Shown here: in pieces, positions 1 to 34,745 of the stretch
Layout of the letters: each line of letters opens with the position of its first letter
Position numbering within the stretch: position 1 is the stretch's first letter
Virus genome (UHGV): UHGV-0163337
Direction: 5' to 3' (one strand)
Source of the DNA: a virus
DNA: 34,745 nt
Notes under the pieces: generated by a model
Databases searched by the model: none
Told to the model about the DNA's origin: nothing
The model's input: only the letters and a program-made list of their open reading frames with translations
Program-made: the position numbers and the translations under genes

Positions 1-318
1 ATGAAAAAGATAGCTGCTATATCATTAATTAGTATTTTTCTTATATCTGGTTGTGCTGTGCATAATGATGAAACAAGTATCGGTAAATTTGGTCTTGCAT
101 ATAAAAGTAATATTCAGCGTAAACTCGATAACCAATACTACACCGAAGCCGAAGCTTCTTTAGCCAGGGGTAGAATATCTGGTGCAGAAAATATAGTAAA
201 AAATGATGCAGCCCATTTCTGTGTTACTCAGGGCAAAAAAATGCAGATAGTTGACCTGAAGACAGAAGGTGCAGGATTACATGGCGTCGCTCGTCTGACA
301 TTCAAATGTGGAGAGTGA
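1..318 (+). CDS. putative lipoprotein, flank outside the prophage att core
   Basis: 105-aa ORF; N-terminal signal peptide with lipobox-like LISGC; AT-rich; lies outside the att core at 478-504. Confidence 0.5.
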   Translation: MKKIAAISLISIFLISGCAVHNDETSIGKFGLAYKSNIQRKLDNQYYTEAEASLARGRISGAENIVKNDAAHFCVTQGKKMQIVDLKTEGAGLHGVARLTFKCGE

Positions 319-477
319 GAATATTTTTTGGTAAGCGTCAAATATGCGCGTTCTGGTTGTGCTTAGCCGGAACCTGTGCGAGCACGATGCCGTTACGTGA
401 AAGGCATCGTGCTATGAAGGGAGATTCTATCGATGTGGTCAATGGAAGACGGTTACCAGAGATAGGGCTTATGCATA

Positions 478-504
478 AAAAAATAAGCCCGTGTAAGGGA
501 GATT
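478..504. other. attL: attL core, P2-type 27-bp integrase recombination core
   Basis: AAAAAATAAGCCCGTGTAAGGGAGATT matches the P2 att core as I recall it; sits just beyond the 3' end of int. Confidence 0.7.
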
Positions 505-583
505 TAGGGTGTCACCAGTAGGGGCTTTCAACGGTACAATGCGGGTTTGAGCGGCATAAATTACCACTGAAAGCCCTTAAACG

Positions 584-1597
584 TTACTCTACTGTGGACA
601 CTGTGTGGACACTCTCGGCCTCAGTACCACCTCTTAGCGGATTAAGAGAAATGGCGTCCTGAAGGTACTCTGGCGCAAAATGAGCGTAAACCATAGTTTG
701 CTCAATCCGCGTGTGACCTAGTATCCGTTGTAGCGTGATAATACTTCCTCCATTAATCATGAAATGAGTGGCAAAGCTGTGCCTTAGTGCATGTGTGGCT
801 TGCCCCATTGGCAAATCCGGTTTTATTGCTTTCATTGTTCGTCTGAAGCGAGGGTAATCAGCATCAGGGAATAAAAAACCTCGTTTGTTATCCGCGATCA
901 TTTTGGCAACAGCCTCTGAGATCGGGACGGTGCGTGGTTTGTTTGTTTTCGTTTTAACAAACGTGACGCGGTTATGGATGATATTTTCTGCTTTCAAACG
1001 AGCTGCTTCTCCCCAACGTGCTCCAGTACTCAGGCAAAGAATCGCAATCTTTTTGTTGTCGCCGTCAAGAGCAGCAAGCAGTAAGGCAATTTCTTCCTGC
1101 GTGAGATAGCCTGTGTCTGGTTTTTCCTCCTTAAGCCTTTTTGTCCCTCTGATAGGGTGCTCACCAAAGAATAACTCCGCTTCAATCAGGGCTGTAAACA
1201 TGCCGCTAATACATGTTAAATCACGATTGATACTCGAAGGTTTAATACCCTGACTTCTTCGGGTGGCGCAGTACTGGCTGATAAGCGATTTCGTAATTTG
1301 AAATGCGCATGGGTCATTCGTTATTTTTGTGAAGATTTCAATTTTTCCAAGATTAGATTTCCCATGCTCTTCGTGTTTACCCTTTAAATCCCACCAGATC
1401 TGTGTCAGCTCCGACAGACGTCGCTTGTCTGTTGGTTTTGATAGCCATTCTTTATTGTGGTGGTTGTACAACGTGTATTTCTCGAAAGCGACAGCTTCGC
1501 TTTTCTTATCAAACTTCCTACGGATGCGTTTTCCATTACGTCCAGTAGGGCGGATGTCCACTTCATATCGACCATCATCGAGTTTTTTGATTGCCAT
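584..1597 (-). CDS. int: tyrosine integrase (P2 Int family)
   Basis: 337 aa; C-terminal catalytic region HALRHSFATHF...LGH...TMVYAH (R-H-R-Y tyrosine recombinase signature); adjacent to att core and C repressor. Confidence 0.93.
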   Translation of the reverse strand: MAIKKLDDGRYEVDIRPTGRNGKRIRRKFDKKSEAVAFEKYTLYNHHNKEWLSKPTDKRRLSELTQIWWDLKGKHEEHGKSNLGKIEIFTKITNDPCAFQITKSLISQYCATRRSQGIKPSSINRDLTCISGMFTALIEAELFFGEHPIRGTKRLKEEKPDTGYLTQEEIALLLAALDGDNKKIAILCLSTGARWGEAARLKAENIIHNRVTFVKTKTNKPRTVPISEAVAKMIADNKRGFLFPDADYPRFRRTMKAIKPDLPMGQATHALRHSFATHFMINGGSIITLQRILGHTRIEQTMVYAHFAPEYLQDAISLNPLRGGTEAESVHTVSTVE

Positions 1598-1712
1598 CAG
1601 AAAACCCTCCGAGTGGTGTGTTTTTTTGCGACTACTAATCGCTTTTTTCGTGGTGGCTGAAATTTAGCCACCAATAGTAGGCACTTGTGATGAATATATT
1701 CACGATGAATTG

Positions 1713-2012
1713 TTAACCAGTCTTTTGACCGGAGTGGGGCGACGTTGTTTCGTTTTGCCCAAAGTGTGCGAGAGCGGGCGCAATTTGCCCGGACTCAGGA
1801 GCGATCTGATTGGTCATGAACCATAAAGTGTATTTGGTGAATTGTGGGGTCTGCAGGATGTTCATCATGACATCTGTTGGAGGTGTTGAACGACCACTTT
1901 CATAGTAACTCAGCGTGCCATACGGAACCCCTGTTAAATCAGCAAGTTGTTGTCTGCTCAAATACTCTGATTTTCGCATTAAGACTATCTTCTCGCTTAT
2001 CGTGTTTGACAT
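1713..2012 (-). CDS. C: immunity repressor C
   Basis: 99 aa, same size as P2 C; HTH-like segment LSRQQLADLTGVPYGTLSYYE; divergent from cox. Confidence 0.85.
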   Translation of the reverse strand: MSNTISEKIVLMRKSEYLSRQQLADLTGVPYGTLSYYESGRSTPPTDVMMNILQTPQFTKYTLWFMTNQIAPESGQIAPALAHFGQNETTSPHSGQKTG

Positions 2013-2126
2013 GGTGTTTAGATCTCAATAGTATTTAGTTTAGATGTAGATTGTTTAGTGCTTGGATGTGGGCACTAAAAGGCATTATAAGACATTAAAC
2101 GCAATTCATGAGGGCTAGAGGACGAC
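2013..2126. promoter_or_regulatory. C/cox divergent promoter-operator region (Pc/Pe switch)
   Basis: 114-bp AT-rich intergenic between divergent C and cox; TTTAGA at 2017 and 2039, plus TTTAG at 2034 and 2054. Confidence 0.6.
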
Positions 2127-2402
2127 ATGAGCAAGCAAGTAACACTCATGACTGATGCGATTCCTTATCAGGAGTTCGCAAAACTAATAGGAAAATCGAC
2201 AGGAGCGGTTCGTCGGATGATCGATAAAGGAAAGCTGCCTGTAATTGATATGACCGATCCACAATCAGCTTCAGGTCGTGCAGGTGAATATTGGGTATAC
2301 CTTCCGGCATGGAATAACGGACTAAAACTGGCTTATGAAAGCCGCCCTAAAGAGATTCGTGACGGCTGGTTGATGTGGTTAGGTCTCGGTGAACCACGTT
2401 AA
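2127..2402 (+). CDS. cox: Cox excisionase / transcriptional regulator
   Basis: 91 aa, same size and position as P2 Cox; first gene of the early rightward operon. Confidence 0.85.
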   Translation: MSKQVTLMTDAIPYQEFAKLIGKSTGAVRRMIDKGKLPVIDMTDPQSASGRAGEYWVYLPAWNNGLKLAYESRPKEIRDGWLMWLGLGEPR

Positions 2403-2412
2403 GGAGAACCGT

Positions 2413-2583
2413 ATGAATGAGCCTCGTTGTATTGCTCAGTTACTGCGTAACGAAAGCCCCAGGGCGATTGACTTCACCATCACCCACGGTAAGGGGCGTA
2501 AGGGAATCATTATCCGCACCAAAAAACAGAGTCCGTTAAAAAAGGCTCTGACCTTTCTGAAAAGCCGGAGGGTATGGAAATGA
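2413..2583 (+). CDS. small early protein (P2 orf78 position)
   Basis: ATG at 2413 preceded by AAGGAG (2401-2406); ORF track starts earlier at GTG 2389; basic 56-aa product. Confidence 0.5.
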   Translation: MNEPRCIAQLLRNESPRAIDFTITHGKGRKGIIIRTKKQSPLKKALTFLKSRRVWK

Positions 2584-3080
2584 CAGTGATGACGCTCAAT
2601 CTCGTTGAAAAACAGCCAGCAGCTATGCGCCGGATAATTGGTAAGCATCTTGCCGTTCCTCGCTGGCAGGATACATGTGATTATTATAATCAGATGATGG
2701 AGCGCGAACGGCTAACAGTTTGCTTTCATGCGCAGTTAAAACAGCGTCACGCAACGATGCGTTTTGAAGAAATGAACGACGTCGAACGTGAACGACTGGT
2801 ATGTGCAATTGATGAATTGCGTGGGGCATTCTCAAAACGTCGTCAGGTCGGTGCAAGTGAGTATGCATATATTAGTTTTTTAACAGTCAGTCAGCGTCGT
2901 ACTTTATTTATGCATGCCGGATTGACTGAAAAAGAATTTAACCAGCCATACTGGCGAATTAATGAAGAGTCATGTTACTGGCGTGATGCTTTATTCCGTG
3001 CATTACGTGAATTATTCAGCCTGTTTGAGTATGCACCGACAATTCTGACATCGGTAAAACCAGAGCAATATCTGCATTAA
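2574..3080 (+). CDS. B: replication protein B (helicase-loader-like)
   Basis: 168 aa vs P2 B 166 aa; GGAGG SD before ATG 2574; position between cox and A. Confidence 0.8.
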   Translation: MEMTVMTLNLVEKQPAAMRRIIGKHLAVPRWQDTCDYYNQMMERERLTVCFHAQLKQRHATMRFEEMNDVERERLVCAIDELRGAFSKRRQVGASEYAYISFLTVSQRRTLFMHAGLTEKEFNQPYWRINEESCYWRDALFRALRELFSLFEYAPTILTSVKPEQYLH

Positions 3081-3143
3081 GTAATTAACCAGAGTTTTTA
3101 ACGCACTTAATTGTGCGGGGCTTCTTTTTGCCTGGAGAAAGTC

Positions 3144-3368
3144 ATGCATACAGTTTCTGAAAATCGGTGCGGTAAATACGCATTACTGCTGCAACAGGCC
3201 AGAACCGAAGCACAGGCCGATGCAGCGACGCGCTTTTCTTCTCATCTTGACGCCATGATTCGCCACATCACAAAGGCGGAGTTATCCCGCGTGGAGATAG
3301 TCGAGCTGCTCAGTCAGGAGTCGGAAAAATTTCACAACATCGGATTGTCTCGCGGGGAGGTGCTTTGA
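3144..3368 (+). CDS. hypothetical early protein (P2 orf80 position)
   Basis: ATG 3144 preceded by GGAGAAA; ORF track begins at an upstream alternative start 3111. Confidence 0.55.
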
Positions 3369-3670
3369 TGTCCTGTTCTCGTTCAGTTGTTTTACTGAAC
3401 AATGCCTTAAAAATCGCCGTTATGAAAAATGGCGATTTGTCTCTTATTCAACTTGGTCTTGATAAAGAAAAACGCGAAATAACTGAATCTGTTATCGCGA
3501 TTTATCAGAGTGAATTAAACCTCCTGTCTGATGTGGTCAATTTACTTGTTAAACGCGCTGTATTTCACAAGCAAATTTCCTCCGTGGATGAACTGACGAA
3601 ATTAACGACAGAAATCGCCAGCTATTGCGCTGATGAATTTAAAAAAATGAACGACAAAAGGAACTGGTAA
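3365..3670 (+). CDS. hypothetical early protein (P2 orf81 position)
   Basis: 101-aa ORF; ATGA overlap with upstream ORF stop. Confidence 0.6.
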
Positions 3671-3894
3671 TGCCGGACAACGTAGATTTTATTCAGGAAC
3701 AACAGGCTGAATTACTGGAGCGCCAGATTAACGCGGCAAGGGTAAAACATTGCGGTGCTTCTGCGCTGGTTTGCGAAGAGTGTGACGCGCCAATACCTGC
3801 TGCCCGTCGTGCGGCTTATCCGTCAGCCACGCGTTGTGTTTCCTGTCAGGCAGTCTTTGAAGCAAAAAACAAACATTACCGGAGAACGGCATGA
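3670..3894 (+). CDS. DksA/TraR-type C4 zinc-finger protein (P2 orf82 position)
   Basis: 74 aa; CxxC...CxxC (CEECDAPIP...RCVSCQ) zinc-finger spacing. Confidence 0.7.
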   Translation: MPDNVDFIQEQQAELLERQINAARVKHCGASALVCEECDAPIPAARRAAYPSATRCVSCQAVFEAKNKHYRRTA

Positions 3895-4166
3895 GTATTC
3901 GTATTGAAATTGGCGAACGTTATGTCGTTACCAGTGACAGCTTTCAGTTTATTCTCCACGAGAAAAAGAGAGCGGAAAGCGGTAAAAACGCCGGTCAGGA
4001 ATGGCTGGCGGTGGTTGGTTATTACCCGAAATTAAGCCAGCTCGTTTCCGGCCTGATGCATCACGATATTCTGACCGGAAGCGCAAAATCTTTTGCCGAT
4101 TTAAACGTGCAGGTTGAGCAACTCAGCAGGCGTTGTTCAGAGGCTTTTGGCTCATATGGACGTTAA
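3891..4166 (+). CDS. hypothetical early protein (P2 orf83 position)
   Basis: 91-aa ORF overlapping upstream stop (ATGA) and the 5' end of A. Confidence 0.55.
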   Translation: MSIRIEIGERYVVTSDSFQFILHEKKRAESGKNAGQEWLAVVGYYPKLSQLVSGLMHHDILTGSAKSFADLNVQVEQLSRRCSEAFGSYGR

Positions 4167-6432
4167 AGCCTCCGGGCGTTTTGTCCCTCCGTCAGCATTT
4201 GCCGCAGGCACCGGTAAGACGTTTACCGGTGCTTATGCATGGAACGCGCCACGCGAGGCTGTCGGGCGCGAAAGACCCCTTACACGTGACGAGATGCGTC
4301 AGGTGCAAGGTGTTTTATCCACGATAAATCGCCTGCCTTATTTTTTGCGCTCGCTGTTTACTTCACGCTATGACTACATCCGGCGCAATAAAAGCCCGGT
4401 GCACGGGTTTTATTTCCTCACATCCACTTTTCAGCGTCGTTTATGGCCGCGTATTGAGCGTGTGAATCAGCGCCATGAAATGAACACCGACGCGTCGTTG
4501 CTGTTTCTGGCAGAGCGTGACCACTATGCACGCCTGCCGGGAATGAATGACAAGGAGCTGAAAAAGTTTGCCGCCCGTATCTCATCGCAGCTTTTCATGA
4601 TGTATGAGGAACTCTGCGATGCCTGGGTGGATGCGCATGGCGAAAAAGAATCGCTGTTTACGGATGAGGCGCAGGCTCACCTGTATGGTCATGTTGCTGG
4701 CGCTGCACGTGCTTTCAATATTTCCCCTCTCTACTGGAAAAAATACCGTAAAGGGGAGATGACCACGAGGCAGGCATATTCTGCCATTGCCCGTCTGTTT
4801 AACGATGAGTGGTGGACTCATCAGCTTAAAGGCCAGCGTATGCGTTGGCATGAGGCGTTACTGATTGCTGTCGGGGAGGTAAATAAAGACCGTTCACCTT
4901 ATGCCAGTAAACATGCTATTCGTGATGTGCGTGCGCGCCGCCAGGCAAATCTGGAATTTCTTAAATCGTGTGACCTTGAAAACAGGGAAACCGGCGAACG
5001 CATCGACCTTATCAGTAAGGTGATGGGCAGTATTTCTAATCCAGAAATTCGCCGGATGGAGCTGATGAACACCATCGCCGGAATTGAGCGTTACGCCGCC
5101 GCAGAGGGTGATGTGGGGATGTTTATCACGCTGACCGCGCCGTCAAAGTATCACCCGACACGTCAGGTCGGAAAAGGCGAAAGTAAAACCGTCCAGCTTA
5201 ATCACGGCTGGAACCATGAGGCATTTAATCCAAAGGATGCGCAGCGTTATCTCTGCCGTATCTGGAGCCTGATGCGCACGGCATTCAAGGATAATGATTT
5301 ACAGGCCTACGGTTTGCGTGTCGTTGAGCCACACCACGACGGAACGCCGCACTGGCATATGATGCTTTTTTGTAATCCACGCCAGCGTAACCAGATTATT
5401 GAAATCATGCGTCGCTATGCGCTTAAAGAGGATGGCGACGAAAGAGGAGCCGCGCGAAACCGTTTTCAGGCAAAACACCTTAACCGGGGCGGTGCTGCGG
5501 GGTATATCGCGAAATACATCTCAAAAAACATCGATGGCTATGCACTGGATGGTCAGCTCGATAACGATACCGGCAGACCGCTGAAAGACACTGCTGCGGC
5601 TGTTACCGCATGGGCGTCAACGTGGCGCATCCCACAATTTAAAACGGTTGGTCTGCCGACAATGGGGGCTTACCGTGAACTACGCAAATTGCCTCGCGGC
5701 GTCAGCATTGCTGATGAGTTTGACGAGCGCGTCGAGGCTGCACGCGCCGCCGCAGACAGTGGTGATTTTGCGTTGTATATCAGCGCGCAGGGTGGGCCAA
5801 ATGTCCCGCGCGATTGTCAGACTGTCAGGGTCGCCCGTAGTCCGTCGGATGAAGTTAACGAGTACGAGGAAGAAGTCGAGAGAGTGGTCGGCATTTACGC
5901 GCCGCATCTCGGCGCGCGTCATATTCATATCACCAGAACGACGGACTGGCGCATTGTGCCGAAAGTTCCGGTCGTTGAGCCTTTGACTTTAAAAAGCGGC
6001 ATCGCCGCGCCTCGGAGTCCTGTCAATAACTGTGGAAAGCTCACCGGTGGTGATACTTCGTTACCGGCTCCCACACCTTCTGAGCACGCCGCAGCAGTGC
6101 TTAATCTGGTTGATGACGGTGTTATTGAATGGAATGAACCGGAGGTCGTGAGGGCGCTCAGAGGCGCATTAAAATACGACCTGAGAACGCCAAACCGTCA
6201 GCAAAGAAACGGAAGCCCGTTAAAACCGCATGAAATTGCACCATCGGCCAGACTGACCAGGTCTGAACGATTGCAAATCACCCGTATCCGCGTTGACCTT
6301 GCTCAGAACGGTATCAGGCCGCAGCGATGGGAGCTTGAGGCGCTGGCGCGTGGAGCGACCGTAAATTATGACGGGAAAAAATTCACGTATCCGGTCGCTG
6401 ATGAGTGGCCGGGATTCTCGTTACCCATTTGA
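4156..6432 (+). CDS. A: replication initiation endonuclease A (rolling-circle HUH Rep)
   Basis: ~758 aa from ATG 4156 (ORF track starts at TTG 4114); HUH motif PHWHMMLF and active-site tyrosine motif YIAKYISK; P2 gpA ~761 aa. Confidence 0.93.
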   Translation: MDVKASGRFVPPSAFAAGTGKTFTGAYAWNAPREAVGRERPLTRDEMRQVQGVLSTINRLPYFLRSLFTSRYDYIRRNKSPVHGFYFLTSTFQRRLWPRIERVNQRHEMNTDASLLFLAERDHYARLPGMNDKELKKFAARISSQLFMMYEELCDAWVDAHGEKESLFTDEAQAHLYGHVAGAARAFNISPLYWKKYRKGEMTTRQAYSAIARLFNDEWWTHQLKGQRMRWHEALLIAVGEVNKDRSPYASKHAIRDVRARRQANLEFLKSCDLENRETGERIDLISKVMGSISNPEIRRMELMNTIAGIERYAAAEGDVGMFITLTAPSKYHPTRQVGKGESKTVQLNHGWNHEAFNPKDAQRYLCRIWSLMRTAFKDNDLQAYGLRVVEPHHDGTPHWHMMLFCNPRQRNQIIEIMRRYALKEDGDERGAARNRFQAKHLNRGGAAGYIAKYISKNIDGYALDGQLDNDTGRPLKDTAAAVTAWASTWRIPQFKTVGLPTMGAYRELRKLPRGVSIADEFDERVEAARAAADSGDFALYISAQGGPNVPRDCQTVRVARSPSDEVNEYEEEVERVVGIYAPHLGARHIHITRTTDWRIVPKVPVVEPLTLKSGIAAPRSPVNNCGKLTGGDTSLPAPTPSEHAAAVLNLVDDGVIEWNEPEVVRALRGALKYDLRTPNRQQRNGSPLKPHEIAPSARLTRSERLQITRIRVDLAQNGIRPQRWELEALARGATVNYDGKKFTYPVADEWPGFSLPI

Positions 6433-6648
6433 GTAAAAACACAACGTGATTTGATATGGCATTGAATGGCTTATGCGGAGCAGTTATGGGGCAGCAGAAG
6501 GTCAATAGCATGCTGAATTAGAAGGCTAAATGCTATTGAGTGACTAGCATGTCGGTAAGGACGGCCGTTTGATCCGGGTCATAAAAGGCCATCCATTTAG
6601 TCTAATAAAATCATTGCGGGTAACCTTATGTCGACGCATAATTCGTCT

Positions 6649-6722
6649 TGAGCGAAGTCTTGTCAGTCTTTCATCGTATTGATGATGGGCGCAAAAAAAC
6701 CACCCTGGCAGGTGGTTTTTTT
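6649..6722 (+). ncRNA. candidate small RNA (promoter to terminator, no ORF)
   Basis: TTGCGG (6614-6619), 17-nt spacer, CATAAT (6637-6642); ~74 nt to the intrinsic terminator; 5' end carries the 15-nt TTGAGCGAAGTCTTG (6648-6662) repeated at 6912-6926. Confidence 0.35.
6693..6722. terminator. bidirectional intrinsic terminator
   Basis: A7-CCACC-ctggca-GGTGG-T7: GC stem flanked by A-run and T-run, so hairpin plus U-tract on either strand. Confidence 0.8.
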
Positions 6723-6734
6723 GTTTGAAGCATA

Positions 6735-6848
6735 TTAAAGCATAATGCTGACATTGATATTACTGACGTTTACTGACAAACCACTCGGACTACCGTTTGG
6801 ATAGCCAAAGAGGGCCAGAACGAGAATGCAGTAATAGCATTTCTTCAT
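6735..6848 (-). CDS. small hydrophobic peptide (37 aa), candidate type I toxin-like
   Basis: ATG at 6848 with AGGAGG SD 4 nt upstream; MKKCYYCILVLALFGYPNGSPSGLSVNVSNINVSIML; ends 13 nt before the bidirectional terminator; AT-rich. Confidence 0.4.
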   Translation of the reverse strand: MKKCYYCILVLALFGYPNGSPSGLSVNVSNINVSIML

Positions 6849-7326
6849 ATTGCCTCCTGTAAGTAGAGGGCAACTTCCACCGGTATATGCGCTTCTTAGG
6901 TGGAATGACTTTTGAGCGAAGTCTTGCCCTGAAATAATGCTCTGTTTAAACGCAAAGTGATTTGGCATATCACCGAACAGAGAGCCGGAAAAACACAACA
7001 TATAGTATGTCGTTGTTTCTAGACATACATTCTATGTTGTGTAACAAGGGCTTTGCATTAAACATGTTTGAGATTTTATTGATGTAGCTCAAAGTAAAAA
7101 ACAGAGACTACGGATGATAAGGTCTTGAAAGCAATGTAAATTTTTTAAAGTTGCCAATTGCTTAAAAATGTACAGTTGCGGTATGGCGTACTTAAAAAGC
7201 TATGCATGCAACAAGTGAATGTTTTTGCATGCGTTGGGGATGTCCGTTCAGGCTGCGTGCGGTCAGGACTGGTGCGGATCCATAGTATCTATGCAACTGC
7301 ATTAAAACCGCCCCGTGAAGCGGGCG

Positions 7327-7345
7327 GGCGAGGCGGGGAAAGCAC
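7327..7345. other. cos: cos site (19-nt cohesive end sequence, P2-type)
   Basis: GGCGAGGCGGGGAAAGCAC matches the P2 cohesive end as I recall it; GC-rich block between A and Q as expected in a prophage. Confidence 0.7.
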
Positions 7346-7499
7346 TGCGCGCCAAACGATGTCGCTGGCTTGCAGCTACCCGGTTGAAATTCTTATTTTT
7401 TTGTTGCATTATTCTTAGCGCACCAGCGATTCGCTTGGTATGCGGCAGTCAACAACATTAAATTGTCAGTTTTTGCTTTTACAAAAAAGCGTCCACTAT

Positions 7500-7660
7500 G
7501 GACCTATCAGCGAGGCCCCACCGTCGTCAACTACGATGGTGCCGTAGCCGACGACATTACGTACGGTCGAAAGATAGCAGAGGCTGTTGCTGGCAATTGT
7601 TGATGTAAGCATCTCTGCTGTTCCACCCTTGAGTATGGGAAGACCGTACGTAACTTTGAA
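7500..7660 (+). ncRNA. candidate structured leader / retron msr-msd-like ncRNA upstream of RT
   Basis: Hairpin 7523-7555 (13-bp imperfect stem); nested inverted repeats TACGTACGGTC (7558-7568)/GACCGTACGTA (7642-7652) and AGCAGAG (7576-7582)/CTCTGCT (7613-7619); boundaries not determined. Confidence 0.3.
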
Positions 7661-8861
7661 TTTGAATGGTATGTTTATGGATAAATTTAAACCATACAGC
7701 AAATCCAATGCTCCTATCACAACACTTGAAAAGTTGTCAAAGGCTTTATCGATTTCTGTTGAAGAGCTTAAAGCTATTGCAGAACTACCATTAGATGAGA
7801 AATATACTCTAAAAGAAATTCCCAAAATTGACGGAAGCAAACGGATTGTCTACTCCCTGCATCCTAAAATGAGATTATTACAGAGTAGAATTAATAAACG
7901 TATTTTTAAGGAATTGGTTGTTTTTCCTTCATTTTTGTTTGGTTCAGTCCCCAGTAAAAATGATGTTTTAAATTCTAACGTCAAGCGTGACTATGTTTCA
8001 TGCGCAAAGGCTCATTGTGGAGCAAAAACAGTTCTCAAGGTGGATATAAGTAATTTTTTCGATAATATCCATAGAGATCTGGTTAGGAGCGTGTTTGAGG
8101 AGATATTGCATATTAAGGATGAGGCTCTTGAATACTTGGTGGATATATGTACTAAGGATGATTTTGTCGTACAGGGGGCCTTAACATCAAGCTATATAGC
8201 AACTTTGTGTTTATTCGCTGTTGAAGGGGATGTGGTAAGACGTGCGCAGAGGAAAGGACTTGTTTATACGCGTTTGGTAGATGATATTACCGTGTCATCT
8301 AAAATAAGTAATTATGATTTTTCTCAAATGCAAAGCCATATAGAGAGGATGCTTTCTGAGCATGACTTGCCGATAAATAAGCACAAAACTAAAATATTTC
8401 ACTGTTCATCTGAACCTATAAAAGTACATGGTTTAAGAGTTGACTATGACTCACCTCGACTACCATCCGATGAAGTCAAAAGAATCAGGGCATCTATACA
8501 TAATTTGAAATTACTGGCGGCAAAAAATAACACAAAAACAAGTGTTGCATACAGAAAAGAATTCAATAGATGTATGGGGAGAGTGAATAAGCTTGGCCGT
8601 GTTGGGCATGAAAAATATGAATCATTCAAGAAACAGTTGCAGGCAATAAAACCGATGCCATCTAAAAGAGATGTTGCTGTGATTGATGCAGCTATAAAAA
8701 GTTTAGAGTTGTCGTATTCGAAAGGTAATCAAAATAAACATTGGTATAAAAGAAAATATGATTTGACGAGATATAAGATGATTATTCTTACTCGCTCTGA
8801 ATCATTTAAAGAAAAACTGGAGTGTTTTAAATCTAGATTGGCATCTTTAAAACCATTATGA
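7635..8861 (+). CDS. retron-type reverse transcriptase
   Basis: RT catalytic box YTRLVDDITV; retron-like AKAH (NAxxH position), VDISNFFDN and KVHGL (VTG position); first ATG 7635; alternatives TTG 7587 or ATG 7671; AT-rich. Confidence 0.8.
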   Translation: MGRPYVTLNLNGMFMDKFKPYSKSNAPITTLEKLSKALSISVEELKAIAELPLDEKYTLKEIPKIDGSKRIVYSLHPKMRLLQSRINKRIFKELVVFPSFLFGSVPSKNDVLNSNVKRDYVSCAKAHCGAKTVLKVDISNFFDNIHRDLVRSVFEEILHIKDEALEYLVDICTKDDFVVQGALTSSYIATLCLFAVEGDVVRRAQRKGLVYTRLVDDITVSSKISNYDFSQMQSHIERMLSEHDLPINKHKTKIFHCSSEPIKVHGLRVDYDSPRLPSDEVKRIRASIHNLKLLAAKNNTKTSVAYRKEFNRCMGRVNKLGRVGHEKYESFKKQLQAIKPMPSKRDVAVIDAAIKSLELSYSKGNQNKHWYKRKYDLTRYKMIILTRSESFKEKLECFKSRLASLKPL

Positions 8862-9565
8862 ATGCAAATATTAGACTTCTCAAATATATTGTCGGTGTGT
8901 CGTCAGCTCTTTTTTTGATTTTTTCGCTAATTTCTCTTTTTGAAACTATTCAGAATGAAAAGCTATATGAGCGTGATATATGCTTCGATAGCCAGTGCTT
9001 AAAATTTTTTGCGGAAAAAACATCTGGTATAGTAATGTATTTTCAGGCGTTTGGATGGCTTATAACAACTTTTGTTACCGTTTTTGGTGTTATGATTGCT
9101 TTGATGACATATAACGCTGGAGTTAAAAATAATAATAATAGTAATTACACTAGTCATCTGACGATGTTTAGAGAATTTGCAAGTGCTGAGTTAACTAAAA
9201 GAAGTAGCATCTATCCAGAGAAAGTTAATTTTTTTAGATGGTATAGGGTTATGTTCCCTGAAGCGCAAGGCGGTGATATATCTGTTTCGAGAGATTATCT
9301 AGAAATAATATCTAGAATCAAATGTGTTATTGAGGAAGCCAATGCACATATTACAGAGGAAAGTAAAGACTATAAATATAAAACTCATCAGAGAAAAATG
9401 ATGGCTGTTTTGGATGAAATCGGTATATCGATTAGTAATGGGCCCAAAAATATTTTTATCGAGGTTGAGAGTCAAATTTTGGATTATATCGATACTATTA
9501 ATTTGTCATTTTGTCATTCCTCATCAGTGATAGAATTAAGTAGAGTAAAAAGGAAGTATATATAG
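8858..9565 (+). CDS. 2-TM membrane protein, putative effector partnered with the RT
   Basis: ATGA overlap with RT stop; 235 aa; hydrophobic helices ~10-28 and ~58-84, then ~150-aa soluble domain; AT-rich. Confidence 0.7.
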   Translation: MNANIRLLKYIVGVSSALFLIFSLISLFETIQNEKLYERDICFDSQCLKFFAEKTSGIVMYFQAFGWLITTFVTVFGVMIALMTYNAGVKNNNNSNYTSHLTMFREFASAELTKRSSIYPEKVNFFRWYRVMFPEAQGGDISVSRDYLEIISRIKCVIEEANAHITEESKDYKYKTHQRKMMAVLDEIGISISNGPKNIFIEVESQILDYIDTINLSFCHSSSVIELSRVKRKYI

Positions 9566-9568
9566 TTA

Positions 9569-9595
9569 AGTTGGCGGGGTTGCATTCCGCCAACT
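9569..9595. terminator. bidirectional terminator between convergent 2-TM gene and Q
   Basis: AGTTGGCGG-ggttgcatt-CCGCCAACT hairpin followed by TTTATATATTT. Confidence 0.7.
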
Positions 9596-9607
9596 TTATA
9601 TATTTAC

Positions 9608-10627
9608 TTATAAGTTATAATCAAGGAATTTTATGACTTCCATATCTAACCATTCATTTATTGACTTTATTCTCTCCTGTAATGGAATGAGTTCATTGCG
9701 GACAAAGACCTTTGCCACTTTTTCAATATCTCCTAGTGACCCGACATTCTCCGGCTTACCGCCCATCAACTGAAAGGGGATGCGGTGTGCGTCCAGGAGA
9801 TCTGCGGCGCTGACTTTTTTGATATTAAAAAAATCGTCCTTCGTCGCCACTTCACTGAGGGGGATAATTTTAATGCCGTCGGCTTTCCCCTGTGGGGCAT
9901 AGAGAAACAGGTTTTTAAAGTTGTTGCGGCCTTTCGACTTCACCATGTTTTCGCGGAGCATTTCGATATCGTTGCGATCCTGCACGGCATCAGTGACGTA
10001 CATGATATATCCGGCATGAGCGCCGTTTTCGTAATACTTGCGGCGGAACAGCGTGGCCGACTCATTCAGCCAGGCAGAATTAAGGGCGCTGAGATATTCC
10101 GGCAGACCGTACAGCTCCTGATTAATATCCGGCTCCAGCAGGTGAAACACGGAGCCGGGCGTGAAGGCTGTCGGCTCGTTGAAGGACGGCACCCACCAGT
10201 AAACATCCTCCTCCACGCCACGGCGGGTATATTTTGCCGGTGAGGTTTCCAGTCTGATGACCTTACCGGTGGTGCTGTAACGCTTTTCCAGAAACGCATT
10301 ACCGAACACCAGAAAATCCAGCACAAAGCGGCTGAAATCCTGCTGGGAAAGCCACGGATGCGGGATAAATGTCGAGGCCAGAATATTGCGTTTGACGTAA
10401 ATCGGCGAGCTGTGATGCACGGCAGCACGCAGGCTTTTCGCCAGACCGGTAAAGCTGACCGGCGGCTCATACCATCTGCCGTTACTGATGCACTCGACGT
10501 AATCCAGAATGTCACGGCGGTCGAGTACCGGCACCGGCTCACCAAAGGTGAATGCCTCCATTTTCGGGGCGCTGGCGGTCATTTTTTTTGCCGCAGGTTG
10601 CGGTGTTTTCCCTTTTTTCTTGCTCAT
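9608..10627 (-). CDS. Q: portal protein Q
   Basis: 339 aa (P2 gpQ ~344); overlaps P stop; position at left end next to cos. Confidence 0.9.
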   Translation of the reverse strand: MSKKKGKTPQPAAKKMTASAPKMEAFTFGEPVPVLDRRDILDYVECISNGRWYEPPVSFTGLAKSLRAAVHHSSPIYVKRNILASTFIPHPWLSQQDFSRFVLDFLVFGNAFLEKRYSTTGKVIRLETSPAKYTRRGVEEDVYWWVPSFNEPTAFTPGSVFHLLEPDINQELYGLPEYLSALNSAWLNESATLFRRKYYENGAHAGYIMYVTDAVQDRNDIEMLRENMVKSKGRNNFKNLFLYAPQGKADGIKIIPLSEVATKDDFFNIKKVSAADLLDAHRIPFQLMGGKPENVGSLGDIEKVAKVFVRNELIPLQERIKSINEWLDMEVIKFLDYNL

Positions 10628-12399
10628 CAGTAAAACTCCAGAATGGTGGATGTCAGCGGGGTGCTGATACCGGCGGTGAGTGGCTCATTTAACAGGGCGT
10701 GCATGGTCGCCCATGCGAGGTCGGCGTGGCTTGCTTCCTCGCTGCGGCTGGCCTCATAGGTGGCGCTGCGTCCGCTGCTGGTCATGGTCTTGCGGATAGC
10801 CATAAACGAGCTGGTGATGTCGGTGGCGCTGACGTCATATTCCAGACAGCCACGGCGGATAACGTCTTTGGCCTTGAGCACCATTGCGGTTTTCATTTCC
10901 GGCGTGTAGCGGATATCGCGCGCGGCGGGATAGAACGAGCGCACGAGCTGGAACACGCCGACACCAAGGCCGGTGGCATCAATACCGATGTATTCGACGT
11001 TGTATTTTTCGGTGAGTTTGCGGATGGATTCCGCCTGGGTGGCAAAGTCCATGCCTTTCCACTGGTGACGCTCAAGTATTCTGAATTTGCCACCGGCCAC
11101 CACCGGCGGTGCCAGCACCACGCATCCGGCGCTGTCGCCACGGTGTGACGGGTCGTAACCAATCCATACCGGACGTGAGCCGAACGGATTGGCGGCAAAC
11201 GGCGCATAGTCTTCCCATTCTTCCAGCGTGTCGACCATGCAGCGTTGCAGCTCCTCGAACGGGAACACCGACGCCTTGTCGTCAACAAATTCACACATGA
11301 ACAGGTTTTTAAAATCGTCGGCGCTGTTTTCACGTTTGAGCTGCTCAATGTCGAACAGTGTGCAGCCGCCTTTCAGGGCGTCCTCAATGGTGACAATCTG
11401 CCGCCACTGGCCGTCCGCACAGAGAAGCCCGCTGGCAAGGGCGTTATGACTGACGTCGATTTCCACACGTTCGGCGGCGCTGGCACGTCCCCGGTTGAAC
11501 AGTTCACCTGACCAGAACGGGTAGGCGTCGTGCGCCAGCGTGGACGGGGTGGAGAAATAGGTCGAGCGCAGGTGACTCTGTGAGGCCATACCTGATGCCA
11601 CCTTACGCAGTACCTGAAAATTCGGGATCCAGAAAATCTCATCGACGTACAGGTCGCCGTTATGGCTCTGCGCGGTGTTGGAGTTGGTGCCGAGAAAAAT
11701 CAGTTTTGCGCCGTTATTGCCCAGGACAATCGGGTCACCGGTAAGGTCAATGTCCACCAGACGGGCAAAGGCGATGATGTATTCGCGGAACACATACGCC
11801 TGCGTTTTACTGGCCGACAGAAAAATCTGGTTATGACCGGTTTTCAGGGCGCGCAGCAGTGCCTCGCGGGAAAAATAAAACGTCGCGCCAATCTGGCGGG
11901 ATTTCAGGATATCGCGGATGCGGTGCTCAAGCCCGGCGCGATACCAGTGCAACTGATAGTCGAAAGACTGCTCAAAGAAAATCTGCTCCAGCTTTTCGAT
12001 GGCCTCGTCACTGAAAAAATTCTTTTTCGGTTTGCGCCGCCCGTCTTTGTTGCGGTTAGCGACGTTCGGATTAAGGTCTGCCTCGTTGCCGGTCTGGCTG
12101 TAGCGATTTACCCGTGCCAGTCGTTCAATCTGGCGTCCCAGCAGGTCAATTTCCTTGAAGTCACCGCCGGTTTTCTGCGGTTTGATGATGAGCTGGGTCA
12201 GCCGCGCTTCCAGGCTCATTTCGACACGGCTGATGGGGGCAACGTTGTCCCAGCCGTCGCGCTGTTTCCAGCTCTGCACCGTCGGGCGTTTCATCTGCAA
12301 CATGGCGGAAATCTGCGGCACGGAAAACCCCTGCCAGTACAGCAGCGCCGCCTGACGACGCGGGTCGTGTAAAAGAGTGGTGTCTGTGGTGATGGTCAT
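10627..12399 (-). CDS. P: terminase large (ATPase) subunit P
   Basis: 590 aa from ATG 12399 with GAGG SD (ORF track extends to TTG 12429); P2 gpP ~590 aa. Confidence 0.9.
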   Translation of the reverse strand: MTITTDTTLLHDPRRQAALLYWQGFSVPQISAMLQMKRPTVQSWKQRDGWDNVAPISRVEMSLEARLTQLIIKPQKTGGDFKEIDLLGRQIERLARVNRYSQTGNEADLNPNVANRNKDGRRKPKKNFFSDEAIEKLEQIFFEQSFDYQLHWYRAGLEHRIRDILKSRQIGATFYFSREALLRALKTGHNQIFLSASKTQAYVFREYIIAFARLVDIDLTGDPIVLGNNGAKLIFLGTNSNTAQSHNGDLYVDEIFWIPNFQVLRKVASGMASQSHLRSTYFSTPSTLAHDAYPFWSGELFNRGRASAAERVEIDVSHNALASGLLCADGQWRQIVTIEDALKGGCTLFDIEQLKRENSADDFKNLFMCEFVDDKASVFPFEELQRCMVDTLEEWEDYAPFAANPFGSRPVWIGYDPSHRGDSAGCVVLAPPVVAGGKFRILERHQWKGMDFATQAESIRKLTEKYNVEYIGIDATGLGVGVFQLVRSFYPAARDIRYTPEMKTAMVLKAKDVIRRGCLEYDVSATDITSSFMAIRKTMTSSGRSATYEASRSEEASHADLAWATMHALLNEPLTAGISTPLTSTILEFY

Positions 12400-12572
12400 G
12401 AATACCTCGCCGTGATGAATACACGGCAAGGCTACTGAGTCGCGCCCTGCGATTCGCTAAGGTGCTGTTGTGTCAGTGATAAGCCATCCGGGACTGATGG
12501 CGGAGGATGCGCATCGTCGGGAAACTGATGCCGACATGTGACTCCTCTAATCACTATTCAGGACTCCTGACA

Positions 12573-13427
12573 ATGGCAAAAAAAGTCTCAAAATTCTTTC
12601 GTATCGGCGTTGAGGGTGACACCTGTGACGGGCGTGTCATCAGTGCGCAGGATATTCAGGAAATGGCCGAAACCTTTGACCCGCGTGTCTACGGTTGCCG
12701 CATTAACCTGGAACATCTGCGCGGCATCCTGCCTGACGGTATTTTTAAACGTTATGGCGATGTGGTCGAACTGAAGGCCGAAAAGATTGATGACGATTCG
12801 GCGCTGAAAGGCAAATGGGCGCTGTTTGCGAAAATCACCCCGACCGATGACCTTATCGCGATGAACAAGGCCGCGCAGAAGGTCTACACCTCAATGGAGA
12901 TTCAGCCGAACTTTGCCAACACTGGCAAATGTTATCTGGTGGGGCTGGCCGTCACCGATGACCCGGCAAGCCTCGGCACGGAATACCTGGAATTCTGCCG
13001 CACGGCAAAACACAACCCCCTGAACCGCTTCAAATTAAGCCCTGAAAACCTGATTTCAGTGGCAACGCCTGTTGAGCTGGAATTTGAAGACCTGCCTGAA
13101 ACCGTGTTCACCGCCCTGACCGAAAAGGTGAAATCCATTTTTGGCCGCAAACAGGCCAGCGATGACGCCCGTCTGAATGACGTGCATGAAGCGGTGACCG
13201 CTGTTGCTGAACATGTGCAGGAAAAATTGAGCGCCACTGAGCAGCGCCTCGCTGAGATGGAAACTGCCTTTTCCGCTCTTAAGCAGGAGGTGACTGACAG
13301 GGCGGATGAAACCAGCCAGGCATTCACCCGCCTGAAAAACAGCCTCGACCACACCGAAAGTCTGACCCAGCAGCGCCGCAGCAAGGCCACCGGCGGTGGC
13401 GGTGACGCGCTGATGACGAACTGCTGA
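12573..13427 (+). CDS. O: capsid scaffolding protein O
   Basis: 284 aa from ATG 12573 (MAKKVSKFFRIGVEG...); same length as P2 gpO; divergent from P. Confidence 0.9.
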   Translation: MAKKVSKFFRIGVEGDTCDGRVISAQDIQEMAETFDPRVYGCRINLEHLRGILPDGIFKRYGDVVELKAEKIDDDSALKGKWALFAKITPTDDLIAMNKAAQKVYTSMEIQPNFANTGKCYLVGLAVTDDPASLGTEYLEFCRTAKHNPLNRFKLSPENLISVATPVELEFEDLPETVFTALTEKVKSIFGRKQASDDARLNDVHEAVTAVAEHVQEKLSATEQRLAEMETAFSALKQEVTDRADETSQAFTRLKNSLDHTESLTQQRRSKATGGGGDALMTNC

Positions 13428-13485
13428 CCGGCGTCAGTCAGTCCGGGAAAACCTTCACGATTAACCCTTAATTTCAGGAAAAACT

Positions 13486-14559
13486 ATGCGCCAGGAAACC
13501 CGCTTTAAATTTAATGCCTACCTGTCCCGTGTTGCCGAACTGAACGGCATCGACGCCGGTGATGTGTCGAAAAAATTCACCGTTGAACCGTCGGTCACCC
13601 AGACCCTGATGAACACCATGCAGGAGTCCTCTGACTTTCTGACCCGCATCAACATTGTGCCGGTCAGCGAAATGAAAGGGGAAAAAATTGGCATCGGTGT
13701 CACCGGCTCCATCGCCAGCACCACCGACACCGCCGGTGGCACCGAGCGTCAGCCGAAGGACTTCTCGAAGCTGGCGTCAAACAAGTACGAATGCGACCAG
13801 ATTAACTTCGATTTTTATATCCGCTACAAAACGCTGGACCTGTGGGCGCGTTATCAGGATTTCCAGCTCCGTATCCGTAACGCCATTATCAAACGCCAGT
13901 CCCTTGATTTCATCATGGCCGGTTTTAACGGCGTGAAGCGTGCCGAAACCTCTGACCGCAGCAGCAATCCGATGCTGCAGGATGTGGCGGTCGGCTGGCT
14001 GCAGAAATACCGCAATGAAGCCCCGGCGCGCGTGATGAGCAAGGTCACTGACGAGGAAGGCCGCACCACCTCTGAGGTCATCCGCGTGGGTAAGGGCGGT
14101 GATTATGTAAGCCTCGATGCACTGGTGATGGATGCGACCAACAACCTGATTGAACCTTGGTATCAGGAAGACCCTGACCTTGTGGTGATTGTGGGGCGTC
14201 AGCTACTGGCGGACAAGTATTTCCCTATCGTCAACAAGGAGCAGGATAACAGCGAGATGCTGGCCGCTGACGTCATCATCAGCCAGAAACGCATCGGTAA
14301 CCTGCCGGCGGTACGCGTCCCGTACTTCCCGGCGGATGCGATGCTCATCACGAAGCTGGAAAACCTGTCCATCTACTACATGGATGACAGCCATCGCCGC
14401 GTGATTGAGGAAAACCCGAAACTCGACCGCGTGGAGAACTACGAGTCAATGAACATTGATTACGTGGTGGAGGACTACGCCGCCGGTTGTCTGGTGGAAA
14501 AAATTAAGGTCGGTGATTTCTCCACACCGGCTAAGGCGACCGCAGAGCCGGGAGCGTAA
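13486..14559 (+). CDS. N: major capsid protein N
   Basis: 357 aa, same as P2 gpN. Confidence 0.92.
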   Translation: MRQETRFKFNAYLSRVAELNGIDAGDVSKKFTVEPSVTQTLMNTMQESSDFLTRINIVPVSEMKGEKIGIGVTGSIASTTDTAGGTERQPKDFSKLASNKYECDQINFDFYIRYKTLDLWARYQDFQLRIRNAIIKRQSLDFIMAGFNGVKRAETSDRSSNPMLQDVAVGWLQKYRNEAPARVMSKVTDEEGRTTSEVIRVGKGGDYVSLDALVMDATNNLIEPWYQEDPDLVVIVGRQLLADKYFPIVNKEQDNSEMLAADVIISQKRIGNLPAVRVPYFPADAMLITKLENLSIYYMDDSHRRVIEENPKLDRVENYESMNIDYVVEDYAAGCLVEKIKVGDFSTPAKATAEPGA

Positions 14560-14562
14560 CCG

Positions 14563-15306
14563 ATGACGAGTCCCGCACAGCGCCACATGATGCGGGTCTC
14601 GGCAGCGATGACCGCGCAGCGGGACGCCGCCCCGCTGCGACATGCAACTGTCTATGAGCAGATGCTGGTTAAGCTGGCCGCAGACCAGCGCACACTGAAA
14701 GCGATTTATTCAAAAGAGCTGAAGGCCGCAAAAAAACGCGAACTGCTGCCGTTCTGGTTGCCGTGGGTGAACGGCGTGCTGGAGCAGGGCAAAGGTGCAC
14801 AGGATGACATTCTGATGACGGTCATGCTGTGGCGTCTGGATACCGGCGATATTGCCGGTGCGCTGGAGATTGCCCGTTATGCCCTGAAGTACGGTCTGAC
14901 CATGCCGGGTAAACACCGCCGTACCCCGCCGTACATGTTCACCGAGGAGGTGGCGCTTGCGGCCATGCGCGCTCACGCTGCCGGTGAGTCTGTGGATACC
15001 CGCCTGCTGACGGACACCCTTGAACTGACCGCCACGGCTGACATGCCTGATGAAGTGCGCGCAAAGCTGCACAAAATCACCGGTCTGTTTCTGCGTGACA
15101 CCGGTGATGCCGCCGGTGCGCTGGCGCACCTGCAACGTGCGACACAGCTCGACTGTCAGGCAGGCGTCAAAAAAGAGATTGAACGACTGGAGCGGGAGCT
15201 GAAACCGAAGCCGGAGCCGCAGCCCAAAGCGGCCACCCGCGCCCCGCGTAAGACACGGAGCGTGACACCGGCAAAACGTGGACGCCCGAAAAAGAAAGCC
15301 AGTTAA
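14563..15306 (+). CDS. M: terminase small (endonuclease) subunit M
   Basis: 247 aa, same as P2 gpM; basic C-terminal tail. Confidence 0.9.
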   Translation: MTSPAQRHMMRVSAAMTAQRDAAPLRHATVYEQMLVKLAADQRTLKAIYSKELKAAKKRELLPFWLPWVNGVLEQGKGAQDDILMTVMLWRLDTGDIAGALEIARYALKYGLTMPGKHRRTPPYMFTEEVALAAMRAHAAGESVDTRLLTDTLELTATADMPDEVRAKLHKITGLFLRDTGDAAGALAHLQRATQLDCQAGVKKEIERLERELKPKPEPQPKAATRAPRKTRSVTPAKRGRPKKKAS

Positions 15307-15405
15307 CAACCGAATGCGCCCCGCGCCAGGGCGGCACGCCGGTCAGTGACGGTGAATCACCTGACACTGCACCGGCGTCCACCGCCCGACTTTTCAGAGG
15401 TAGTC

Positions 15406-15915
15406 ATGATGACGCTGATTATTCCGCGAAAGGAGGCTCCCGTGTCCGGTGAGGGTACGGTGGTCATCCCGCAACCGGCAGGCGACGAGCCGGTGATTAA
15501 AAACACGTTCTTTTTTCCCGATATCGACCCGAAGCGCGTCCGGGAACGTATGCGCCTTGAGCAGACCGTCGCCCCCGCCCGTCTGCGTGAGGCCATCAAG
15601 TCAGGCATGGCGGAAACGAATGCGGAGCTGTACGAGTACCGCGAACAGAAAATTGCTGCCGGTTTTACGCGTCTGGCGGACGTCCCGGCGGACGACATCG
15701 ACGGTGAAAGCATCAAAGTTTTTTACTACGAGCGCGCCGTGTGTGCGATGGCGACCGCGTCGCTTTATGAGCGTTATCGCGGCGTGGATGCCAGTGCGAA
15801 AGGCGACAAAAAGGCCGACAGCATTGACAGCACCATTGATGAACTGTGGCGGGATATGCGCTGGGCGGTGGCGCGTATCCAGGACAAGCCGCGCTGCATC
15901 GTGAGTCAAATCTGA
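15406..15915 (+). CDS. L: head completion protein L
   Basis: 169 aa from ATG 15406 (GAGG SD); P2 gpL 169 aa. Confidence 0.88.
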   Translation: MMTLIIPRKEAPVSGEGTVVIPQPAGDEPVIKNTFFFPDIDPKRVRERMRLEQTVAPARLREAIKSGMAETNAELYEYREQKIAAGFTRLADVPADDIDGESIKVFYYERAVCAMATASLYERYRGVDASAKGDKKADSIDSTIDELWRDMRWAVARIQDKPRCIVSQI

Positions 15916-16118
15916 TGAAGACCTTTGCGCTACAGGGCGACACGCTCGACGCCATTTGTGTCCGGTATTACGGGCGCACTGAGGGCGTGGTTGAAACCGT
16001 GCTCGCCGCAAATCCGGGACTGGCTGAACTGGGTGCGGTGCTGCCACACGGCACCGCCGTCGAACTGCCCGACGTTCAGACCGCGCCCGTGGCTGAAACT
16101 GTCAATCTGTGGGAGTAA
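15915..16118 (+). CDS. X: tail protein X
   Basis: 67 aa; ATGA overlap with L stop; MKTFALQGDTLDAICVRYYGRT. Confidence 0.85.
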   Translation: MKTFALQGDTLDAICVRYYGRTEGVVETVLAANPGLAELGAVLPHGTAVELPDVQTAPVAETVNLWE

Positions 16119-16121
16119 CGC

Positions 16122-16403
16122 ATGACAGCAGAAGAAAAAAGCGTCCTGTCGCTTTTCATGATTGGGGTGCTGATTGTTGTCGGCAAGGTGCTTGCCGGTG
16201 GTGAACCCATCACCCCGCGTCTGTTTATCGGGCGCATGTTGCTCGGTGGTTTTGTCTCGATGGTTGCCGGTGTTGTTCTGGTGCAGTTTCCTGACCTGTC
16301 ACTGCCTGCGGTGTGCGGCATCGGCTCCATGCTGGGTATCGCCGGTTATCAGGTGATTGAGATTGCCATTCAGCGCCGCTTTAAGGGCAGGGGGAAACCG
16401 TAA
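16122..16403 (+). CDS. Y: holin Y
   Basis: 93 aa with hydrophobic helices; immediately upstream of endolysin. Confidence 0.88.
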   Translation: MTAEEKSVLSLFMIGVLIVVGKVLAGGEPITPRLFIGRMLLGGFVSMVAGVVLVQFPDLSLPAVCGIGSMLGIAGYQVIEIAIQRRFKGRGKP

Positions 16404-16900
16404 TGCCGGTAATTAACACGCATCAGAATATCGCCGCCTTTCTCGACATGCTGGCCGTGTCCGAAGGGACGGCGAATCATCCGCTGACGAAAAACCGGGG
16501 CTATGACGTGATAGTCACCGGACTGGACGGAAAGCCGGAAATCTTCACCGACTACAGTGACCACCCGTTCGCGCATGGCCGACCGGCGAAGGTGTTTAAC
16601 CGTCGCGGTGAAAAGTCCACGGCCTCCGGTCGCTATCAGCAGCTTTACCTGTTCTGGCCGCACTACCGCAAACAGCTTGCCCTGCCGGATTTCAGTCCGT
16701 TGTCACAGGACAGACTCGCCATTCAGTTGATCCGCGAACGCGGTGCGCTGGATGACATCCGGGCGGGACGTATTGAGCGCGCCATTTCACGCTGTCGCAA
16801 TATCTGGGCGTCCCTGCCGGGAGCCGGTTACGGTCAGCGTGAGCATTCACTGGAAAAACTGGTCACCGTCTGGCGTACCGCCGGCGGCGTACCGGCTTAA
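16403..16900 (+). CDS. K: endolysin K (lysozyme)
   Basis: 165 aa, same as P2 gpK; ATGA-type overlap with holin. Confidence 0.9.
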   Translation: MPVINTHQNIAAFLDMLAVSEGTANHPLTKNRGYDVIVTGLDGKPEIFTDYSDHPFAHGRPAKVFNRRGEKSTASGRYQQLYLFWPHYRKQLALPDFSPLSQDRLAIQLIRERGALDDIRAGRIERAISRCRNIWASLPGAGYGQREHSLEKLVTVWRTAGGVPA

Positions 16901-16914
16901 ACGGAGTAAACACC

Positions 16915-17340
16915 ATGAAGAAATTATCCCTTTCACTGATGCTGAATGTGTCGCTGGCGCTGATGCTGGCACTGTCCCTGATTTACCCGCAGAGCGTGGC
17001 CGTCAGTTTTGTCGCCGCCTGGGCGATTCTGGCGACGGTTATCTGTGTGGTTGCCGGTGGTATCGGCGTGTATGCCACTGAGTATGTACTGGAACGCTAC
17101 GGGCGGGAGCTGCCGCCGGAATCGCTGGCCGTGAAGATTGTCACGGCGCTGTTTTTGCAGCCGGTGCCGTGGTGCAGGCGGTCAGTGGCTCTGGTAGTGA
17201 TGGTGGCGACATTTATCTCGCTGGTCGCCGCCGGATGGATTTTTACCGCGCTGATTTATCTCGTGGCGTCACTGTTTTTCCGGCTGATACGTACGGCCTG
17301 CCGTCAGCGTTTTGAGGGGCGGGAACCATGTCAAAACTGA
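16915..17340 (+). CDS. lysA: lysis accessory membrane protein LysA
   Basis: 141 aa, hydrophobic; position after K. Confidence 0.85.
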   Translation: MKKLSLSLMLNVSLALMLALSLIYPQSVAVSFVAAWAILATVICVVAGGIGVYATEYVLERYGRELPPESLAVKIVTALFLQPVPWCRRSVALVVMVATFISLVAAGWIFTALIYLVASLFFRLIRTACRQRFEGREPCQN

Positions 17341-17753
17341 TGATTGTGCTGGTTGTGTTGTTATCACTGGCGGTGGCGGGGCTGTTTCTGGCGAAGCATG
17401 AAAACGCCAGCCTGCGCGCCTCGCTGGACAGGGTGAACAACGTCGCCAGTGAACAGCAGGTGACCATCACCATGCTGAAAAATCAGCTTCATGTTGCCCT
17501 CACCAGAGCAGACAAAAACGAGCTGGCGCAGGTGGCTCTGCGTCAGGAACTGGAGAGCGCCGCGAAGCGTGAAGCACAGCGCGAGAAAACCATCACGAGA
17601 TTACTCAATGAAAACGAAGATTTTCGCCGCTGGTACGGTGCTGACCTGCCTGATGCTGTGCGCCGCTTGCACCAGCGCCCGGCCTGCACCGACGCCAGTG
17701 ATTGTCGCCAACGCCTGCCCGAAAGTGAGCCTTTGCCCGATGCCGGGCAGTGA
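17328..17753 (+). CDS. lysB: i-spanin (Rz-like) LysB
   Basis: 141 aa; N-terminal TM segment then coiled-coil-like region. Confidence 0.85.
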   Translation: MSKLMIVLVVLLSLAVAGLFLAKHENASLRASLDRVNNVASEQQVTITMLKNQLHVALTRADKNELAQVALRQELESAAKREAQREKTITRLLNENEDFRRWYGADLPDAVRRLHQRPACTDASDCRQRLPESEPLPDAGQ

Positions 17754-17898
17754 CCCGCAGACGAACGGCGATTTAAGTGCTGATATCCGGCAGCTTGAGA
17801 ACGCGCTGGCACGCTGTGCCAGCCAGGTAAAAATGATTAAACACTGTCAGGACGAAAACGATGCTCAAACCCGACAGCCTGCGCAGGGCGCTGACTGA
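17608..17898 (+). CDS. lysC: o-spanin (Rz1-like lipoprotein) LysC, nested in +1 frame of lysB
   Basis: 96 aa from ATG 17608 inside the longer ORF 17491-17898; signal peptide ending in Cys; Pro-rich; overlaps lysB 3' end and R 5' end. Confidence 0.7.
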   Translation: MKTKIFAAGTVLTCLMLCAACTSARPAPTPVIVANACPKVSLCPMPGSDPQTNGDLSADIRQLENALARCASQVKMIKHCQDENDAQTRQPAQGAD

Positions 17899-18328
17899 TG
17901 CCGTCACGGTGCTGAAAACTAACCCCGATATGCTGCGGATATTCGTGGATAACGGGAGTATTGCCTCCACGCTGGCGGCGTCGTTGTCATTCGAAAAGCG
18001 TTACACGCTCAATGTCATTGTGACCGACTTTACCGGTGATTTTGACCTGCTCATCGTGCCGGTACTGGCGTGGCTGCGGGAAAATCAGCCCGACATCATG
18101 ACCACCGACGAAGGCCAGAAAAAGGGCTTCATGTTTTATGCAGACATCAACAATGACAGCAGCTTTGATGTCAGCATCAGCCTGATGCTGACCGAGCGCA
18201 CGCTGGTCAGTGAGGTCGACGGCGCACTGCATGTGAAGAATATCCCGGAACCCCCGCCGCCGGAGCCGGTCACCCGCCCGATGGAGCTTTATATCAATGG
18301 CGAACTGGTGAGCAAGTGGAATGAATGA
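17861..18328 (+). CDS. R: tail completion protein R
   Basis: 155 aa, same as P2 gpR. Confidence 0.88.
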   Translation: MLKPDSLRRALTDAVTVLKTNPDMLRIFVDNGSIASTLAASLSFEKRYTLNVIVTDFTGDFDLLIVPVLAWLRENQPDIMTTDEGQKKGFMFYADINNDSSFDVSISLMLTERTLVSEVDGALHVKNIPEPPPPEPVTRPMELYINGELVSKWNE

Positions 18329-18773
18329 GTTTAAGCGTTTTGAAGACCGGCTGGCCGGACTGATTGAATCGCTGTCACCGTCAGGGCGTCGGCGACTGAG
18401 TGCCGAACTGGCGAAACGTCTGCGGCAGAGTCAGCAGCGTCGGGTGATGGCACAGAAAGCCCCGGACGGCACACCCTACGCGCCACGCCAGCAGCAGAGA
18501 GCCAGAAAAAAGACCGGTCGTGTTAAGCGAAAAATGTTTGCGAAACTTATCACCAGTCGTTTTTTGCATATCCGCGCCAGCCCGGAACAGGCATCAATGG
18601 AGTTTTACGGCGGGAAGTCACCGAAAATCGCCAGTGTGCATCAGTTCGGTCTGTCGGAAGAAACCTGGAAAGACGGTAAGAAAATTGATTATCCGGCGCG
18701 TCCTCTGCTCGGCTTTACCGGTGAGGATGTGCAGATGATTGAAGAGATTATCCTGGCTCACCTTGAGCGTTAG
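18321..18773 (+). CDS. S: tail completion protein S
   Basis: 150 aa, same as P2 gpS. Confidence 0.88.
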   Translation: MNEFKRFEDRLAGLIESLSPSGRRRLSAELAKRLRQSQQRRVMAQKAPDGTPYAPRQQQRARKKTGRVKRKMFAKLITSRFLHIRASPEQASMEFYGGKSPKIASVHQFGLSEETWKDGKKIDYPARPLLGFTGEDVQMIEEIILAHLER

Positions 18774-18803
18774 TTTTATCCAGGCAGAGGCTGATGCGCA
18801 ATT

Positions 18804-18838
18804 AAACATTGAGCGGCTGTGCTGGTCGCTCAATGTTT
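18804..18838. terminator. hairpin between convergent S and reverse-strand cargo gene
   Basis: 12-bp perfect inverted repeat AAACATTGAGCG / CGCTCAATGTTT with 11-nt loop. Confidence 0.6.
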
Positions 18839-18844
18839 AGAGGA

Positions 18845-19630
18845 TTATGAGTGGTTTTTATTTGATGATTTGTATTCTACAACTTTTTTATTGGCGTAAA
18901 GGAATTTTGTATATGACAGAAGTATAACCAGACCTGAAGTGAAATAGACGAGGGATATTATTAATAATGTTTTTCTGTGGCTGTTATTATCTTTAATCTC
19001 CTGACTTAACCATTTGGAGTCCTCCTCGTTTAGCTGTAAGAGCTTATTGCAGGCGATTGCAGGAAGTGTGTCTGTTACAAAAGTGTTCTGCAGTCTCTTG
19101 CAATCGGCAATGCTAAAAGCTTTATAGAACTTATCTGTTTTATTGTCGGAGAACAAAAGAACCTTGTCATTATAAACATGGTACATCATATTTTTATATG
19201 GTATGGCTATGGCATCCTCTACTATGGCAGATTGCTCGTTGTGTATGCAACATGCGAAGGTAATATAAAGAATTCCGGCCAGGACTGCACTCATTGTTTT
19301 TGTGATGCATGGCGGTTCTGTTATGTCTCCCCAGAAGCGAGTAAGGAAAAAATCCGATGTTTTTAGTTTTCCATCAATCAACCCCTGCTGTATCATTTTC
19401 ACATCTTTGATGCCTGATACATTGATTCCGTTAATTATTTTAAATAGTTGAATGTCGCGCCACTCGCGGTCCAGTCTTTTTAATTTTTTATCTGAATATC
19501 CAAATTTGAAATAATGTGCAATAAGCCTCATAAGGTTACTTTTACCAAAGCTAAAAAATGCTAATACTACAAAGACCAAAAGATACAAGACGATTAGCTC
19601 CCACACATTAGTCACATTATAGCTGACCAT
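18845..19630 (-). CDS. AT-rich membrane protein of unknown function (cargo at P2 orf30 position)
   Basis: 261 aa; strong SD AAGGAGAG; hydrophobic segments at N-terminus, middle and C-terminus; opposite strand to flanking late genes; low GC. Confidence 0.65.
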   Translation of the reverse strand: MVSYNVTNVWELIVLYLLVFVVLAFFSFGKSNLMRLIAHYFKFGYSDKKLKRLDREWRDIQLFKIINGINVSGIKDVKMIQQGLIDGKLKTSDFFLTRFWGDITEPPCITKTMSAVLAGILYITFACCIHNEQSAIVEDAIAIPYKNMMYHVYNDKVLLFSDNKTDKFYKAFSIADCKRLQNTFVTDTLPAIACNKLLQLNEEDSKWLSQEIKDNNSHRKTLLIISLVYFTSGLVILLSYTKFLYANKKVVEYKSSNKNHS

Positions 19631-19713
19631 TACGCTCTCCTTGAATGTTGTCTGGTGGTTCTACAAATGAATCCAGATAGCATAACTTTTATATATTGTG
19701 CAATCTCACATGC

Positions 19714-20349
19714 ATGAACACTCTCGCAAATATTCAGGAACTCGCGCGCGCACTGCGCAACATGATTCGTACTGGCCTTGTCGTCGAAACCAACCTTAAA
19801 GCCGGTCGCTGCCGTGTGCAGACCGGCGGCATGTGCACTGACTGGCTTCAGTGGCTGACCCATCGTGCCGGACGTTCACGCACATGGTGGGCACCTTCGG
19901 TGGGGGAGCAGGTGCTGATTCTGTCCGTGGGCGGCGAACTCGACACGGCGTTTGTTCTGCCGGGGATTTATTCCGGTGATAACCCCGCGCCGTCTGCGTC
20001 GGCGGATGCCCTGTACATCCGTTTCCCTGACGGGGCGGTGATTGAGTATGAACCCGAAACCAGTGCGCTCACGGCAAGCGGAAATAAAACGGCCAGCGTG
20101 ACGGCTTCTGATTCTGTTACCGCCACGGTGCCGGTGGTCATGGTGAAAGCGTCAACTCGCATCACCCTGGACACACCGGAGGTGGTCTGCACCAACAAGC
20201 TGACTACCGGCACGCTGGAAGTGCAGAAGGGCGGGACGATGCGCGGCAACATTGAACACACCGGCGGTGAACTCTCATCAAACGGTAAGGTACTGCATAC
20301 CCATAAACACCCCGGCGACAGCGGCGGCACAACCGGGGGACCTCTATGA
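19714..20349 (+). CDS. V: baseplate spike/assembly protein V
   Basis: 211 aa from ATG 19714 (ORF track begins at TTG 19696); P2 gpV 211 aa. Confidence 0.88.
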   Translation: MNTLANIQELARALRNMIRTGLVVETNLKAGRCRVQTGGMCTDWLQWLTHRAGRSRTWWAPSVGEQVLILSVGGELDTAFVLPGIYSGDNPAPSASADALYIRFPDGAVIEYEPETSALTASGNKTASVTASDSVTATVPVVMVKASTRITLDTPEVVCTNKLTTGTLEVQKGGTMRGNIEHTGGELSSNGKVLHTHKHPGDSGGTTGGPL

Positions 20350-20693
20350 CTGCGCGTTATCTCGGAATGAATCGCAGTGATGGCCTGACTGTCACTGACC
20401 TTGAGCATATCAGCCAGAGTATCGGCGATATCCTGCGCACACCGGTCGGCTCGCGGGTGATGCGTCGTGATTACGGCTCGTTGCTGGCGTCAATGATTGA
20501 CCAGCCGCAGACTCCGGCGCTTGAGTTGCAGATTAAGGTCGCCTGTTACATGGCGGTGCTGAAATGGGAACCCCGCGTCACCCTGTCATCCGTCACCACG
20601 GCGCGCAGCTTTGACGGTCGAATGACAGTTACGTTAACCGGCCAGCATAACGACACCGGCCAGCTACTTTCGTTAACCATCCCTGTGAGTTGA
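20346..20693 (+). CDS. W: baseplate protein W (gp25/GPW family)
   Basis: 115 aa, same as P2 gpW. Confidence 0.88.
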   Translation: MTARYLGMNRSDGLTVTDLEHISQSIGDILRTPVGSRVMRRDYGSLLASMIDQPQTPALELQIKVACYMAVLKWEPRVTLSSVTTARSFDGRMTVTLTGQHNDTGQLLSLTIPVS

Positions 20694-20697
20694 AACC

Positions 20698-21606
20698 ATG
20701 CCGATTATCGACCTGAACCAGCTACCCGCACCGGATGTGGTTGAGGAGCTGGACTTTGAAACCATTCTCGCCGAACGCAAGGCGACACTGATTTCCCTTT
20801 ACCCGGAAGACCAGCAGGAGGCGGTCGCCCGTACCCTGACGCTGGAATCTGAGCCTCTCGTCAAACTGCTGGAGGAAAATGCTTATCGTGAGCTTATCTG
20901 GCGTCAGCGTGTGAATGAGGCTGCACGGGCGGTAATGCTGGCCTGTGCCGCCGGTAATGACCTTGATGTGATTGGTGCCAATTACAACACCACGCGCCTG
21001 ACTATCACCCCGGCAGATGATTCGACCATTCCGCCGACACCGGCAGTGATGGAATCTGACACAGATTATCGTCTGCGTATTCAGCAGGCGTTTGAAGGTT
21101 TAAGCGTCGCCGGGTCGGTGGGTGCCTATCAGTATCATGGACGCAGTGCTGACGGGCGTGTTGCGGATATCTCTGTCACCAGTCCGTCTCCGGCCTGCGT
21201 CACTATCTCCGTGCTGTCACGTGAAAATAACGGTGTCGCATCCGAAGACCTGCTGGCCGTGGTGCGTAACGCCCTGAATGGCGAGGACGTCAGACCGGTG
21301 GCCGACCGCGTGACCGTACAGTCTGCCGCCATCGTTGAATACCAGATAAACGCCACGCTTTACCTTTACCCTGGTCCCGAAAGCGAACCCATCCGCGCTG
21401 CCGCCGTGAAAAAACTGGAAGCGTACATCACGGCACAGCACCGGCTGGGGCGCGACATCCGTCTGTCTGCCATTTATGCCGCTTTGCATGTGGAAGGCGT
21501 GCAGCGTGTCGAACTGGCTGCACCGCTGGCCGACATTGTGCTCAACAGTACGCAGGCGTCTTTCTGTACCGAATACCGCGTCGTGACCGGAGGCTCGGAT
21601 GAGTGA
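20698..21606 (+). CDS. J: baseplate protein J
   Basis: 302 aa, same as P2 gpJ. Confidence 0.9.
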   Translation: MPIIDLNQLPAPDVVEELDFETILAERKATLISLYPEDQQEAVARTLTLESEPLVKLLEENAYRELIWRQRVNEAARAVMLACAAGNDLDVIGANYNTTRLTITPADDSTIPPTPAVMESDTDYRLRIQQAFEGLSVAGSVGAYQYHGRSADGRVADISVTSPSPACVTISVLSRENNGVASEDLLAVVRNALNGEDVRPVADRVTVQSAAIVEYQINATLYLYPGPESEPIRAAAVKKLEAYITAQHRLGRDIRLSAIYAALHVEGVQRVELAAPLADIVLNSTQASFCTEYRVVTGGSDE

Positions 21607-22126
21607 GCGCCTGCTGCCGACCGGCTCATCACCGCTTGAAATTGCTGCCGCAAAAGCCTGTGCGGAAATTGAAAAAACGCCGGTCAGTATTCGTGAACTG
21701 TGGAACCCGGACACCTGTCCGGCAAATCTGCTGCCGTGGCTGGCGTGGGCGTTTTCGGTCGACAGGTGGGATGAAAAGTGGCCGGAAGCGACAAAACGCG
21801 CCGTTATCCGCGATGCCTATTTCATCCACTGTCATAAAGGCACTATCGGCGCAATCCGGCGTGTGGTGGAGCCGCTCGGCTATCTCATTAACGTAAAGGA
21901 ATGGTGGGAGACAAACGACCCGCCCGGAACCTTCCGCCTTGATATCGGCGTACTGGAAAGCGGCATCACGGAGGAGATGTATCTGGAAATGGAACGGCTT
22001 ATTGCCGATGCCAAGCCCGCAAGTCGCCACCTTATCGGTCTGAACATTATCCAGGACATTCCCGGCTGTCTGTATACAGGCGGTGTGGTCTGTGATGGTG
22101 ATGTTATTACTGTTTATCCCGGATAA
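21599..22126 (+). CDS. I: baseplate/tail protein I
   Basis: 175 aa (P2 gpI 176). Confidence 0.88.
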   Translation: MSERLLPTGSSPLEIAAAKACAEIEKTPVSIRELWNPDTCPANLLPWLAWAFSVDRWDEKWPEATKRAVIRDAYFIHCHKGTIGAIRRVVEPLGYLINVKEWWETNDPPGTFRLDIGVLESGITEEMYLEMERLIADAKPASRHLIGLNIIQDIPGCLYTGGVVCDGDVITVYPG

Positions 22127-22136
22127 GTGAGAAACA

Positions 22137-24896
22137 ATGAGCACGAAATTTAAAACCGTTATCACTACTGCCGGAGCCGCGAAGCTGGCAGCCGCCACTG
22201 TTCCCGGCGGGAAAAAAGTAAACCTGTCTGCAATGGCTGTGGGTGACGGTAATGGCCAATTGCCGGTGCCGGATGCCGGTCAGACGAAACTGGTGCATGA
22301 AGTCTGGCGTCATGCCCTGAATAAAGTCAGTGTGGATAACAAGAATAAAAACTATATCGTGGCTGAACTGGTTGTTCCGCCAGAAGTGGGCGGCTTCTGG
22401 ATGCGTGAGCTTGGTCTGTATGACGATGCCGGAACACTGATTGCGGTATCCAACATGGCAGAAAGCTATAAGCCAGAACTGGCTGAAGGCTCCGGACGTG
22501 CGCAGACCTGCCGCATGGTTATTATTCTCAGCAACGTGGCGTCCGTTGAGCTGAGTATTGATGCCAGCACAGTGATGGCGACGCAGGATTACGTCGATGA
22601 CAAAATCGCAGAGCATGAGCAGTCCCGCCGCCATCCTGACGCCACGCTGACAGAAAAAGGTTTTACTCAGTTAAGCAGTGCAACAAACAGCACCAGTGAA
22701 AAGCAGGCTGCAACGCCAAAGGCAGTAAAAGCAGCCTATGACAATGCTGAGAAACGTCTGCAGAAAGACCAGAACGGTGGCGATATTCCAGATAAGGACG
22801 CTTTTCTGGACAATGTTGGCGTTACCAGCCTGACGTTTATGAAAAACAATGGCGAAATGCCGCTTGATGCTGATCTGAATACATTTGGTCCCGTTAAGGC
22901 TTATCTGGGGATCTGGTCTAAAGCTACCTCAACTAACGCAACACTGGAGAAAAATTTCCCGGAAGATAATGCTGTCGGTGTGCTTGAGGTTTTTGCTGAC
23001 GGCAATTTTGCAGGTACGCAACGCTTCACCACGAGAGACGGCAATGTATACATACGCAGACTCGCCAATAAGTGGAATGGCTCTGATGGTCCGTGGGGCA
23101 TATGGCGTCACACTCAATCAGCTACCCGCCCTTTGAGTACGACTATAGACCTGAATACGCTTGGAGCCGCCGAACATCTTGGTTTATGGCGTAACAGTAG
23201 CTCGGCTATAGCTTCATATGAACGCAATTATCCAGAGGAAGGCGGCTTTGCTCAGGGGATGCTTGAGATCCTCGAAGGCGGAAATTATGGAAGAACGCAA
23301 CGTTATACCACTCGCCGTGGAAATATGTATGTCCGCTGCCTTGCGGCAAGCTGGGATGCATCAAATCCGCAGTGGGAACCGTGGTTAAGAGTCGGTCATC
23401 AGTCAGAGAGTCGTTATTACGAAGGTGATTTGAATGATGTAACCTCACCAGGTATTTACAGCGTTACAGGTAAAGCGACCAACGGTCCAGTACTGGACGG
23501 AAACGGCGTGACTGTACTCGGCATTCTGGAAGTGTTGAGGCGGTTTGATGGTGTTAATGTATGGCAGCGTTATACAACTGCCGGAACAGGTACAACCCTT
23601 AAAGGCCGCACCTTTGAGCGCGTCTTTACCGGCAGCTCATGGAGCGAATGGCGGGAAGTCTACACCTCGTATTCACTTCCCCTGAATCTGGGTATCGGCG
23701 GTGCTGTGGCAAAGCTCACCAGCCTGGACTGGCAGACCTACGATTTTGTGCCGGGCAGTCTGATAACCGTTAGGCTGGATAATATGACCAATATTCCCGA
23801 CGGTATGGACTGGGGCGTCATTGATGGCAACCTGATAAACATCGCAGTTGGTCCGAGTGATGATTCCGGTACGGGGCGCTCAATGCATGTATGGCGCAGC
23901 ACTGTAAGTAAAGCGAACTACCGATTTTTTATGGTGCGTATTTCAGGAAATCCGGGAAGCCGCACGATCACAGCAAGACGAGTACCAATCATTGACGAAG
24001 CCCAGACATGGGGCGCGAAACAGACATTCAGTGCTGGCCTTTCTGGTGAACTGTCCGGCAATGCGGCGACAGCAACAAAGCTGAAAACAGCCCGTAAAAT
24101 TAATAACGTTTCGTTTGATGGAACATCAGATATTAACCTGACGCCGAAAAATATTGGTGCATTTGCCTCAGGAAAAACAGGAGACACCGTTGCGAATGAT
24201 AAAGCCGTTGGGTGGAACTGGAGTAGCGGAGCCTATAACGCAACTACTGGTGGGGCATCAACGTTAATTCTTCATTTTAATATCGGTGAAGGAAGTTGTC
24301 CCGCCGCCCAGTTCCGCGTTAATTATAAGAACGGCGGTATTTTTTATCGTTCTGCTCGTGACGGTTACGGATTCGAGGCTGACTGGTCTGAGTTTTATAC
24401 CACAACGCGAAAACCTACAGCGGGAGATGTCGGTGCACTGCCGTTATCTGGTGGTCAATTGAATGGTGCTCTGGGTATAGGAACATCCAGTGCTCTTGGC
24501 GGTAATTCGATTGTTTTGGGTGATAATGACACGGGCTTTAAACAAAATGGTGATGGTAATCTGGATGTTTATGCTAATAGCGTCCATGTTATGCGCTTTG
24601 TCTCGGGAAGTATTCAAAGTAATAAAACCATAAATATTACGGGGCGTGTTAATCCCTCGGATTACGGTAACTTTGATTCCCGCTATGTCCGGGATATCCG
24701 GCTTGGTGGTGCTGCCACATACAAACCTGCGAACAATGGCATGACATGGACACATCAGGCACCGTCCGGGTGTGTATATTCCGGCATTATTGTTCAGGAT
24801 ACCGGCTCAAACTCTGCCGATAACATTGGTGGTGTATATTACAGACCGGTTCAGAAATACATTAACGGGACATGGTATAACGTGGCGCAGGTATAA
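22137..24896 (+). CDS. H: tail fiber protein H (extended, divergent C-terminal receptor-binding region)
   Basis: 919 aa (P2 gpH 669 as recalled); position between I and G; three ~80-aa internal repeats in the central region. Confidence 0.88.
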   Translation: MSTKFKTVITTAGAAKLAAATVPGGKKVNLSAMAVGDGNGQLPVPDAGQTKLVHEVWRHALNKVSVDNKNKNYIVAELVVPPEVGGFWMRELGLYDDAGTLIAVSNMAESYKPELAEGSGRAQTCRMVIILSNVASVELSIDASTVMATQDYVDDKIAEHEQSRRHPDATLTEKGFTQLSSATNSTSEKQAATPKAVKAAYDNAEKRLQKDQNGGDIPDKDAFLDNVGVTSLTFMKNNGEMPLDADLNTFGPVKAYLGIWSKATSTNATLEKNFPEDNAVGVLEVFADGNFAGTQRFTTRDGNVYIRRLANKWNGSDGPWGIWRHTQSATRPLSTTIDLNTLGAAEHLGLWRNSSSAIASYERNYPEEGGFAQGMLEILEGGNYGRTQRYTTRRGNMYVRCLAASWDASNPQWEPWLRVGHQSESRYYEGDLNDVTSPGIYSVTGKATNGPVLDGNGVTVLGILEVLRRFDGVNVWQRYTTAGTGTTLKGRTFERVFTGSSWSEWREVYTSYSLPLNLGIGGAVAKLTSLDWQTYDFVPGSLITVRLDNMTNIPDGMDWGVIDGNLINIAVGPSDDSGTGRSMHVWRSTVSKANYRFFMVRISGNPGSRTITARRVPIIDEAQTWGAKQTFSAGLSGELSGNAATATKLKTARKINNVSFDGTSDINLTPKNIGAFASGKTGDTVANDKAVGWNWSSGAYNATTGGASTLILHFNIGEGSCPAAQFRVNYKNGGIFYRSARDGYGFEADWSEFYTTTRKPTAGDVGALPLSGGQLNGALGIGTSSALGGNSIVLGDNDTGFKQNGDGNLDVYANSVHVMRFVSGSIQSNKTINITGRVNPSDYGNFDSRYVRDIRLGGAATYKPANNGMTWTHQAPSGCVYSGIIVQDTGSNSADNIGGVYYRPVQKYINGTWYNVAQV

Positions 24897-24899
24897 TTT

Positions 24900-25427
24900 A
24901 TGCAGCATTTAAAAAATATTACGGCGGGTAATCCAAAAACGGTTGAACAATATCAATTGACAAAAGACTTTGATGTTGTCTGGTTTTTTTCAGAAGATGG
25001 TAAGAACTGGTACGAAGAACAAAAGTATTTTGCTGATGACACGCTAAAAATAGCGTACGACAAAGATAATATCATCCGCTATGTGGAAAAGGATGTGACA
25101 GCTATCAGACCGGATGGATTAAGTGTTGTTGAAGTGGCGGATATTACTGCTAACCGACGGGCGGACATTTCAGGGAACTGGATGTTTAAGGACGGTACAG
25201 TGATTAAACGCATTTATACGGCAGAGGAATTGCAGCAGCAGGCAGAAAACCGGAAAGCCAGACTTCTTGCAGATGCTGAATCCGTGATTTTGCCACTGGA
25301 GCGCGCTGTCAGGCTGAACATGGCAACAGATGAGGAGCGTAGCCGACTGGAAGCATGGGAACGCTACAGTGTTCTGGTCAGCCGTGTGGATCCTGCAAAT
25401 CCTGAATGGCCGGAAATGCCGCAATAA
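24900..25427 (+). CDS. G: tail fiber assembly chaperone G
   Basis: 175 aa, same as P2 gpG; immediately after H. Confidence 0.85.
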
Positions 25428-25462
25428 GTTGTATGAACTCTGGTGTGAGCTTACATATCTAT

Positions 25463-25502
25463 GGCACAGAGTAAAGCCTAATCTGACAGTCCGCTCTGTG
25501 CC
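25463..25502 (+). terminator. hairpin downstream of G (weak terminator candidate)
   Basis: 9-bp inverted repeat GGCACAGAG / CTCTGTGCC with 22-nt loop; no U-tract. Confidence 0.3.
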
Positions 25503-25606
25503 AGGAGCGGAAGTAGCTAACAGCTCTTAGTGTTGATTAATGAGGAGCAGGCCGCTATCGCTAATTCCGCTTGCTGATGTATGGTAAGTACTGATAACCT
25601 TGATTT

Positions 25607-26458
25607 ATGATACTTAGTTTATACATCATATTATGGATGATCATTATGTCGCGTAGCTTATACCCAACGACCTTGTTTCATTTTACTGAAAAGTTAGATA
25701 CCTTATTTGAGATACTTGACTCAAGTTATTTTCGAATTTCTTTCGCTAGAGAGTTTATACAAGGCCAGAGCACGAATAGAAATTTCGGTATACCGATGGT
25801 TTCATTTTGTGATATCAGGCTAACACAGCTTACCCAGCATACTGAAAGTTATGGCCATTATGGCATAGGATTATCAAAAGATTGGGCAAACGAAAATGGA
25901 CTTAATCCAGTAATTTACATGTCCAAGCACTCTTCTGTTTTTGATAATTATAATCTAGAGATTAGGCGTTTAAAAGCAGAAGTTAATAAGTTATTAAAGC
26001 ATTTGGACGAAATAAAATCTTCAGGAACAACATCTCAATTAACTAATGCAAAGCGGAAATATGACTCGGCGATTCTTAGTTACAAGAAAATTGTAGATCC
26101 TTTGCGATATATGAAAAATTACCAGGCAACTTTGAAACGACGCAATGGTCAGGAGAAACCTAACTATATTTTTGCAGATGAGAGGGAGTGGCGATTTGTT
26201 CCAGATATAGAAAAATCAATTGGAAAACCAGTGATCGCTGCTTCGAAAAATATATCAACTCAAGATGGCAAGAGAAAATATAACGAATATTATGATGATG
26301 ACAGGTTACCCTTTTCACATAAGGATATTAAATATGTCATTGTAGAGCATGAAAGTGATGTTGAAAAGATGATGGACTTTCTGCATATAAAGTATGGTTC
26401 AAAAAGTAGCTTGATTCCAAGGGTTCTCTCAACCGAATTGATAGCGAATGATATGTAA
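25607..26458 (+). CDS. AT-rich cargo protein of unknown function (possible Abi-like), P2 Z/fun position
   Basis: 283-aa ORF (alternative ATG 25646 would remove the hydrophobic N-terminal 13 aa); very low GC; no catalytic motif recognised by eye. Confidence 0.6.
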   Translation: MILSLYIILWMIIMSRSLYPTTLFHFTEKLDTLFEILDSSYFRISFAREFIQGQSTNRNFGIPMVSFCDIRLTQLTQHTESYGHYGIGLSKDWANENGLNPVIYMSKHSSVFDNYNLEIRRLKAEVNKLLKHLDEIKSSGTTSQLTNAKRKYDSAILSYKKIVDPLRYMKNYQATLKRRNGQEKPNYIFADEREWRFVPDIEKSIGKPVIAASKNISTQDGKRKYNEYYDDDRLPFSHKDIKYVIVEHESDVEKMMDFLHIKYGSKSSLIPRVLSTELIANDM

Positions 26459-26774
26459 TTTAAGCTCTGTTTTTGCCTAAATTATCTATGCAATGCTTCC
26501 TTTTTGATACTTCATCGTGCTCTTATTGTGTTTAACGCTAAAACTAACCTACTCCCCGTGTTTCACATAGACCGCTATTAGCAATGTCCGCTGCGTGCGA
26601 AGAGCGGACATTACTAACATAGTGCCCAGAAGCTTTAAGGGAAGTAAGTCAAGTCCAAAAGTGCGGTTAAAGTAATGCTAATCTTTCCATTGAATGAGTG
26701 GATTGAGTATTAGAATTACATCTCCATAGCTACTTAAGCGGATTATTTAAAATTTTAATTAAGAGGTTCTAATT

Positions 26775-27779
26775 ATGGATAGATTTGAAATAAAACTTAA
26801 TGAAATCAATGAAATTCTTTCAAAGAATCAATTGGGGCTTATCTATGATTTTATAAATGATAGAGATAATGGTCTCGTACTGCCGTTTTTTAGTAAATAC
26901 ATGGACTCTGTTCGAAAATTAGATCTGGATTTTTGCATTACAACCAACTCACATTTTCAATGCGGCATTATTTATGATGAAAAATTGATATTTATGTCTT
27001 ATGGCACATTTGATAGACTATGTAAGTTATCTGACTTGATTTTTCGGTCAGGGATGATAACAGGGAAAAGTACTAATTTAAACTTTTATGACTTGCATCT
27101 CGTTACTAATCCATTTGTTGGGTTTAACAATGAGACAAGAGAGGAAAGTGAGTCCGAATCACACTTATTTATGTTTATTCTTGATTGTCTAATGCTGTTT
27201 ATAGTTAGTCACGAAGTAGGCCATTTCATTAATAAACATGGCGACCGAGCAAAAAAGCAATCTATTGACACTATCTTTGATGATGTTTTAGGACATAAAA
27301 AAATCAATAGCGCAGAAATAATATCAAGCCACGCAAGAGAATTAGTTGCAGATGGTTTTGCTCTTAATATTGTAAAAAAACATGTACAGTCTGCATTTGA
27401 TCAGAAGGCATCTTATCTTAATAACTTGCTTGATTTTTATAGCAGCAAGGAAGGCGGAATTGCATTTTCATTGCTATTAATACTGTGCTACTTCAAACTT
27501 TCTGATGGCTTATCACCCCATGAACATTTTCAATCGACACATCCCTCAACGGCGGCACGAGTTCGATTTATTCTCAGTTGTCATATTGAATCATTAGTCA
27601 ATGAGGATGAAGAAAAAACTTTTGGATTTTACTATGGTTTAATCATAACTCAATTGAAATCAATATTTGCATCTATGGGAGATGACTTTGAGTTAACTTG
27701 GATAAAGGATACGAACTCACCTGAAATGACCGAGTGGTTTAATAATGTTTATAAAGAGCATCCAAAATGGTTAGCATAA
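26775..27779 (+). CDS. HExxH zinc-metallopeptidase-like protein (cargo), possibly Lit-like phage-exclusion protease
   Basis: 334 aa; AAGAGG SD 8 nt before ATG; HEVGH at residues 146-150 followed by ELVAD ~40 aa downstream; very low GC. Confidence 0.6.
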   Translation: MDRFEIKLNEINEILSKNQLGLIYDFINDRDNGLVLPFFSKYMDSVRKLDLDFCITTNSHFQCGIIYDEKLIFMSYGTFDRLCKLSDLIFRSGMITGKSTNLNFYDLHLVTNPFVGFNNETREESESESHLFMFILDCLMLFIVSHEVGHFINKHGDRAKKQSIDTIFDDVLGHKKINSAEIISSHARELVADGFALNIVKKHVQSAFDQKASYLNNLLDFYSSKEGGIAFSLLLILCYFKLSDGLSPHEHFQSTHPSTAARVRFILSCHIESLVNEDEEKTFGFYYGLIITQLKSIFASMGDDFELTWIKDTNSPEMTEWFNNVYKEHPKWLA

Positions 27780-28019
27780 TACCTCTTATATAATGCTGAT
27801 GGTATATTAATATTGAATTGATAATCCTGAATGTCGCTGACTTTAATAAAGCATTGAAATTAGAAAAAGTGAAGTTTTATAATGCTCTTTAATAATTCAT
27901 GTCACTCAACAGCGAAAAGCGTGAAGGTCTGCTCCTCGCTCAAAGCAGACTGTCAGAATTGATAGCGTTTGGGCTATGTAAATTGTCAGTCGGAAAATGA
28001 GTGAGTACAAATCAGGACA

Positions 28020-28046
28020 GGCGGGCGAATTGCCCGCCTTTTCTTT
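28020..28046 (+). terminator. intrinsic terminator closing the cargo island before FI
   Basis: GGCGGGC-gaatt-GCCCGCC stem-loop followed by TTTTCTTT. Confidence 0.8.
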
Positions 28047-28142
28047 ATCTGTTGTTTCATCCACTGACCAGCCAGGTCAAATAGCGTCTCATGCACTGCC
28101 CAACAGAAAATAGTTGCACCCATTAACCACGGAGTTAAACGG

Positions 28143-29333
28143 ATGAGTGACTATCATCATGGCGTGCAGGTGCTGGAGATTAACGACGGCACCCGCGTCA
28201 TTTCCACCGTATCCACTGCCGTTGTCGGCATGGTCTGTACGGCCAGCGATGCGGATGCGGAAACCTTCCCCCTCAATAAACCTGTGCTGATTACCAATGT
28301 GCAGAGCGCAATTGCAAAGGCCGGTAAAAAAGGCACGCTGGCGGCATCGTTGCAGGCCATCGCCGACCAGTCAAAACCGGTCACCGTTGTCGTGCGTGTG
28401 GAAGACGGCACCGGCGACGACGAGGAAACGAAACTCGCGCAGACCGTTTCCAATATCATCGGCACCACCGACGAAAATGGTCAGTACACCGGACTGAAAG
28501 CCCTGCTGGCGGCAGAGTCGGTAACCGGCGTTAAACCGCGTATTCTCGGTGTGCCGGGACTGGACACCAAAGAGGTGGCTGTTGCACTGGCATCAGTCTG
28601 TCAGAAGCTGCGCGCTTTCGGGTATATCAGCGCATGGGGCTGTAAAACCATTTCCGAGGTGAAAGCCTACCGCCAGAATTTCAGCCAGCGTGAGCTGATG
28701 GTCATCTGGCCGGATTTCCTCGCATGGGATACGGTCGCCAGTACCACCGCCACCGCGTATGCCACTGCCCGTGCGCTGGGTCTGCGCGCTAAAATCGACC
28801 AGGAGCAGGGCTGGCATAAAACGCTGTCCAACGTCGGGGTGAACGGTGTTACCGGCATCAGCGCGTCCGTATTCTGGGATTTGCAGGAGTCCGGCACCGA
28901 TGCTGACCTGCTTAACGAGTCAGGCGTCACAACGCTGATTCGCCGTGACGGTTTCCGCTTCTGGGGTAACCGTACCTGCTCTGATGACCCGCTGTTCCTC
29001 TTTGAAAACTACACCCGCACCGCGCAGGTGCTGGCCGACACGATGGCTGAGGCGCACATGTGGGCGGTGGACAAGCCCATCACCGCAACGCTGATTCGCG
29101 ACATCGTTGACGGCATCAATGCCAAATTCCGTGAGCTGAAAACAAACGGCTATATCGTGGATGCGACCTGCGGGTTCAGCGAAGAATCCAACGATGCGGA
29201 AACCCTCAAGGCCGGAAAACTGTATATCGACTACGACTATACACCGGTGCCTCCTCTTGAAAACCTGACCCTGCGCCAGCGTATTACCGATAAATACCTG
29301 GCAAATCTGGTCACTTCGGTTAACAGCGATTAA
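28143..29333 (+). CDS. FI: tail sheath protein FI
   Basis: 396 aa, same as P2 gpFI; MSDYHHGVQVLEIN... Confidence 0.93.
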   Translation: MSDYHHGVQVLEINDGTRVISTVSTAVVGMVCTASDADAETFPLNKPVLITNVQSAIAKAGKKGTLAASLQAIADQSKPVTVVVRVEDGTGDDEETKLAQTVSNIIGTTDENGQYTGLKALLAAESVTGVKPRILGVPGLDTKEVAVALASVCQKLRAFGYISAWGCKTISEVKAYRQNFSQRELMVIWPDFLAWDTVASTTATAYATARALGLRAKIDQEQGWHKTLSNVGVNGVTGISASVFWDLQESGTDADLLNESGVTTLIRRDGFRFWGNRTCSDDPLFLFENYTRTAQVLADTMAEAHMWAVDKPITATLIRDIVDGINAKFRELKTNGYIVDATCGFSEESNDAETLKAGKLYIDYDYTPVPPLENLTLRQRITDKYLANLVTSVNSD

Positions 29334-29345
29334 GGAGCCTGAGCG

Positions 29346-29864
29346 ATGGCAATGCCGCGCAAACTCAAGTTAATGAACGTCTTTCTGAACGGCTACAGCT
29401 ATCAGGGCGTTGCAAAGTCCGTCACGCTGCCAAAACTGACCCGTAAGCTCGAAAACTATCGCGGTGCGGGGATGAACGGCAGCGCACCGGTAGACCTCGG
29501 CCTTGATGACGATGCGCTGTCAATGGAGTGGTCGCTCGGGGGCTTCCCGGATTCGGTTATCTGGGAGCTTTACGCCGCAACCGGTGTGGATGCCGTGCCG
29601 ATTCGTTTTGCAGGCTCTTACCAGCGCGACGATACCGGCGAAACGGTGGCCGTCGAGGTGGTCATGCGTGGACGTCAGAAAGAAATCGACACCGGCGAGG
29701 GGAAACAGGGAGAAGACACTGAGTCGAAAATCTCCGTGGTCTGCACCTATTTCCGGCTGACGTTGGACGGTAAGGAGCTGGTCGAAATCGACACCATCAA
29801 CATGATTGAGAAGGTGAACGGCGTCGACCGGCTGGAGCAACACCGCCGCAATATCGGCCTGTGA
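29346..29864 (+). CDS. FII: tail tube protein FII
   Basis: 172 aa, same as P2 gpFII. Confidence 0.92.
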   Translation: MAMPRKLKLMNVFLNGYSYQGVAKSVTLPKLTRKLENYRGAGMNGSAPVDLGLDDDALSMEWSLGGFPDSVIWELYAATGVDAVPIRFAGSYQRDDTGETVAVEVVMRGRQKEIDTGEGKQGEDTESKISVVCTYFRLTLDGKELVEIDTINMIEKVNGVDRLEQHRRNIGL

Positions 29865-29920
29865 TTTTCATCCGGTCAGCCAGGCTGACCGGTTAACCCT
29901 GATTCAGAAGTGAGAAAACC

Positions 29921-30196
29921 ATGAACAAAGAAAATGTGATTACCCTGGACAATCCGGTCAAGCGTGGTGAGCAGGTCATCGAACAGGTCACGCTGATGAA
30001 ACCCAATGCCGGGACGCTGCGCGGTGTCAGTCTGGCTGCGGTCGCGAACTCCGAAGTCGATGCACTGATTAAGGTGCTGCCGCGCATGACTGCACCGATG
30101 CTGACCGAGCAGGAAGTCGCCGCACTGGAACTGCCTGACCTTGTGGCGCTGGCCGGTAAGGTGGTCAGTTTTTTGTCGCCGAACTCGGTGCAGTAA
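29921..30196 (+). CDS. E: tail assembly chaperone E
   Basis: 91 aa, same as P2 gpE; contains slippery heptamer near 3' end. Confidence 0.88.
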   Translation: MNKENVITLDNPVKRGEQVIEQVTLMKPNAGTLRGVSLAAVANSEVDALIKVLPRMTAPMLTEQEVAALELPDLVALAGKVVSFLSPNSVQ

Positions 30197-30348
30197 CGTT
30201 TCCGAAAAATCTCTCGGTCGATGACCTGATGGCGGATGTGGCAGTGATATTTCACTGGCCGCCATCAGAACTGTATCCCATGAGCCTGACCGAACTCATC
30301 ACATGGCGCGAAAAGGCGCTCCGGCGAAGCGGAAACACGAATGAGTAA
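29921..30348 (+). CDS. E': tail assembly chaperone E+E' (programmed -1 frameshift product)
   Basis: T-TTT-TTG slippery heptamer at 30169-30175 in X_XXY_YYZ register; -1 frame stays open to TAA 30346-30348, giving ~142 aa as in P2. Confidence 0.7.
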
Positions 30349-32788
30349 CAATGTAAAATTACAGGTATTGCTCAGGGCTGTTGACCAGGCATCCCGCCCG
30401 TTTAAATCCATCCGCACAGCGAGTAAGTCGCTGTCGGGGGATATCCGGGAAACACAAAAATCACTGCGCGAGCTGAACGGTCACGCATCCCGTATTGAGG
30501 GATTCCGCAAGACCAGTGCACAGCTCGCCGTGACTGGTCATGCACTTGAAAAGGCACGGCAGGAAGCCGAAGCCCTTGCCACACAGTTTAAAAACACCGA
30601 ACGTCCGACCCGTGCTCAGGCGAAAGTGCTGGAATCCGCAAAGCGTGCGGTGGAGGACTTACAGGCGAAATATAACCGCCTGACAGATTCCGTTAAACGC
30701 CAGCAGCGGGAACTGGCCGCTGTGGGAATTAATACCCGCAATCTTGCACATGATGAGCAGGGACTGAAAAACCGTATCAGTGAAACCACCGCACAGCTTA
30801 ACCGACAGCGCGACGCGCTGGCGCGTGTCAGTGCACAACAGGCAAAACTTAACGCAGTAAAACAGCGTTATCAGGCCGGAAAGGAACTGGCCGGAAATAT
30901 GGCCTCAGTGGGTGCTGCCGGTGTGGGGATTGCGGCGGCGGGAACGATGGCCGGAGTTAAGCTGCTGATGCCCGGTTATGAGTTTGCGCAGAAAAACTCA
31001 GAATTGCAGGCCGTGCTCGGAGTGGCAAAAGACTCCGCCGAAATGACCGCACTACGCAAACAGGCGCGCCAGCTCGGCGACAATACCGCCGCCTCGGCGG
31101 ATGATGCAGCCGGTGCACAGATTATCATTGCGAAAGCCGGTGGGGATGTTGATGCCATTCAGGCGGCAACGCCGGTCACGCTGAATATGGCACAGGCGAA
31201 CCGCCGCACGATGGAAGAAAACGCCGCCCTGCTGATGGGGATGAAATCCGCCTTTCAGCTTTCAAACGATAAGGTCGCTCATATCGGGGATGTTCTCTCC
31301 ATGACGATGAACAAAACCGCCGCTGATTTTGACGGCATGAGCGATGCGCTGACCTATGCCGCACCTGTGGCAAAAAATGCCGGTGTCAGCATTGAAGAAA
31401 CCGCCGCAATGGTCGGGGCGCTGCATGATGCAAAAATCACAGGTTCAATGGCGGGGACGGGAAGCCGTGCCGTGTTAAGCCGCCTGCAGGCACCGACGGG
31501 AAAAGCATGGGATGCACTCAAAGAGCTTGGCGTGAAAACCTCAGACAGCAAGGGGAATACCCGACCAGTATTTACCATTCTGAAAGAAATGCAGGCCAGT
31601 TTTGAGAAAAACCGGCTCGGTACTGCCCAGCAGGCTGAATACATGAAAACTATTTTCGGGGAGGAGGCCAGCTCAGCCGCCGCCGTGCTGATGACAGCCG
31701 CCTCAACCGGAAAGCTGGACAAACTGACCGCTGCGTTTAAAGCCTCAGACGGGAAGACCGCCGAGCTGGTAAATATCATGCAGGACAACCTCGGCGGTGA
31801 CTTTAAGGAGTTTCAGTCCGCTTATGAGGCGGTGGGGACTGACCTGTTTGACCAGCAGGAAGGCGCACTGCGTAAGCTCACACAGACGGCCACAAAGTAT
31901 GTGTTAAAACTCGACGGCTGGATCCAGAAAAACAAATCACTGGCGTCAACCATCGGCCTCATTGTCGGTGGCGCACTGGCGCTTACTGGCATCATCGGTG
32001 CAATTGGTCTTGTAGCCTGGCCGGTTATCACCGGCATTAATGCCATCATCGCGGCAGCAGGCGCAATGGGGGCAATCTTCACGACGGTTGGCAGTGCTGT
32101 TATGACCGCCATCGGGGCGATTAGCTGGCCGGTTGTGGCTGTGGTGGCCGCTATTGTCGCCGGGGCGTTGCTTATCCGTAAATACTGGGAGCCTGTCAGC
32201 GCATTCTTTGGCGGTGTGGTGGAAGGGCTGAAAGCGGCATTTGCGCCGGTGGGGGAACTGTTCACACCACTTAAGCCGGTGTTTGACTGGCTGGGCGAAA
32301 AGTTACAGGCCTCGTGGCAGTGGTTTAAAAACCTGATTGCCCCGGTTAAAGCCACACAGGACACCCTGAACCGTTGCCGTGACACGGGCGTCATGTTCGG
32401 GCAGGCACTGGCTGACGCGTTGATGCTGCCGCTTAATGCGTTCAACAAACTGCGCAATGGTATTGACTGGGTACTGGAAAAACTCGGTGTTATCAACAAA
32501 GAGTCAGACACACTTGACCAGACCGCCGCAAGGACTAATGCCGCCACGTATGGCACCGGTGGTTATATTCCGGCGACCAGCTCTTATGCAGGCTATCAGG
32601 CTTATCAGCCGGTCACGGCACCGGCTGGCCGCTCTTATGTGGACCAGAGTAAAAACGAATATCACATCAGCCTGACGGGCGGTACTGCGCCGGAGACACA
32701 GCTTGACCGCCAGTTACAGGATGCGCTCGAAAAATACGAGCGGGATAAACGTGCGCGCGCCCGTGCCAGCATGATGCATGACGGTTAA
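30341..32788 (+). CDS. T: tail tape measure protein T
   Basis: 815 aa, same as P2 gpT; coiled-coil N-terminal region and Gly/Ala-rich hydrophobic middle. Confidence 0.93.
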   Translation: MSNNVKLQVLLRAVDQASRPFKSIRTASKSLSGDIRETQKSLRELNGHASRIEGFRKTSAQLAVTGHALEKARQEAEALATQFKNTERPTRAQAKVLESAKRAVEDLQAKYNRLTDSVKRQQRELAAVGINTRNLAHDEQGLKNRISETTAQLNRQRDALARVSAQQAKLNAVKQRYQAGKELAGNMASVGAAGVGIAAAGTMAGVKLLMPGYEFAQKNSELQAVLGVAKDSAEMTALRKQARQLGDNTAASADDAAGAQIIIAKAGGDVDAIQAATPVTLNMAQANRRTMEENAALLMGMKSAFQLSNDKVAHIGDVLSMTMNKTAADFDGMSDALTYAAPVAKNAGVSIEETAAMVGALHDAKITGSMAGTGSRAVLSRLQAPTGKAWDALKELGVKTSDSKGNTRPVFTILKEMQASFEKNRLGTAQQAEYMKTIFGEEASSAAAVLMTAASTGKLDKLTAAFKASDGKTAELVNIMQDNLGGDFKEFQSAYEAVGTDLFDQQEGALRKLTQTATKYVLKLDGWIQKNKSLASTIGLIVGGALALTGIIGAIGLVAWPVITGINAIIAAAGAMGAIFTTVGSAVMTAIGAISWPVVAVVAAIVAGALLIRKYWEPVSAFFGGVVEGLKAAFAPVGELFTPLKPVFDWLGEKLQASWQWFKNLIAPVKATQDTLNRCRDTGVMFGQALADALMLPLNAFNKLRNGIDWVLEKLGVINKESDTLDQTAARTNAATYGTGGYIPATSSYAGYQAYQPVTAPAGRSYVDQSKNEYHISLTGGTAPETQLDRQLQDALEKYERDKRARARASMMHDG

Positions 32789-32802
32789 GGAGGTGACGAA
32801 AA

Positions 32803-33282
32803 ATGATGCTCGCGTTAGGTATGTTTGTTTTTATGCGCCAGACGCTGCCACACCAGACCATGCAGCGTGAATCAGATTATCGCTGGCCGTCAAATTCCCG
32901 TATCGGTAAACGGGATGCCTTTCAGTTTCTCGGTGTTGGCGAGGAAAACATCACGCTTGCCGGTGTGCTTTATCCCGAGCTGACCGGCGGAAAGCTGACG
33001 ATGACTACGCTCAGGCTGATGGCAGAGGAAGGTCGGGCGTGGCCGTTGCTGGATGGCACCGGCATGATTTACGGCATGTATGTCATCAGCAGGGTGAGTG
33101 AAACAGGGAGTATTTTCTTTGCAGACGGCACACCCCGAAAAATTGATTTTACGCTGTCGCTCACCCGCGTTGATGAATCACTGGCCGCGCTTTATGGCGA
33201 TATCGGTAAACAGGCGGAATCGCTCATCGGTAAGGCTGGCAGTATGGCGACTAAATTCACGGGTATGACGGGGGCGGGATAA
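32803..33282 (+). CDS. U: tail protein U
   Basis: 159 aa, same as P2 gpU. Confidence 0.9.
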   Translation: MMLALGMFVFMRQTLPHQTMQRESDYRWPSNSRIGKRDAFQFLGVGEENITLAGVLYPELTGGKLTMTTLRLMAEEGRAWPLLDGTGMIYGMYVISRVSETGSIFFADGTPRKIDFTLSLTRVDESLAALYGDIGKQAESLIGKAGSMATKFTGMTGAG

Positions 33283-34445
33283 TGCTGGATGCGCTGACAT
33301 TTGATGCAGGCAGTACGCTGACGCCGGATTACATGCTGATGCTCGACAGCAGGGATATTACCGGCAATATCAGCGACCGTCTGATGAGCATGACCCTGAC
33401 GGATAACCGGGGCTTTGAGGCTGACCAGCTTGATATTGAACTGAACGATGCCGACGGGCAGGTCGGGCTGCCGGTTCGTGGCGCTGTCCTGACGGTGTAT
33501 ATCGGCTGGAAAGGTTTTGCCCTGGTATGCAAAGGGAAATTTACCGTTGATGAGGTTGAACACCGGGGCGCGCCGGATGTGGTTACCATCCGCGCCCGGA
33601 GTGCAGATTTTCGCGGGACGCTCAATTCCCGCCGGGAAGGCTCATGGCATGACACCACGCTCGGTGCGATTGTTGAGGCGATAGCCTCCCGTAACAGGCT
33701 GGAAGCCAGTGTCGCTCCGTCACTGGCCGGAATTAAAATCCCGCACATCGACCAGTCGCAGGAGTCTGATGCAAAATTCCTGACCCGCCTTGCTGAACGC
33801 AACGGCGGTGAGGTGTCGGTAAAAATGGGAAAATTGTTGTTTCTCAAAGCGGGGCAGGGGGTGACGGCCAGCGGTAAAAAAATCCCGCAGATTACCATCA
33901 CCCGCAGCGACGGCGACCGTCATCATTTTGCGATTGCTGACCGTGGAGCCTACACCGGCGTAACGGCAAAGTGGTTACACACCAAAGACCCGAAGCCGCA
34001 AAAGCAGAAGGTAAAACTGAAACGCAAAAAGAAAGAGAAACACCTGCGCGCACTGGAGCACCCGAAAGCGAAACCGGTCACGCAGAAGAAAGCGCCAAAA
34101 GTACCGGAAGCGCGCGAAGGTGAATACATGGCCGGTGAGGCTGACAACGTTTTTGCCCTGACTACGGTATATGCCACGAAAGCGCAGGCCATGCGCGCCG
34201 CTCAGGCGAAGTGGGACAAACTGCAACGGGGCGTTGCGGAGTTCTCCATCAGCCTTGCCACTGGTCGGGCAGATATTTACACGGAAACACCGGTCAGAGT
34301 GTCTGGCTTTAAGCGCGTCATAGACGAGCAGGACTGGACAATCACTAAGGTGACACATTTTCTGAATAATAGCGGCTTCACGACGTCCTTGGAGCTTGAG
34401 GTCAGGCTTTCTGATGTGGAGTATGAAACAGAAGATGATGAGTGA
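33282..34445 (+). CDS. D: tail protein D (late control D family)
   Basis: 387 aa, same as P2 gpD; ATGA overlap with U. Confidence 0.92.
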   Translation: MLDALTFDAGSTLTPDYMLMLDSRDITGNISDRLMSMTLTDNRGFEADQLDIELNDADGQVGLPVRGAVLTVYIGWKGFALVCKGKFTVDEVEHRGAPDVVTIRARSADFRGTLNSRREGSWHDTTLGAIVEAIASRNRLEASVAPSLAGIKIPHIDQSQESDAKFLTRLAERNGGEVSVKMGKLLFLKAGQGVTASGKKIPQITITRSDGDRHHFAIADRGAYTGVTAKWLHTKDPKPQKQKVKLKRKKKEKHLRALEHPKAKPVTQKKAPKVPEAREGEYMAGEADNVFALTTVYATKAQAMRAAQAKWDKLQRGVAEFSISLATGRADIYTETPVRVSGFKRVIDEQDWTITKVTHFLNNSGFTTSLELEVRLSDVEYETEDDE

Positions 34446-34526
34446 TGTCTTTATTTTATCTGTTTGTTTTATAAGGATAAATTAACTAAAATGGCACCAT
34501 CAACAAAACCGGAAGAGGTGCTCGCG

Positions 34527-34745
34527 ATGTTTCATTGTCCTTTATGCCAGCATGCCGCACATGCGCGTACAAGTCGCTATATCACTGACACGACAAAAGA
34601 GCGTTATCACCAGTGCCAGAACGTGAATTGCAGCGCCACGTTCATCACCTATGAGTCGGTACAGAGATACATCGTGAAGCCGGGAGAAGTCCACGCCGTA
34701 AGGCCGCACCCGTTGCCGTCAGGGCAGCAAATTATGTGGATGTAA
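34527..34745 (+). CDS. ogr: Ogr zinc-finger late-gene transcriptional activator
   Basis: 72 aa from ATG 34527 (GAAGAGG SD); MFHCPLCQHAAHARTSRYITDTT...CQNVNCSATF with CxxC...CxxxxC zinc finger; ORF track starts at an upstream ATG. Confidence 0.9.
   Translation: MFHCPLCQHAAHARTSRYITDTTKERYHQCQNVNCSATFITYESVQRYIVKPGEVHAVRPHPLPSGQQIMWM

What the first reader, a model, noticed from the sequence alone, without database searches (positions are those of the whole stretch)
7346..7660. Structured non-coding leader upstream of the RT: nested inverted repeats, candidate msr/msd
The ~290 nt between cos and the first RT ATG has no credible ORF. It contains a 13-bp imperfect hairpin (7523-7555) and a larger element with a perfect 11-bp outer inverted repeat (TACGTACGGTC 7558-7568 / GACCGTACGTA 7642-7652) plus a 7-bp inner one (AGCAGAG / CTCTGCT). 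Retron RTs need a structured ncRNA immediately upstream, so this is the expected place. I could not identify canonical a1/a2 repeats or the priming guanosine, so boundaries are unknown. The same structure could instead be a translational operator that occludes the RT start.
Basis: partly seen in the sequence, partly recalled or inferred. Interest (0 to 1): 0.6.

Follow-up and report, generated by a model that had tools for sequence, protein, structure and literature searches.

The report
Retron Ec48 non-coding RNA leader
The structured stretch in front of the reverse transcriptase is the non-coding RNA gene of the long-known anti-phage retron Ec48, carried here by a P2-like prophage; the nested inverted repeats are conserved helices of that RNA, so the finding is real but mostly already known.

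Summary
There is a perfect 12-bp inverted repeat (7557-7568/7642-7653), an inner 7-9 bp stem and the hairpin 7523-7555. The downstream genes are a type IV retron RT and the Ec48-family 2TM effector. The leader is identical, apart from text-scanning errors in the held file, to the published Retron-Eco6 (Ec48) ncRNA, which is listed as 7398-7583. The published RT-DNA starts opposite C7564 and runs through hairpin 7523-7555, so the small hairpin is the msd. The large nested element is not the msd. In 29 type IV loci from Enterobacterales, Pseudomonas, Vibrionaceae and Betaproteobacteria it is kept as two covarying helices (P2, P3) plus an invariant mini-hairpin. A third covarying long-range helix, P1 (7440-7469 with 7590-7612), crosses them as a pseudoknot. 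P1 looks like the retron a2/a1 pair and ends at a conserved G (7469). A positionally conserved promoter puts the RNA start near 7419. Two points are unresolved. The conserved a1 strand lies 25 nt of template beyond the published cDNA 5' end. The listed ncRNA ends before a1, P3R and P2R. A translational-operator reading is not supported. The element is already known; the 3' domain and the offset are modestly interesting.

The parts
7384..7412 (+). Retron promoter: -35 TTGAAA (7384-7389), 17-nt spacer, -10 CATTAT (7407-7412). The inferred RNA start is about 7419.
   Evidence: Consensus scan. In nearly all 29 homologous loci a -10-like hexamer ends 12-15 nt before the central GCG of hairpin H0, often with a good -35. 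The start site itself is inferred, not measured.
7422..7439 (+). H0, the 5' hairpin of the ncRNA (AGCG-loop-CGCU core).
   Evidence: 96% of cells paired and 4 of 6 pairs with compensatory change (helix 1). Also predicted by RNAalifold.
7440..7469 (+). 5' strand of long-range helix P1 (segments 7440-7443, 7449-7455, 7463-7469). It is the candidate a2 and ends at conserved G7469, the candidate branching guanosine.
   Evidence: The P1 duplex is -14 to -31 kcal/mol in all 29 loci and beats all 100 shuffles in 25 of them. A G at or next to the 3' end of this strand is present in all 29 loci. Its role as the branch point is inferred.
7475..7503 (+). H1 (7475-7490) and H2 (7491-7503), msr-type hairpins.
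   Evidence: Both have entirely different sequence but the same hairpins in SC477. H1 is 95% paired. Both are predicted by RNAalifold.
7510..7522 (+). Conserved single-stranded CGAGGCCCCACC. This is the region where the published cDNA ends (about 7517-7520).
   Evidence: The GAGG...CACC motif is kept across the loci. The 48-nt length is from the literature quoted, where the 3' end was found 3 nt shorter. The end coordinate is computed from the start at 7564.
7523..7555 (+). H3, the msd hairpin (template of the msDNA-Ec48 stem-loop).
   Evidence: The census RT-DNA, reverse-complemented, maps to 7405-7564 with its 5' end at template C7564. The editing donor site '130;136' falls inside this hairpin. 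Every homologue has a 30-45 nt hairpin of different sequence here.
7557..7568 (+). P2 left arm (TTACGTACGGTC). Its first 8 nt are the first template bases of the published cDNA.
   Evidence: (helix 8: 88.8% paired, 12 of 12 pairs with compensatory change).
7574..7582 (+). P3 left arm (the core AGCAGAG is 7576-7582).
   Evidence: helix 9: 96% paired, 6 of 7 pairs covary; the helix extends to 7574-7582/7613-7621.
7583..7589 (+). Conserved linker GCUGUUG, preceded by G7582. G7583 is invariant (29 of 29). This is the template immediately 5' of the a1 strand.
   Evidence: Column frequencies and alignments.
7590..7612 (+). 3' strand of P1, the candidate a1. It lies in the loop closed by P3, so P1 and P2/P3 form a pseudoknot.
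   Evidence: -22.2 kcal/mol duplex; helices 2, 3, 5.
7613..7621 (+). P3 right arm (the core CTCTGCT is 7613-7619).
7626..7639 (+). Mini-hairpin CCC-UUGAGUAU-GGG with invariant C7628, U7629 and A7635-U7636-G7637. It is a candidate protein-recognition element.
   Evidence: 100% paired, with CCC/GGG, CUC/GAG and UCC/GGA variants. Invariant columns are listed. The recognition role is inferred.
7642..7653 (+). P2 right arm (GACCGTACGTAA), followed by the conserved CUUUG (7654-7658), where conservation ends.
   Evidence: (the diverged E. coli match ends at 7658).
7677..8861 (+). Retron RT, type IV / clade 3 (394 aa; RefSeq homologues start here).
   Evidence: PADLOC RT_IV 6e-177, Pfam RVT_1, RefSeq annotation of the 99% identical locus.
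8858..9565 (+). Ec48-family 2TM effector. A terminator-like hairpin follows at 9568-9596.
   Evidence: PADLOC 2TM_IV 5e-85, NCBIfam retron_Ec48_2TM 227 bits, terminator scan.

Best explanation
The interval is the msr-msd (non-coding RNA) gene of retron Ec48 (Retron-Eco6, type IV), sitting in the cos-portal hotspot of a P2-like prophage.

Shown by sequence and comparison:
- The RNA unit runs from about 7419 to 7658 on the + strand.
- It contains a 5' hairpin (H0), two small hairpins (H1, H2), a conserved single-stranded CACC tract, and the variable hairpin 7523-7555, which is the template of the published msDNA.
- The loop closed by P3 pairs with the 5' region (P1: 7440-7469 with 7590-7612), giving a pseudoknot.

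Inferred:
- P1 is the retron's a2/a1 priming helix and G7469 is the branching guanosine.
- The RT, made from the ORF just downstream, binds this fold (probably through the invariant mini-hairpin and the GG at 7582-7583). It primes from the 2'-OH of the G and copies the RNA leftwards through P3L, P2L and the msd hairpin to the CACC stop.
- P2 and P3 clamp the first 25-33 nt of template to RNA lying 3' of a1. Reverse transcription followed by RNase H must therefore undo them and free the 3' domain.

Why the stable 45-48-nt DNA begins at C7564 rather than next to a1 (7589) is not explained by the sequence.
For: Family identity:
- RT_IV 6e-177 and 2TM_IV 5e-85; retron_Ec48_2TM 227 bits.
- RefSeq calls the 99% identical genes 'retron Ec48 family'.
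- The census Eco6 ncRNA maps to 7398-7583, and its RT-DNA starts at template C7564.

Conservation stronger than in the protein:
- In E. coli SC477 the RT is 54% identical in amino acids, but 7511-7658 is 82% identical in DNA, with compensatory changes in P2, P3, H1 and H2.

Covariation in 29 loci:
- 82% of cells are paired against 68% in shuffles.
- 48 of 56 pairs have changes on both sides; 0 of 500 shuffles reach any measure; versions slid by 1-3 columns give 36-45% paired.
- P2 is 88.8% paired (12/12 pairs covary), P3 96% (6/7), the mini-hairpin 100%, P1c 94%, P1b 91%.
- RNAalifold independently returns H0, H1, H2, P2, P3 and the mini-hairpin.

P1:
- The P1 duplex is -14 to -31 kcal/mol in every locus, against shuffle means of -6 to -14.
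- A G at the 3' end of the a2 strand is present in all 29 loci.

Strand and transcript:
- Frequent G-U pairs (for example UG:10 at columns 54/232 and GU:7 at 196/303) fit only the + strand.
- The promoter sits at a conserved distance.
- The distance from the ncRNA start to the RT start is 250-278 nt in all full-length loci.
Against: - The published cDNA 5' end (C7564) is 25 template nucleotides away from the a1 strand (7590). In canonical retrons the cDNA starts next to a1.
- Palka et al. reported no 5'-end heterogeneity for Eco6, even without RNase H1.
- The census lists an ncRNA that ends at 7583, which lacks a1, P3R and P2R. An editing vector with a donor in the msd still gave 0.66% editing. 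I could not find out whether that construct kept the native downstream leader.
- In a few loci (L031, L034) the P1 helix can extend 1-2 bp beyond the conserved G.
- P1a is only 62% paired in the MAFFT alignment because of register shifts.
- The branch point, the RNA ends and the pseudoknot have not been measured here. Mao et al. 1997, which mapped them, was not readable.
Confidence: 0.72

Rival explanations
1. Canonical layout on the big repeat. The P2 arms are a2 (7557-7568) and a1 (7642-7653), G7569 is the branching G, and the interior (about 7594-7641) is the msd.
For: This is a perfect 12-bp inverted repeat with a G directly after the left arm. That is the textbook retron pattern, and the 48 nt before the right arm would match the name Ec48.
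Against: The base after the left arm is G in only 5 of 29 homologues and A in 21. The published RT-DNA and the editing donor site map to hairpin 7523-7555, on the other side of the left arm. The interior is the most sequence-conserved part and has no long variable hairpin, whereas 7523-7555 does.
Confidence: 0.03
2. Permuted priming. The branching G is G7646 in the right arm of P2. P3 plus the inner 4 bp of P2 act as a1/a2, cDNA starts at A7563/C7564, and P1 only holds the two RNA halves together.
For: It explains the published cDNA 5' end to the nucleotide: C7564 pairs with G7646. It also places the invariant mini-hairpin next to the primer.
Against: The column of G7646 is G in 6 of 29 loci and A in 20. 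The G would be buried in the middle of a 12-bp helix. The RNA joined to the DNA would be the mRNA leader, with the branch near its 3' end. From my own recollection, no such oddity has been reported for Ec48; I could not check this.
Confidence: 0.08
3. The boundaries as listed in the census (7398-7583) are complete. On that reading a2 is 7398-7417 and G7418 is the branch (UUAG*CG, the same context as in Ec86, which I recall and did not check here). a1 is 7565-7583, and 7584-7658 is unrelated leader.
For: a1 would then abut the published cDNA start. Some editing was obtained with that listed ncRNA.
Against: The duplex is only -5.8 kcal/mol, worse than shuffled versions (z = +2.0). The equivalent segments show no complementarity beyond shuffles in any of 29 loci (mean z = +0.19). 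7398-7417 overlaps the spacer and -10 of the positionally conserved promoter, so it should not be transcribed natively. This reading also leaves the strongly covarying 7584-7658 unexplained.
Confidence: 0.07
4. P2/P3 is mainly a cis-regulator of the downstream genes: a translational operator, or an attenuator or processing signal that sets the ncRNA-to-RT mRNA ratio.
For: It lies directly before the RT gene, at a fixed distance. P2R is followed by a U-rich tract in many loci, for example UUUUUA in Pseudomonas. In sister type VI retrons a structured RNA represses translation of an effector until msDNA accumulates.
Against: The RT start (7677) and its ribosome-binding region lie outside every conserved helix. 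The invariant AUG at 7635 is in frame with the RT in only 3 of 29 loci; elsewhere it opens ORFs of 2-84 aa with no conserved length. No terminator was called at 7642-7665. No repeat of the template sequence is found near the RT or effector starts. This role could still be a second function of the same helices.
Confidence: 0.1

Closest known systems
Retron-Eco6 (Ec48) msr-msd, type IV retron (Mao et al. 1997; Millman et al. 2020; Mestre et al. 2020)
   Same: It is the same element. The leader is identical to the printed Eco6 ncRNA apart from text-scanning errors. It has the same RT and 2TM effector families and the same P2-type prophage setting as phage pro147 and 57 complete E. coli genomes.
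   Different: The ncRNA as listed ends at 7583. The conserved, covarying RNA continues to 7658 and includes the only conserved long-range (a1-like) strand. I could not check whether the type IV consensus structure of Mestre et al. already shows P1/P2/P3, because figures are not held.
Canonical retron ncRNA, e.g. Retron-Eco1 (Ec86)
   Same: It lies upstream of the RT on the same strand. It has a terminal-type long-range helix ending in a conserved G, small msr hairpins, one long variable msd hairpin, and a cDNA 3' end that pairs with a conserved RNA tract.
   Different: About 33 nt (P2L, P3L, linker) separate the msd hairpin from the a1 strand. Another 46 nt of conserved structure follow a1 and pair back across it as a pseudoknot. 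The published cDNA start is 25 nt from a1 instead of adjacent to it.
Type VI retron hybrid RNA (Retron-Vpa2 hyRNA; Zhang et al. 2025 preprint)
   Same: It belongs to the sister RT clade (clade 3) and is also triggered through RecBCD or recombination proteins. It is also a large multi-arm RNA in which a distal 3' segment folds back on the msr-msd arm in an a1/a2-like helix. Its msDNA is seen in a form truncated by 23 nt at the 5' end unless RecBCD is inhibited.
   Different: No effector ORF is embedded in the type IV RNA. No direct repeat was found that would let the msDNA open a riboregulator. Ec48 makes abundant msDNA without a trigger.

Membership tests
Type IV retron (Retron-Eco6 / Ec48 family) | Reverse transcriptase of the type IV (clade 3) retron lineage | tested here: met
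   PADLOC RT_IV, E = 6.3e-177, full-length match. The next best are RT_V at 3e-63 and RT_VI at 5e-54. Pfam RVT_1 also matches.
Type IV retron (Retron-Eco6 / Ec48 family) | Two-transmembrane effector gene immediately downstream of, or overlapping, the RT gene | tested here: met
   ORF 8858-9565 overlaps the RT stop by 4 nt. It scores PADLOC 2TM_IV 5e-85 and NCBIfam retron_Ec48_2TM equivalog 227.5 bits against a cut-off of 65.
Type IV retron (Retron-Eco6 / Ec48 family) | msr-msd ncRNA directly upstream of the RT, containing the Ec48 msd | tested here: met
   The census Eco6 ncRNA and RT-DNA strings align to 7398-7583 and 7405-7564; the only differences are scanning errors. The homologous RNA is found upstream of the RT in 34 of 47 type IV loci by profile search.
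Type IV retron (Retron-Eco6 / Ec48 family) | Production of msDNA branched on a specific guanosine | not testable with these tools
   Production is published for Eco6 (quoted). The branch position could not be retrieved because Mao 1997 is not held. G7469 is proposed from conservation only.
Canonical retron msr-msd architecture | Inverted repeats a2/a1 closing the ncRNA, with the branching G directly 3' of a2 | tested here: inconclusive
   P1 (7440-7469 / 7590-7612) covaries and ends at a G present in all 29 loci. However, it does not close the RNA: 46 nt of conserved structure follow a1. The more obvious repeat, P2, fails, because a G follows its left arm in only 5 of 29 loci.
Canonical retron msr-msd architecture | cDNA synthesis starts at the template base adjacent to a1 | tested here: not met
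   The published cDNA 5' end is opposite C7564. The conserved a1 strand begins at 7590, so 25 template nucleotides lie between them.
Translational operator occluding a start codon | The ribosome-binding site or start codon of the regulated gene lies inside the conserved helix | tested here: not met
   The last conserved pair is at 7653 and the RT start at 7677. The AUG inside the structure is in the RT frame in only 3 of 29 loci.
Any Rfam RNA family | Covariance-model match at or near the gathering score | tested here: not met
   There is no match in 7346-7660 except a chance mir-9 hit on the minus strand (E = 1.2). The other weak hits are outside 7346-7660, the best ones on the terminator at 6638-6762.

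The most novel reading that the evidence does not exclude
In this reading the primary Ec48 cDNA is about 73 nt long. It is primed from G7469 next to the conserved a1 strand and copies 7589 down to about 7517. The familiar 45-48-nt msDNA is then what remains after the 5' 25 nt are removed while RecBCD, or a nuclease that depends on it, is active. These 25 nt are the complement of the linker, P3L and the inner end of P2L.

When a phage inhibits RecBCD, the full-length form would persist. That form, or the accompanying permanent opening of the P2/P3 clamp and release of the 3' domain, would be the signal that arms the 2TM effector.

This would give the 'guardian of RecBCD' retron a concrete molecular sensor. 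It would parallel the 23-nt 5' extension seen for the type VI Retron-Vpa2 msDNA only with Gam or in a recB mutant.
Probability: 0.22. Interest if true: 0.7.

Novelty: already known. Interest (0 to 1): 0.38.

Why it matters
Ec48 is the retron for which the idea of guarding RecBCD was proposed. How RecBCD status reaches the msDNA or the membrane effector is still open.

Two practical points follow from the comparison.

First, the conserved RNA unit of type IV retrons is about 240 nt and includes a pseudoknotted 3' domain. That domain lies beyond the ncRNA boundary listed for Eco6. The retron census found no RT-DNA from its new clade 3 constructs and itself suggested that their ncRNA may be non-canonical. 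Using the full unit may be what is needed to make these retrons work as DNA-writing tools.

Second, the 25-nt gap between the conserved priming helix and the published cDNA start is a specific, testable clue to processing of the msDNA 5' end.

Tried and rejected
- Rfam scan of 6400-9700 at E <= 10: nothing relevant.
- Full-text search for the repeat arms and other leader strings: no relevant paper. Mao et al. 1997 is not held. The supplements of Palka 2022, Simon 2019 and Zhang 2025 contain no Eco6 ncRNA sequence or branch position.
- G7569 or G7646 as the branching G: rejected on conservation.
- An a2 upstream of 7418 pairing with 7565-7589: rejected, since it is no better than shuffles in 29 loci and overlaps the promoter.
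- An alternative pairing of 7443-7450 with 7582-7589 (-10.2 kcal/mol): by eye it is not kept in SC477 or Pseudomonas.
- A type VI-like riboregulator, meaning a direct repeat of the template near the RT or effector start: only chance 7-mers were found.
- The invariant AUG at 7635 as the true RT start or as a conserved leader peptide: rejected. It does explain why some gene callers give a 404-408 aa RT.
- The minus-strand 'terminator' at 7503-7491 is simply hairpin H2 read from the other strand.
- H3 could not be scored by column-wise covariation, because its length varies (36% paired). It was therefore checked by folding each locus separately.

Full report
**Context**

The window is a P2-like prophage. 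It encodes replication protein gpA (4114-6432, Pfam Phage_GPA), followed by a cos-type region. Then come a reverse transcriptase (7677-8861) and a 235-aa protein (8858-9565) on the + strand, and the portal gene (9608-10627) on the minus strand.

The RT matches PADLOC RT_IV at 6e-177 and the second protein matches 2TM_IV at 5e-85. The second protein also scores 227 bits on NCBIfam retron_Ec48_2TM, cut-off 65. The 2.3-kb cassette is 99.3-99.4% identical to one in Escherichia phage pro147 and in 57 of 5,426 complete E. coli genomes, where RefSeq names the effector 'retron Ec48 family'. This is therefore retron Ec48 (Retron-Eco6), the type IV retron that Millman et al. described as a guardian of RecBCD.

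**The observation**

All three repeats exist as described.
- The outer repeat is a perfect 12-mer (7557-7568/7642-7653).
- The inner one is a perfect 7-mer (7576-7582/7613-7619).
- The hairpin 7523-7555 has 13 positions at 85% complementarity.

The 101-nt element folds at -42.1 kcal/mol with z = -5.4. Rfam has nothing for it.

**What is published for this sequence**

The retron census supplement prints the Retron-Eco6 ncRNA and RT-DNA. Aligned to the window, the ncRNA is 7398-7583. The reverse-complemented RT-DNA is 7405-7564, with its 5' end at template C7564. The only differences are scanning errors. The long 3' tail of that RT-DNA string probably reflects pooled read-through products; this is my inference.

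The editing donor site (130;136) lies inside hairpin 7523-7555. Palka et al. report a product of about 48 nt, 3 nt shorter at the 3' end than first described, with a tight 5' end.

So the small hairpin is the msd. The msDNA covers about 7517/7520 to 7564. The large nested element lies mostly outside the listed ncRNA.

**Comparative evidence**

Three E. coli genomes carry a diverged copy in a P4-like satellite next to tRNA-Arg. The RT there is 54% identical, yet 7511-7658 is 82% identical in DNA. There are G-C to U-A and G-C to A-U compensations in the two stems, and two upstream hairpins have completely exchanged sequence.

A scan of one genome per species returned 47 type IV RT loci. A profile of the leader detects the same RNA in 34 of them. 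It starts 250-278 nt before the RT gene in every full-length case.

On a MAFFT alignment of 29 non-redundant loci I scored a structure written from the window:
- 82% of cells pair, against 68% after shuffling.
- 48 of 56 pairs show changes on both sides.
- No shuffle out of 500 reaches any measure, and versions slid by 1-3 columns give 36-45% paired.
In Pseudomonas it reads UAGGUUUGGCCA/UGGCCAAAUCUA.
- The inner stem (P3) is 96% paired.
- A 3-bp mini-hairpin (7626-7639) is 100% paired, with CCC/GGG, CUC/GAG and UCC/GGA variants, and its loop has invariant bases.

RNAalifold, which knows nothing of my reading, returns H0, H1, H2, P2, an extended P3 and the mini-hairpin. Frequent G-U pairs fix the strand as +.

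**A third helix**

The 5' region 7440-7469 pairs with 7590-7612, which is the loop closed by P3, in three segments.
- Window: AUGC/GCAU, UCAACAA/UUGUUGA, UUGUCAG/CUGGCAA.
- Pseudomonas: GUGC/GCAU, UCGAU/AUCGA, AGAUCCUGG/CCAGCGAUCU.
- Aliivibrio: UUGC/GCAA, AUCGA/UCGAU, AAUAUUUG/CAAAUAUU.

The duplex is -14 to -31 kcal/mol in all 29 loci and beats every one of 100 shuffles in 25 of them.

This helix (P1) crosses P2/P3, so the RNA is a pseudoknot, unless the two folds alternate. Its 5' strand ends in a G in every locus. This is the layout of a retron a2 strand with its branching guanosine, and I take G7469 as the best candidate. That is an inference.

**Transcript start**

The best promoter is TTGAAA-17-CATTAT (7384-7412). 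A -10-like hexamer sits at the same distance from hairpin H0 in nearly all loci, often with a strong -35. The RNA should therefore start near 7419.

This matters because the 5' 20 nt of the listed ncRNA (7398-7417) then lie in the promoter. Their pairing with 7565-7589 is weak (-5.8 kcal/mol) and is no better than shuffles in any locus. G7569 and G7646 would be the priming G under the two readings that use the big repeat as a1/a2. They are G in only 5 and 6 of 29 loci respectively.

**What remains unexplained**

If P1 is a2/a1, cDNA synthesis should begin at 7589, yet the published DNA begins at 7564, 25 nt further on. I found no conserved pairing that would bring a conserved G next to 7564.

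One precedent is suggestive. In the sister type VI Retron-Vpa2, the msDNA is seen as a 63-nt form, and it gains 23 nt at its 5' end when Gam is expressed or recB is deleted. Ec48 is itself triggered by RecBCD inhibition. A 73-nt primary cDNA trimmed at the 5' end is therefore possible.

Against it, Palka et al. saw no 5' heterogeneity for Eco6 in a RecBCD-proficient host, even without RNase H1. I rate this reading at about one in five.

**Translational operator**

The RT start used by RefSeq (7677) and its ribosome-binding region lie 17-24 nt beyond the last conserved pair. The invariant AUG at 7635 is in the RT frame in 3 of 29 loci; elsewhere it opens ORFs of 2-84 aa with no conserved length. 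No repeat of the template occurs near the RT or effector starts. A regulatory side-role for release of the 3' domain cannot be excluded.

**Verdict**

The finding is real and correctly interpreted as the retron ncRNA, and it belongs to a retron known since 1997.

What the tools add is the following:
- a boundary for the conserved RNA unit (about 7419-7658);
- a specific 25-nt discrepancy with the published cDNA start.

I could not see the figures of Mestre et al. 2020, so I cannot say how much of this fold is already drawn there.

Noticed in passing
window 7635-7637: An AUG inside the mini-hairpin loop is invariant in all 29 type IV loci. In this E. coli version it happens to be in frame with the RT. 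This explains the 404-408 aa RT models in protein databases, compared with the 394 aa RefSeq model. In 26 of 29 loci it opens only a 2-84 aa ORF.
   Followed up: yes
window 6735-7001 (minus strand): An 88-aa ORF lies between gpA and cos, at the other P2 hotspot. It has no hit in Pfam, PADLOC, PHROGs or NCBIfam. In E. coli PSS-11 (L001 1290-2837) the same position holds a 515-aa 'RNA-directed DNA polymerase', so that prophage carries two RT systems flanking cos.
   Followed up: partly
window 6638-6762: A strong bidirectional terminator-like hairpin (AAAAAAACCACCCUGGCAGGUGGUUUUUUU) lies after gpA. It produces the weak Rfam RNAI and Phe_leader hits. It would insulate the retron from upstream phage transcription.
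   Followed up: no
L002 (E. coli SC477) 3133-7446: A 54%-identical type IV retron with the same ncRNA fold sits in a P4-like satellite (ogr/delta, DUF927 primase, integrase, tRNA-Arg) instead of a P2 prophage. The same cassette, with its own promoter, therefore moves between helper-phage and satellite hotspots.
   Followed up: partly
window 7582-7583 and 7566: G7583 is invariant (29/29) and G7582 nearly so (28/29), at the 3' end of P3L and the start of the linker (motif GGCWG). G7566 is G in 27 of 29 loci. No role could be assigned. Priming from G7583 would copy the a1 strand, which does not fit the published DNA.
   Followed up: partly
window 7557-7562 / 7648-7654 compared with the census Retron-Sen1 ncRNA: The ends of the type V Retron-Sen1 (Se72) ncRNA printed in the census (UGGUUACGU...ACGUAACCA) share UUACGU / ACGUAAC with the two arms of P2 here. 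This could be chance, or a hint that P2 corresponds to what is called a1/a2 in type V.
   Followed up: no
window 9568-9596: A 13-bp terminator-like hairpin directly after the 2TM gene closes the retron operon before the convergent portal gene.
   Followed up: no
window 7576-7589: In enteric loci P3L can instead pair with the linker (AGCAG-AGG-CUGUU; AACAG/CUGUU in SC477). This is a possible local alternative to P3, but it is not kept in Pseudomonas.
   Followed up: partly

Follow-up and report, generated by a model that had tools for sequence, protein, structure and literature searches.

The question raised by the cos-proximal region of the virus genome UHGV-0163337 is whether the reverse transcriptase (RT) gene found there, and the small membrane-protein gene that follows it, belong to a known defence system or to a new one. 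The window referred to below is the whole stretch of this genome that was analysed, with a length of 34,745 nucleotides. The initial annotation, a reading of the letters by eye, recognised a retron from motifs, gene overlap and base composition, and may serve as a calibration of such reading; it proposed a prophage-borne retron-type defence module in a variable cos-proximal locus, and left open whether the RT was Ec48-like or came from an uncharacterised clade. The cargo segment is the part between a P2-type cos and the portal gene Q, and its borders are as follows.

7327-7345, unstranded: P2-type cos (cohesive end of 19 nt), bounding the cargo on the left; exact match to GGCGAGGCGGGGAAAGCAC
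9568-9596, unstranded: G+C-rich hairpin with a 13-bp stem holding six G-C pairs, terminator-like in the direction of the effector gene; from a terminator scan, which found it on the plus strand only
9608-10627, minus strand: portal gene Q, bounding the cargo on the right and context outside the retron; phrog_68 portal protein, 579 bits, full length

Positions 1-26 of P2 (NC_001895) align to 7327-7352 with zero mismatches, and the likeness stops at 7352. At the other end, the RefSeq annotation at the Q position of a matching genome reads 'phage portal protein', and the flanking genes are of P2 type: A (phrog_91), the replication gene, at 4114-6432, the portal gene (phrog_68) and the terminase gene (phrog_5751). 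The Q stop codon at 9608 gives a cos-Q spacer of about 2.26 kb, whereas in P2 itself, with cosL at 1-19 and the end of Q at 187, only 167 bp separate the two; the contrast drawn initially between a short P2 spacer and one of ~2.3 kb here is thus borne out. The same is true of the remark that both genes are more AT-rich than the phage backbone, as the GC content is 0.30-0.40 over 7700-9650 against roughly 0.55-0.60 in the neighbouring phage genes. The hairpin at 9568-9596 sits between the converging effector and Q genes, a placement that matches that of the P2 terminator tQ (160-181, between cos and Q); no sequence likeness between this hairpin and tQ was found.

With AT-rich accessory genes between A and Q, adjoining cos, the segment has the make-up of a P2-like cos-proximal hotspot, and gpA-cos-gpQ in P2-like phages has been described as a defence hotspot with retrons among its contents (Rousset et al. 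2022, PMC9122126). The earlier description of the A-Q region as a variable cargo locus that carries tin and old in P2 needs one adjustment: in P2 these genes lie on the A side of cos and not between cos and Q. Two genes fill the segment.

7677-8861, plus strand: retron Ec48 RT, 394 aa from ATG; PADLOC RT_IV, Pfam RVT_1 and RefSeq call
8858-9565, plus strand: retron Ec48 effector, 235 aa, with two N-terminal transmembrane helices; 2TM_IV, NF038235 and phrog_10895

The ~400-aa RT frame described initially, with its motifs YTRLVDDITV, AKAH, VDISNFFDN and KVHGL, is present in 7587-8861 on the plus strand. Alternative in-frame starts are ATG 7671 (396 aa), ATG 7635 (408 aa) and TTG 7587 (424 aa). 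The likely start is ATG 7677, which is RefSeq's 394-aa call, and TTG 7587 is not the likely start; the 408-aa numbering from ATG 7635 is that used by Millman et al. (bioRxiv 2020.06.21.156273). NCBI has proteins for each of the three ATG starts, and 227 contigs carry the one of 394 aa. Neither ATG 7671 nor ATG 7677 is preceded by a visibly strong Shine-Dalgarno sequence. An invariant AUG at 7635-7637 might have been the conserved RT start, but it was ruled out because in one related locus (L001) it opens a frame of only four codons.

The profile-HMM comparison suggested by the initial annotation was run on both proteins, and the best models were RT_IV for the RT and 2TM_IV for its neighbour. 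PADLOC RT_IV matches the RT with 586.2 bits (7.6e-177) over model positions 2-385 of 386, followed by RT_V (211.9 bits) and RT_VI (181.3 bits), and the best 25 PADLOC matches are all retron RT models except for one CRISPR-associated RT; Pfam RVT_1 matches with 110 bits (1.7e-31). The family matches of RT and effector (RVT_1, RT_IV and 2TM_IV) are far beyond chance. The retron regions X (NAxxH) and Y (VTG) are present as the variants AKAH and VHG, and it is at just these two motifs that RT-Eco6 (Ec48) is known to deviate (Simon et al. 2019, PMC6868368). Counted from ATG 7635, the two aspartates of LVDD are residues 216 and 217, the ones altered in the D216A/D217A mutant (Millman et al., bioRxiv 2020.06.21.156273). 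The catalytic residues D123, D202 and D203, invariant across 23 homologues, are all present here. A PDB sequence search with the RT matched only Ec86 and other distant retron RTs.

The second gene agrees with its first description as a 235-aa frame with an ATGA overlap and two hydrophobic N-terminal helices: its ATG overlaps the RT stop codon as ATGA, and the Kyte-Doolittle profile has two peaks, near residues 14-23 and 67-77. The ATGA overlap couples translation of the effector to that of the RT. PADLOC 2TM_IV matches residues 3-235 with 282.6 bits (5.2e-85), the NCBIfam equivalog NF038235, 'retron Ec48 family effector membrane protein', scores 227.5 bits against a cut-off of 65, and phrog_10895 matches over the full length with 480 bits. 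In 43 of 46 type IV loci, from many genera, the RT is followed by an effector homologue. The exact effector sequence occurs on 9 NCBI contigs against 227 for the exact RT, making this form of the effector the rarer one, and a PDB sequence search with the effector found no solved relative. Over-expressed alone, the effector is not toxic (Palka et al., PMC8989520).

The DNA itself points the same way. The stretch 7340-9600 recurs with at least 99% identity in 57 of 5426 complete E. coli genomes, where the annotation reads 'retron Ec48 family effector membrane protein'; the closest of the complete genomes disagree with the module at 0.5-0.7% of bases, phage pro147 (NC_028896) has it with 99.3% identity, likewise between cos and Q, and the exact RT and effector protein sequences are both present in NCBI. 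Upstream of the RT lie the elements expected of the retron transcript.

7384-7412, plus strand: candidate sigma-70-like promoter, TTGAAA, 17 nt, CATTAT; 9 of 12 positions match in a consensus scan, a consensus match only
7398-7583, plus strand: Ec48/Eco6 ncRNA (msr-msd) in its literature boundaries; match to the printed Retron-Eco6 ncRNA
7517-7564, plus strand: msd, template of the 48-nt msDNA; published RT-DNA mapped onto the sequence

Over 183 aligned bases, 7398-7583 differs from the Retron-Eco6 ncRNA (Khan et al. supplement, PMC10849725) by three single-base indels and zero substitutions. We take the three indels to be machine-reading errors, because the RT-DNA line of the same file agrees with UHGV-0163337 at all three sites. 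The primers with which Kong et al. (PMC8563936 supplement) cloned Ec48 have exact matches at 7508-7533 and 7530-7552, and their codon-optimised RT primers encode GRPYVTLN and LASLKPL, which are the N-terminus (from ATG 7635) and the C-terminus of the RT frame. The published RT-DNA begins GTACGTAATGTCGTC..., the complement of 7564 running downwards, and Palka et al. (PMC8989520) give the msDNA a length of 48 nt, while their sequencing puts its 3' end three bases short of this, for 45 nt (7520-7564). The msd can form a hairpin at 7523-7535/7543-7555 or, alternatively, at 7519-7526/7534-7541; the 48-mer folded as DNA gives a 13-bp hairpin of -11.1 kcal/mol, and the census donor-replacement site 130;136 corresponds to 7527-7533. 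An Rfam scan of 6300-9700 at E <= 1 found no retron RNA family; sub-threshold matches were Phe_leader and RNAI at the terminator hairpin 6690-6725, and HrrF at 9506-9597, overlapping the terminator hairpin 9568-9596. The initial annotation proposed to look for msr/msd in 7346-7660; the boundaries of the ncRNA are corrected to about 7398 or 7418 on the left and 7583, perhaps extending to 7655, on the right.

Taken together, the family models, the DNA identity of at least 99% and the ncRNA support the proposed prophage-borne defence module, and we put the probability at roughly 95% that what lies here is retron Ec48 (Retron-Eco6), the founding member of type IV, in intact form, carried as P2-like prophage cargo between cos and the Q-side terminator and acting by the published mechanism. 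The choice left open by eye is settled in favour of Ec48 (RT_IV 586 bits, NF038235 227.5 bits): on sequence grounds the RT does not come from a new clade and is that of retron Ec48/Retron-Eco6. The module is already known, as the system and its location have both been described.

Three other readings have to be set against this assignment. The RT could be a non-retron defence RT of the UG/Abi or DRT kind, such as Abi-P2, working free of msDNA and with the two-transmembrane protein as an unrelated neighbour. Other RT genes do occur in the P2-like hotspot, as in E. coli NZ_CP049845 and pro147, where a second RT of about 515 aa stands on the A side of cos beside the same module, and the RT in our window gives weak matches to Drt3a, Drt2, Drt4 and AbiA. 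These matches span only the generic polymerase core, however, and in bits they stay far below the curated cut-offs (39.8 against 200, 34.8 against 390, 16.6 against 450 and 24.2 against 250, respectively), while PADLOC's best models are all retron RT types with RT_IV matched over its full length, the RNA upstream of the RT is the published Eco6 ncRNA, and the two-transmembrane protein accompanies this RT clade in the 43 of 46 loci, from many genera; we consider this reading highly improbable. Less credible still is a group II intron maturase or diversity-generating-retroelement (DGR) RT, that is, a mobile or mutagenic element with no role in defence, which the family scores have already refuted. 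The one match of this sort, to the group II intron RT/maturase TIGR04416 (E = 6.8e-12), reaches 45.2 bits where the cut-off is 300, over residues 143-318 only; DGR families are absent from the PADLOC, Pfam and NCBIfam matches, the Rfam scan of 6300-9700 found no group II intron RNA, and in place of template/variable repeat pairs, which are absent, there is a retron ncRNA. An RT grouping with group II or DGR enzymes was one of the outcomes named in the initial annotation as counting against its proposal, and it did not occur.

The third reading accepts descent from Ec48 and holds that this copy is inactive or differently tuned, either as silenced or decayed cargo or through another trigger. AT-rich, horizontally acquired cargo is often silenced, with immunity loci silenced by H-NS according to a 2026 preprint; the 0.5-0.7% of bases that differ from the nearest complete genomes, and the lack of a visible strong Shine-Dalgarno before ATG 7671 or 7677, could be read in the same sense. 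Against this, the RT and effector frames are full length relative to the family models, the homologue-invariant catalytic residues are kept, the ncRNA is the same as that used experimentally, and the occurrence of the exact RT protein on 227 contigs argues for a maintained allele. An inactive or retuned copy therefore seems improbable, if less so than the two readings above, and we infer from the full-length frames, the catalytic residues and the identity of the ncRNA to the one tested that the UHGV-0163337 copy is functional.

For an intact Ec48, the published work suggests how the module would operate (Millman et al., bioRxiv 2020.06.21.156273). A single transcript would run from the promoter just right of cos through the ncRNA, the RT gene and the overlapping effector gene to the hairpin before Q; the candidate promoter at 7384-7412 would start it near 7418-7420, and most of 33 related type IV loci have a -10-like hexamer at a distance of 7-10 nt before the conserved GC that precedes the first hairpin (H1) of the RNA. 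Judging from work on essentially the same sequence, the RT would prime from the 2'-OH of an ncRNA guanosine and copy the msd at 7517-7564 into a 48-nt single-stranded DNA still joined to the RNA (msDNA). According to the literature, the complex of msDNA and RT would restrain the membrane effector, and defence would need both RT activity and the transmembrane helices of the effector. The predicted trigger is a phage inhibitor of RecBCD (lambda Gam or T7 gp5.9) or the loss of RecB, and the outcome would be membrane permeabilisation and growth arrest or death of the infected cell with zero phage progeny, that is, abortive infection. Triggering of Retron-Eco6 by Gam has been confirmed independently (bioRxiv 2025.10.22.683967), as has its defence against T7 (PMC13645617). 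This P2-like prophage would then give its host a suicide system that guards RecBCD. The same prophage holds a second AT-rich island with an AbiGi-like gene; this island and the retron fit the published view of P2/P4 hotspots as defence reservoirs.

The part of the locus that may interest retron specialists, and the sole part, is a conserved structure in the RNA that reaches past its published end.

7423-7503, plus strand: 5' msr-like domain, from pair counts on 34 type IV loci; H1 7423-7438, 5' strand of pseudoknot helix B 7440-7443 and 7448-7452, H2 7475-7490, H3 7491-7503
7554-7656, plus strand: conserved 3' RNA domain, from covariation and a covariance model; 7584-7656 lies past the published ncRNA end
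7557-7568 with 7642-7653, plus strand: 12-bp helix I1, enclosing the rest of the 3' domain; 12/12 complementary
7573-7582 with 7613-7622, plus strand: long stem of the 3' domain; its loop holds the 3' strand of helix B, 7600-7604 and 7609-7612
7626-7639, plus strand: small hairpin of the 3' domain, CCC-UUGAGUAU-GGG, from covariation

Over the 34 type IV loci, paired cells amount to 84% for H1, 95-96% for helix B, 94% for H2 and 92% for H3, with compensatory changes in most pairs of the 5' domain helices, and a blind scan over all column pairs found the same helices again. In the 3' domain the corresponding figures are 89% for I1, 91% for the long stem and 97% for the small hairpin, with many compensatory changes. 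A covariance model trained without UHGV-0163337 finds 7554-7656 at 72.3 bits (E = 2e-16) as the sole strong match in the window; the same model matches held-out type IV loci and none of 33 non-type-IV RT loci.

The sequence does not single out a priming guanosine. Pairing of 7565-7583 with a canonical a2 placed before G7418 (UUAGCG, a context shared with Ec86) yields only -5.8 kcal/mol, and across the 34 loci this a2 showed no co-variation, cognate pairings being no better than non-cognate ones (-7.24 against -7.41 kcal/mol). I1 is the only conserved helix adjoining the template start. Two candidates were set aside: I1 (7557-7568/7642-7653) as a canonical a2/a1 with a G7569 primer, as the RT-DNA template 7517-7564 is outside the helix, and the seemingly invariant AG at 7546-7547 as a branch site, as the alignment is unreliable there and the site falls inside the reverse-transcribed segment. 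We suggest, tentatively and as a rather doubtful proposition, that the working RNA of Ec48 and other type IV retrons is larger than 7398-7583 and differently wired, reaching from about 7418 to about 7655 with a pseudoknot and I1. Such an RNA would start near 7418, and the stretch upstream that has been taken as a2 looks like a promoter and lacks a covarying partner. The pseudoknot, 7440-7452 with 7600-7612, would join the 5' domain to the conserved 3' domain, and I1 would pair the first eight bases of the template to a strand only 20 nt before the RT start codon. Synthesis of msDNA and then RNase H would necessarily destroy I1, which could let DNA synthesis influence in return how the RT-effector operon is translated; feedback of this kind has recently been demonstrated in type VI, a sister group. 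For the priming G, even a position 3' of the msd is conceivable, for example G7646, which pairs with the first template base. The 3' domain and the pseudoknot bear on the priming position and on the length of flanking RNA for Eco6-based editing constructs.

The closest known system is retron Ec48 itself, whose msDNA was reportedly first described by Mao et al. in 1997. The two share the gene order of ncRNA, RT and overlapping two-transmembrane effector, the ncRNA at 7398-7583, the msd position, the RT termini, the D216/D217 numbering, the AKAH and VHG variants, an effector family at equivalog level, and DNA identity of at least 99% to RefSeq-annotated Ec48 loci; among the features compared we found no substantive difference. 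Pro147 and the P2-like prophages of the 57 complete E. coli genomes carry the same module at 99.3-99.5% identity. In pro147 and in one of these genomes (H2), the two looked at, it occupies the same place from cos to Q, and both have, beyond cos towards A, the additional RT gene (about 515 aa); in UHGV-0163337 the A-cos segment is a short 0.9 kb with only a 37-aa open reading frame.

More distant relatives occupy similar sites. In 186-related prophages, retrons Ec67 and Ec86 are reported to have cos on one side and a terminator on the other (Dodd & Egan 1996, as cited in PMC6868368). Ec67 is a type I-C retron with a Toprim fusion and Ec86 a type II-A retron with a ribosyltransferase-type effector, and their ncRNAs and effectors are unlike those of Ec48. 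P2 old may be regarded as a functional analogue of Ec48, both being P2-family cargo whose exclusion of lambda would hinge on lambda gam/red and on the RecBCD status of the host. Old, which belongs to this hotspot but to the A side of cos, is an ATPase-nuclease that has no RT, RNA or membrane effector and is unrelated in sequence.

The sister groups within RT clade 3 are type V (Retron-Sen1/Se72) and type VI (Retron-Vpa2), which also supply the next-best RT models. Type V retrons are triggered by Gam as well (bioRxiv 2025.10.22.683967). Their effector is a cold-shock-domain protein, and type VI has an HTH protein together with a small toxic peptide whose coding sequence lies within the RNA. At rest, type VI has no detectable msDNA, whereas Eco6 makes it. 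Inverted repeats let the type VI RNA beyond the 3' end of the msd fold onto the msr-msd arm, an arrangement that resembles helix I1 of Ec48.

The segment between the cos site and the portal gene of the window carries two overlapping reading frames, one for a reverse transcriptase (RT) and one for a protein with two transmembrane helices (2-TM), within an arrangement of genes of P2 type.

Features of the cos-portal region
4114-6432, replication gene A (phrog_91)
7327-7345, P2 cohesive end, 19 nt, found by sequence match
7587..8861, + strand, RT ORF, 424 aa from TTG, with in-frame ATGs at 7635, 7671 and 7677
8858..9565, + strand, 2-TM ORF, 235 aa, its ATG overlapping the RT stop as ATGA
9568-9596, G+C-rich hairpin, in the same position as the P2 terminator tQ
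9608-10627, - strand, portal gene Q (phrog_68)
10627-12429, - strand, terminase gene P (phrog_5751)

The RT frame contains YTRLVDDITV, AKAH, VDISNFFDN and KVHGL, and in the 235-aa protein hydropathy analysis places the centres of two hydrophobic stretches near residues 14-23 and 67-77; both frames, the ATGA overlap, the motifs and the two helices lie where the initial annotation had put them. The AT-richness it ascribed to both ORFs is apparent in the GC fraction, which is 0.55-0.60 in the flanking genes and drops to 0.30-0.40 over 7700-9650. Positions 7327-7352 align perfectly with P2 positions 1-26, beyond which the similarity ends, and the distance from cos to the Q stop is 2.26 kb compared with 167 bp in P2, close to the 2.3-kb spacer first estimated. 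The A-Q region had also been described as a cargo locus in which P2 carries tin and old; these two genes are in fact on the A side of cos, while the region itself is a described hotspot. The gpA-gpQ region beside cos of P2-like phages holds 1,650 gene arrangements, retrons included (Rousset et al. 2022, PMC9122126), and retrons Ec67 and Ec86 are placed between cos and a terminator in 186-related prophages (Dodd & Egan 1996, as reported in PMC6868368). The placement of the module is as expected.

Profile searches, which the initial annotation had proposed for both proteins, assign the RT to PADLOC model RT_IV (586 bits, full model length), with the sister types V and VI next at 212 and 181 bits; Pfam recognizes only a generic RVT_1 domain. 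The second protein matches 2TM_IV (283 bits) and NCBIfam NF038235, 'retron Ec48 family effector membrane protein' (227.5 bits, where the cut-off of this equivalog model is 65). An uncharacterized DRT- or Abi-like clade had been considered beside an Ec48-like retron, and the RT scores far below the respective cut-offs for Drt3a (39.8 against 200 bits), Drt2 (34.8 against 390) and AbiA (24.2 against 250). A group II intron RT is rejected at 45.2 bits against a cut-off of 300, and DGR families are absent from the profile-search matches of the RT; an affinity to either of these groups had been named as an outcome that would speak against a retron. Both proteins of the suspected defence module therefore fit one described system, which supports the initial inference of a prophage-borne retron-like module, and the element is the already known retron Ec48 (Retron-Eco6), in the already known P2 hotspot.

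Going by the literature on Ec48, inhibition of RecBCD by an infecting phage would lead to abortive infection via the RT and the transmembrane effector. Defence requires both RT activity and the transmembrane helices; escape mutants map to gam in lambda and to 5.9 in T7, either RecBCD inhibitor kills Ec48 cells when expressed, attempts to bring the system into recB-deleted cells fail, and the outcome of infection is abortive (Millman et al., bioRxiv 2020.06.21.156273). Triggering by Gam (bioRxiv 2025.10.22.683967) and defence against T7 (PMC13645617) have been reproduced, and the effector by itself is non-toxic (Palka et al., PMC8989520). Sequence searches of the PDB returned no solved structure of the RT or the effector.

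Among 5426 complete E. coli genomes, 57 contain the module (7340-9600) at an identity of at least 99%, in a single and always chromosomal copy, annotated as 'reverse transcriptase family protein | retron Ec48 family effector membrane protein'. The exact sequences of both proteins are in NCBI, the 394-aa RT on 227 contigs. The P2-like phage pro147 (NC_028896) carries the module at 99.3% identity, likewise between cos and the portal gene. Among the genes that the GenBank record of this phage gives for the matching stretch is an 'alkylated DNA repair protein AlkB', in place of the Ec48 effector of the RefSeq version; the label looks like a misannotation of the effector. The short 'hypothetical protein' ORF32 of pro147 (2657-2773 of its locus, minus strand) lies in the cos-RT intergenic region that corresponds to the retron ncRNA region of the window, where a 114-aa ORF (7496-7840, - strand) covers the ncRNA; we regard each as a chance reading frame over structured RNA. 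In pro147 (737-2281 of the locus) and E. coli NZ_CP049845 (2251-3798 of the locus), the opposite strand on the A side of cos carries another RT gene, of about 515 aa and unrelated to that of the retron, and two RT-based systems thus flank one cos; the window lacks this gene.

Type IV loci were gathered from other genera, 46 in all (RT identity 35-57%), and 43 of them have a 2-TM homologue downstream of the RT. The architecture of the 240 nt preceding the RT gene is conserved among them.

Conserved helices, each recovered by pair counts and by a blind scan
7423-7438, hairpin H1
7475-7490, hairpin H2
7491-7503, hairpin H3
7557-7568 with 7642-7653, helix I1, 12 bp
7573-7582 with 7613-7622, long stem
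7626-7639, small hairpin
7440-7443 with 7609-7612, and 7448-7452 with 7600-7604, pseudoknot helix B

Across 34 sequences 82% of cells are paired, a share that none of 500 shuffles reached (67% in these) and that falls to 34-44% when the partners are slid by 1-3 columns; the blind scan of all column pairs recovered the same helices and no others. In helix B 95-96% of cells are paired and 8 of the 9 pairs show compensatory changes, and the H3-I1 interval, the msd, varies in sequence and shape, as expected of this element. The covariance-model search suggested for this region proved positive: a model of the 3' domain, trained with the window left out, matches 7554-7656 (72.3 bits, E = 2e-16) and held-out type IV loci, and 0 of 33 non-type-IV RT loci. 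Past the published end of the Eco6 ncRNA (7583), the one in general use, this covarying domain extends conserved structure by about 70 nt toward the RT start. The first 8 template bases are part of helix I1. The RNA might adopt an extended pseudoknotted fold, which msDNA synthesis would necessarily remodel, in analogy to type VI; we consider this reading rather unlikely. The ATG at 7635, the start of a 408-aa RT, is inside the small hairpin, and its equivalent in a related type IV locus (L001) opens four codons only; these observations favor the RefSeq start at 7677 as the probable initiation codon.

Two candidates for the priming G were weighed. G7418 has the context UUAGCG, the same as in Ec86; its would-be a2 repeat overlaps a promoter-like -10 element and pairs weakly with 7565-7583 (-5.8 kcal/mol), and no co-variation between these segments was seen among the type IV loci. 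Beside the template start, I1 is the sole helix to be conserved; it joins C7564, the first base of the template, to G7646, a G that the family does not conserve (columns 260/352). In the census (PMC10849725) the RT-DNA string extends through G7418 to 7405; if it represents one molecule it argues against a branch point within 7405-7564, though its extent may reflect read coverage only. The identification as Ec48 is unaffected by this question.

The 3' end of Q (9608-9950) has a GC of 0.38-0.46, below the remainder of the gene, and no similarity to the P2 cos-Q spacer was found; together these suggest that the cargo exchange boundary may be inside Q and not at its stop codon. A second AT-rich island (25400-28100, GC 0.34) lies between the tail-fibre and tail-sheath genes, the position of the Z/fun variable locus in P2. 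It encodes an AbiGi-like protein (25607-26458, + strand; Pfam PF10899 108 bits, PADLOC AbiGi 141 bits) and an ORF (26775-27779, + strand) whose match to Peptidase_M48 is weak (22.6 bits) and which has none in PADLOC; the latter ORF is therefore not recognizable as an AbiGii partner. A 261-aa ORF (18845-19630, - strand), on the opposite strand in a GC dip to 0.44 within the late-gene region, has no match in Pfam or PADLOC and may be a further accessory gene. In the A-cos segment, where 6433-7170 shares 88% identity with a part of a Peduovirus P2 record that carries no annotation, a 37-aa hydrophobic ORF, MKKCYYCILVLALFGYPNGSPSGLSVNVSNINVSIML (6735-6848, - strand), has an AGGAGG ribosome-binding site, ends at a strong G+C-rich hairpin (6690-6725) with A and T runs on either side, and matches nothing in PHROG or PADLOC.

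At the level of sequence, four independent checks against published material agree on the Ec48 identity. The Ec48 primers of Kong et al. (PMC8563936) match exactly at 7508-7533 and 7530-7552, and both ends of the RT ORF, GRPYVTLN at the N-terminus (counted from 7635) and LASLKPL at the C-terminus, are encoded by their codon-optimized RT primers. The Retron-Eco6 ncRNA in the census of Khan et al. (PMC10849725) equals 7398-7583 except for three single-base indels, which we take as machine-reading errors since the RT-DNA line of the same file agrees with the window at all three sites. That RT-DNA starts at the complement of C7564, which implies a 48-nt msDNA templated by 7517-7564; Palka et al. 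(PMC8989520) found the msDNA to be 3 bases shorter at its 3' end. The Ec48 RT was inactivated by D216A/D217A, and both transmembrane helices were removed by deletion of residues 3-85 (Millman et al., bioRxiv 2020.06.21.156273); the DD of LVDD is 216/217 counted from the ATG at 7635, and the hydrophobic segments of the effector fall inside residues 3-85. Finally, RT-Eco6 (Ec48) is one of two validated retron RTs in which the Asn of NAxxH is substituted, and was singled out as the T-to-H case in VTG (Simon et al. 2019, PMC6868368); the AKAH and VHG of the window RT are these same published deviations.

What the first reader, a model, noticed from the sequence alone, without database searches (positions are those of the whole stretch)
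18774..19713. Reverse-strand AT-rich membrane protein inserted between tail genes S and V
A 261-aa ORF with a strong SD runs antisense to the flanking late operon and is bracketed by a 12-bp perfect hairpin on the S side. It is very AT-rich and predicts hydrophobic segments at both ends and mid-protein. This is where P2 carries the non-essential orf30, as I recall. Such antisense membrane-protein morons in late operons are typically expressed from the prophage and often mediate superinfection exclusion or abortive infection; the function here is unknown.
Basis: partly seen in the sequence, partly recalled or inferred. Interest (0 to 1): 0.55.

Follow-up and report, generated by a model that had tools for sequence, protein, structure and literature searches.

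The report
Phage P2 orf30 membrane-protein gene
This is the already catalogued, non-essential gene orf30 of phage P2: an AT-rich, backwards-pointing gene for a probable three-helix inner-membrane protein, whose function is still unknown and is most plausibly protection of the lysogen against other phages.

Summary
A 261-codon ORF lies at 18845-19630 on the minus strand, with an AAGGAG ribosome-binding site. It is 36% GC against 54-60% in its flanks, and it sits antisense between tail genes S and V of a complete P2-like prophage. A 13-bp hairpin follows its stop codon.

It is the ortholog of P2 orf30 (80% amino-acid identity, same position, annotated "nonessential"; PHROG 2407, unknown function), so the feature is already known.

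New here:
- Orf30 belongs to a very divergent family of about 250-270 aa (17-38% identity). One member passes the Pfam DUF6216 threshold.
- All members share three hydrophobic helices, a conserved positively charged loop (predicted cytoplasmic) and a second loop with a conserved cysteine pair (predicted periplasmic).
- Distant members from Sodalis, Pectobacterium, Cronobacter, Gibbsiella, Yersinia and Buttiauxella occupy the same S-V site, antisense and AT-rich.
- The S-V site is a cargo hotspot. It is empty in about half of relatives, and elsewhere it holds recognised defence proteins.

No fold, Pfam or PADLOC match reveals a mechanism, no clear promoter was found, and no experiment exists. 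My best guess is a prophage-expressed inner-membrane block on entry of foreign phage genomes (confidence about 0.3). Abortive infection is the main rival.

The parts
18774..19713 (.). AT-rich replaceable segment between the S stop codon and the V start codon (the 'orf30 cassette')
   Evidence: GC is 35-41% here against 54-62% in the flanks. Alignment with the empty-site phage PhiR44_1 loses similarity right after the S stop and regains it at the V ATG. The site is empty in 42 and filled in 31 of 83 related loci.
18803..18839 (.). 13-bp perfect inverted repeat with an 11-nt loop, between the convergent S and orf30 stop codons; possibly a bidirectional terminator
   Evidence: RNA fold gives -24.6 (plus) and -17.5 (minus) kcal/mol, z -4.5 and -4.1. 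The homologous P2 sequence is annotated 'putative rho-independent terminator for O operon'. No T-run follows on either strand, and the terminator scan did not call it.
18845..19630 (-). orf30 ortholog, 261 aa; the stop codon is 18845-18847
   Evidence: ORF listing. PHROG 2407, E = 7.4e-136, full length. 80% amino-acid identity to P2 Orf30, AAD03281. dN/dS 0.45.
19547..19606 (-). Predicted transmembrane helix 1 (aa 9-28); the 8-residue N-tail has no Lys or Arg and is predicted periplasmic
   Evidence: Hydropathy 2.5. The N-tail carries 0-2 K/R, and none in most members. The AF2 model has a helix at 8-40. dN/dS is 1.2 among close alleles.
19319..19456 (-). Most conserved block of the family (aa 59-104: D-x-Q-L-[FY]-[KR]-x3-G-[IV]-N-V-x4-D-A ... 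G87), within the net-positive loop 29-107 that is predicted cytoplasmic
   Evidence: This block has the highest column conservation in the 21 diverse sequences. The loop has 15 K/R against 9 D/E in the query. dN/dS is 0.27.
19241..19309 (-). Predicted transmembrane helix 2 (aa ~108-130)
   Evidence: Hydropathy 1.55-1.75 in the query and 1.6-3.1 in relatives where it is detected; it falls below the 1.5 cut-off in P0006 and P0008. AF2 helix at 109-134.
18971..19240 (-). Predicted periplasmic alpha/beta domain (aa 131-220) with the conserved cysteine pair C177 and C194
   Evidence: C194 is invariant and C177 is present in 95% of the diverse members. The loop charge is near neutral. AF2 gives four strands at 141-173 and helices at 174-198. 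dN/dS is 0.26.
18911..18970 (-). Predicted transmembrane helix 3 (aa 221-240), followed by a Lys-rich cytoplasmic tail (aa 241-261) with conserved N247 and K254
   Evidence: Hydropathy 2.2. The tail has 5 K/R against 1 D/E. AF2 gives one long helix at 202-260.
19637..19642 (-). Shine-Dalgarno sequence AAGGAG, 6 nt upstream of the orf30 ATG
   Evidence: Read directly from the sequence.
19645..19672 (+). Late-activator (Ogr-type) binding site of the divergent pV late promoter, 14-42 nt upstream of the orf30 ATG
   Evidence: 27 of 28 bases match the site annotated in P2 as 'activator binding site; activation of pV promoter'. A CACACAAC-type half-site recurs upstream of most Orf30-family genes in distant phages.
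18321..18773 (+). Tail completion gene S (left flank)
   Evidence: 96.7% amino-acid identity to P2 gpS.
19714..20349 (+). Baseplate spike gene V (right flank)
   Evidence: 92.9% amino-acid identity to P2 gpV.

Best explanation
The segment is the P2 orf30 accessory cassette. It is a horizontally acquired, AT-rich, single-gene unit that replaces the short S-V spacer of a P2-like prophage and is read antisense to the late tail operons.

Predicted protein (not shown experimentally): an inner-membrane protein with three transmembrane helices, N-terminus out and C-terminus in. It has a conserved cytoplasmic helical domain of about 80 residues. It also has a periplasmic alpha/beta domain of about 90 residues, probably stabilised by a C177-C194 disulfide.

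Mechanism I consider most likely (inferred): the lysogen makes the protein at a low level, possibly damped by H-NS because the DNA is so AT-rich. The protein then acts like a superinfection-exclusion factor. It sits in the inner membrane and interferes with the periplasm-to-cytoplasm step of genome delivery by heterologous phages, without killing the cell.

What is shown: identity with P2 orf30, the cassette boundaries, the presence/absence polymorphism, purifying selection on the frame, the family and its fixed location, and the defence-rich nature of the site. What is inferred: membrane topology, expression in the lysogen, and the anti-phage role and its mechanism.
For: Identity and cassette.

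Real coding gene: dN/dS is 0.45 overall and 0.26-0.27 in the two loop domains.

Membrane architecture is conserved over 17-38% identity. The AF2 model built on 24 sequences has pLDDT 82 and pTM 0.71. A conserved cysteine pair in the non-positive loop fits a periplasmic disulfide.

Context. The S-V site is a cargo hotspot. In 80 species-representative genomes I counted about 23 empty sites and about 36 with AT-rich cargo of 0.8-3.2 kb. That cargo includes PADLOC hits to PDC-S06, NsnA/NsnC, Ppl, PD-T4-2_A, PDC-S33 (a RelA/SpoT protein), mad3, SspE/GmrSD, caspase and AriA/GajA-like ATPases. The same prophage carries a type IV retron-like RT plus 2TM pair and an AbiGi homolog in its two other AT-rich islands.

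Lineage link. In 6 of the 10 distant homologs whose contigs I looked up, and in 6 further survey loci, the gene lies antisense between S and V of a P2-like prophage.

Closest functional analogue. P22 SieA is a prophage-expressed inner-membrane protein with three predicted transmembrane domains. It has three sequence types less than 30% identical that share a TM pattern and a cytoplasmic motif, and it blocks DNA delivery (PMC10883804).

A stand-alone membrane protein with a sizeable periplasmic domain and no enzyme or sensor domain fits an entry block better than a cytoplasmic sensor-effector.
Against: There is no experimental evidence of any kind.

No consensus sigma-70 promoter lies upstream. 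The 83-bp space before V is occupied by the late promoter pV, so expression in the lysogen is unproven.

From my own knowledge of classical P2 genetics, not checked here: P2 lysogens plate P2 vir and the hetero-immune P2 Hy dis. The known exclusion phenotypes of P2 lysogens map to old, tin and fun(Z). Orf30 therefore does not visibly exclude P2-type phages or the standard laboratory phages under laboratory conditions.

The hotspot also carries non-defence cargo (T6SS Hcp, Tlde1, a fimbrial protein), so guilt by association is weak.

The family is most conserved in the cytoplasmic loop, not the periplasmic domain.
Confidence: 0.3

Rival explanations
1. Abortive-infection membrane effector. Orf30 senses an infection cue through its conserved cytoplasmic domain or through envelope perturbation. 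It then oligomerises by its long TM3 helix and depolarises or permeabilises the inner membrane, killing the infected cell before progeny are released.
For: The hotspot context is the same as for the main explanation. The strongest family conservation is in the predicted cytoplasmic block 59-104. AF2 predicts a 59-residue continuous helix at 202-260 that could drive oligomerisation. The same prophage already uses a 2TM membrane effector in its retron-like system. The extreme AT-richness would allow H-NS silencing of a toxic gene; a 2026 preprint on H-NS silencing of immunity mentions a 'DUF6216 gene' and P2-like prophages, but it could not be read here.
Against: PADLOC found no hit for Orf30 or four of its relatives. 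No sensor, nuclease, NTPase or other signalling domain is present. It is a single gene with no conserved partner; neighbours differ between loci. A disulfide-bearing periplasmic domain is not needed for a cytoplasmic trigger. The gene is intact and common (464 of 5426 complete E. coli genomes), although that does not exclude toxicity.
Confidence: 0.2
2. A lysogenic-conversion envelope protein that does not act on phages. Examples would be an immunity-type protein against a membrane-targeting bacteriocin, tailocin or T6SS effector, or a modulator of a host envelope or stress pathway that raises lysogen fitness.
For: The S-V site also carries T6SS Hcp, Tlde1-domain and fimbrial cargo in other genomes. 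Small inner-membrane proteins of 3-4 helices are a typical form of pore-forming colicin immunity proteins (my own knowledge). No lab-phage exclusion phenotype has been assigned to orf30 (my own knowledge). One distant homolog sits next to a DsbA-family gene and another next to an acetyltransferase, on short non-phage-looking contigs.
Against: There is no homology to any immunity, transporter or enzyme family. No cognate toxin gene lies next to orf30 in the window or in most loci. The family is tied tightly to P2-like phages rather than to toxin loci.
Confidence: 0.15
3. A function in P2's own life cycle rather than for the lysogen. Examples would be a membrane factor that modulates lysis timing, protects progeny from abortive adsorption, or helps prophage maintenance or induction. 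This could explain why the family stays locked to one site next to the spike gene V.
For: Family members at 17-38% identity keep the same position and orientation next to V in phages whose V proteins are 58-84% identical. The orf30 5' end abuts the Ogr-activated pV promoter, so transcription of the two genes could be coupled or mutually exclusive.
Against: The P2 record annotates orf30 as nonessential. About half of close relatives lack any gene here and exist as isolated, plaque-forming phages, for example PhiR44_1, D8 and HQ103. The gene is antisense to the late operons and has foreign base composition. Orf30 divergence correlates only weakly with divergence of the flanking genes (Spearman 0.21-0.34, against 0.80 for V versus J).
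Confidence: 0.1
4. A silent passenger. The gene is retained because the cassette also supplies the O-operon terminator and the pV promoter, and the protein itself has no current function.
For: The replaced segment contains both the annotated terminator and the pV activator site. No promoter for orf30 was recognised. At least one relative (L015) appears frameshifted. dN/dS is about 1 in TM1 and in TM3 plus tail.
Against: The frame is open in 28 of 31 loci and across a family down to 17% identity, with conserved motifs and a conserved cysteine pair. dN/dS is 0.26-0.27 in both loop domains. Empty-site phages manage with a spacer of about 70 bp, so the gene is not needed to supply signals.
Confidence: 0.08

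Closest known systems
Bacteriophage P2 orf30 (AAD03281; UniProt name 'Uncharacterized 30.4 kDa protein in S-V intergenic region'; PHROG 2407)
   Same: Same length (261 aa) and 80% amino-acid identity. Same position and antisense orientation between S and V. Same hairpin and the same pV activator site. Same low GC.
   Different: It is an allelic variant only. Alleles in coliphages range from 75% to 100% identity. The window's exact protein is already present on 245 E. coli contigs.
Pfam DUF6216 (PF19723), an uncharacterised family with a 270-position profile
   Same: Ten of 24 Orf30-family members hit it. The Sodalis homolog P0023, itself matched by the Orf30 profile at E = 1.8e-11, passes the gathering threshold (28.9 against 27.3 bits) over its full length. 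Length and three-hydrophobic-segment layout are similar across the aligned family.
   Different: The window protein itself does not hit the model at E up to 1. The link is transitive. DUF6216 has no known function, so the link names the family without explaining it.
Phage P22 SieA (superinfection exclusion A)
   Same: [quoted passage not shown] It has several sequence types less than 30% identical that share a TM pattern and a conserved cytoplasmic motif (PMC10883804). Per my own recollection, not checked here, sieA also lies within the virion-gene region of P22.
   Different: No sequence similarity was detected (PHROGs and Pfam). SieA is 162-164 aa and lacks loop domains of 80-90 residues. 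Its exclusion activity is shown experimentally, while Orf30's is not. SieA excludes P22-like phages, whereas P2 lysogens are not known to exclude P2-type phages (my own knowledge).
The other P2 lysogenic-conversion genes in variable loci: old, tin and fun(Z)
   Same: They are AT-rich, non-essential, horizontally acquired cargo at fixed variable sites of P2-like phages. The orf30 site is listed with the Z and TO regions as one of three such sites (PMC3091744). Those two sites are established defence hotspots (PMC9122126; bioRxiv 10.1101/2024.10.15.618418; PMC13586616).
   Different: old, tin and fun have assigned exclusion phenotypes and orf30 has none. The orf30 site was not analysed in the 2022 hotspot study (no mention of gpS, gpV or baseplate).

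Membership tests
P2 orf30 orthologous group / PHROG 2407 | Full-length sequence similarity to P2 Orf30 | tested here: met
   PHROG 2407 at E = 7.4e-136 over 1-261 of 261; 80% identity to AAD03281 without gaps.
P2 orf30 orthologous group / PHROG 2407 | Synteny: antisense between tail completion gene S and spike gene V of a P2-like phage | tested here: met
Pfam DUF6216 (PF19723) | Score at or above the gathering threshold (27.3 bits) | tested here: not met
   The window protein gives no hit at E up to 1. The relative P0023 scores 28.9 bits over its full length, and 10 of 24 family members hit more weakly. The protein is therefore a remote relative, not a formal member.
Moron (autonomous accessory gene cassette in a prophage) | Foreign base composition and presence/absence polymorphism between otherwise collinear phages | tested here: met
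   36% against 54-60% GC. 42 empty and 31 filled sites among 83 loci.
Moron (autonomous accessory gene cassette in a prophage) | Own promoter and terminator allowing expression from the repressed prophage | tested here: inconclusive
   A stable hairpin lies 5 nt after the stop codon but has no T-run. No consensus sigma-70 promoter was found; the best candidates match 8 of 12 positions with 19-nt spacers.
Superinfection-exclusion inner-membrane proteins (P22 SieA type) | Sequence or structural homology to a characterised Sie protein | tested here: not met
   No such PHROG or Pfam hit. No structural neighbour.
Superinfection-exclusion inner-membrane proteins (P22 SieA type) | Inner-membrane location | not testable with these tools
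   Prediction only: three conserved hydrophobic helices, a positive-inside charge pattern and the AF2 model.
Superinfection-exclusion inner-membrane proteins (P22 SieA type) | Expressed in the lysogen and blocks DNA entry of a superinfecting phage without cell death | not testable with these tools
   This needs RNA-seq of a lysogen and infection assays.
Known anti-phage defence systems (PADLOC-DB v2) | Match to any defence protein model | tested here: not met
   0 families for Orf30 and for the relatives P0023, P0035, P0006 and P0042.
P2-like S-V accessory-gene hotspot cargo | Located at a site that holds diverse, unrelated, AT-rich genes in related phages | tested here: met
   There are at least four occupancy states in coliphages and dozens of different cargos across Enterobacterales. 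The site was named as a horizontal-transfer locus in PMC3091744.

The most novel reading that the evidence does not exclude
Orf30 and its DUF6216-like relatives form a P2-lineage-wide, fast-evolving family of single-gene inner-membrane anti-phage proteins locked to one genomic position. That would be a new superinfection-exclusion or defence family. It could have been missed in decades of P2 genetics because the gene is silenced (for example by H-NS) or because it targets phages outside the classical test set. The S-V site would then be a third, under-explored defence hotspot of P2-like phages.
Probability: 0.4. Interest if true: 0.55.

Novelty: already known. Interest (0 to 1): 0.35.

Why it matters
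orf30 is one of the few genes of the model phage P2 that still has no function. The same cassette is present in about 8.5% of complete E. coli genomes (464 of 5426).

This work gives a testable handle on it. The family extends across Enterobacterales P2-like prophages, always at the S-V site. It has a predicted three-helix topology and a short list of conserved residues to mutate: D59, Q61, G68, N70, D76, G87, C177, C194, I212, N247 and K254. It also has a remote link to DUF6216.

If the gene proves to be anti-phage, it adds a new single-gene membrane defence and establishes the S-V site as a further reservoir for defence discovery. If it does not, the result still documents that this site also exchanges non-defence cargo.

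Tried and rejected
- Direct annotation gave nothing. Pfam returned only a 13-bit chance hit to cytochrome bd subunit II, PADLOC and NCBIfam returned nothing useful, and PHROGs returned only an unknown-function family.
- The word-indexed homolog search found only four clusters at 75-100% identity. Even with a family profile it added just one distant member and one partial sequence. Only the exhaustive HMMER search exposed the family.
- AlphaFold2 with four close sequences was useless (pLDDT 54). With 24 diverse sequences it was good (pLDDT 82).
- The PDB sequence-profile search returned only chance hits.
I used gpV as an anchor instead.
- Promoter search found no convincing orf30 promoter in the window or in 10 distant loci.
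- Rfam found no RNA family anywhere in the window.
- Plus-strand small ORFs inside the segment (62 aa and 49 aa) were set aside. The minus-strand frame is the one kept open and under selection.
- A vertical co-divergence model was rejected as the main pattern, because the correlation with flanking genes is weak.
- Literature: no paper assigns a function to orf30. A September 2026 preprint that mentions a 'DUF6216 gene' together with P2-like prophages and H-NS could be detected but not read.
Full report
**1. What is in the sequence**

The window is a complete P2-like prophage. It runs from the integrase at 584-1597 (minus strand) through the replication, capsid, lysis and tail genes to gene D at 33282-34445.

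Between the tail completion gene S (18321-18773, plus) and the spike gene V (19714-20349, plus) lies a minus-strand ORF at 18845..19630. It starts with ATG and encodes 261 aa. AAGGAG sits 6 nt before the ATG.

The ORF is 36% GC, against 50% for the window and 54-62% for the adjoining 400-bp windows.

Hydropathy peaks lie at about aa 9-28, 108-130 and 221-240.

A 13-bp perfect inverted repeat (arms 18803-18815 and 18827-18839) lies 30 nt after the S stop and 5 nt after the orf30 stop. As RNA it folds at -24.6 kcal/mol on the plus strand and -17.5 on the minus strand, and 0 of 200 shuffles fold as well.

The only correction is that the hairpin stem has 13 bp, not 12.

**2. Identity**

Megablast of 18600-19900 against phage genomes finds 76 records. 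Twenty of them cover the whole query, including bacteriophage P2 at 91.6% identity.

The P2 record annotates the homologous features as follows:
- gpS
- a 'putative rho-independent terminator for O operon', which is the hairpin
- 'orf30, nonessential' on the opposite strand
- an 'activator binding site; activation of pV promoter'
- gpV

The window protein is 80% identical to P2 Orf30 without gaps. It matches PHROG 2407 ('unknown function') at E = 7.4e-136. UniProt calls the P2 protein 'Uncharacterized 30.4 kDa protein in S-V intergenic region'. All other source names are 'hypothetical protein', and the window's exact sequence occurs on 245 E. coli contigs.

The segment is present at 80% or higher nucleotide identity in 464 of 5426 complete E. 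coli genomes, always on the chromosome.

The feature is thus already known and annotated, but it has no assigned function. Full-text searches found no paper that assigns one.

**3. Cassette boundaries and the S-V site**

Alignment with a phage that lacks the gene (PhiR44_1) shows that similarity ends at the S stop codon and resumes at the V ATG. It includes the hairpin and the pV activator site, which matches the annotated P2 site at 27 of 28 bases (19645-19672).

*Close relatives.* I examined 83 loci: 80 IMG/VR contigs found with gpS plus 3 reference phages. Spacer lengths below are tblastn hit-to-hit distances and include the S stop codon.

| S-V spacer | Loci | Content |
|---|---|---|
| about 70 bp | 42 | empty |
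| 944 bp (one of 1015 bp) | 31 | orf30 |
| about 1270 bp | 6 | unrelated antisense 357-aa membrane protein |
| about 1040 bp | 3 | unrelated antisense 247- or 268-aa protein |
| 254 bp | 1 | GC-rich, no ORF of 45 aa or more |

All ORF-bearing cargo is 33-36% GC. The 247-aa form fits the 741-bp ORF that the R18C paper describes at this site (PMC6823313).

*Wider survey.* I anchored on gpV in one genome per species and obtained 80 loci across Enterobacterales. By my count, about 23 have an empty spacer of 66-80 bp. About 36 carry cargo of 0.8-3.2 kb, mostly AT-rich at 32-42% GC.

Scanning 36 cargo proteins (34 from the GTDB survey plus two from the IMG/VR coliphage loci L035 and L081) gave two kinds of hit:
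- PADLOC hits to PDC-S06, NsnA/NsnC, Ppl, PD-T4-2_A, PDC-S33 (a RelA/SpoT protein), mad3, PDC-M49A, SspE/GmrSD, caspase and AriA/GajA-like ATPases.
- Pfam hits to non-defence families: T6SS Hcp, Tlde1, fimbrial protein, Gp49, 8xMP and an ion channel.

The S-V site is therefore a true accessory-gene hotspot with a substantial defence content.

This agrees with earlier literature. One paper names orf30, Z/fun and the TO region as the three horizontal-transfer loci of P2-like phages (PMC3091744). [quoted passage not shown] The main hotspot studies dealt with other sites.

**4. The protein family**

The word-indexed search found only close orthologs. An exhaustive HMMER search of 1.84 billion cluster representatives, using a profile of four orthologs, found 42 proteins. 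About 20 of these are full-length, 250-271 aa.

A 24-sequence alignment shows 18-34% identity to the query. G68, G87, C194 and I212 are invariant. In the 21 diverse sequences D76 is also invariant, and G29, Q61, C177, N247 and K254 are present in at least 90%.

Ten of the 24 members hit Pfam DUF6216. The Sodalis member P0023 passes the gathering threshold (28.9 against 27.3 bits) across its full length. The window protein itself does not hit. Orf30 is therefore a remote, transitively linked relative of DUF6216, which is itself uncharacterised.

The architecture is shared across the family, except that the middle hydrophobic segment of P0006 and P0008 falls below my hydropathy cut-off:
- a short N-tail with few or no Lys/Arg (0-2; none in most members)
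- TM1
- a net-positive loop of about 75-90 residues
- TM2
- a near-neutral loop of about 80-94 residues that carries the two conserved cysteines
- TM3
- a Lys-rich tail

By the positive-inside rule this gives an N-out/C-in topology, with the cysteine loop in the periplasm where a disulfide can form. This is an inference.

AlphaFold2 with the 24-sequence alignment gives pLDDT 82 and pTM 0.71. The model has these elements:
- helix 8-40
- helices 48-67, 74-86 and 91-94
- helix 109-134
- four strands at 141-173
- helices 174-198
- one long helix at 202-260

With only four close sequences the model was poor (pLDDT 54).

**5. Where the family lives**

I looked up contigs for ten distant members.
- Six lie antisense between S and V of P2-like prophages: P0042 (E. 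coli), P0006 (a metagenome), P0023 (Sodalis), P0024 (Pectobacterium), P0036 (Gibbsiella) and P0032 (Cronobacter).
- One lies next to a phage portal gene (P0035).
- Three are on short contigs: P0017 next to DsbA, P0018 next to an acetyltransferase, and P0026 with no called neighbours.

Six further members turned up at S-V sites in the gpV survey, in Enterobacter, Yersinia frederiksenii, Pseudescherichia, Rosenbergiella and two Buttiauxella genomes.

These genes stay at 30-34% GC in prophages of 54-59% GC.

Across 13 loci the V proteins are 58-97% identical and the S proteins 43-99%. Orf30-family proteins are only 17-38% identical outside the P2 clade. Their divergence correlates weakly with that of the flanking genes (Spearman 0.21-0.34), whereas V against J gives 0.80.

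The family is thus tied to this site in the P2 lineage. It either evolves much faster than the tail genes or is exchanged among alleles.

**6. Selection**

I compared 22 distinct coliphage alleles by Nei-Gojobori estimates computed in my own script.

| Gene or region | dN/dS |
|---|---|
| orf30, whole gene | 0.45 |
| S | 0.05 |
| V | 0.17 |
| orf30 N-tail plus TM1 | 1.2 |
| orf30 cytoplasmic loop | 0.27 |
| orf30 TM2 | 0.55 |
| orf30 periplasmic domain | 0.26 |
| orf30 TM3 plus tail | 0.97 (low dS) |

Mean dS is 0.126 for orf30, against 0.092 for S and 0.081 for V.

The gene is therefore a functional coding sequence with constrained soluble domains and loosely constrained membrane helices. One relative (L015) appears frameshifted.

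**7. Expression signals**

No consensus sigma-70 promoter was found on the minus strand upstream of orf30. The best candidates match 8 of 12 positions with 19-nt spacers.

The 83 bp between the orf30 ATG and the V ATG hold the pV late promoter. Its activator site lies 14-42 nt from the orf30 start. A CACACAAC-type half-site of that box recurs upstream of most distant family members.

Expression of orf30 in the lysogen is therefore unverified. If its promoter overlaps pV, late activation and orf30 transcription could interfere with each other; this is an inference.

The hairpin lacks a T-run on both strands and was not called by the terminator scan, although the P2 record annotates it as a putative terminator.

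**8. Mechanism**

Nothing here demonstrates a function. These observations bear on it:
- The cassette is autonomous and AT-rich, and it sits in a defence-rich hotspot.
- It is a stand-alone membrane protein with no enzymatic or sensor domain.
- It has a sizeable, probably disulfide-bonded periplasmic domain.
- The family diversifies quickly but keeps its architecture.
- The same prophage carries defence cargo in both of its other AT-rich islands. These are a type IV retron-like RT plus 2TM pair at 7587-9565 and an AbiGi homolog at 25607-26458.

The closest functional analogue I could document is P22 SieA (PMC10883804). It is an inner-membrane protein with three predicted transmembrane domains, expressed from the prophage. 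It has three sequence types less than 30% identical that share a TM pattern and a cytoplasmic motif, and it blocks DNA delivery.

I therefore rank the explanations as follows:

| Explanation | Confidence |
|---|---|
| Inner-membrane superinfection-exclusion-type block on genome entry | about 0.3 |
| Membrane abortive-infection effector | about 0.2 |
| Envelope or immunity function not aimed at phages | about 0.15 |
| Role in P2's own cycle | about 0.1 |
| Silent passenger | about 0.08 |

The main evidence against the first two is the absence of any homology to known systems and the lack of a promoter. In addition, from my own knowledge of P2 genetics (not checked here), P2 lysogens plate P2 vir and P2 Hy dis, and their known exclusion phenotypes map to old, tin and fun.

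One lead could not be followed. A September 2026 bioRxiv preprint, 'H-NS silences antiviral immunity through 3D chromatin compaction', contains the phrase 'DUF6216 gene' once and 'P2-like' four times, but it is not held for reading.

**9. Verdict**

The gene and its site are already known, so the novelty class is 'already known'.

The added value is threefold: the definition of a divergent Orf30/DUF6216-like three-helix membrane family locked to the S-V site across Enterobacterales, a confident structural model with no known fold neighbour, and evidence that the S-V site carries recognised defence cargo.

Interest is moderate (0.35). The gene is a long-unassigned part of a model phage, and its function is now easy to test, but nothing here is surprising to a specialist.

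Noticed in passing
window 6600-9600 (genes 7587-8861 + and 8858-9565 +): This AT-rich island (32-39% GC) lies between replication gene A and portal gene Q, the classical old/tin hotspot. It carries a reverse transcriptase matching PADLOC RT_IV (E = 7.6e-177; Pfam RVT_1) and an overlapping 235-aa protein matching 2TM_IV (E = 5.2e-85), so it looks like a type IV retron-like defence system. No retron ncRNA was found by Rfam at gathering thresholds.
   Followed up: partly
window 25600-28100 (genes 25607-26458 + and 26775-27779 +): This AT-rich island (34-39% GC) lies between tail-fibre assembly gene G and sheath gene FI, the Z/fun hotspot. It carries an AbiGi homolog (Pfam E = 7.4e-31, PADLOC E = 9.8e-42) followed by a 334-aa protein with a weak Peptidase_M48 match (E = 1.1e-4) and no PADLOC hit.
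   Followed up: partly
L035, L042, L055, L059, L069, L080 (S-V gap about 1270 bp); L043, L053, L081 (gap about 1040 bp): Close P2-like coliphages carry two other antisense, 33-35% GC cargo genes at the S-V site instead of orf30. One encodes a 357-aa protein with hydrophobic segments near residues 220-290. The other encodes a 247- or 268-aa soluble-looking protein, probably the ORF16 described in phage R18C. Neither has a significant Pfam or PADLOC hit.
   Followed up: partly
L094:2279-3367 (-), Escherichia sp. MOD1-EC7003: Here the S-V site of a close P2-like prophage holds a 363-aa RelA/SpoT-domain protein (Pfam E = 1.8e-21; PADLOC PDC-S33 E = 3.1e-16), which suggests a toxSAS/CapRel-like candidate defence gene at the orf30 position.
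   Followed up: no
L002:1675-1740 (PhiR44_1) and the other empty-site loci: Phages without cargo have an S-V spacer of 66-75 bp. It contains a TGT-N12-AC box directly after the S stop and a GC-rich hairpin (GCCGCCGG...CCGGCGGC) just upstream of V. The late promoter region is thus entirely different in sequence from that of orf30-bearing phages, so the cassette swap also replaces pV.
   Followed up: partly
L015 (IMG/VR 2778261223_000018), S-V gap 943 bp: This orf30 copy is 1 bp shorter than the others and aligns only over residues 1-220, so it is probably a frameshifted pseudogene.
   Followed up: no
L090:1341-2135; L087:991-1743; L173:991-1767: Some distant Orf30/DUF6216-like genes lie outside the S-V site. 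One is next to a phage portal gene, possibly the other P2 hotspot. One is next to a DsbA-family gene, and one is next to a GNAT acetyltransferase. All three are on short metagenomic contigs.
   Followed up: partly
L129:1056-2525 (+), L177:6877-8214 (-), L175:6800-7432 (-), L178:4965-5899 (+): In several genomes the Orf30-family gene shares the S-V site with a second, variable cargo: a 490-aa ORF in L129 (one of the scanned cargo proteins is caspase-like, but the scan did not say which), a DUF4062 protein, an ORF6N protein, or a 180-aa protein plus a DUF7480 lipoprotein-like pair. Cargo modules therefore appear to stack at this site. The family gene is usually next to V, but it is next to S in L178.
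   Followed up: no
window 19631-19760 and the upstream regions of 10 distant family genes: A CACACAAC-type motif, one half of the TGT-N12-ACA late-activator box of pV, lies 14-100 nt upstream of most Orf30-family start codons. No conserved sigma-70 promoter for the family gene is visible, so how these genes are transcribed is unexplained.
   Followed up: partly
literature: bioRxiv 10.64898/2026.09.05.749240: A September 2026 preprint on H-NS silencing of anti-phage immunity contains 'DUF6216 gene' once and 'P2-like' four times. It may bear directly on this gene family, but it could not be opened with the tools.
   Followed up: partly

Follow-up and report, generated by a model that had tools for sequence, protein, structure and literature searches.

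Two stacked single-gene cassettes with candidate abortive-infection genes in the Z/fun hotspot of a P2-like Escherichia coli prophage

That prophages carry abortive-infection genes is an established idea. The lactococcal AbiG system consists of AbiGi and AbiGii, is triggered by a major tail protein and blocks phage transcription. Lit (Peptidase U49), the product of a single gene of prophage e14, is a soluble zinc protease of ~300 amino acids that is triggered by Gol and cleaves EF-Tu (PMC3014915). In P2 and the P2-EC phages, the Z/fun position between the genes G and FI (Z-region) harbors low-GC foreign ORFs and is flanked by repeats (AJ512676, AJ512683; Nilsson et al., 2004). How P2 hotspots swap defence genes with unrelated elements was left open by a 2026 study (PMC13586616), and the swap mechanism is called unknown in recent surveys. 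Single-gene units that are arranged head to tail and each bounded by an imperfect palindrome are further described as integron gene cassettes (attC).

Here, an insert at the Z/fun position of a viral genome of 34,745 nucleotides (UHGV-0163337, referred to as the window at its full length) was analyzed, which contains two genes, termed gene A and gene B. The hotspot itself and its inverted repeats have been described before, and the stacking of cassettes and the two cargos found here add new variations on this known type. The island shares its position, repeats and low-GC foreign ORFs with the P2 and P2-EC inserts, but differs from them in its cargo and in having two stacked cassettes with an internal hairpin.

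Position and composition of the insert

The insert between G and FI (25428-28142) has a GC content of 34%, compared to 55-57% in the surrounding P2-like late region. The initial annotation of this DNA had described two same-strand ORFs of low GC at this position, on which gene calls, domain matches, GC and GC3 agree. When GC and codon usage were profiled against the backbone, as had been proposed, a GC of 0.34 was obtained for the cargo (25512-27926), 0.57 for FI and 0.54-0.59 for the late genes downstream, and GC3 was 0.32 for gene A, 0.28 for gene B and 0.68 for FI. The most likely start of gene A is the RefSeq start at 25646 and not 25607. In profile searches neither protein matched a structural phage family, in line with the earlier view of both.

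As had been suspected, the prophage, which is P2-like and resides in E. coli, carries this insert at its Z/fun hotspot. The flanks of the insert (the first ~90 nt and the last ~216 nt) are common to P2, Wphi and P2-EC phages, whereas the cargo between them differs, and of 5426 complete E. coli genomes 1307 contain them. Identical repeats are annotated in the Z-region records, the left flank as 'left inverted repeat' in AJ512683 and AJ512676 and the right flank as 'right inverted repeat' in AJ512683. Both flanks are missing from empty sites (L030, L041, L058, L075). The complete two-gene island was found in only one of the 5426 genomes, while the exact proteins of gene A and gene B occur on 216 and 232 contigs, respectively. 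E. coli JNE21-009 is 99% identical over positions 9669-34745 of the window, but its cos-adjacent hotspot differs, and it was therefore rejected as being the same prophage.

The site is ordered as left repeat, T1 hairpin, gene A, junction hairpin, gene B, T2 hairpin, right repeat and backbone terminator (Table 1). The strong terminator that had been seen before FI is indeed present (hairpin at 28019-28039 with 9 pairs, 7 of them G-C, and a T-run; DNA fold -11.1 kcal/mol, z -4.1). It does not close the island as assumed, however: it is found directly 3' of the G stop codon in empty sites, is thus part of the backbone and was rejected as the island end.

Table 1. Features of the G-FI insert and its neighbors (positions in the window).
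Feature	Position	Strand	Remarks
G, tail-fibre assembly	24900-25427		Caudo_TAP 1.5e-34
Left flank, outer part of left inverted repeat	25428-25488	.	80-99% column identity, 32 distinct cargos
T1 of cassette A, GTCCGCT-ctgtgccagg-AGCGGA then agtagCTAACA	25489-25522	+	pattern match
Gene A, 270 aa	25646-26458	+	solo AbiGi-family protein by profile match
Junction hairpin, 15-nt arms, 10-nt loop	26578-26619	+	contains T1 of cassette B, 26586-26619
Gene B, 334 aa	26775-27779	+	predicted soluble HExxH zinc metallopeptidase, Lit-like and M48-like
T2, GTCTGCT-cctcgctcaa-AGCAGAC, inverted copy of T1, right cargo edge	27927-27950	.	pattern match
Right flank, outer part of right inverted repeat	27951-28018	.	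conserved among occupied sites
Backbone intrinsic terminator, GGCGGGC..GCCCGCC and T-run	28019-28047	+	precedes FI promoter region
FI, sheath	28143-29333		sheath domains

Two stacked cassettes and their boundary hairpins

At the DNA level, homology with other genomes divides the island into two parts at 26585-26590. Homology of cassette A (25490-26590), which shows 83-92% DNA identity to loci in Pantoea, Proteus and two viral contigs, stops at 26588-26592, while homology of cassette B (26585-27908 or 27950; 80-82% DNA identity to Enterobacter mori and one Pectobacteriaceae genome) begins at 26585. In other genomes each cassette moves alone, together with its own AT-rich upstream region. No AbiGi gene was present beside gene B in eight distinct contexts (Enterobacter, Pectobacteriaceae, Pantoea, the viral contig L102, Vibrio campbellii, Providencia, V. 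fluvialis and a metagenome-assembled genome), and neither gene B nor AbiGii was present beside gene A homologues in ~6 distinct contexts. Judged by sequence comparison, this shows that the hotspot holds two single-gene cassettes, which are mobile independently of each other and follow one another head to tail. The AT-rich spacer between the genes (26459-26774) has the length of exactly 316 bp and the low GC (0.37) that had been reported for it, but is not one unit, as it holds the junction of two separately acquired cassettes.

Each cassette opens with a 34-nt element, in which a GTCCGCT-N10-AGCGGA hairpin is followed by CTAACA. The copies at 25489-25522 and 26586-26619 form a direct repeat with 76% identity, and the first of them forms a terminal inverted repeat of 30 nt with 27928-27957 (83% complementary). 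Five matches of the hairpin motif were obtained in the window, compared to 0.01 expected. The arms of the junction hairpin are 93% complementary (DNA fold -11.7 kcal/mol, z -5.1), and it has the appearance of the 3' hairpin of cassette A fused to the 5' hairpin of cassette B. A comparison of 32 distinct Z/fun cargos shows that conservation ends at the inner edge of both T1 and T2; at T2, column conservation climbs from ~40% to >80% exactly at this point.

Hairpins of the T1/T2 type also bound solo cassettes (L014, L002, L009, L106) and mark breakpoints in non-phage islands. The element, including its aatctaatctgaca prefix, shows 100% identity between unrelated E. coli islands, and divergence starts immediately after it. 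Among other stacked islands, an internal T2+T1 pair was found in L026 and L032 and an internal T1 in L033. No internal hairpin was detected in L022 and L025, the two clearest overlapping two-gene operons, nor, under the strict pattern, in the multi-gene islands L034, L051, L061 and L065. T1, T2 and the junction hairpin lack a T-run and none of them was called as terminator. Rfam gave only a chance snoRNA match on the island, indicating that the hairpins do not belong to a known RNA family. In a loop-anchored hairpin scan, which proved too noisy for use, the stems appeared to be conserved in sequence and not covarying, and hybrid arms such as GTCCGCT..AGCAGAC were common. A promoter scan yielded sites no more numerous than in shuffled sequence, and no detail on the repeats was found in literature citing Nilsson et al. 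(2004).

The head-to-tail arrangement resembles that of integron cassettes, as does the Vibrio array of short same-strand ORFs that holds a gene B homologue. However, the island cassettes have their own upstream regions and 24-nt hairpins. No RYYYAAC/GTTRRRY core sites were seen around the hairpins by inspection, and the near-identical prophage has no intI annotated in RefSeq.

Relatives of gene A and gene B

Gene A matched the AbiGi models of Pfam (PF10899, 7e-31) and PADLOC (1e-41), the latter at nearly full length (model positions 18-259 of 260). It scored 58.5 bits against the AbiGI equivalog NCBIfam NF042957, below the cut-off of 300. No AbiGii partner is present in the island, gene B being without an AbiGii match in Pfam and PADLOC, and the 99%-identical prophage has none in its RefSeq annotation. 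By these profile matches gene A is a solo AbiGi-family protein, which in contrast to lactococcal AbiG resides in a Gram-negative prophage without AbiGii; its close homologues are likewise solo in every context examined. The protein has invariant H, SxC and ExE motifs, and a long coiled-coil hairpin is inserted at residues 97-153. PADLOC IetA and Pfam Bcl-2_BAD matches were rejected as noise from the coiled coil. Gene A appears to resemble ADP-ribosyltransferases, among whose superfamily AbiGi has been named (PMC12522546), while a 2026 review lists lactococcal AbiGi without a fold match (PMC13064643). Unlike DarT and other ADP-ribosyltransferases, it shows no DarT match at the sequence level, has no DarG-like partner and carries the coiled-coil insert. 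Foldseek against the PDB and a PDB sequence search gave no matches for gene A, and a literature search with the RefSeq protein accessions returned nothing. A shortened gene A of 220 aa was present on 53 contigs and occurs together with intact gene B in assemblies.

The family of gene B is very small, with 127 cluster representatives in a set of 1.84 billion proteins, and H146, E147 and H150 are invariant in it. Copies of gene B also occur in Yersinia and Citrobacter. Profile comparisons point to a remote homology of gene B with the Lit cell-death peptidase and with M48 peptidases. HExxH, ExxAD and THPxxxxR motifs occur in the same order in gene B and Lit, which are ~26% identical over 132 aligned columns (hhalign probability 90.9%, E 1e-6), and both would be soluble zinc proteases encoded by single prophage genes. 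Unlike in Lit, the HExxH helix of gene B is followed by an insert of 25 aa. It reached 22.1 bits against NCBIfam Lit, with an equivalog cut-off of 274; the Lit/Peptidase U49 model PF10463 misses gene B and matches one of 27 relatives, and phmmer with the Lit sequence alone did not find the family. With PADLOC capP, the family gives a match as weak as with Lit. Pfam PF01435 (Peptidase M48) was above its gathering score, consistent with an M48-like metallopeptidase fold. In contrast to the M48 peptidases BepA, HtpX and Ste24 (PDB 3c37), no signal peptide or membrane segment was detected in the gene B sequence, which has its own N-terminal alpha/beta domain, and its context is mobile and defence-linked. 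Homologues neighbor RelE/MqsA, AAA_21+DUF4276, NA-iREase2+RelA_SpoT, AAA_13, integrases and ogr, as is usual in defence islands and at the ends of prophages. Like lit, those in L002 and L003 adjoin an integrase, and the Vibrio campbellii homologue stands alone in its cassette-like array.

Proposed function and exchange of the cargo

Taken together, we favor, with a probability of about 60%, a reading in which stacked independent cassettes are swapped at hairpins and both genes are separate abortive-infection effectors. Cargo would be exchanged by recombination at the conserved hairpins, most simply by short-homology recombination over 23-38 nt of shared sequence. Both genes would be expressed by the lysogen and each would act separately against other phages. 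Gene A, as an AbiGi-type, ADP-ribosyltransferase-like protein, might once triggered modify a host or phage macromolecule without the need for AbiGii. Gene B might be a latent cytoplasmic zinc protease that in response to a phage product cuts an essential host factor in a Lit-like manner, plausibly a translation factor; targets and triggers are guesses. The label 'defence' is one that we infer from family membership and neighborhood, and on these sequence-based grounds both are probably single-gene abortive-infection effectors.

The initial annotation had left a choice between two single-gene systems and a sensor-effector pair. The pair could take the form of an AbiG variant, in which a Lit-like protease effector replaces AbiGii and the AbiGi-like protein serves as sensor or antitoxin. 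Both genes are adjacent on the same strand, their proteins carry consecutive accession numbers in E. coli assemblies, canonical AbiG comprises two genes and Pfam labels AbiGi 'antitoxin'. Such a pair is nevertheless very improbable: the homology breakpoint and a boundary hairpin lie within the 316-bp gap, no homologue context outside the island contains both genes, gene B stands alone in the Vibrio array and the shortened gene A accompanies intact gene B. The same breakpoint, hairpin and unshared contexts favor two single-gene systems. It is also rather unlikely that the cargo is not anti-phage and instead contributes to host fitness or virulence, or to phage counter-defence or host takeover, for example with an ADP-ribosyltransferase that modifies host proteins and a protease that degrades a host defence factor. 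Z/fun-type hotspots do carry non-defence cargo (10.1101/2024.10.15.618418; PMC9122126), phage ADP-ribosyltransferases such as T4 Alt and Mod serve host takeover (PMC3014915), and both genes lie in late-operon direction with no terminator after G, so that late read-through is possible. On the other hand, the only characterised relatives of both families, AbiG and Lit, are abortive-infection systems, gene B homologues reside in defence-island-like neighborhoods or prophage ends and not in phage early regions, and the AT-rich upstream regions move with the cassettes.

For the hairpins, the odds are not far below even that they are terminators or insulators under selection, at which breakpoints fall as they are the only conserved sequence, with no structural or enzyme role. 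That the stems do not appear to covary fits this explanation, as do the hybrid arms, which are expected from crossovers within short homology, and the fact that no recombinase gene moves with the cassettes. Against it stand the missing T-runs and terminator calls, the perfect identity of the aatctaatctgaca-prefixed element in unrelated islands with divergence right after it, and the inverted T1 and T2 copies that flank the cargo like terminal repeats. That T1 and T2 are instead sites of a dedicated site- or structure-specific cassette-exchange process with a putative enzyme is doubtful. If true, it would shuttle promoter-carrying single-gene cassettes among Z/fun hotspots, chromosomal islands and other elements across Enterobacterales, and would explain the trade in defence genes between P2 hotspots and unrelated elements. 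It would also revive the proposal of 2004 to which the title of the paper by Nilsson and colleagues points.

In the favored reading of separate effectors, gene A and gene B are candidate defence genes that are open to testing and would escape the catalogues now in use. AbiG is called by DefenseFinder and PADLOC only together with AbiGii, so that a solo AbiGi would be overlooked. A phenotype of solo gene A, if found, would identify AbiGi as an effector and not an 'antitoxin', and would make the ADP-ribosyltransferase-like AbiGi fold tractable for study in E. coli. At the level of sequence, the hairpin boundaries provide a handle on cargo swapping between P2-like phages and unrelated islands, and the shared hairpins hint at the way in which candidate genes for phage defence pass from one mobile element to another.

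Two stacked cassettes in the Z/fun hotspot

The prophage is P2-like and shares 99% identity over 9669-34745 with a prophage of E. coli O166:H15 JNE21-009; an IMG/VR contig is 99.9% identical to the window. Two same-strand ORFs, genes A and B, are located between G and FI (Table). The initial annotation described this interval as a low-GC two-gene insert with a 316-bp spacer and a strong terminator before FI, at the Z/fun position of P2, and overall this description holds. GC was 0.34 in the DNA carrying both genes, compared to 0.57 in FI and 0.54-0.59 in the downstream late genes, and GC3 was 0.32 for gene A, 0.28 for gene B and 0.68 for FI. ORF orientation and spacer were recovered as described, while the start of gene A was moved to that used in RefSeq, yielding 270 aa. 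The Z/fun position was confirmed, as the first ~90 nt and the last ~216 nt of the island enclose different cargo in 1307 of 5426 complete E. coli genomes, and likewise in P2, Wphi and the P2-EC phages; left and right inverted repeats are annotated at these flanks in GenBank 'Z-region' records. The island itself was present in only one of the 5426 genomes.

Four P2-like relatives in IMG/VR (L030, L041, L058, L075) harbor empty Z/fun sites, in which a GGCGGGC..GCCCGCC terminator directly follows the stop codon of G and neither hairpins nor the ~60-nt flanks are found. Thus, the insert extends from 25428 to about 28018 and the whole repeat-bounded unit behaves as an insertion, whereas the terminator before FI, although present, belongs to the backbone. 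A near-consensus sigma-70 promoter-like site (TTGAAA-18-TATAAT, 11/12) 3' of gene B is oriented toward the T2 hairpin and the terminator, and may have arisen by chance in this AT-rich stretch or initiate a short transcript.

Features of the island, its flanks and other positions in the prophage
Feature	Coordinates	Strand	Remarks
Type IV retron	7587-9565	+	cos-adjacent (old/tin) hotspot
261-aa ORF	18845-19630	-	virion morphogenesis gene-baseplate V interval (P2 orf30 position)
G	24900-25427		Caudo_TAP 1.5e-34
T1 hairpin element	25489-25522		left boundary
Gene A	25646-26458	+	AbiGi family
Spacer	26459-26774		316 bp
Junction hairpin	26578-26619		between cassettes A and B
Gene B	26775-27779	+	334 aa, Lit-like
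Promoter-like site	27854-27883	+	3' of gene B
T2 hairpin	27927-27950		inverted copy of T1
Terminator-like hairpin and T-run	28019-28039		backbone
FI	28143-29333		tail sheath

The island was compared by blastn with loci that carry homologues of gene A or gene B. The region 25490-26590 was 83-92% identical to Pantoea agglomerans, Proteus mirabilis and two viral contigs, and the region from 26585 to 27908 or 27950 was 80-82% identical to Enterobacter mori and a Pectobacteriaceae genome. These matches divide the island cleanly into two cassettes, and genes A and B are not a pair. No AbiGi gene adjoined gene B homologues in eight distinct contexts: an Enterobacter chromosome, a Pectobacteriaceae integrative island, Pantoea and a viral contig (each next to a P2-type integrase), an array of short same-strand ORFs in Vibrio campbellii, a site 3' of ogr in Providencia, a V. 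fluvialis island with NA-iREase2 and RelA_SpoT, and a metagenome-assembled genome with an adjoining AAA_13 ATPase. Likewise, neither gene B nor AbiGii was found near gene A homologues in about six contexts examined. Of the two options raised initially, two single-gene systems, in the form of separately mobile cassettes, are favoured, whereas the homologue contexts examined, none of which holds both genes, argue against a sensor-effector pair; that genes A and B form one two-component system is very improbable.

The exact proteins occur on 216 (gene A) and 232 (gene B) contigs, mostly of E. coli, and a truncated 220-aa form of gene A on 53. The longest contig with this form has the same size (5,092,790 bp) as the longest with the exact gene B protein, suggesting that certain lineages are losing gene A through decay but retain an intact gene B. 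In V. campbellii (L006, 1-15256), the gene B homologue is 48% identical and lies within an extended series of short ORFs on one strand, RelE/MqsA among them, whose layout resembles a chromosomal integron cassette array.

At the cos-adjacent hotspot, the window carries a type IV retron consisting of a reverse transcriptase (PADLOC RT_IV 8e-177, Pfam RVT_1) and a 2TM_IV effector (5e-85), whereas the JNE21-009 prophage, although 99% identical elsewhere, contains a frameshifted AAA ATPase at this site, so that this hotspot and Z/fun turn over independently. The 261-aa ORF lies in a further low-GC patch (about 0.36) and gave no match in Pfam and PADLOC searches.

Predicted products of genes A and B

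Gene A matched AbiGi models (PF10899 7e-31, PADLOC 1e-41) and stayed far under the cut-off of the lactococcal equivalog (58.5 bits, cut-off 300). Its structure was confidently predicted (pLDDT 92) as an alpha/beta core, to which residues 97-153 add a long helical hairpin; neither Foldseek nor a PDB sequence search returned relatives. A published survey places AbiGi in the ADP-ribosyltransferase superfamily near DarT and DUF2971 (PMC12522546); DUF2971 matched weakly in 9 of 44 gene A relatives, and H12 (in LFHFT), S53-F-C55 and E179-R-E181 are invariant across all 44. Lactococcal AbiG, a two-gene system without assigned fold, responds to a major tail protein as trigger and inhibits transcription of the phage (PMC13064643). 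In contrast, gene A is a solo AbiGi.

For gene B, the structure was also predicted confidently (pLDDT 86, pTM 0.90), and the motifs HExxH (146-150), E189..D193 and T-H-P..R (255-262) are invariant. The match to Pfam M48 was marginal (22.6 bits against 20.3) and matches to Lit models were weak. The family profile matched Lit of E. coli K-12 with 90.9% probability and all three motifs aligned; Lit as sole query did not retrieve the family, and among 1.84 billion cluster representatives a profile search recovered only 127 members of it. Prophage e14 encodes Lit as a latent HExxH protease, which cuts EF-Tu upon binding of the T4 Gol peptide (PMC3014915). In e14 of E. coli K-12, lit (L019, 3696-4589) is convergent to the integrase, the same arrangement as for gene B homologues in Pectobacteriaceae (L002) and Pantoea (L003).

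Judged from these resemblances, both genes would encode single-gene abortive-infection effectors, gene A an ADP-ribosyltransferase-like enzyme and gene B a Lit-like protease. Non-defence or pro-phage roles of the cargo appear unlikely.

Hairpins at the cassette boundaries

The motif GTCCGCT-N10-AGCGGA(C) is located at 25489, at 26586 and, as an inverted variant, at 27927, with five matches in the window against 0.01 expected. The first two copies belong to a longer direct repeat (34 nt, with CTAACA at its end), and the outer two to a terminal inverted repeat of 30 nt. The middle hairpin has 15-nt arms (-11.7 kcal/mol, z -5.1). Hairpins with a GTGCC-type loop were named T1, and those with a CGCTCA-type loop T2, which is T1 inverted. 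When 32 different Z/fun cargos (the window and 31 loci from IMG/VR) were aligned, column identity was 80-99% until the inner edge of T1, fell to about 40% within the cargo and returned to high values from T2 on.

Among other stacked islands, L026 and L032 have a T2+T1 pair internally and L033 has a T1, and no internal hairpin was present in the two clearest overlapping two-gene operons (L022, L025). The same hairpins delimit solo cassettes at other loci (L014, L002, L009, L106) and lie where cassette B homology starts in L014 and ends in L002. In Pantoea and Proteus, cassette A terminates in a T2-type hairpin, whereas in the window a T1-type hairpin occupies that position and is followed by CTAACAtagtgccc, which in Enterobacter is found 5' of gene B; the junction thus looks like a crossover inside the shared stem. 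Non-P2 E. coli islands (L112, 4012 and 7224; L113, 4012) carry T1 with the prefix aatctaatctgaca at 100% identity, and these two loci are identical left of T1 and diverge immediately after it. The surroundings of these copies include dynamin and RdcB genes in one island and a YeeP-like GTPase and Ag43 in the other, and in L112 T1 and a T2-like hairpin enclose 3.2 kb with an integrase fragment and a low-GC ETEC_3214 gene. A 38-nt T1 query matched in 795 of the 5426 genomes, always in intergenic positions.

Cargo would accordingly be exchanged via the hairpins. That they act as passive short homology, rather than as sites of a dedicated process, has slightly below even odds and is compatible with this reading.

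Already known are the Z/fun hotspot with its inverted repeats and the carriage of abortive-infection genes by prophages. A 2026 survey reported one Lit homologue in a single P2-like prophage, left the mechanism of cargo exchange with other elements unresolved and did not mention hairpins (PMC13586616); this homologue possibly belongs to the gene B family. New are the solo AbiGi, the very small Lit-related family, the stacked architecture of two separately mobile, hairpin-bounded cassettes with an internal hairpin, and the same hairpins bounding cassettes outside P2.

Follow-up and report, generated by a model that had tools for sequence, protein, structure and literature searches.

A putative Lit-sister zinc protease in a cargo cassette of a P2-like prophage, a candidate anti-phage gene

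The Lit protein (MEROPS U49, PF10463) of the cryptic prophage e14 of Escherichia coli K-12 is one of the classic abortive-infection proteases and has so far been an isolated example. Lit excludes T-even phages: its latency ends with the appearance of the Gol peptide of T4 gp23, whereupon it cuts EF-Tu between Gly59 and Ile60 and translation stops. Two other groups of HExxH proteases invite comparison. The M48 enzymes (HtpX, BepA, LoiP, YcaL, Ste24; PDB 3c37) are housekeeping proteins encoded by conserved genes, those that have been characterised being membrane or periplasmic, and ImmA/IrrE (M78) and CapP are small cytoplasmic proteases found on mobile elements or in defence loci. A further abortive-infection system, AbiG of Lactococcus, needs two genes, AbiGi and AbiGii (PMC13064643).

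Here we describe a gene in a stretch of 34,745 nucleotides (the window; virus genome UHGV-0163337), a P2-like prophage that carries integrase, gpA, portal, tail fibre, G, FI and tape measure protein genes. The product is, like Lit, a prophage-borne protein of about 300 amino acids encoded by a single gene. We propose, with a probability of roughly 55%, that it is a Lit-sister zinc protease forming a self-sufficient mobile defence cassette, one that would be latent in the lysogen and cause abortive infection when triggered. The coordinates of the features discussed below are collected in Table 1.

Table 1. Features of the cargo island and its flanks, in coordinates of the window.
Feature	Position	Strand	Basis
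Tail-fibre assembly protein G	24900-25427	.	Pfam Caudo_TAP
End of Z-region 'left inverted repeat' with hairpin, left island boundary	25482-25524	.	Identity to P2-EC58 left inverted repeat stops at 25511; repeats D2, I1, I2
Whole low-GC cargo island, two cassettes, between G and FI	25512-27922	+	Backbone boundaries, GC profile
AbiGi-family cargo gene (probable true start 25646, 270 aa)	25607-26458	+	Pfam AbiGi 7e-31, PADLOC AbiGi 1e-41
Palindromic hairpin, 5' boundary of protease cassette	26578-26617	.	15+15 nt arms, 93% complementary; repeats I12, D2
Conserved 5' leader of protease gene	26618-26774	+	DNA alignment with E. mori and Pectobacteriaceae loci
Target ORF, Lit-like/M48-like predicted zinc metallopeptidase, 334 aa (stop included)	26775-27779	+	ORF listing
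HEVGH codons (H146, E147, H150)	27210-27224	+	Invariant in 47 homologues; aligns with Lit HEISH 160-164 and M48 HExxH
RELVAD codons (188-193)	27336-27353	+	E189 >=90% conserved, D193 invariant; aligns with Lit E181/D185 and HtpX REFHAD
STHPSTAAR codons (254-262), M48/Lit-type C-terminal (S/T)HPxxxxR	27534-27560	+	P257, R262 invariant; H256 >=90%
Conserved 3' cassette region, ending in P2 'right inverted repeat' hairpin (27928-27957)	27780-27957	+	DNA alignment with E. mori and Pectobacteriaceae loci
Sheath FI	28143-29333	.	Pfam Phage_sheath

Catalytic motifs and fold of the predicted protease

The ORF begins with ATG, 8 nt after a Shine-Dalgarno sequence (AAGAGG, 26761-26766). As the original prediction had claimed from the letters alone, the ORF listing and its translation give a protein with HEVGH at residues 146-150 and ELVAD downstream (residues 189-193). 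HEVGH, which lies within LFIVSHEVGHFINKH (141-155), is the only HExxH in the protein. By itself a single such motif is weak evidence, since 0.04 are expected from the composition of a protein like this one and all ORFs of the 35-kb window were in play, but the invariance of H146, E147 and H150 across homologues raises it above chance. These three residues and G149 are invariant in 27 homologues of 41-85% identity. In 47 homologues, with identities down to 18%, the invariant residues are, initiator Met aside, H146, E147, H150, D193, P257 and R262, while E189, H256 and H155 are conserved in at least 90%. The dN/dS against orthologues of 84-85% identity, from Enterobacter mori and from a Pectobacteriaceae genome, is 0.11-0.15. 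Based on this value and on the conservation among homologues, we conclude that the gene is genuine and evolves under purifying selection.

The set of motifs that characterises M48 proteases, an HExxH with a downstream E..AD and a (S/T)HPxxxxR, is present in full and conserved. HEVGH aligns with H160, E161 and H164 of Lit, which are invariant in the Lit family, and STHPxxxxR aligns with STHPLTSER of 3c37 and NTHPAAYER of Lit. By their place in the motif, H146 and H150 are the predicted zinc ligands and E147 the predicted catalytic base. In gluzincins the third zinc ligand is a downstream Glu, a role for which the original prediction had proposed ELVAD as a source. E189 indeed aligns with the Glu of the M48 E-x-x-A-D motif (REFHAD in HtpX) and with that of EEREAD in Lit, where E181 and D185 are both invariant across the family; this alignment, together with the established role of the gluzincin Glu, makes E189 the putative third ligand. 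We therefore predict with high confidence that the protein is an active metallopeptidase.

The AlphaFold2 model is confident and globular (pTM 0.90), has a metallopeptidase fold and resembles solved M48 enzymes in structure. A Foldseek search of the PDB with the model gave no match at E<=1e-3, and a profile search against PDB chains gave a marginal match to the M48 protein 3c37 (E 0.015); no Lit structure was among the PDB structure matches. A sequence search of PDB chains returned chance LRR matches only, which were discarded. The one match in a fold search of BFVD was an uncharacterised Myoviridae protein (E 1.6e-6).

The protein had been described as free of signal peptides and transmembrane segments. 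The first point holds, as no signal-peptide-like segment was found at the N terminus in a check of the sequence; the second is probable, short of proof. Two 19-residue Kyte-Doolittle windows exceed 1.6: residues 131-149 (1.89), which include D136, H146 and E147 and form the catalytic helix, and residues 228-246 (1.61), which form a core helix in the globular model. The model thus points to a protein that is probably soluble.

Two further segments, specific to the family and separate from the zinc motifs, carry residues conserved among the 27 closer homologues. In residues 92-125 (27048-27149), modelled as a long coil with moderate to good confidence, L107, H108 and P113 are invariant. In residues 155-186 (27237-27332), H155, G156, R158, D170 and H186 are invariant and D169 and H174 are conserved in at least 90%; residues 169-172 are the only region of the model with pLDDT below 50. 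We speculate that this coil and this His/Asp loop might be autoinhibitory, latency-control or trigger-sensing elements.

Placement relative to Lit and M48

A likeness to Lit had been suggested from the position of the motif. Curated models do not place the protein in the Lit family: it scores 22.1 bits (E 7e-5) against the NCBIfam model 'phage exclusion protein Lit' (PRK09672), whose cutoff is 274, and E 0.01 against the Lit model of PADLOC. The local Pfam U49 model (PF10463.15) did not match it and matched 1 of the 47 family members at E<0.01; in precomputed labels for PF10463.16, most members are 'weak' and three (P0018, P0019 and P0155) are strong (E<=1e-5). The only Pfam model above its cutoff is Peptidase_M48 (PF01435; 22.6 bits against a cutoff of 20.3, residues 141-266), which also matches 11 of the 47 members at E<0.01. 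M78/IrrE, another of the peptidase families to which the original prediction had looked, is matched by 3 of the 47 members.

Comparison of profiles gives a different picture, in which the suggested likeness is borne out. The profile of the target family (47 sequences) aligns with that of the Lit family (26 sequences, 31-74% identical to K-12 Lit) in hhalign with a probability of 93.7% (E 2e-7) over 200 columns (target 36-273, Lit 33-250), and with 96.0% in the reciprocal run. The alignment extends beyond the HExxH helix and spans the N-terminal beta-sheet region, and three column-shuffled Lit profiles reached at most 0.5%. A control M48 profile aligned with the target family at 81% over only the 62 columns of the catalytic core, and with Lit at 59%. 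The target family and Lit thus appear to be the closest pair among the three, although this ranking is not secure, the control being a shallow profile of four E. coli M48 paralogues.

The order of structural elements agrees with this pairing. In DSSP assignments of the AlphaFold2 models of the target and of Lit (pLDDT 89.0), compared by the order of their elements, these match one to one: both models open with a pair of N-terminal helices, a three-stranded sheet and a backing helix, a long coil leads on to the HExxH helix, and after it come the Glu helix, a core helix, the THP loop, the Arg helix and helices at the C terminus. HExxH, E..AD and (S/N)THPxxxxR are collinear in the two proteins, and HExxH begins at a similar position (146 in the target, 160 in Lit). 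Target and Lit alike have their catalytic helix set apart from the sheet by a long linker, which the E. coli M48 proteins lack (about 65 residues in the target, about 20 in the latter); from the backing helix to HExxH there are about 50 residues in the target and about 70 in Lit.

The differences from Lit are nevertheless substantial. Identity is about 15%, the target is about 35-45 residues longer, and it has additional conserved residues (H108, H155, D169/D170, H174, H186 and H251). The spacing from HExxH to the Glu has a median of 41 residues in the target family and is about 21 in Lit, and that from HExxH to THP has a median of 110 in the target family and is about 71 in Lit. Based on this divergence and on the misses of the NCBIfam, PADLOC and local U49 models, we rejected membership in the curated Lit family. 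It is fairly likely that the target family is a distinct sister group of Lit within the M48-like gluzincins, rather than a group of Lit orthologues.

ImmA/IrrE and CapP resemble the target in size, motif and occurrence, but it matches them (CapP, E 0.027 in PADLOC; M78/IrrE, the members counted above) much less well than it does Lit or M48. Unlike them, it has no adjacent HTH repressor of the ImmR, CapH or DdrO type in the settings examined, and a reading as an ImmA/IrrE- or CapP-like regulator was dropped for this reason.

The family is small and previously unnamed. It comprises 52 cluster representatives (E<=1e-3, out of 1.84 billion), mostly of about 300-360 aa; a profile search of a 5.8-billion protein set reached nothing outside it, and a search for related loci in genome contigs found at least one distant locus. 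RefSeq calls the protein 'M48 family metalloprotease' (E. coli O166:H15 JNE21-009), its PHROG (20713) is of 'unknown function', PADLOC-DB v2 has no significant match to it, and a literature search found no paper describing the family.

These labels, and the M48 model as the sole Pfam match above cutoff and one shared by other members, could be read as favouring a role outside defence: counter-defence, lysogenic conversion or host fitness, or a moron for protein quality control of the M48 type. We consider such a role unlikely. The target differs from M48 enzymes in having neither signal peptide nor membrane anchor and in aligning with them only in the catalytic core; its nearest profile neighbour is Lit, and it recurs beside defence genes. 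Moreover, the family is sporadic and tied to mobile elements, being found in one of 5,426 E. coli genomes (see below), a distribution that does not fit a housekeeping function.

The Z/fun cargo island and its two cassettes

The suggestion that the gene is cargo is confirmed by its surroundings. In an alignment with the annotated Z-region of P2-EC58, the P2 backbone stops at 25511 and restarts at 27923, and the 2.4 kb in between have a GC content of about 33-34%, in flanks of about 56%. By this alignment, the insertion site corresponds to the Z/fun locus of P2, which has been named as a P2 defence locus (PMC13586616). Residence in a hotspot is suggestive of a defence function, though hotspots also carry non-defence morons. 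Rousset 2022 deals with the cos-proximal hotspot and does not mention the target family, and according to an article in NAR 2026 a Lit homologue occurs in just one P2-like prophage, possibly at the present locus.

The island is rare. The G and FI flanks occur in 1,863 of 5,426 complete E. coli genomes and the full island in one, that of JNE21-009 (100% identity), where RefSeq annotates the upstream gene as 'abortive infection system antitoxin AbiGi family protein'. Searches with both cargo proteins (tblastn) found no match in 50,697 phage records and one distant match, from Rhizobium, among plasmids.

The prophage carries other low-GC insertions. A type IV retron pair (7587-8861 and 8858-9565, + strand; RT_IV E 8e-177, 2TM_IV E 5e-85) lies in a low-GC island between gpA and portal, the cos-proximal P2 defence hotspot; Rfam had no match there at its gathering threshold, and the msr/msd ncRNA was not located. 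A 261-aa ORF on the opposite strand among the tail genes (18845-19630, - strand), in a third low-GC patch (about 41%), matched nothing in Pfam or PADLOC and is possibly another moron.

The P2 Z-region repeat has its third copy in the hairpin upstream of the protease gene, which folds as DNA with -12.4 kcal/mol (z -3.5). The window has exactly two copies of TCCGCT-N10-AGCGGA, one ahead of each cargo gene, against a chance expectation of none. At the other end of the island, the right inverted repeat (27928-27957) pairs with 25482-25511 as inverted repeat I2 (83% complementary). In DNA alignments, conservation with the E. mori locus takes in the hairpin, as a degenerate copy upstream of the orthologue, about 190 bp of leader, and about 150-180 bp on the 3' side, among them the right hairpin; the Pectobacteriaceae locus shares the leader and the 3' region. 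A consensus promoter scan that required a spacer of 16-18 nt found no site on the + strand upstream of the ORF. The leader does contain TTGAAT (26690-26695) and TAGAAT (26711-26716), 15 nt apart, which we regard, given their conservation across genera, as a putative promoter-like element.

Related hairpins were noted at 25482-25524, 26578-26617 and 27928-27957 of the window and in two other contigs (L011, about 5800-5850; L014, 7210-7230). The Z/fun pattern is GTCCGCT-N10-AGCGGAC followed by a tail containing TAACA, and its right-hand partner is GGTCTGCT...AGCAGAC. These hairpins may be the 'left/right inverted repeats' annotated in the records of P2-EC58 and P2-EC67. The protease cassette, complete with hairpins, leader and 3' region, also occurs away from P2: E. 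mori carries it between chromosomal genes, and a Pectobacteriaceae genome in an integrase island. This recurrence suggests hairpin-mediated cassette exchange.

Just past the protease stop and directed towards the right inverted repeat there is a strong sigma-70-like site (27854-27883, + strand; TTGAAA-18-TATAAT, 11/12), and downstream of it an intrinsic-terminator-like hairpin (28019-28039), also strong, with a T-run (to 28045). Such a pair could delimit a transcript of about 150 nt. Neither the E. mori nor the Pectobacteriaceae copy preserves the -35 element, and Rfam searches of the island and of the window returned no RNA family.

The other gene of the island, annotated as 270 aa in GCA_026350555.1, belongs to the AbiGi family, as does one of the two genes of lactococcal AbiG. 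Its partner in that system, AbiGii, is absent from the locus according to PADLOC, and the protease is dissimilar to AbiGii, matching it in neither PADLOC nor Pfam. The AbiGi gene is an orphan in a hairpin-bounded cassette of its own.

Our first hypothesis was that AbiGi is the partner of the protease, the two making up one defence system in which the protease replaces AbiGii as effector or forms a toxin-antitoxin-like pair with AbiGi. The genes are adjacent, co-oriented and both low in GC, they occur together in all four other contigs with an identical protease (NZ_AP041814.1, L022, L023 and L034), and the lactococcal system requires a second gene, which is missing here. However, they are separated by 316 bp that hold the cassette-boundary palindrome, and the conserved leader and 3' region accompany the protease in E. 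mori and Pectobacteriaceae, where there is no AbiGi. Likewise, none of 13 other distinct settings of the family has an AbiGi-like flanking ORF, and a Vibrio homologue is a single-gene integron cassette. A joint system thus seems quite improbable, and we rejected AbiGi as a partner on genomic context. We judge the island to be two cassettes placed end to end, with AbiGi separate. The palindrome, the conserved flanks, the AbiGi-free settings and the varying neighbours all argue for the protease as an autonomous cassette, although strict single-gene autonomy may not hold in one clade discussed below.

Other settings of the family and proposed function

When the ORFs flanking the protease at 13 loci outside the window were clustered, the only recurrent neighbours were integrases and insertion-site genes. 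One setting is in Vibrio campbellii (L006, 1-13002), where 17 attC/VCR-like repeats of about 130 nt, 500-1350 bp apart, mark a chromosomal integron array. There the homologue (6001-7002) is the sole gene of its cassette, between two attC-like repeats, and RelE/MqsA, acetyltransferase and NUDIX cassettes are found nearby. A homologue in Vibrio parahaemolyticus lies in an apparently similar array.

Other homologues have phage-type surroundings. One is at the ogr-proximal end of another P2-like prophage; the Pantoea homologue adjoins genes for a P2-like integrase and CI, and the Providencia one genes for Ogr and HP1_ORF34; two more are in IMG/VR contigs, one with an adjacent P2-type integrase (L035) and one with no recognisable integrase (L036). 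Defence-type genes are found in several islands. In one integrase island the homologue is accompanied by RelE/MqsA and a complete HEC-01 system; that of V. fluvialis adjoins NA-iREase2, with RelA_SpoT; further islands hold a KAP NTPase and an AAA_13 ATPase, AlpA and a type I restriction-modification subunit, or an integrase or IS110 transposases. The E. mori orthologue lies between chromosomal genes.

In a clade of 62-66% identity (L002, L035 and L036), a gene resembling TIR effectors (PADLOC PDLC00733, E 2e-11; Pfam CAP12-PCTIR_TIR, E 2e-5) ends 40 bp upstream of the protease start, and the two could form a two-gene operon. The TIR-like genes are at 2162-2878 in L035, 4226-4960 in L036 and 5421-5960 in L002, and a P2-type integrase adjoins the pair in L002 and L035.

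The close spacing of this pair, the different defence-type genes directly upstream in two clades (AbiGi in E. coli, TIR-like in the Pantoea type) and the CapP and M78/IrrE matches are what would be expected of a modular accessory, that is, an activator, maturase or regulator which cleaves varied effectors or their inhibitors, yet this is the least probable of the readings considered, as at least six settings (L005, L006, L011, L014, L024 and L031) lack any adjacent gene in the same direction, an HTH or CapH-like partner was seen in none of the settings examined, and the protease alone in an integron cassette points to a stand-alone function. Cooperation with varied effectors is retained as a residual possibility.

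We thus favour the reading of the protease as a self-sufficient Lit-sister defence cassette. An anti-phage function of the family, which we infer from the homology to Lit and from genomic context, is somewhat better than an even prospect. A cassette consisting of a hairpin, its own leader, the ORF and a 3' hairpin would have landed in the Z/fun anti-phage hotspot beside an unrelated AbiGi cassette. The protease would be expressed from the lysogen and kept latent until, by analogy with Lit, a superinfecting phage makes a product that either activates it or generates its substrate. It would then cut either a host protein that is essential and might, as in the case of Lit, belong to the translation apparatus, or a phage protein, and this cleavage would abort the infection. 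EF-Tu itself is an improbable substrate. A more specific proposal, which we put forward tentatively and hold to be doubtful, is that the protein founds a single-gene abortive-infection family, sister to Lit, which responds to another phage trigger, cuts an essential substrate other than EF-Tu, and moves as a hairpin-bounded cassette between P2 Z/fun loci, chromosomal islands and, among its relatives, Vibrio integrons.

A prophage-borne single-gene suicide protease is already known as a kind from Lit. The cassette described here (about 1.4 kb) is a compact and clonable candidate defence gene that current annotation has missed. If our reading is correct, a sister family on P2-like phages, in an integron cassette and in defence islands would make protease-mediated suicide a broader defence strategy, and would provide a second system for protease latency, for the phage signals that end it and for the cellular targets of such enzymes.
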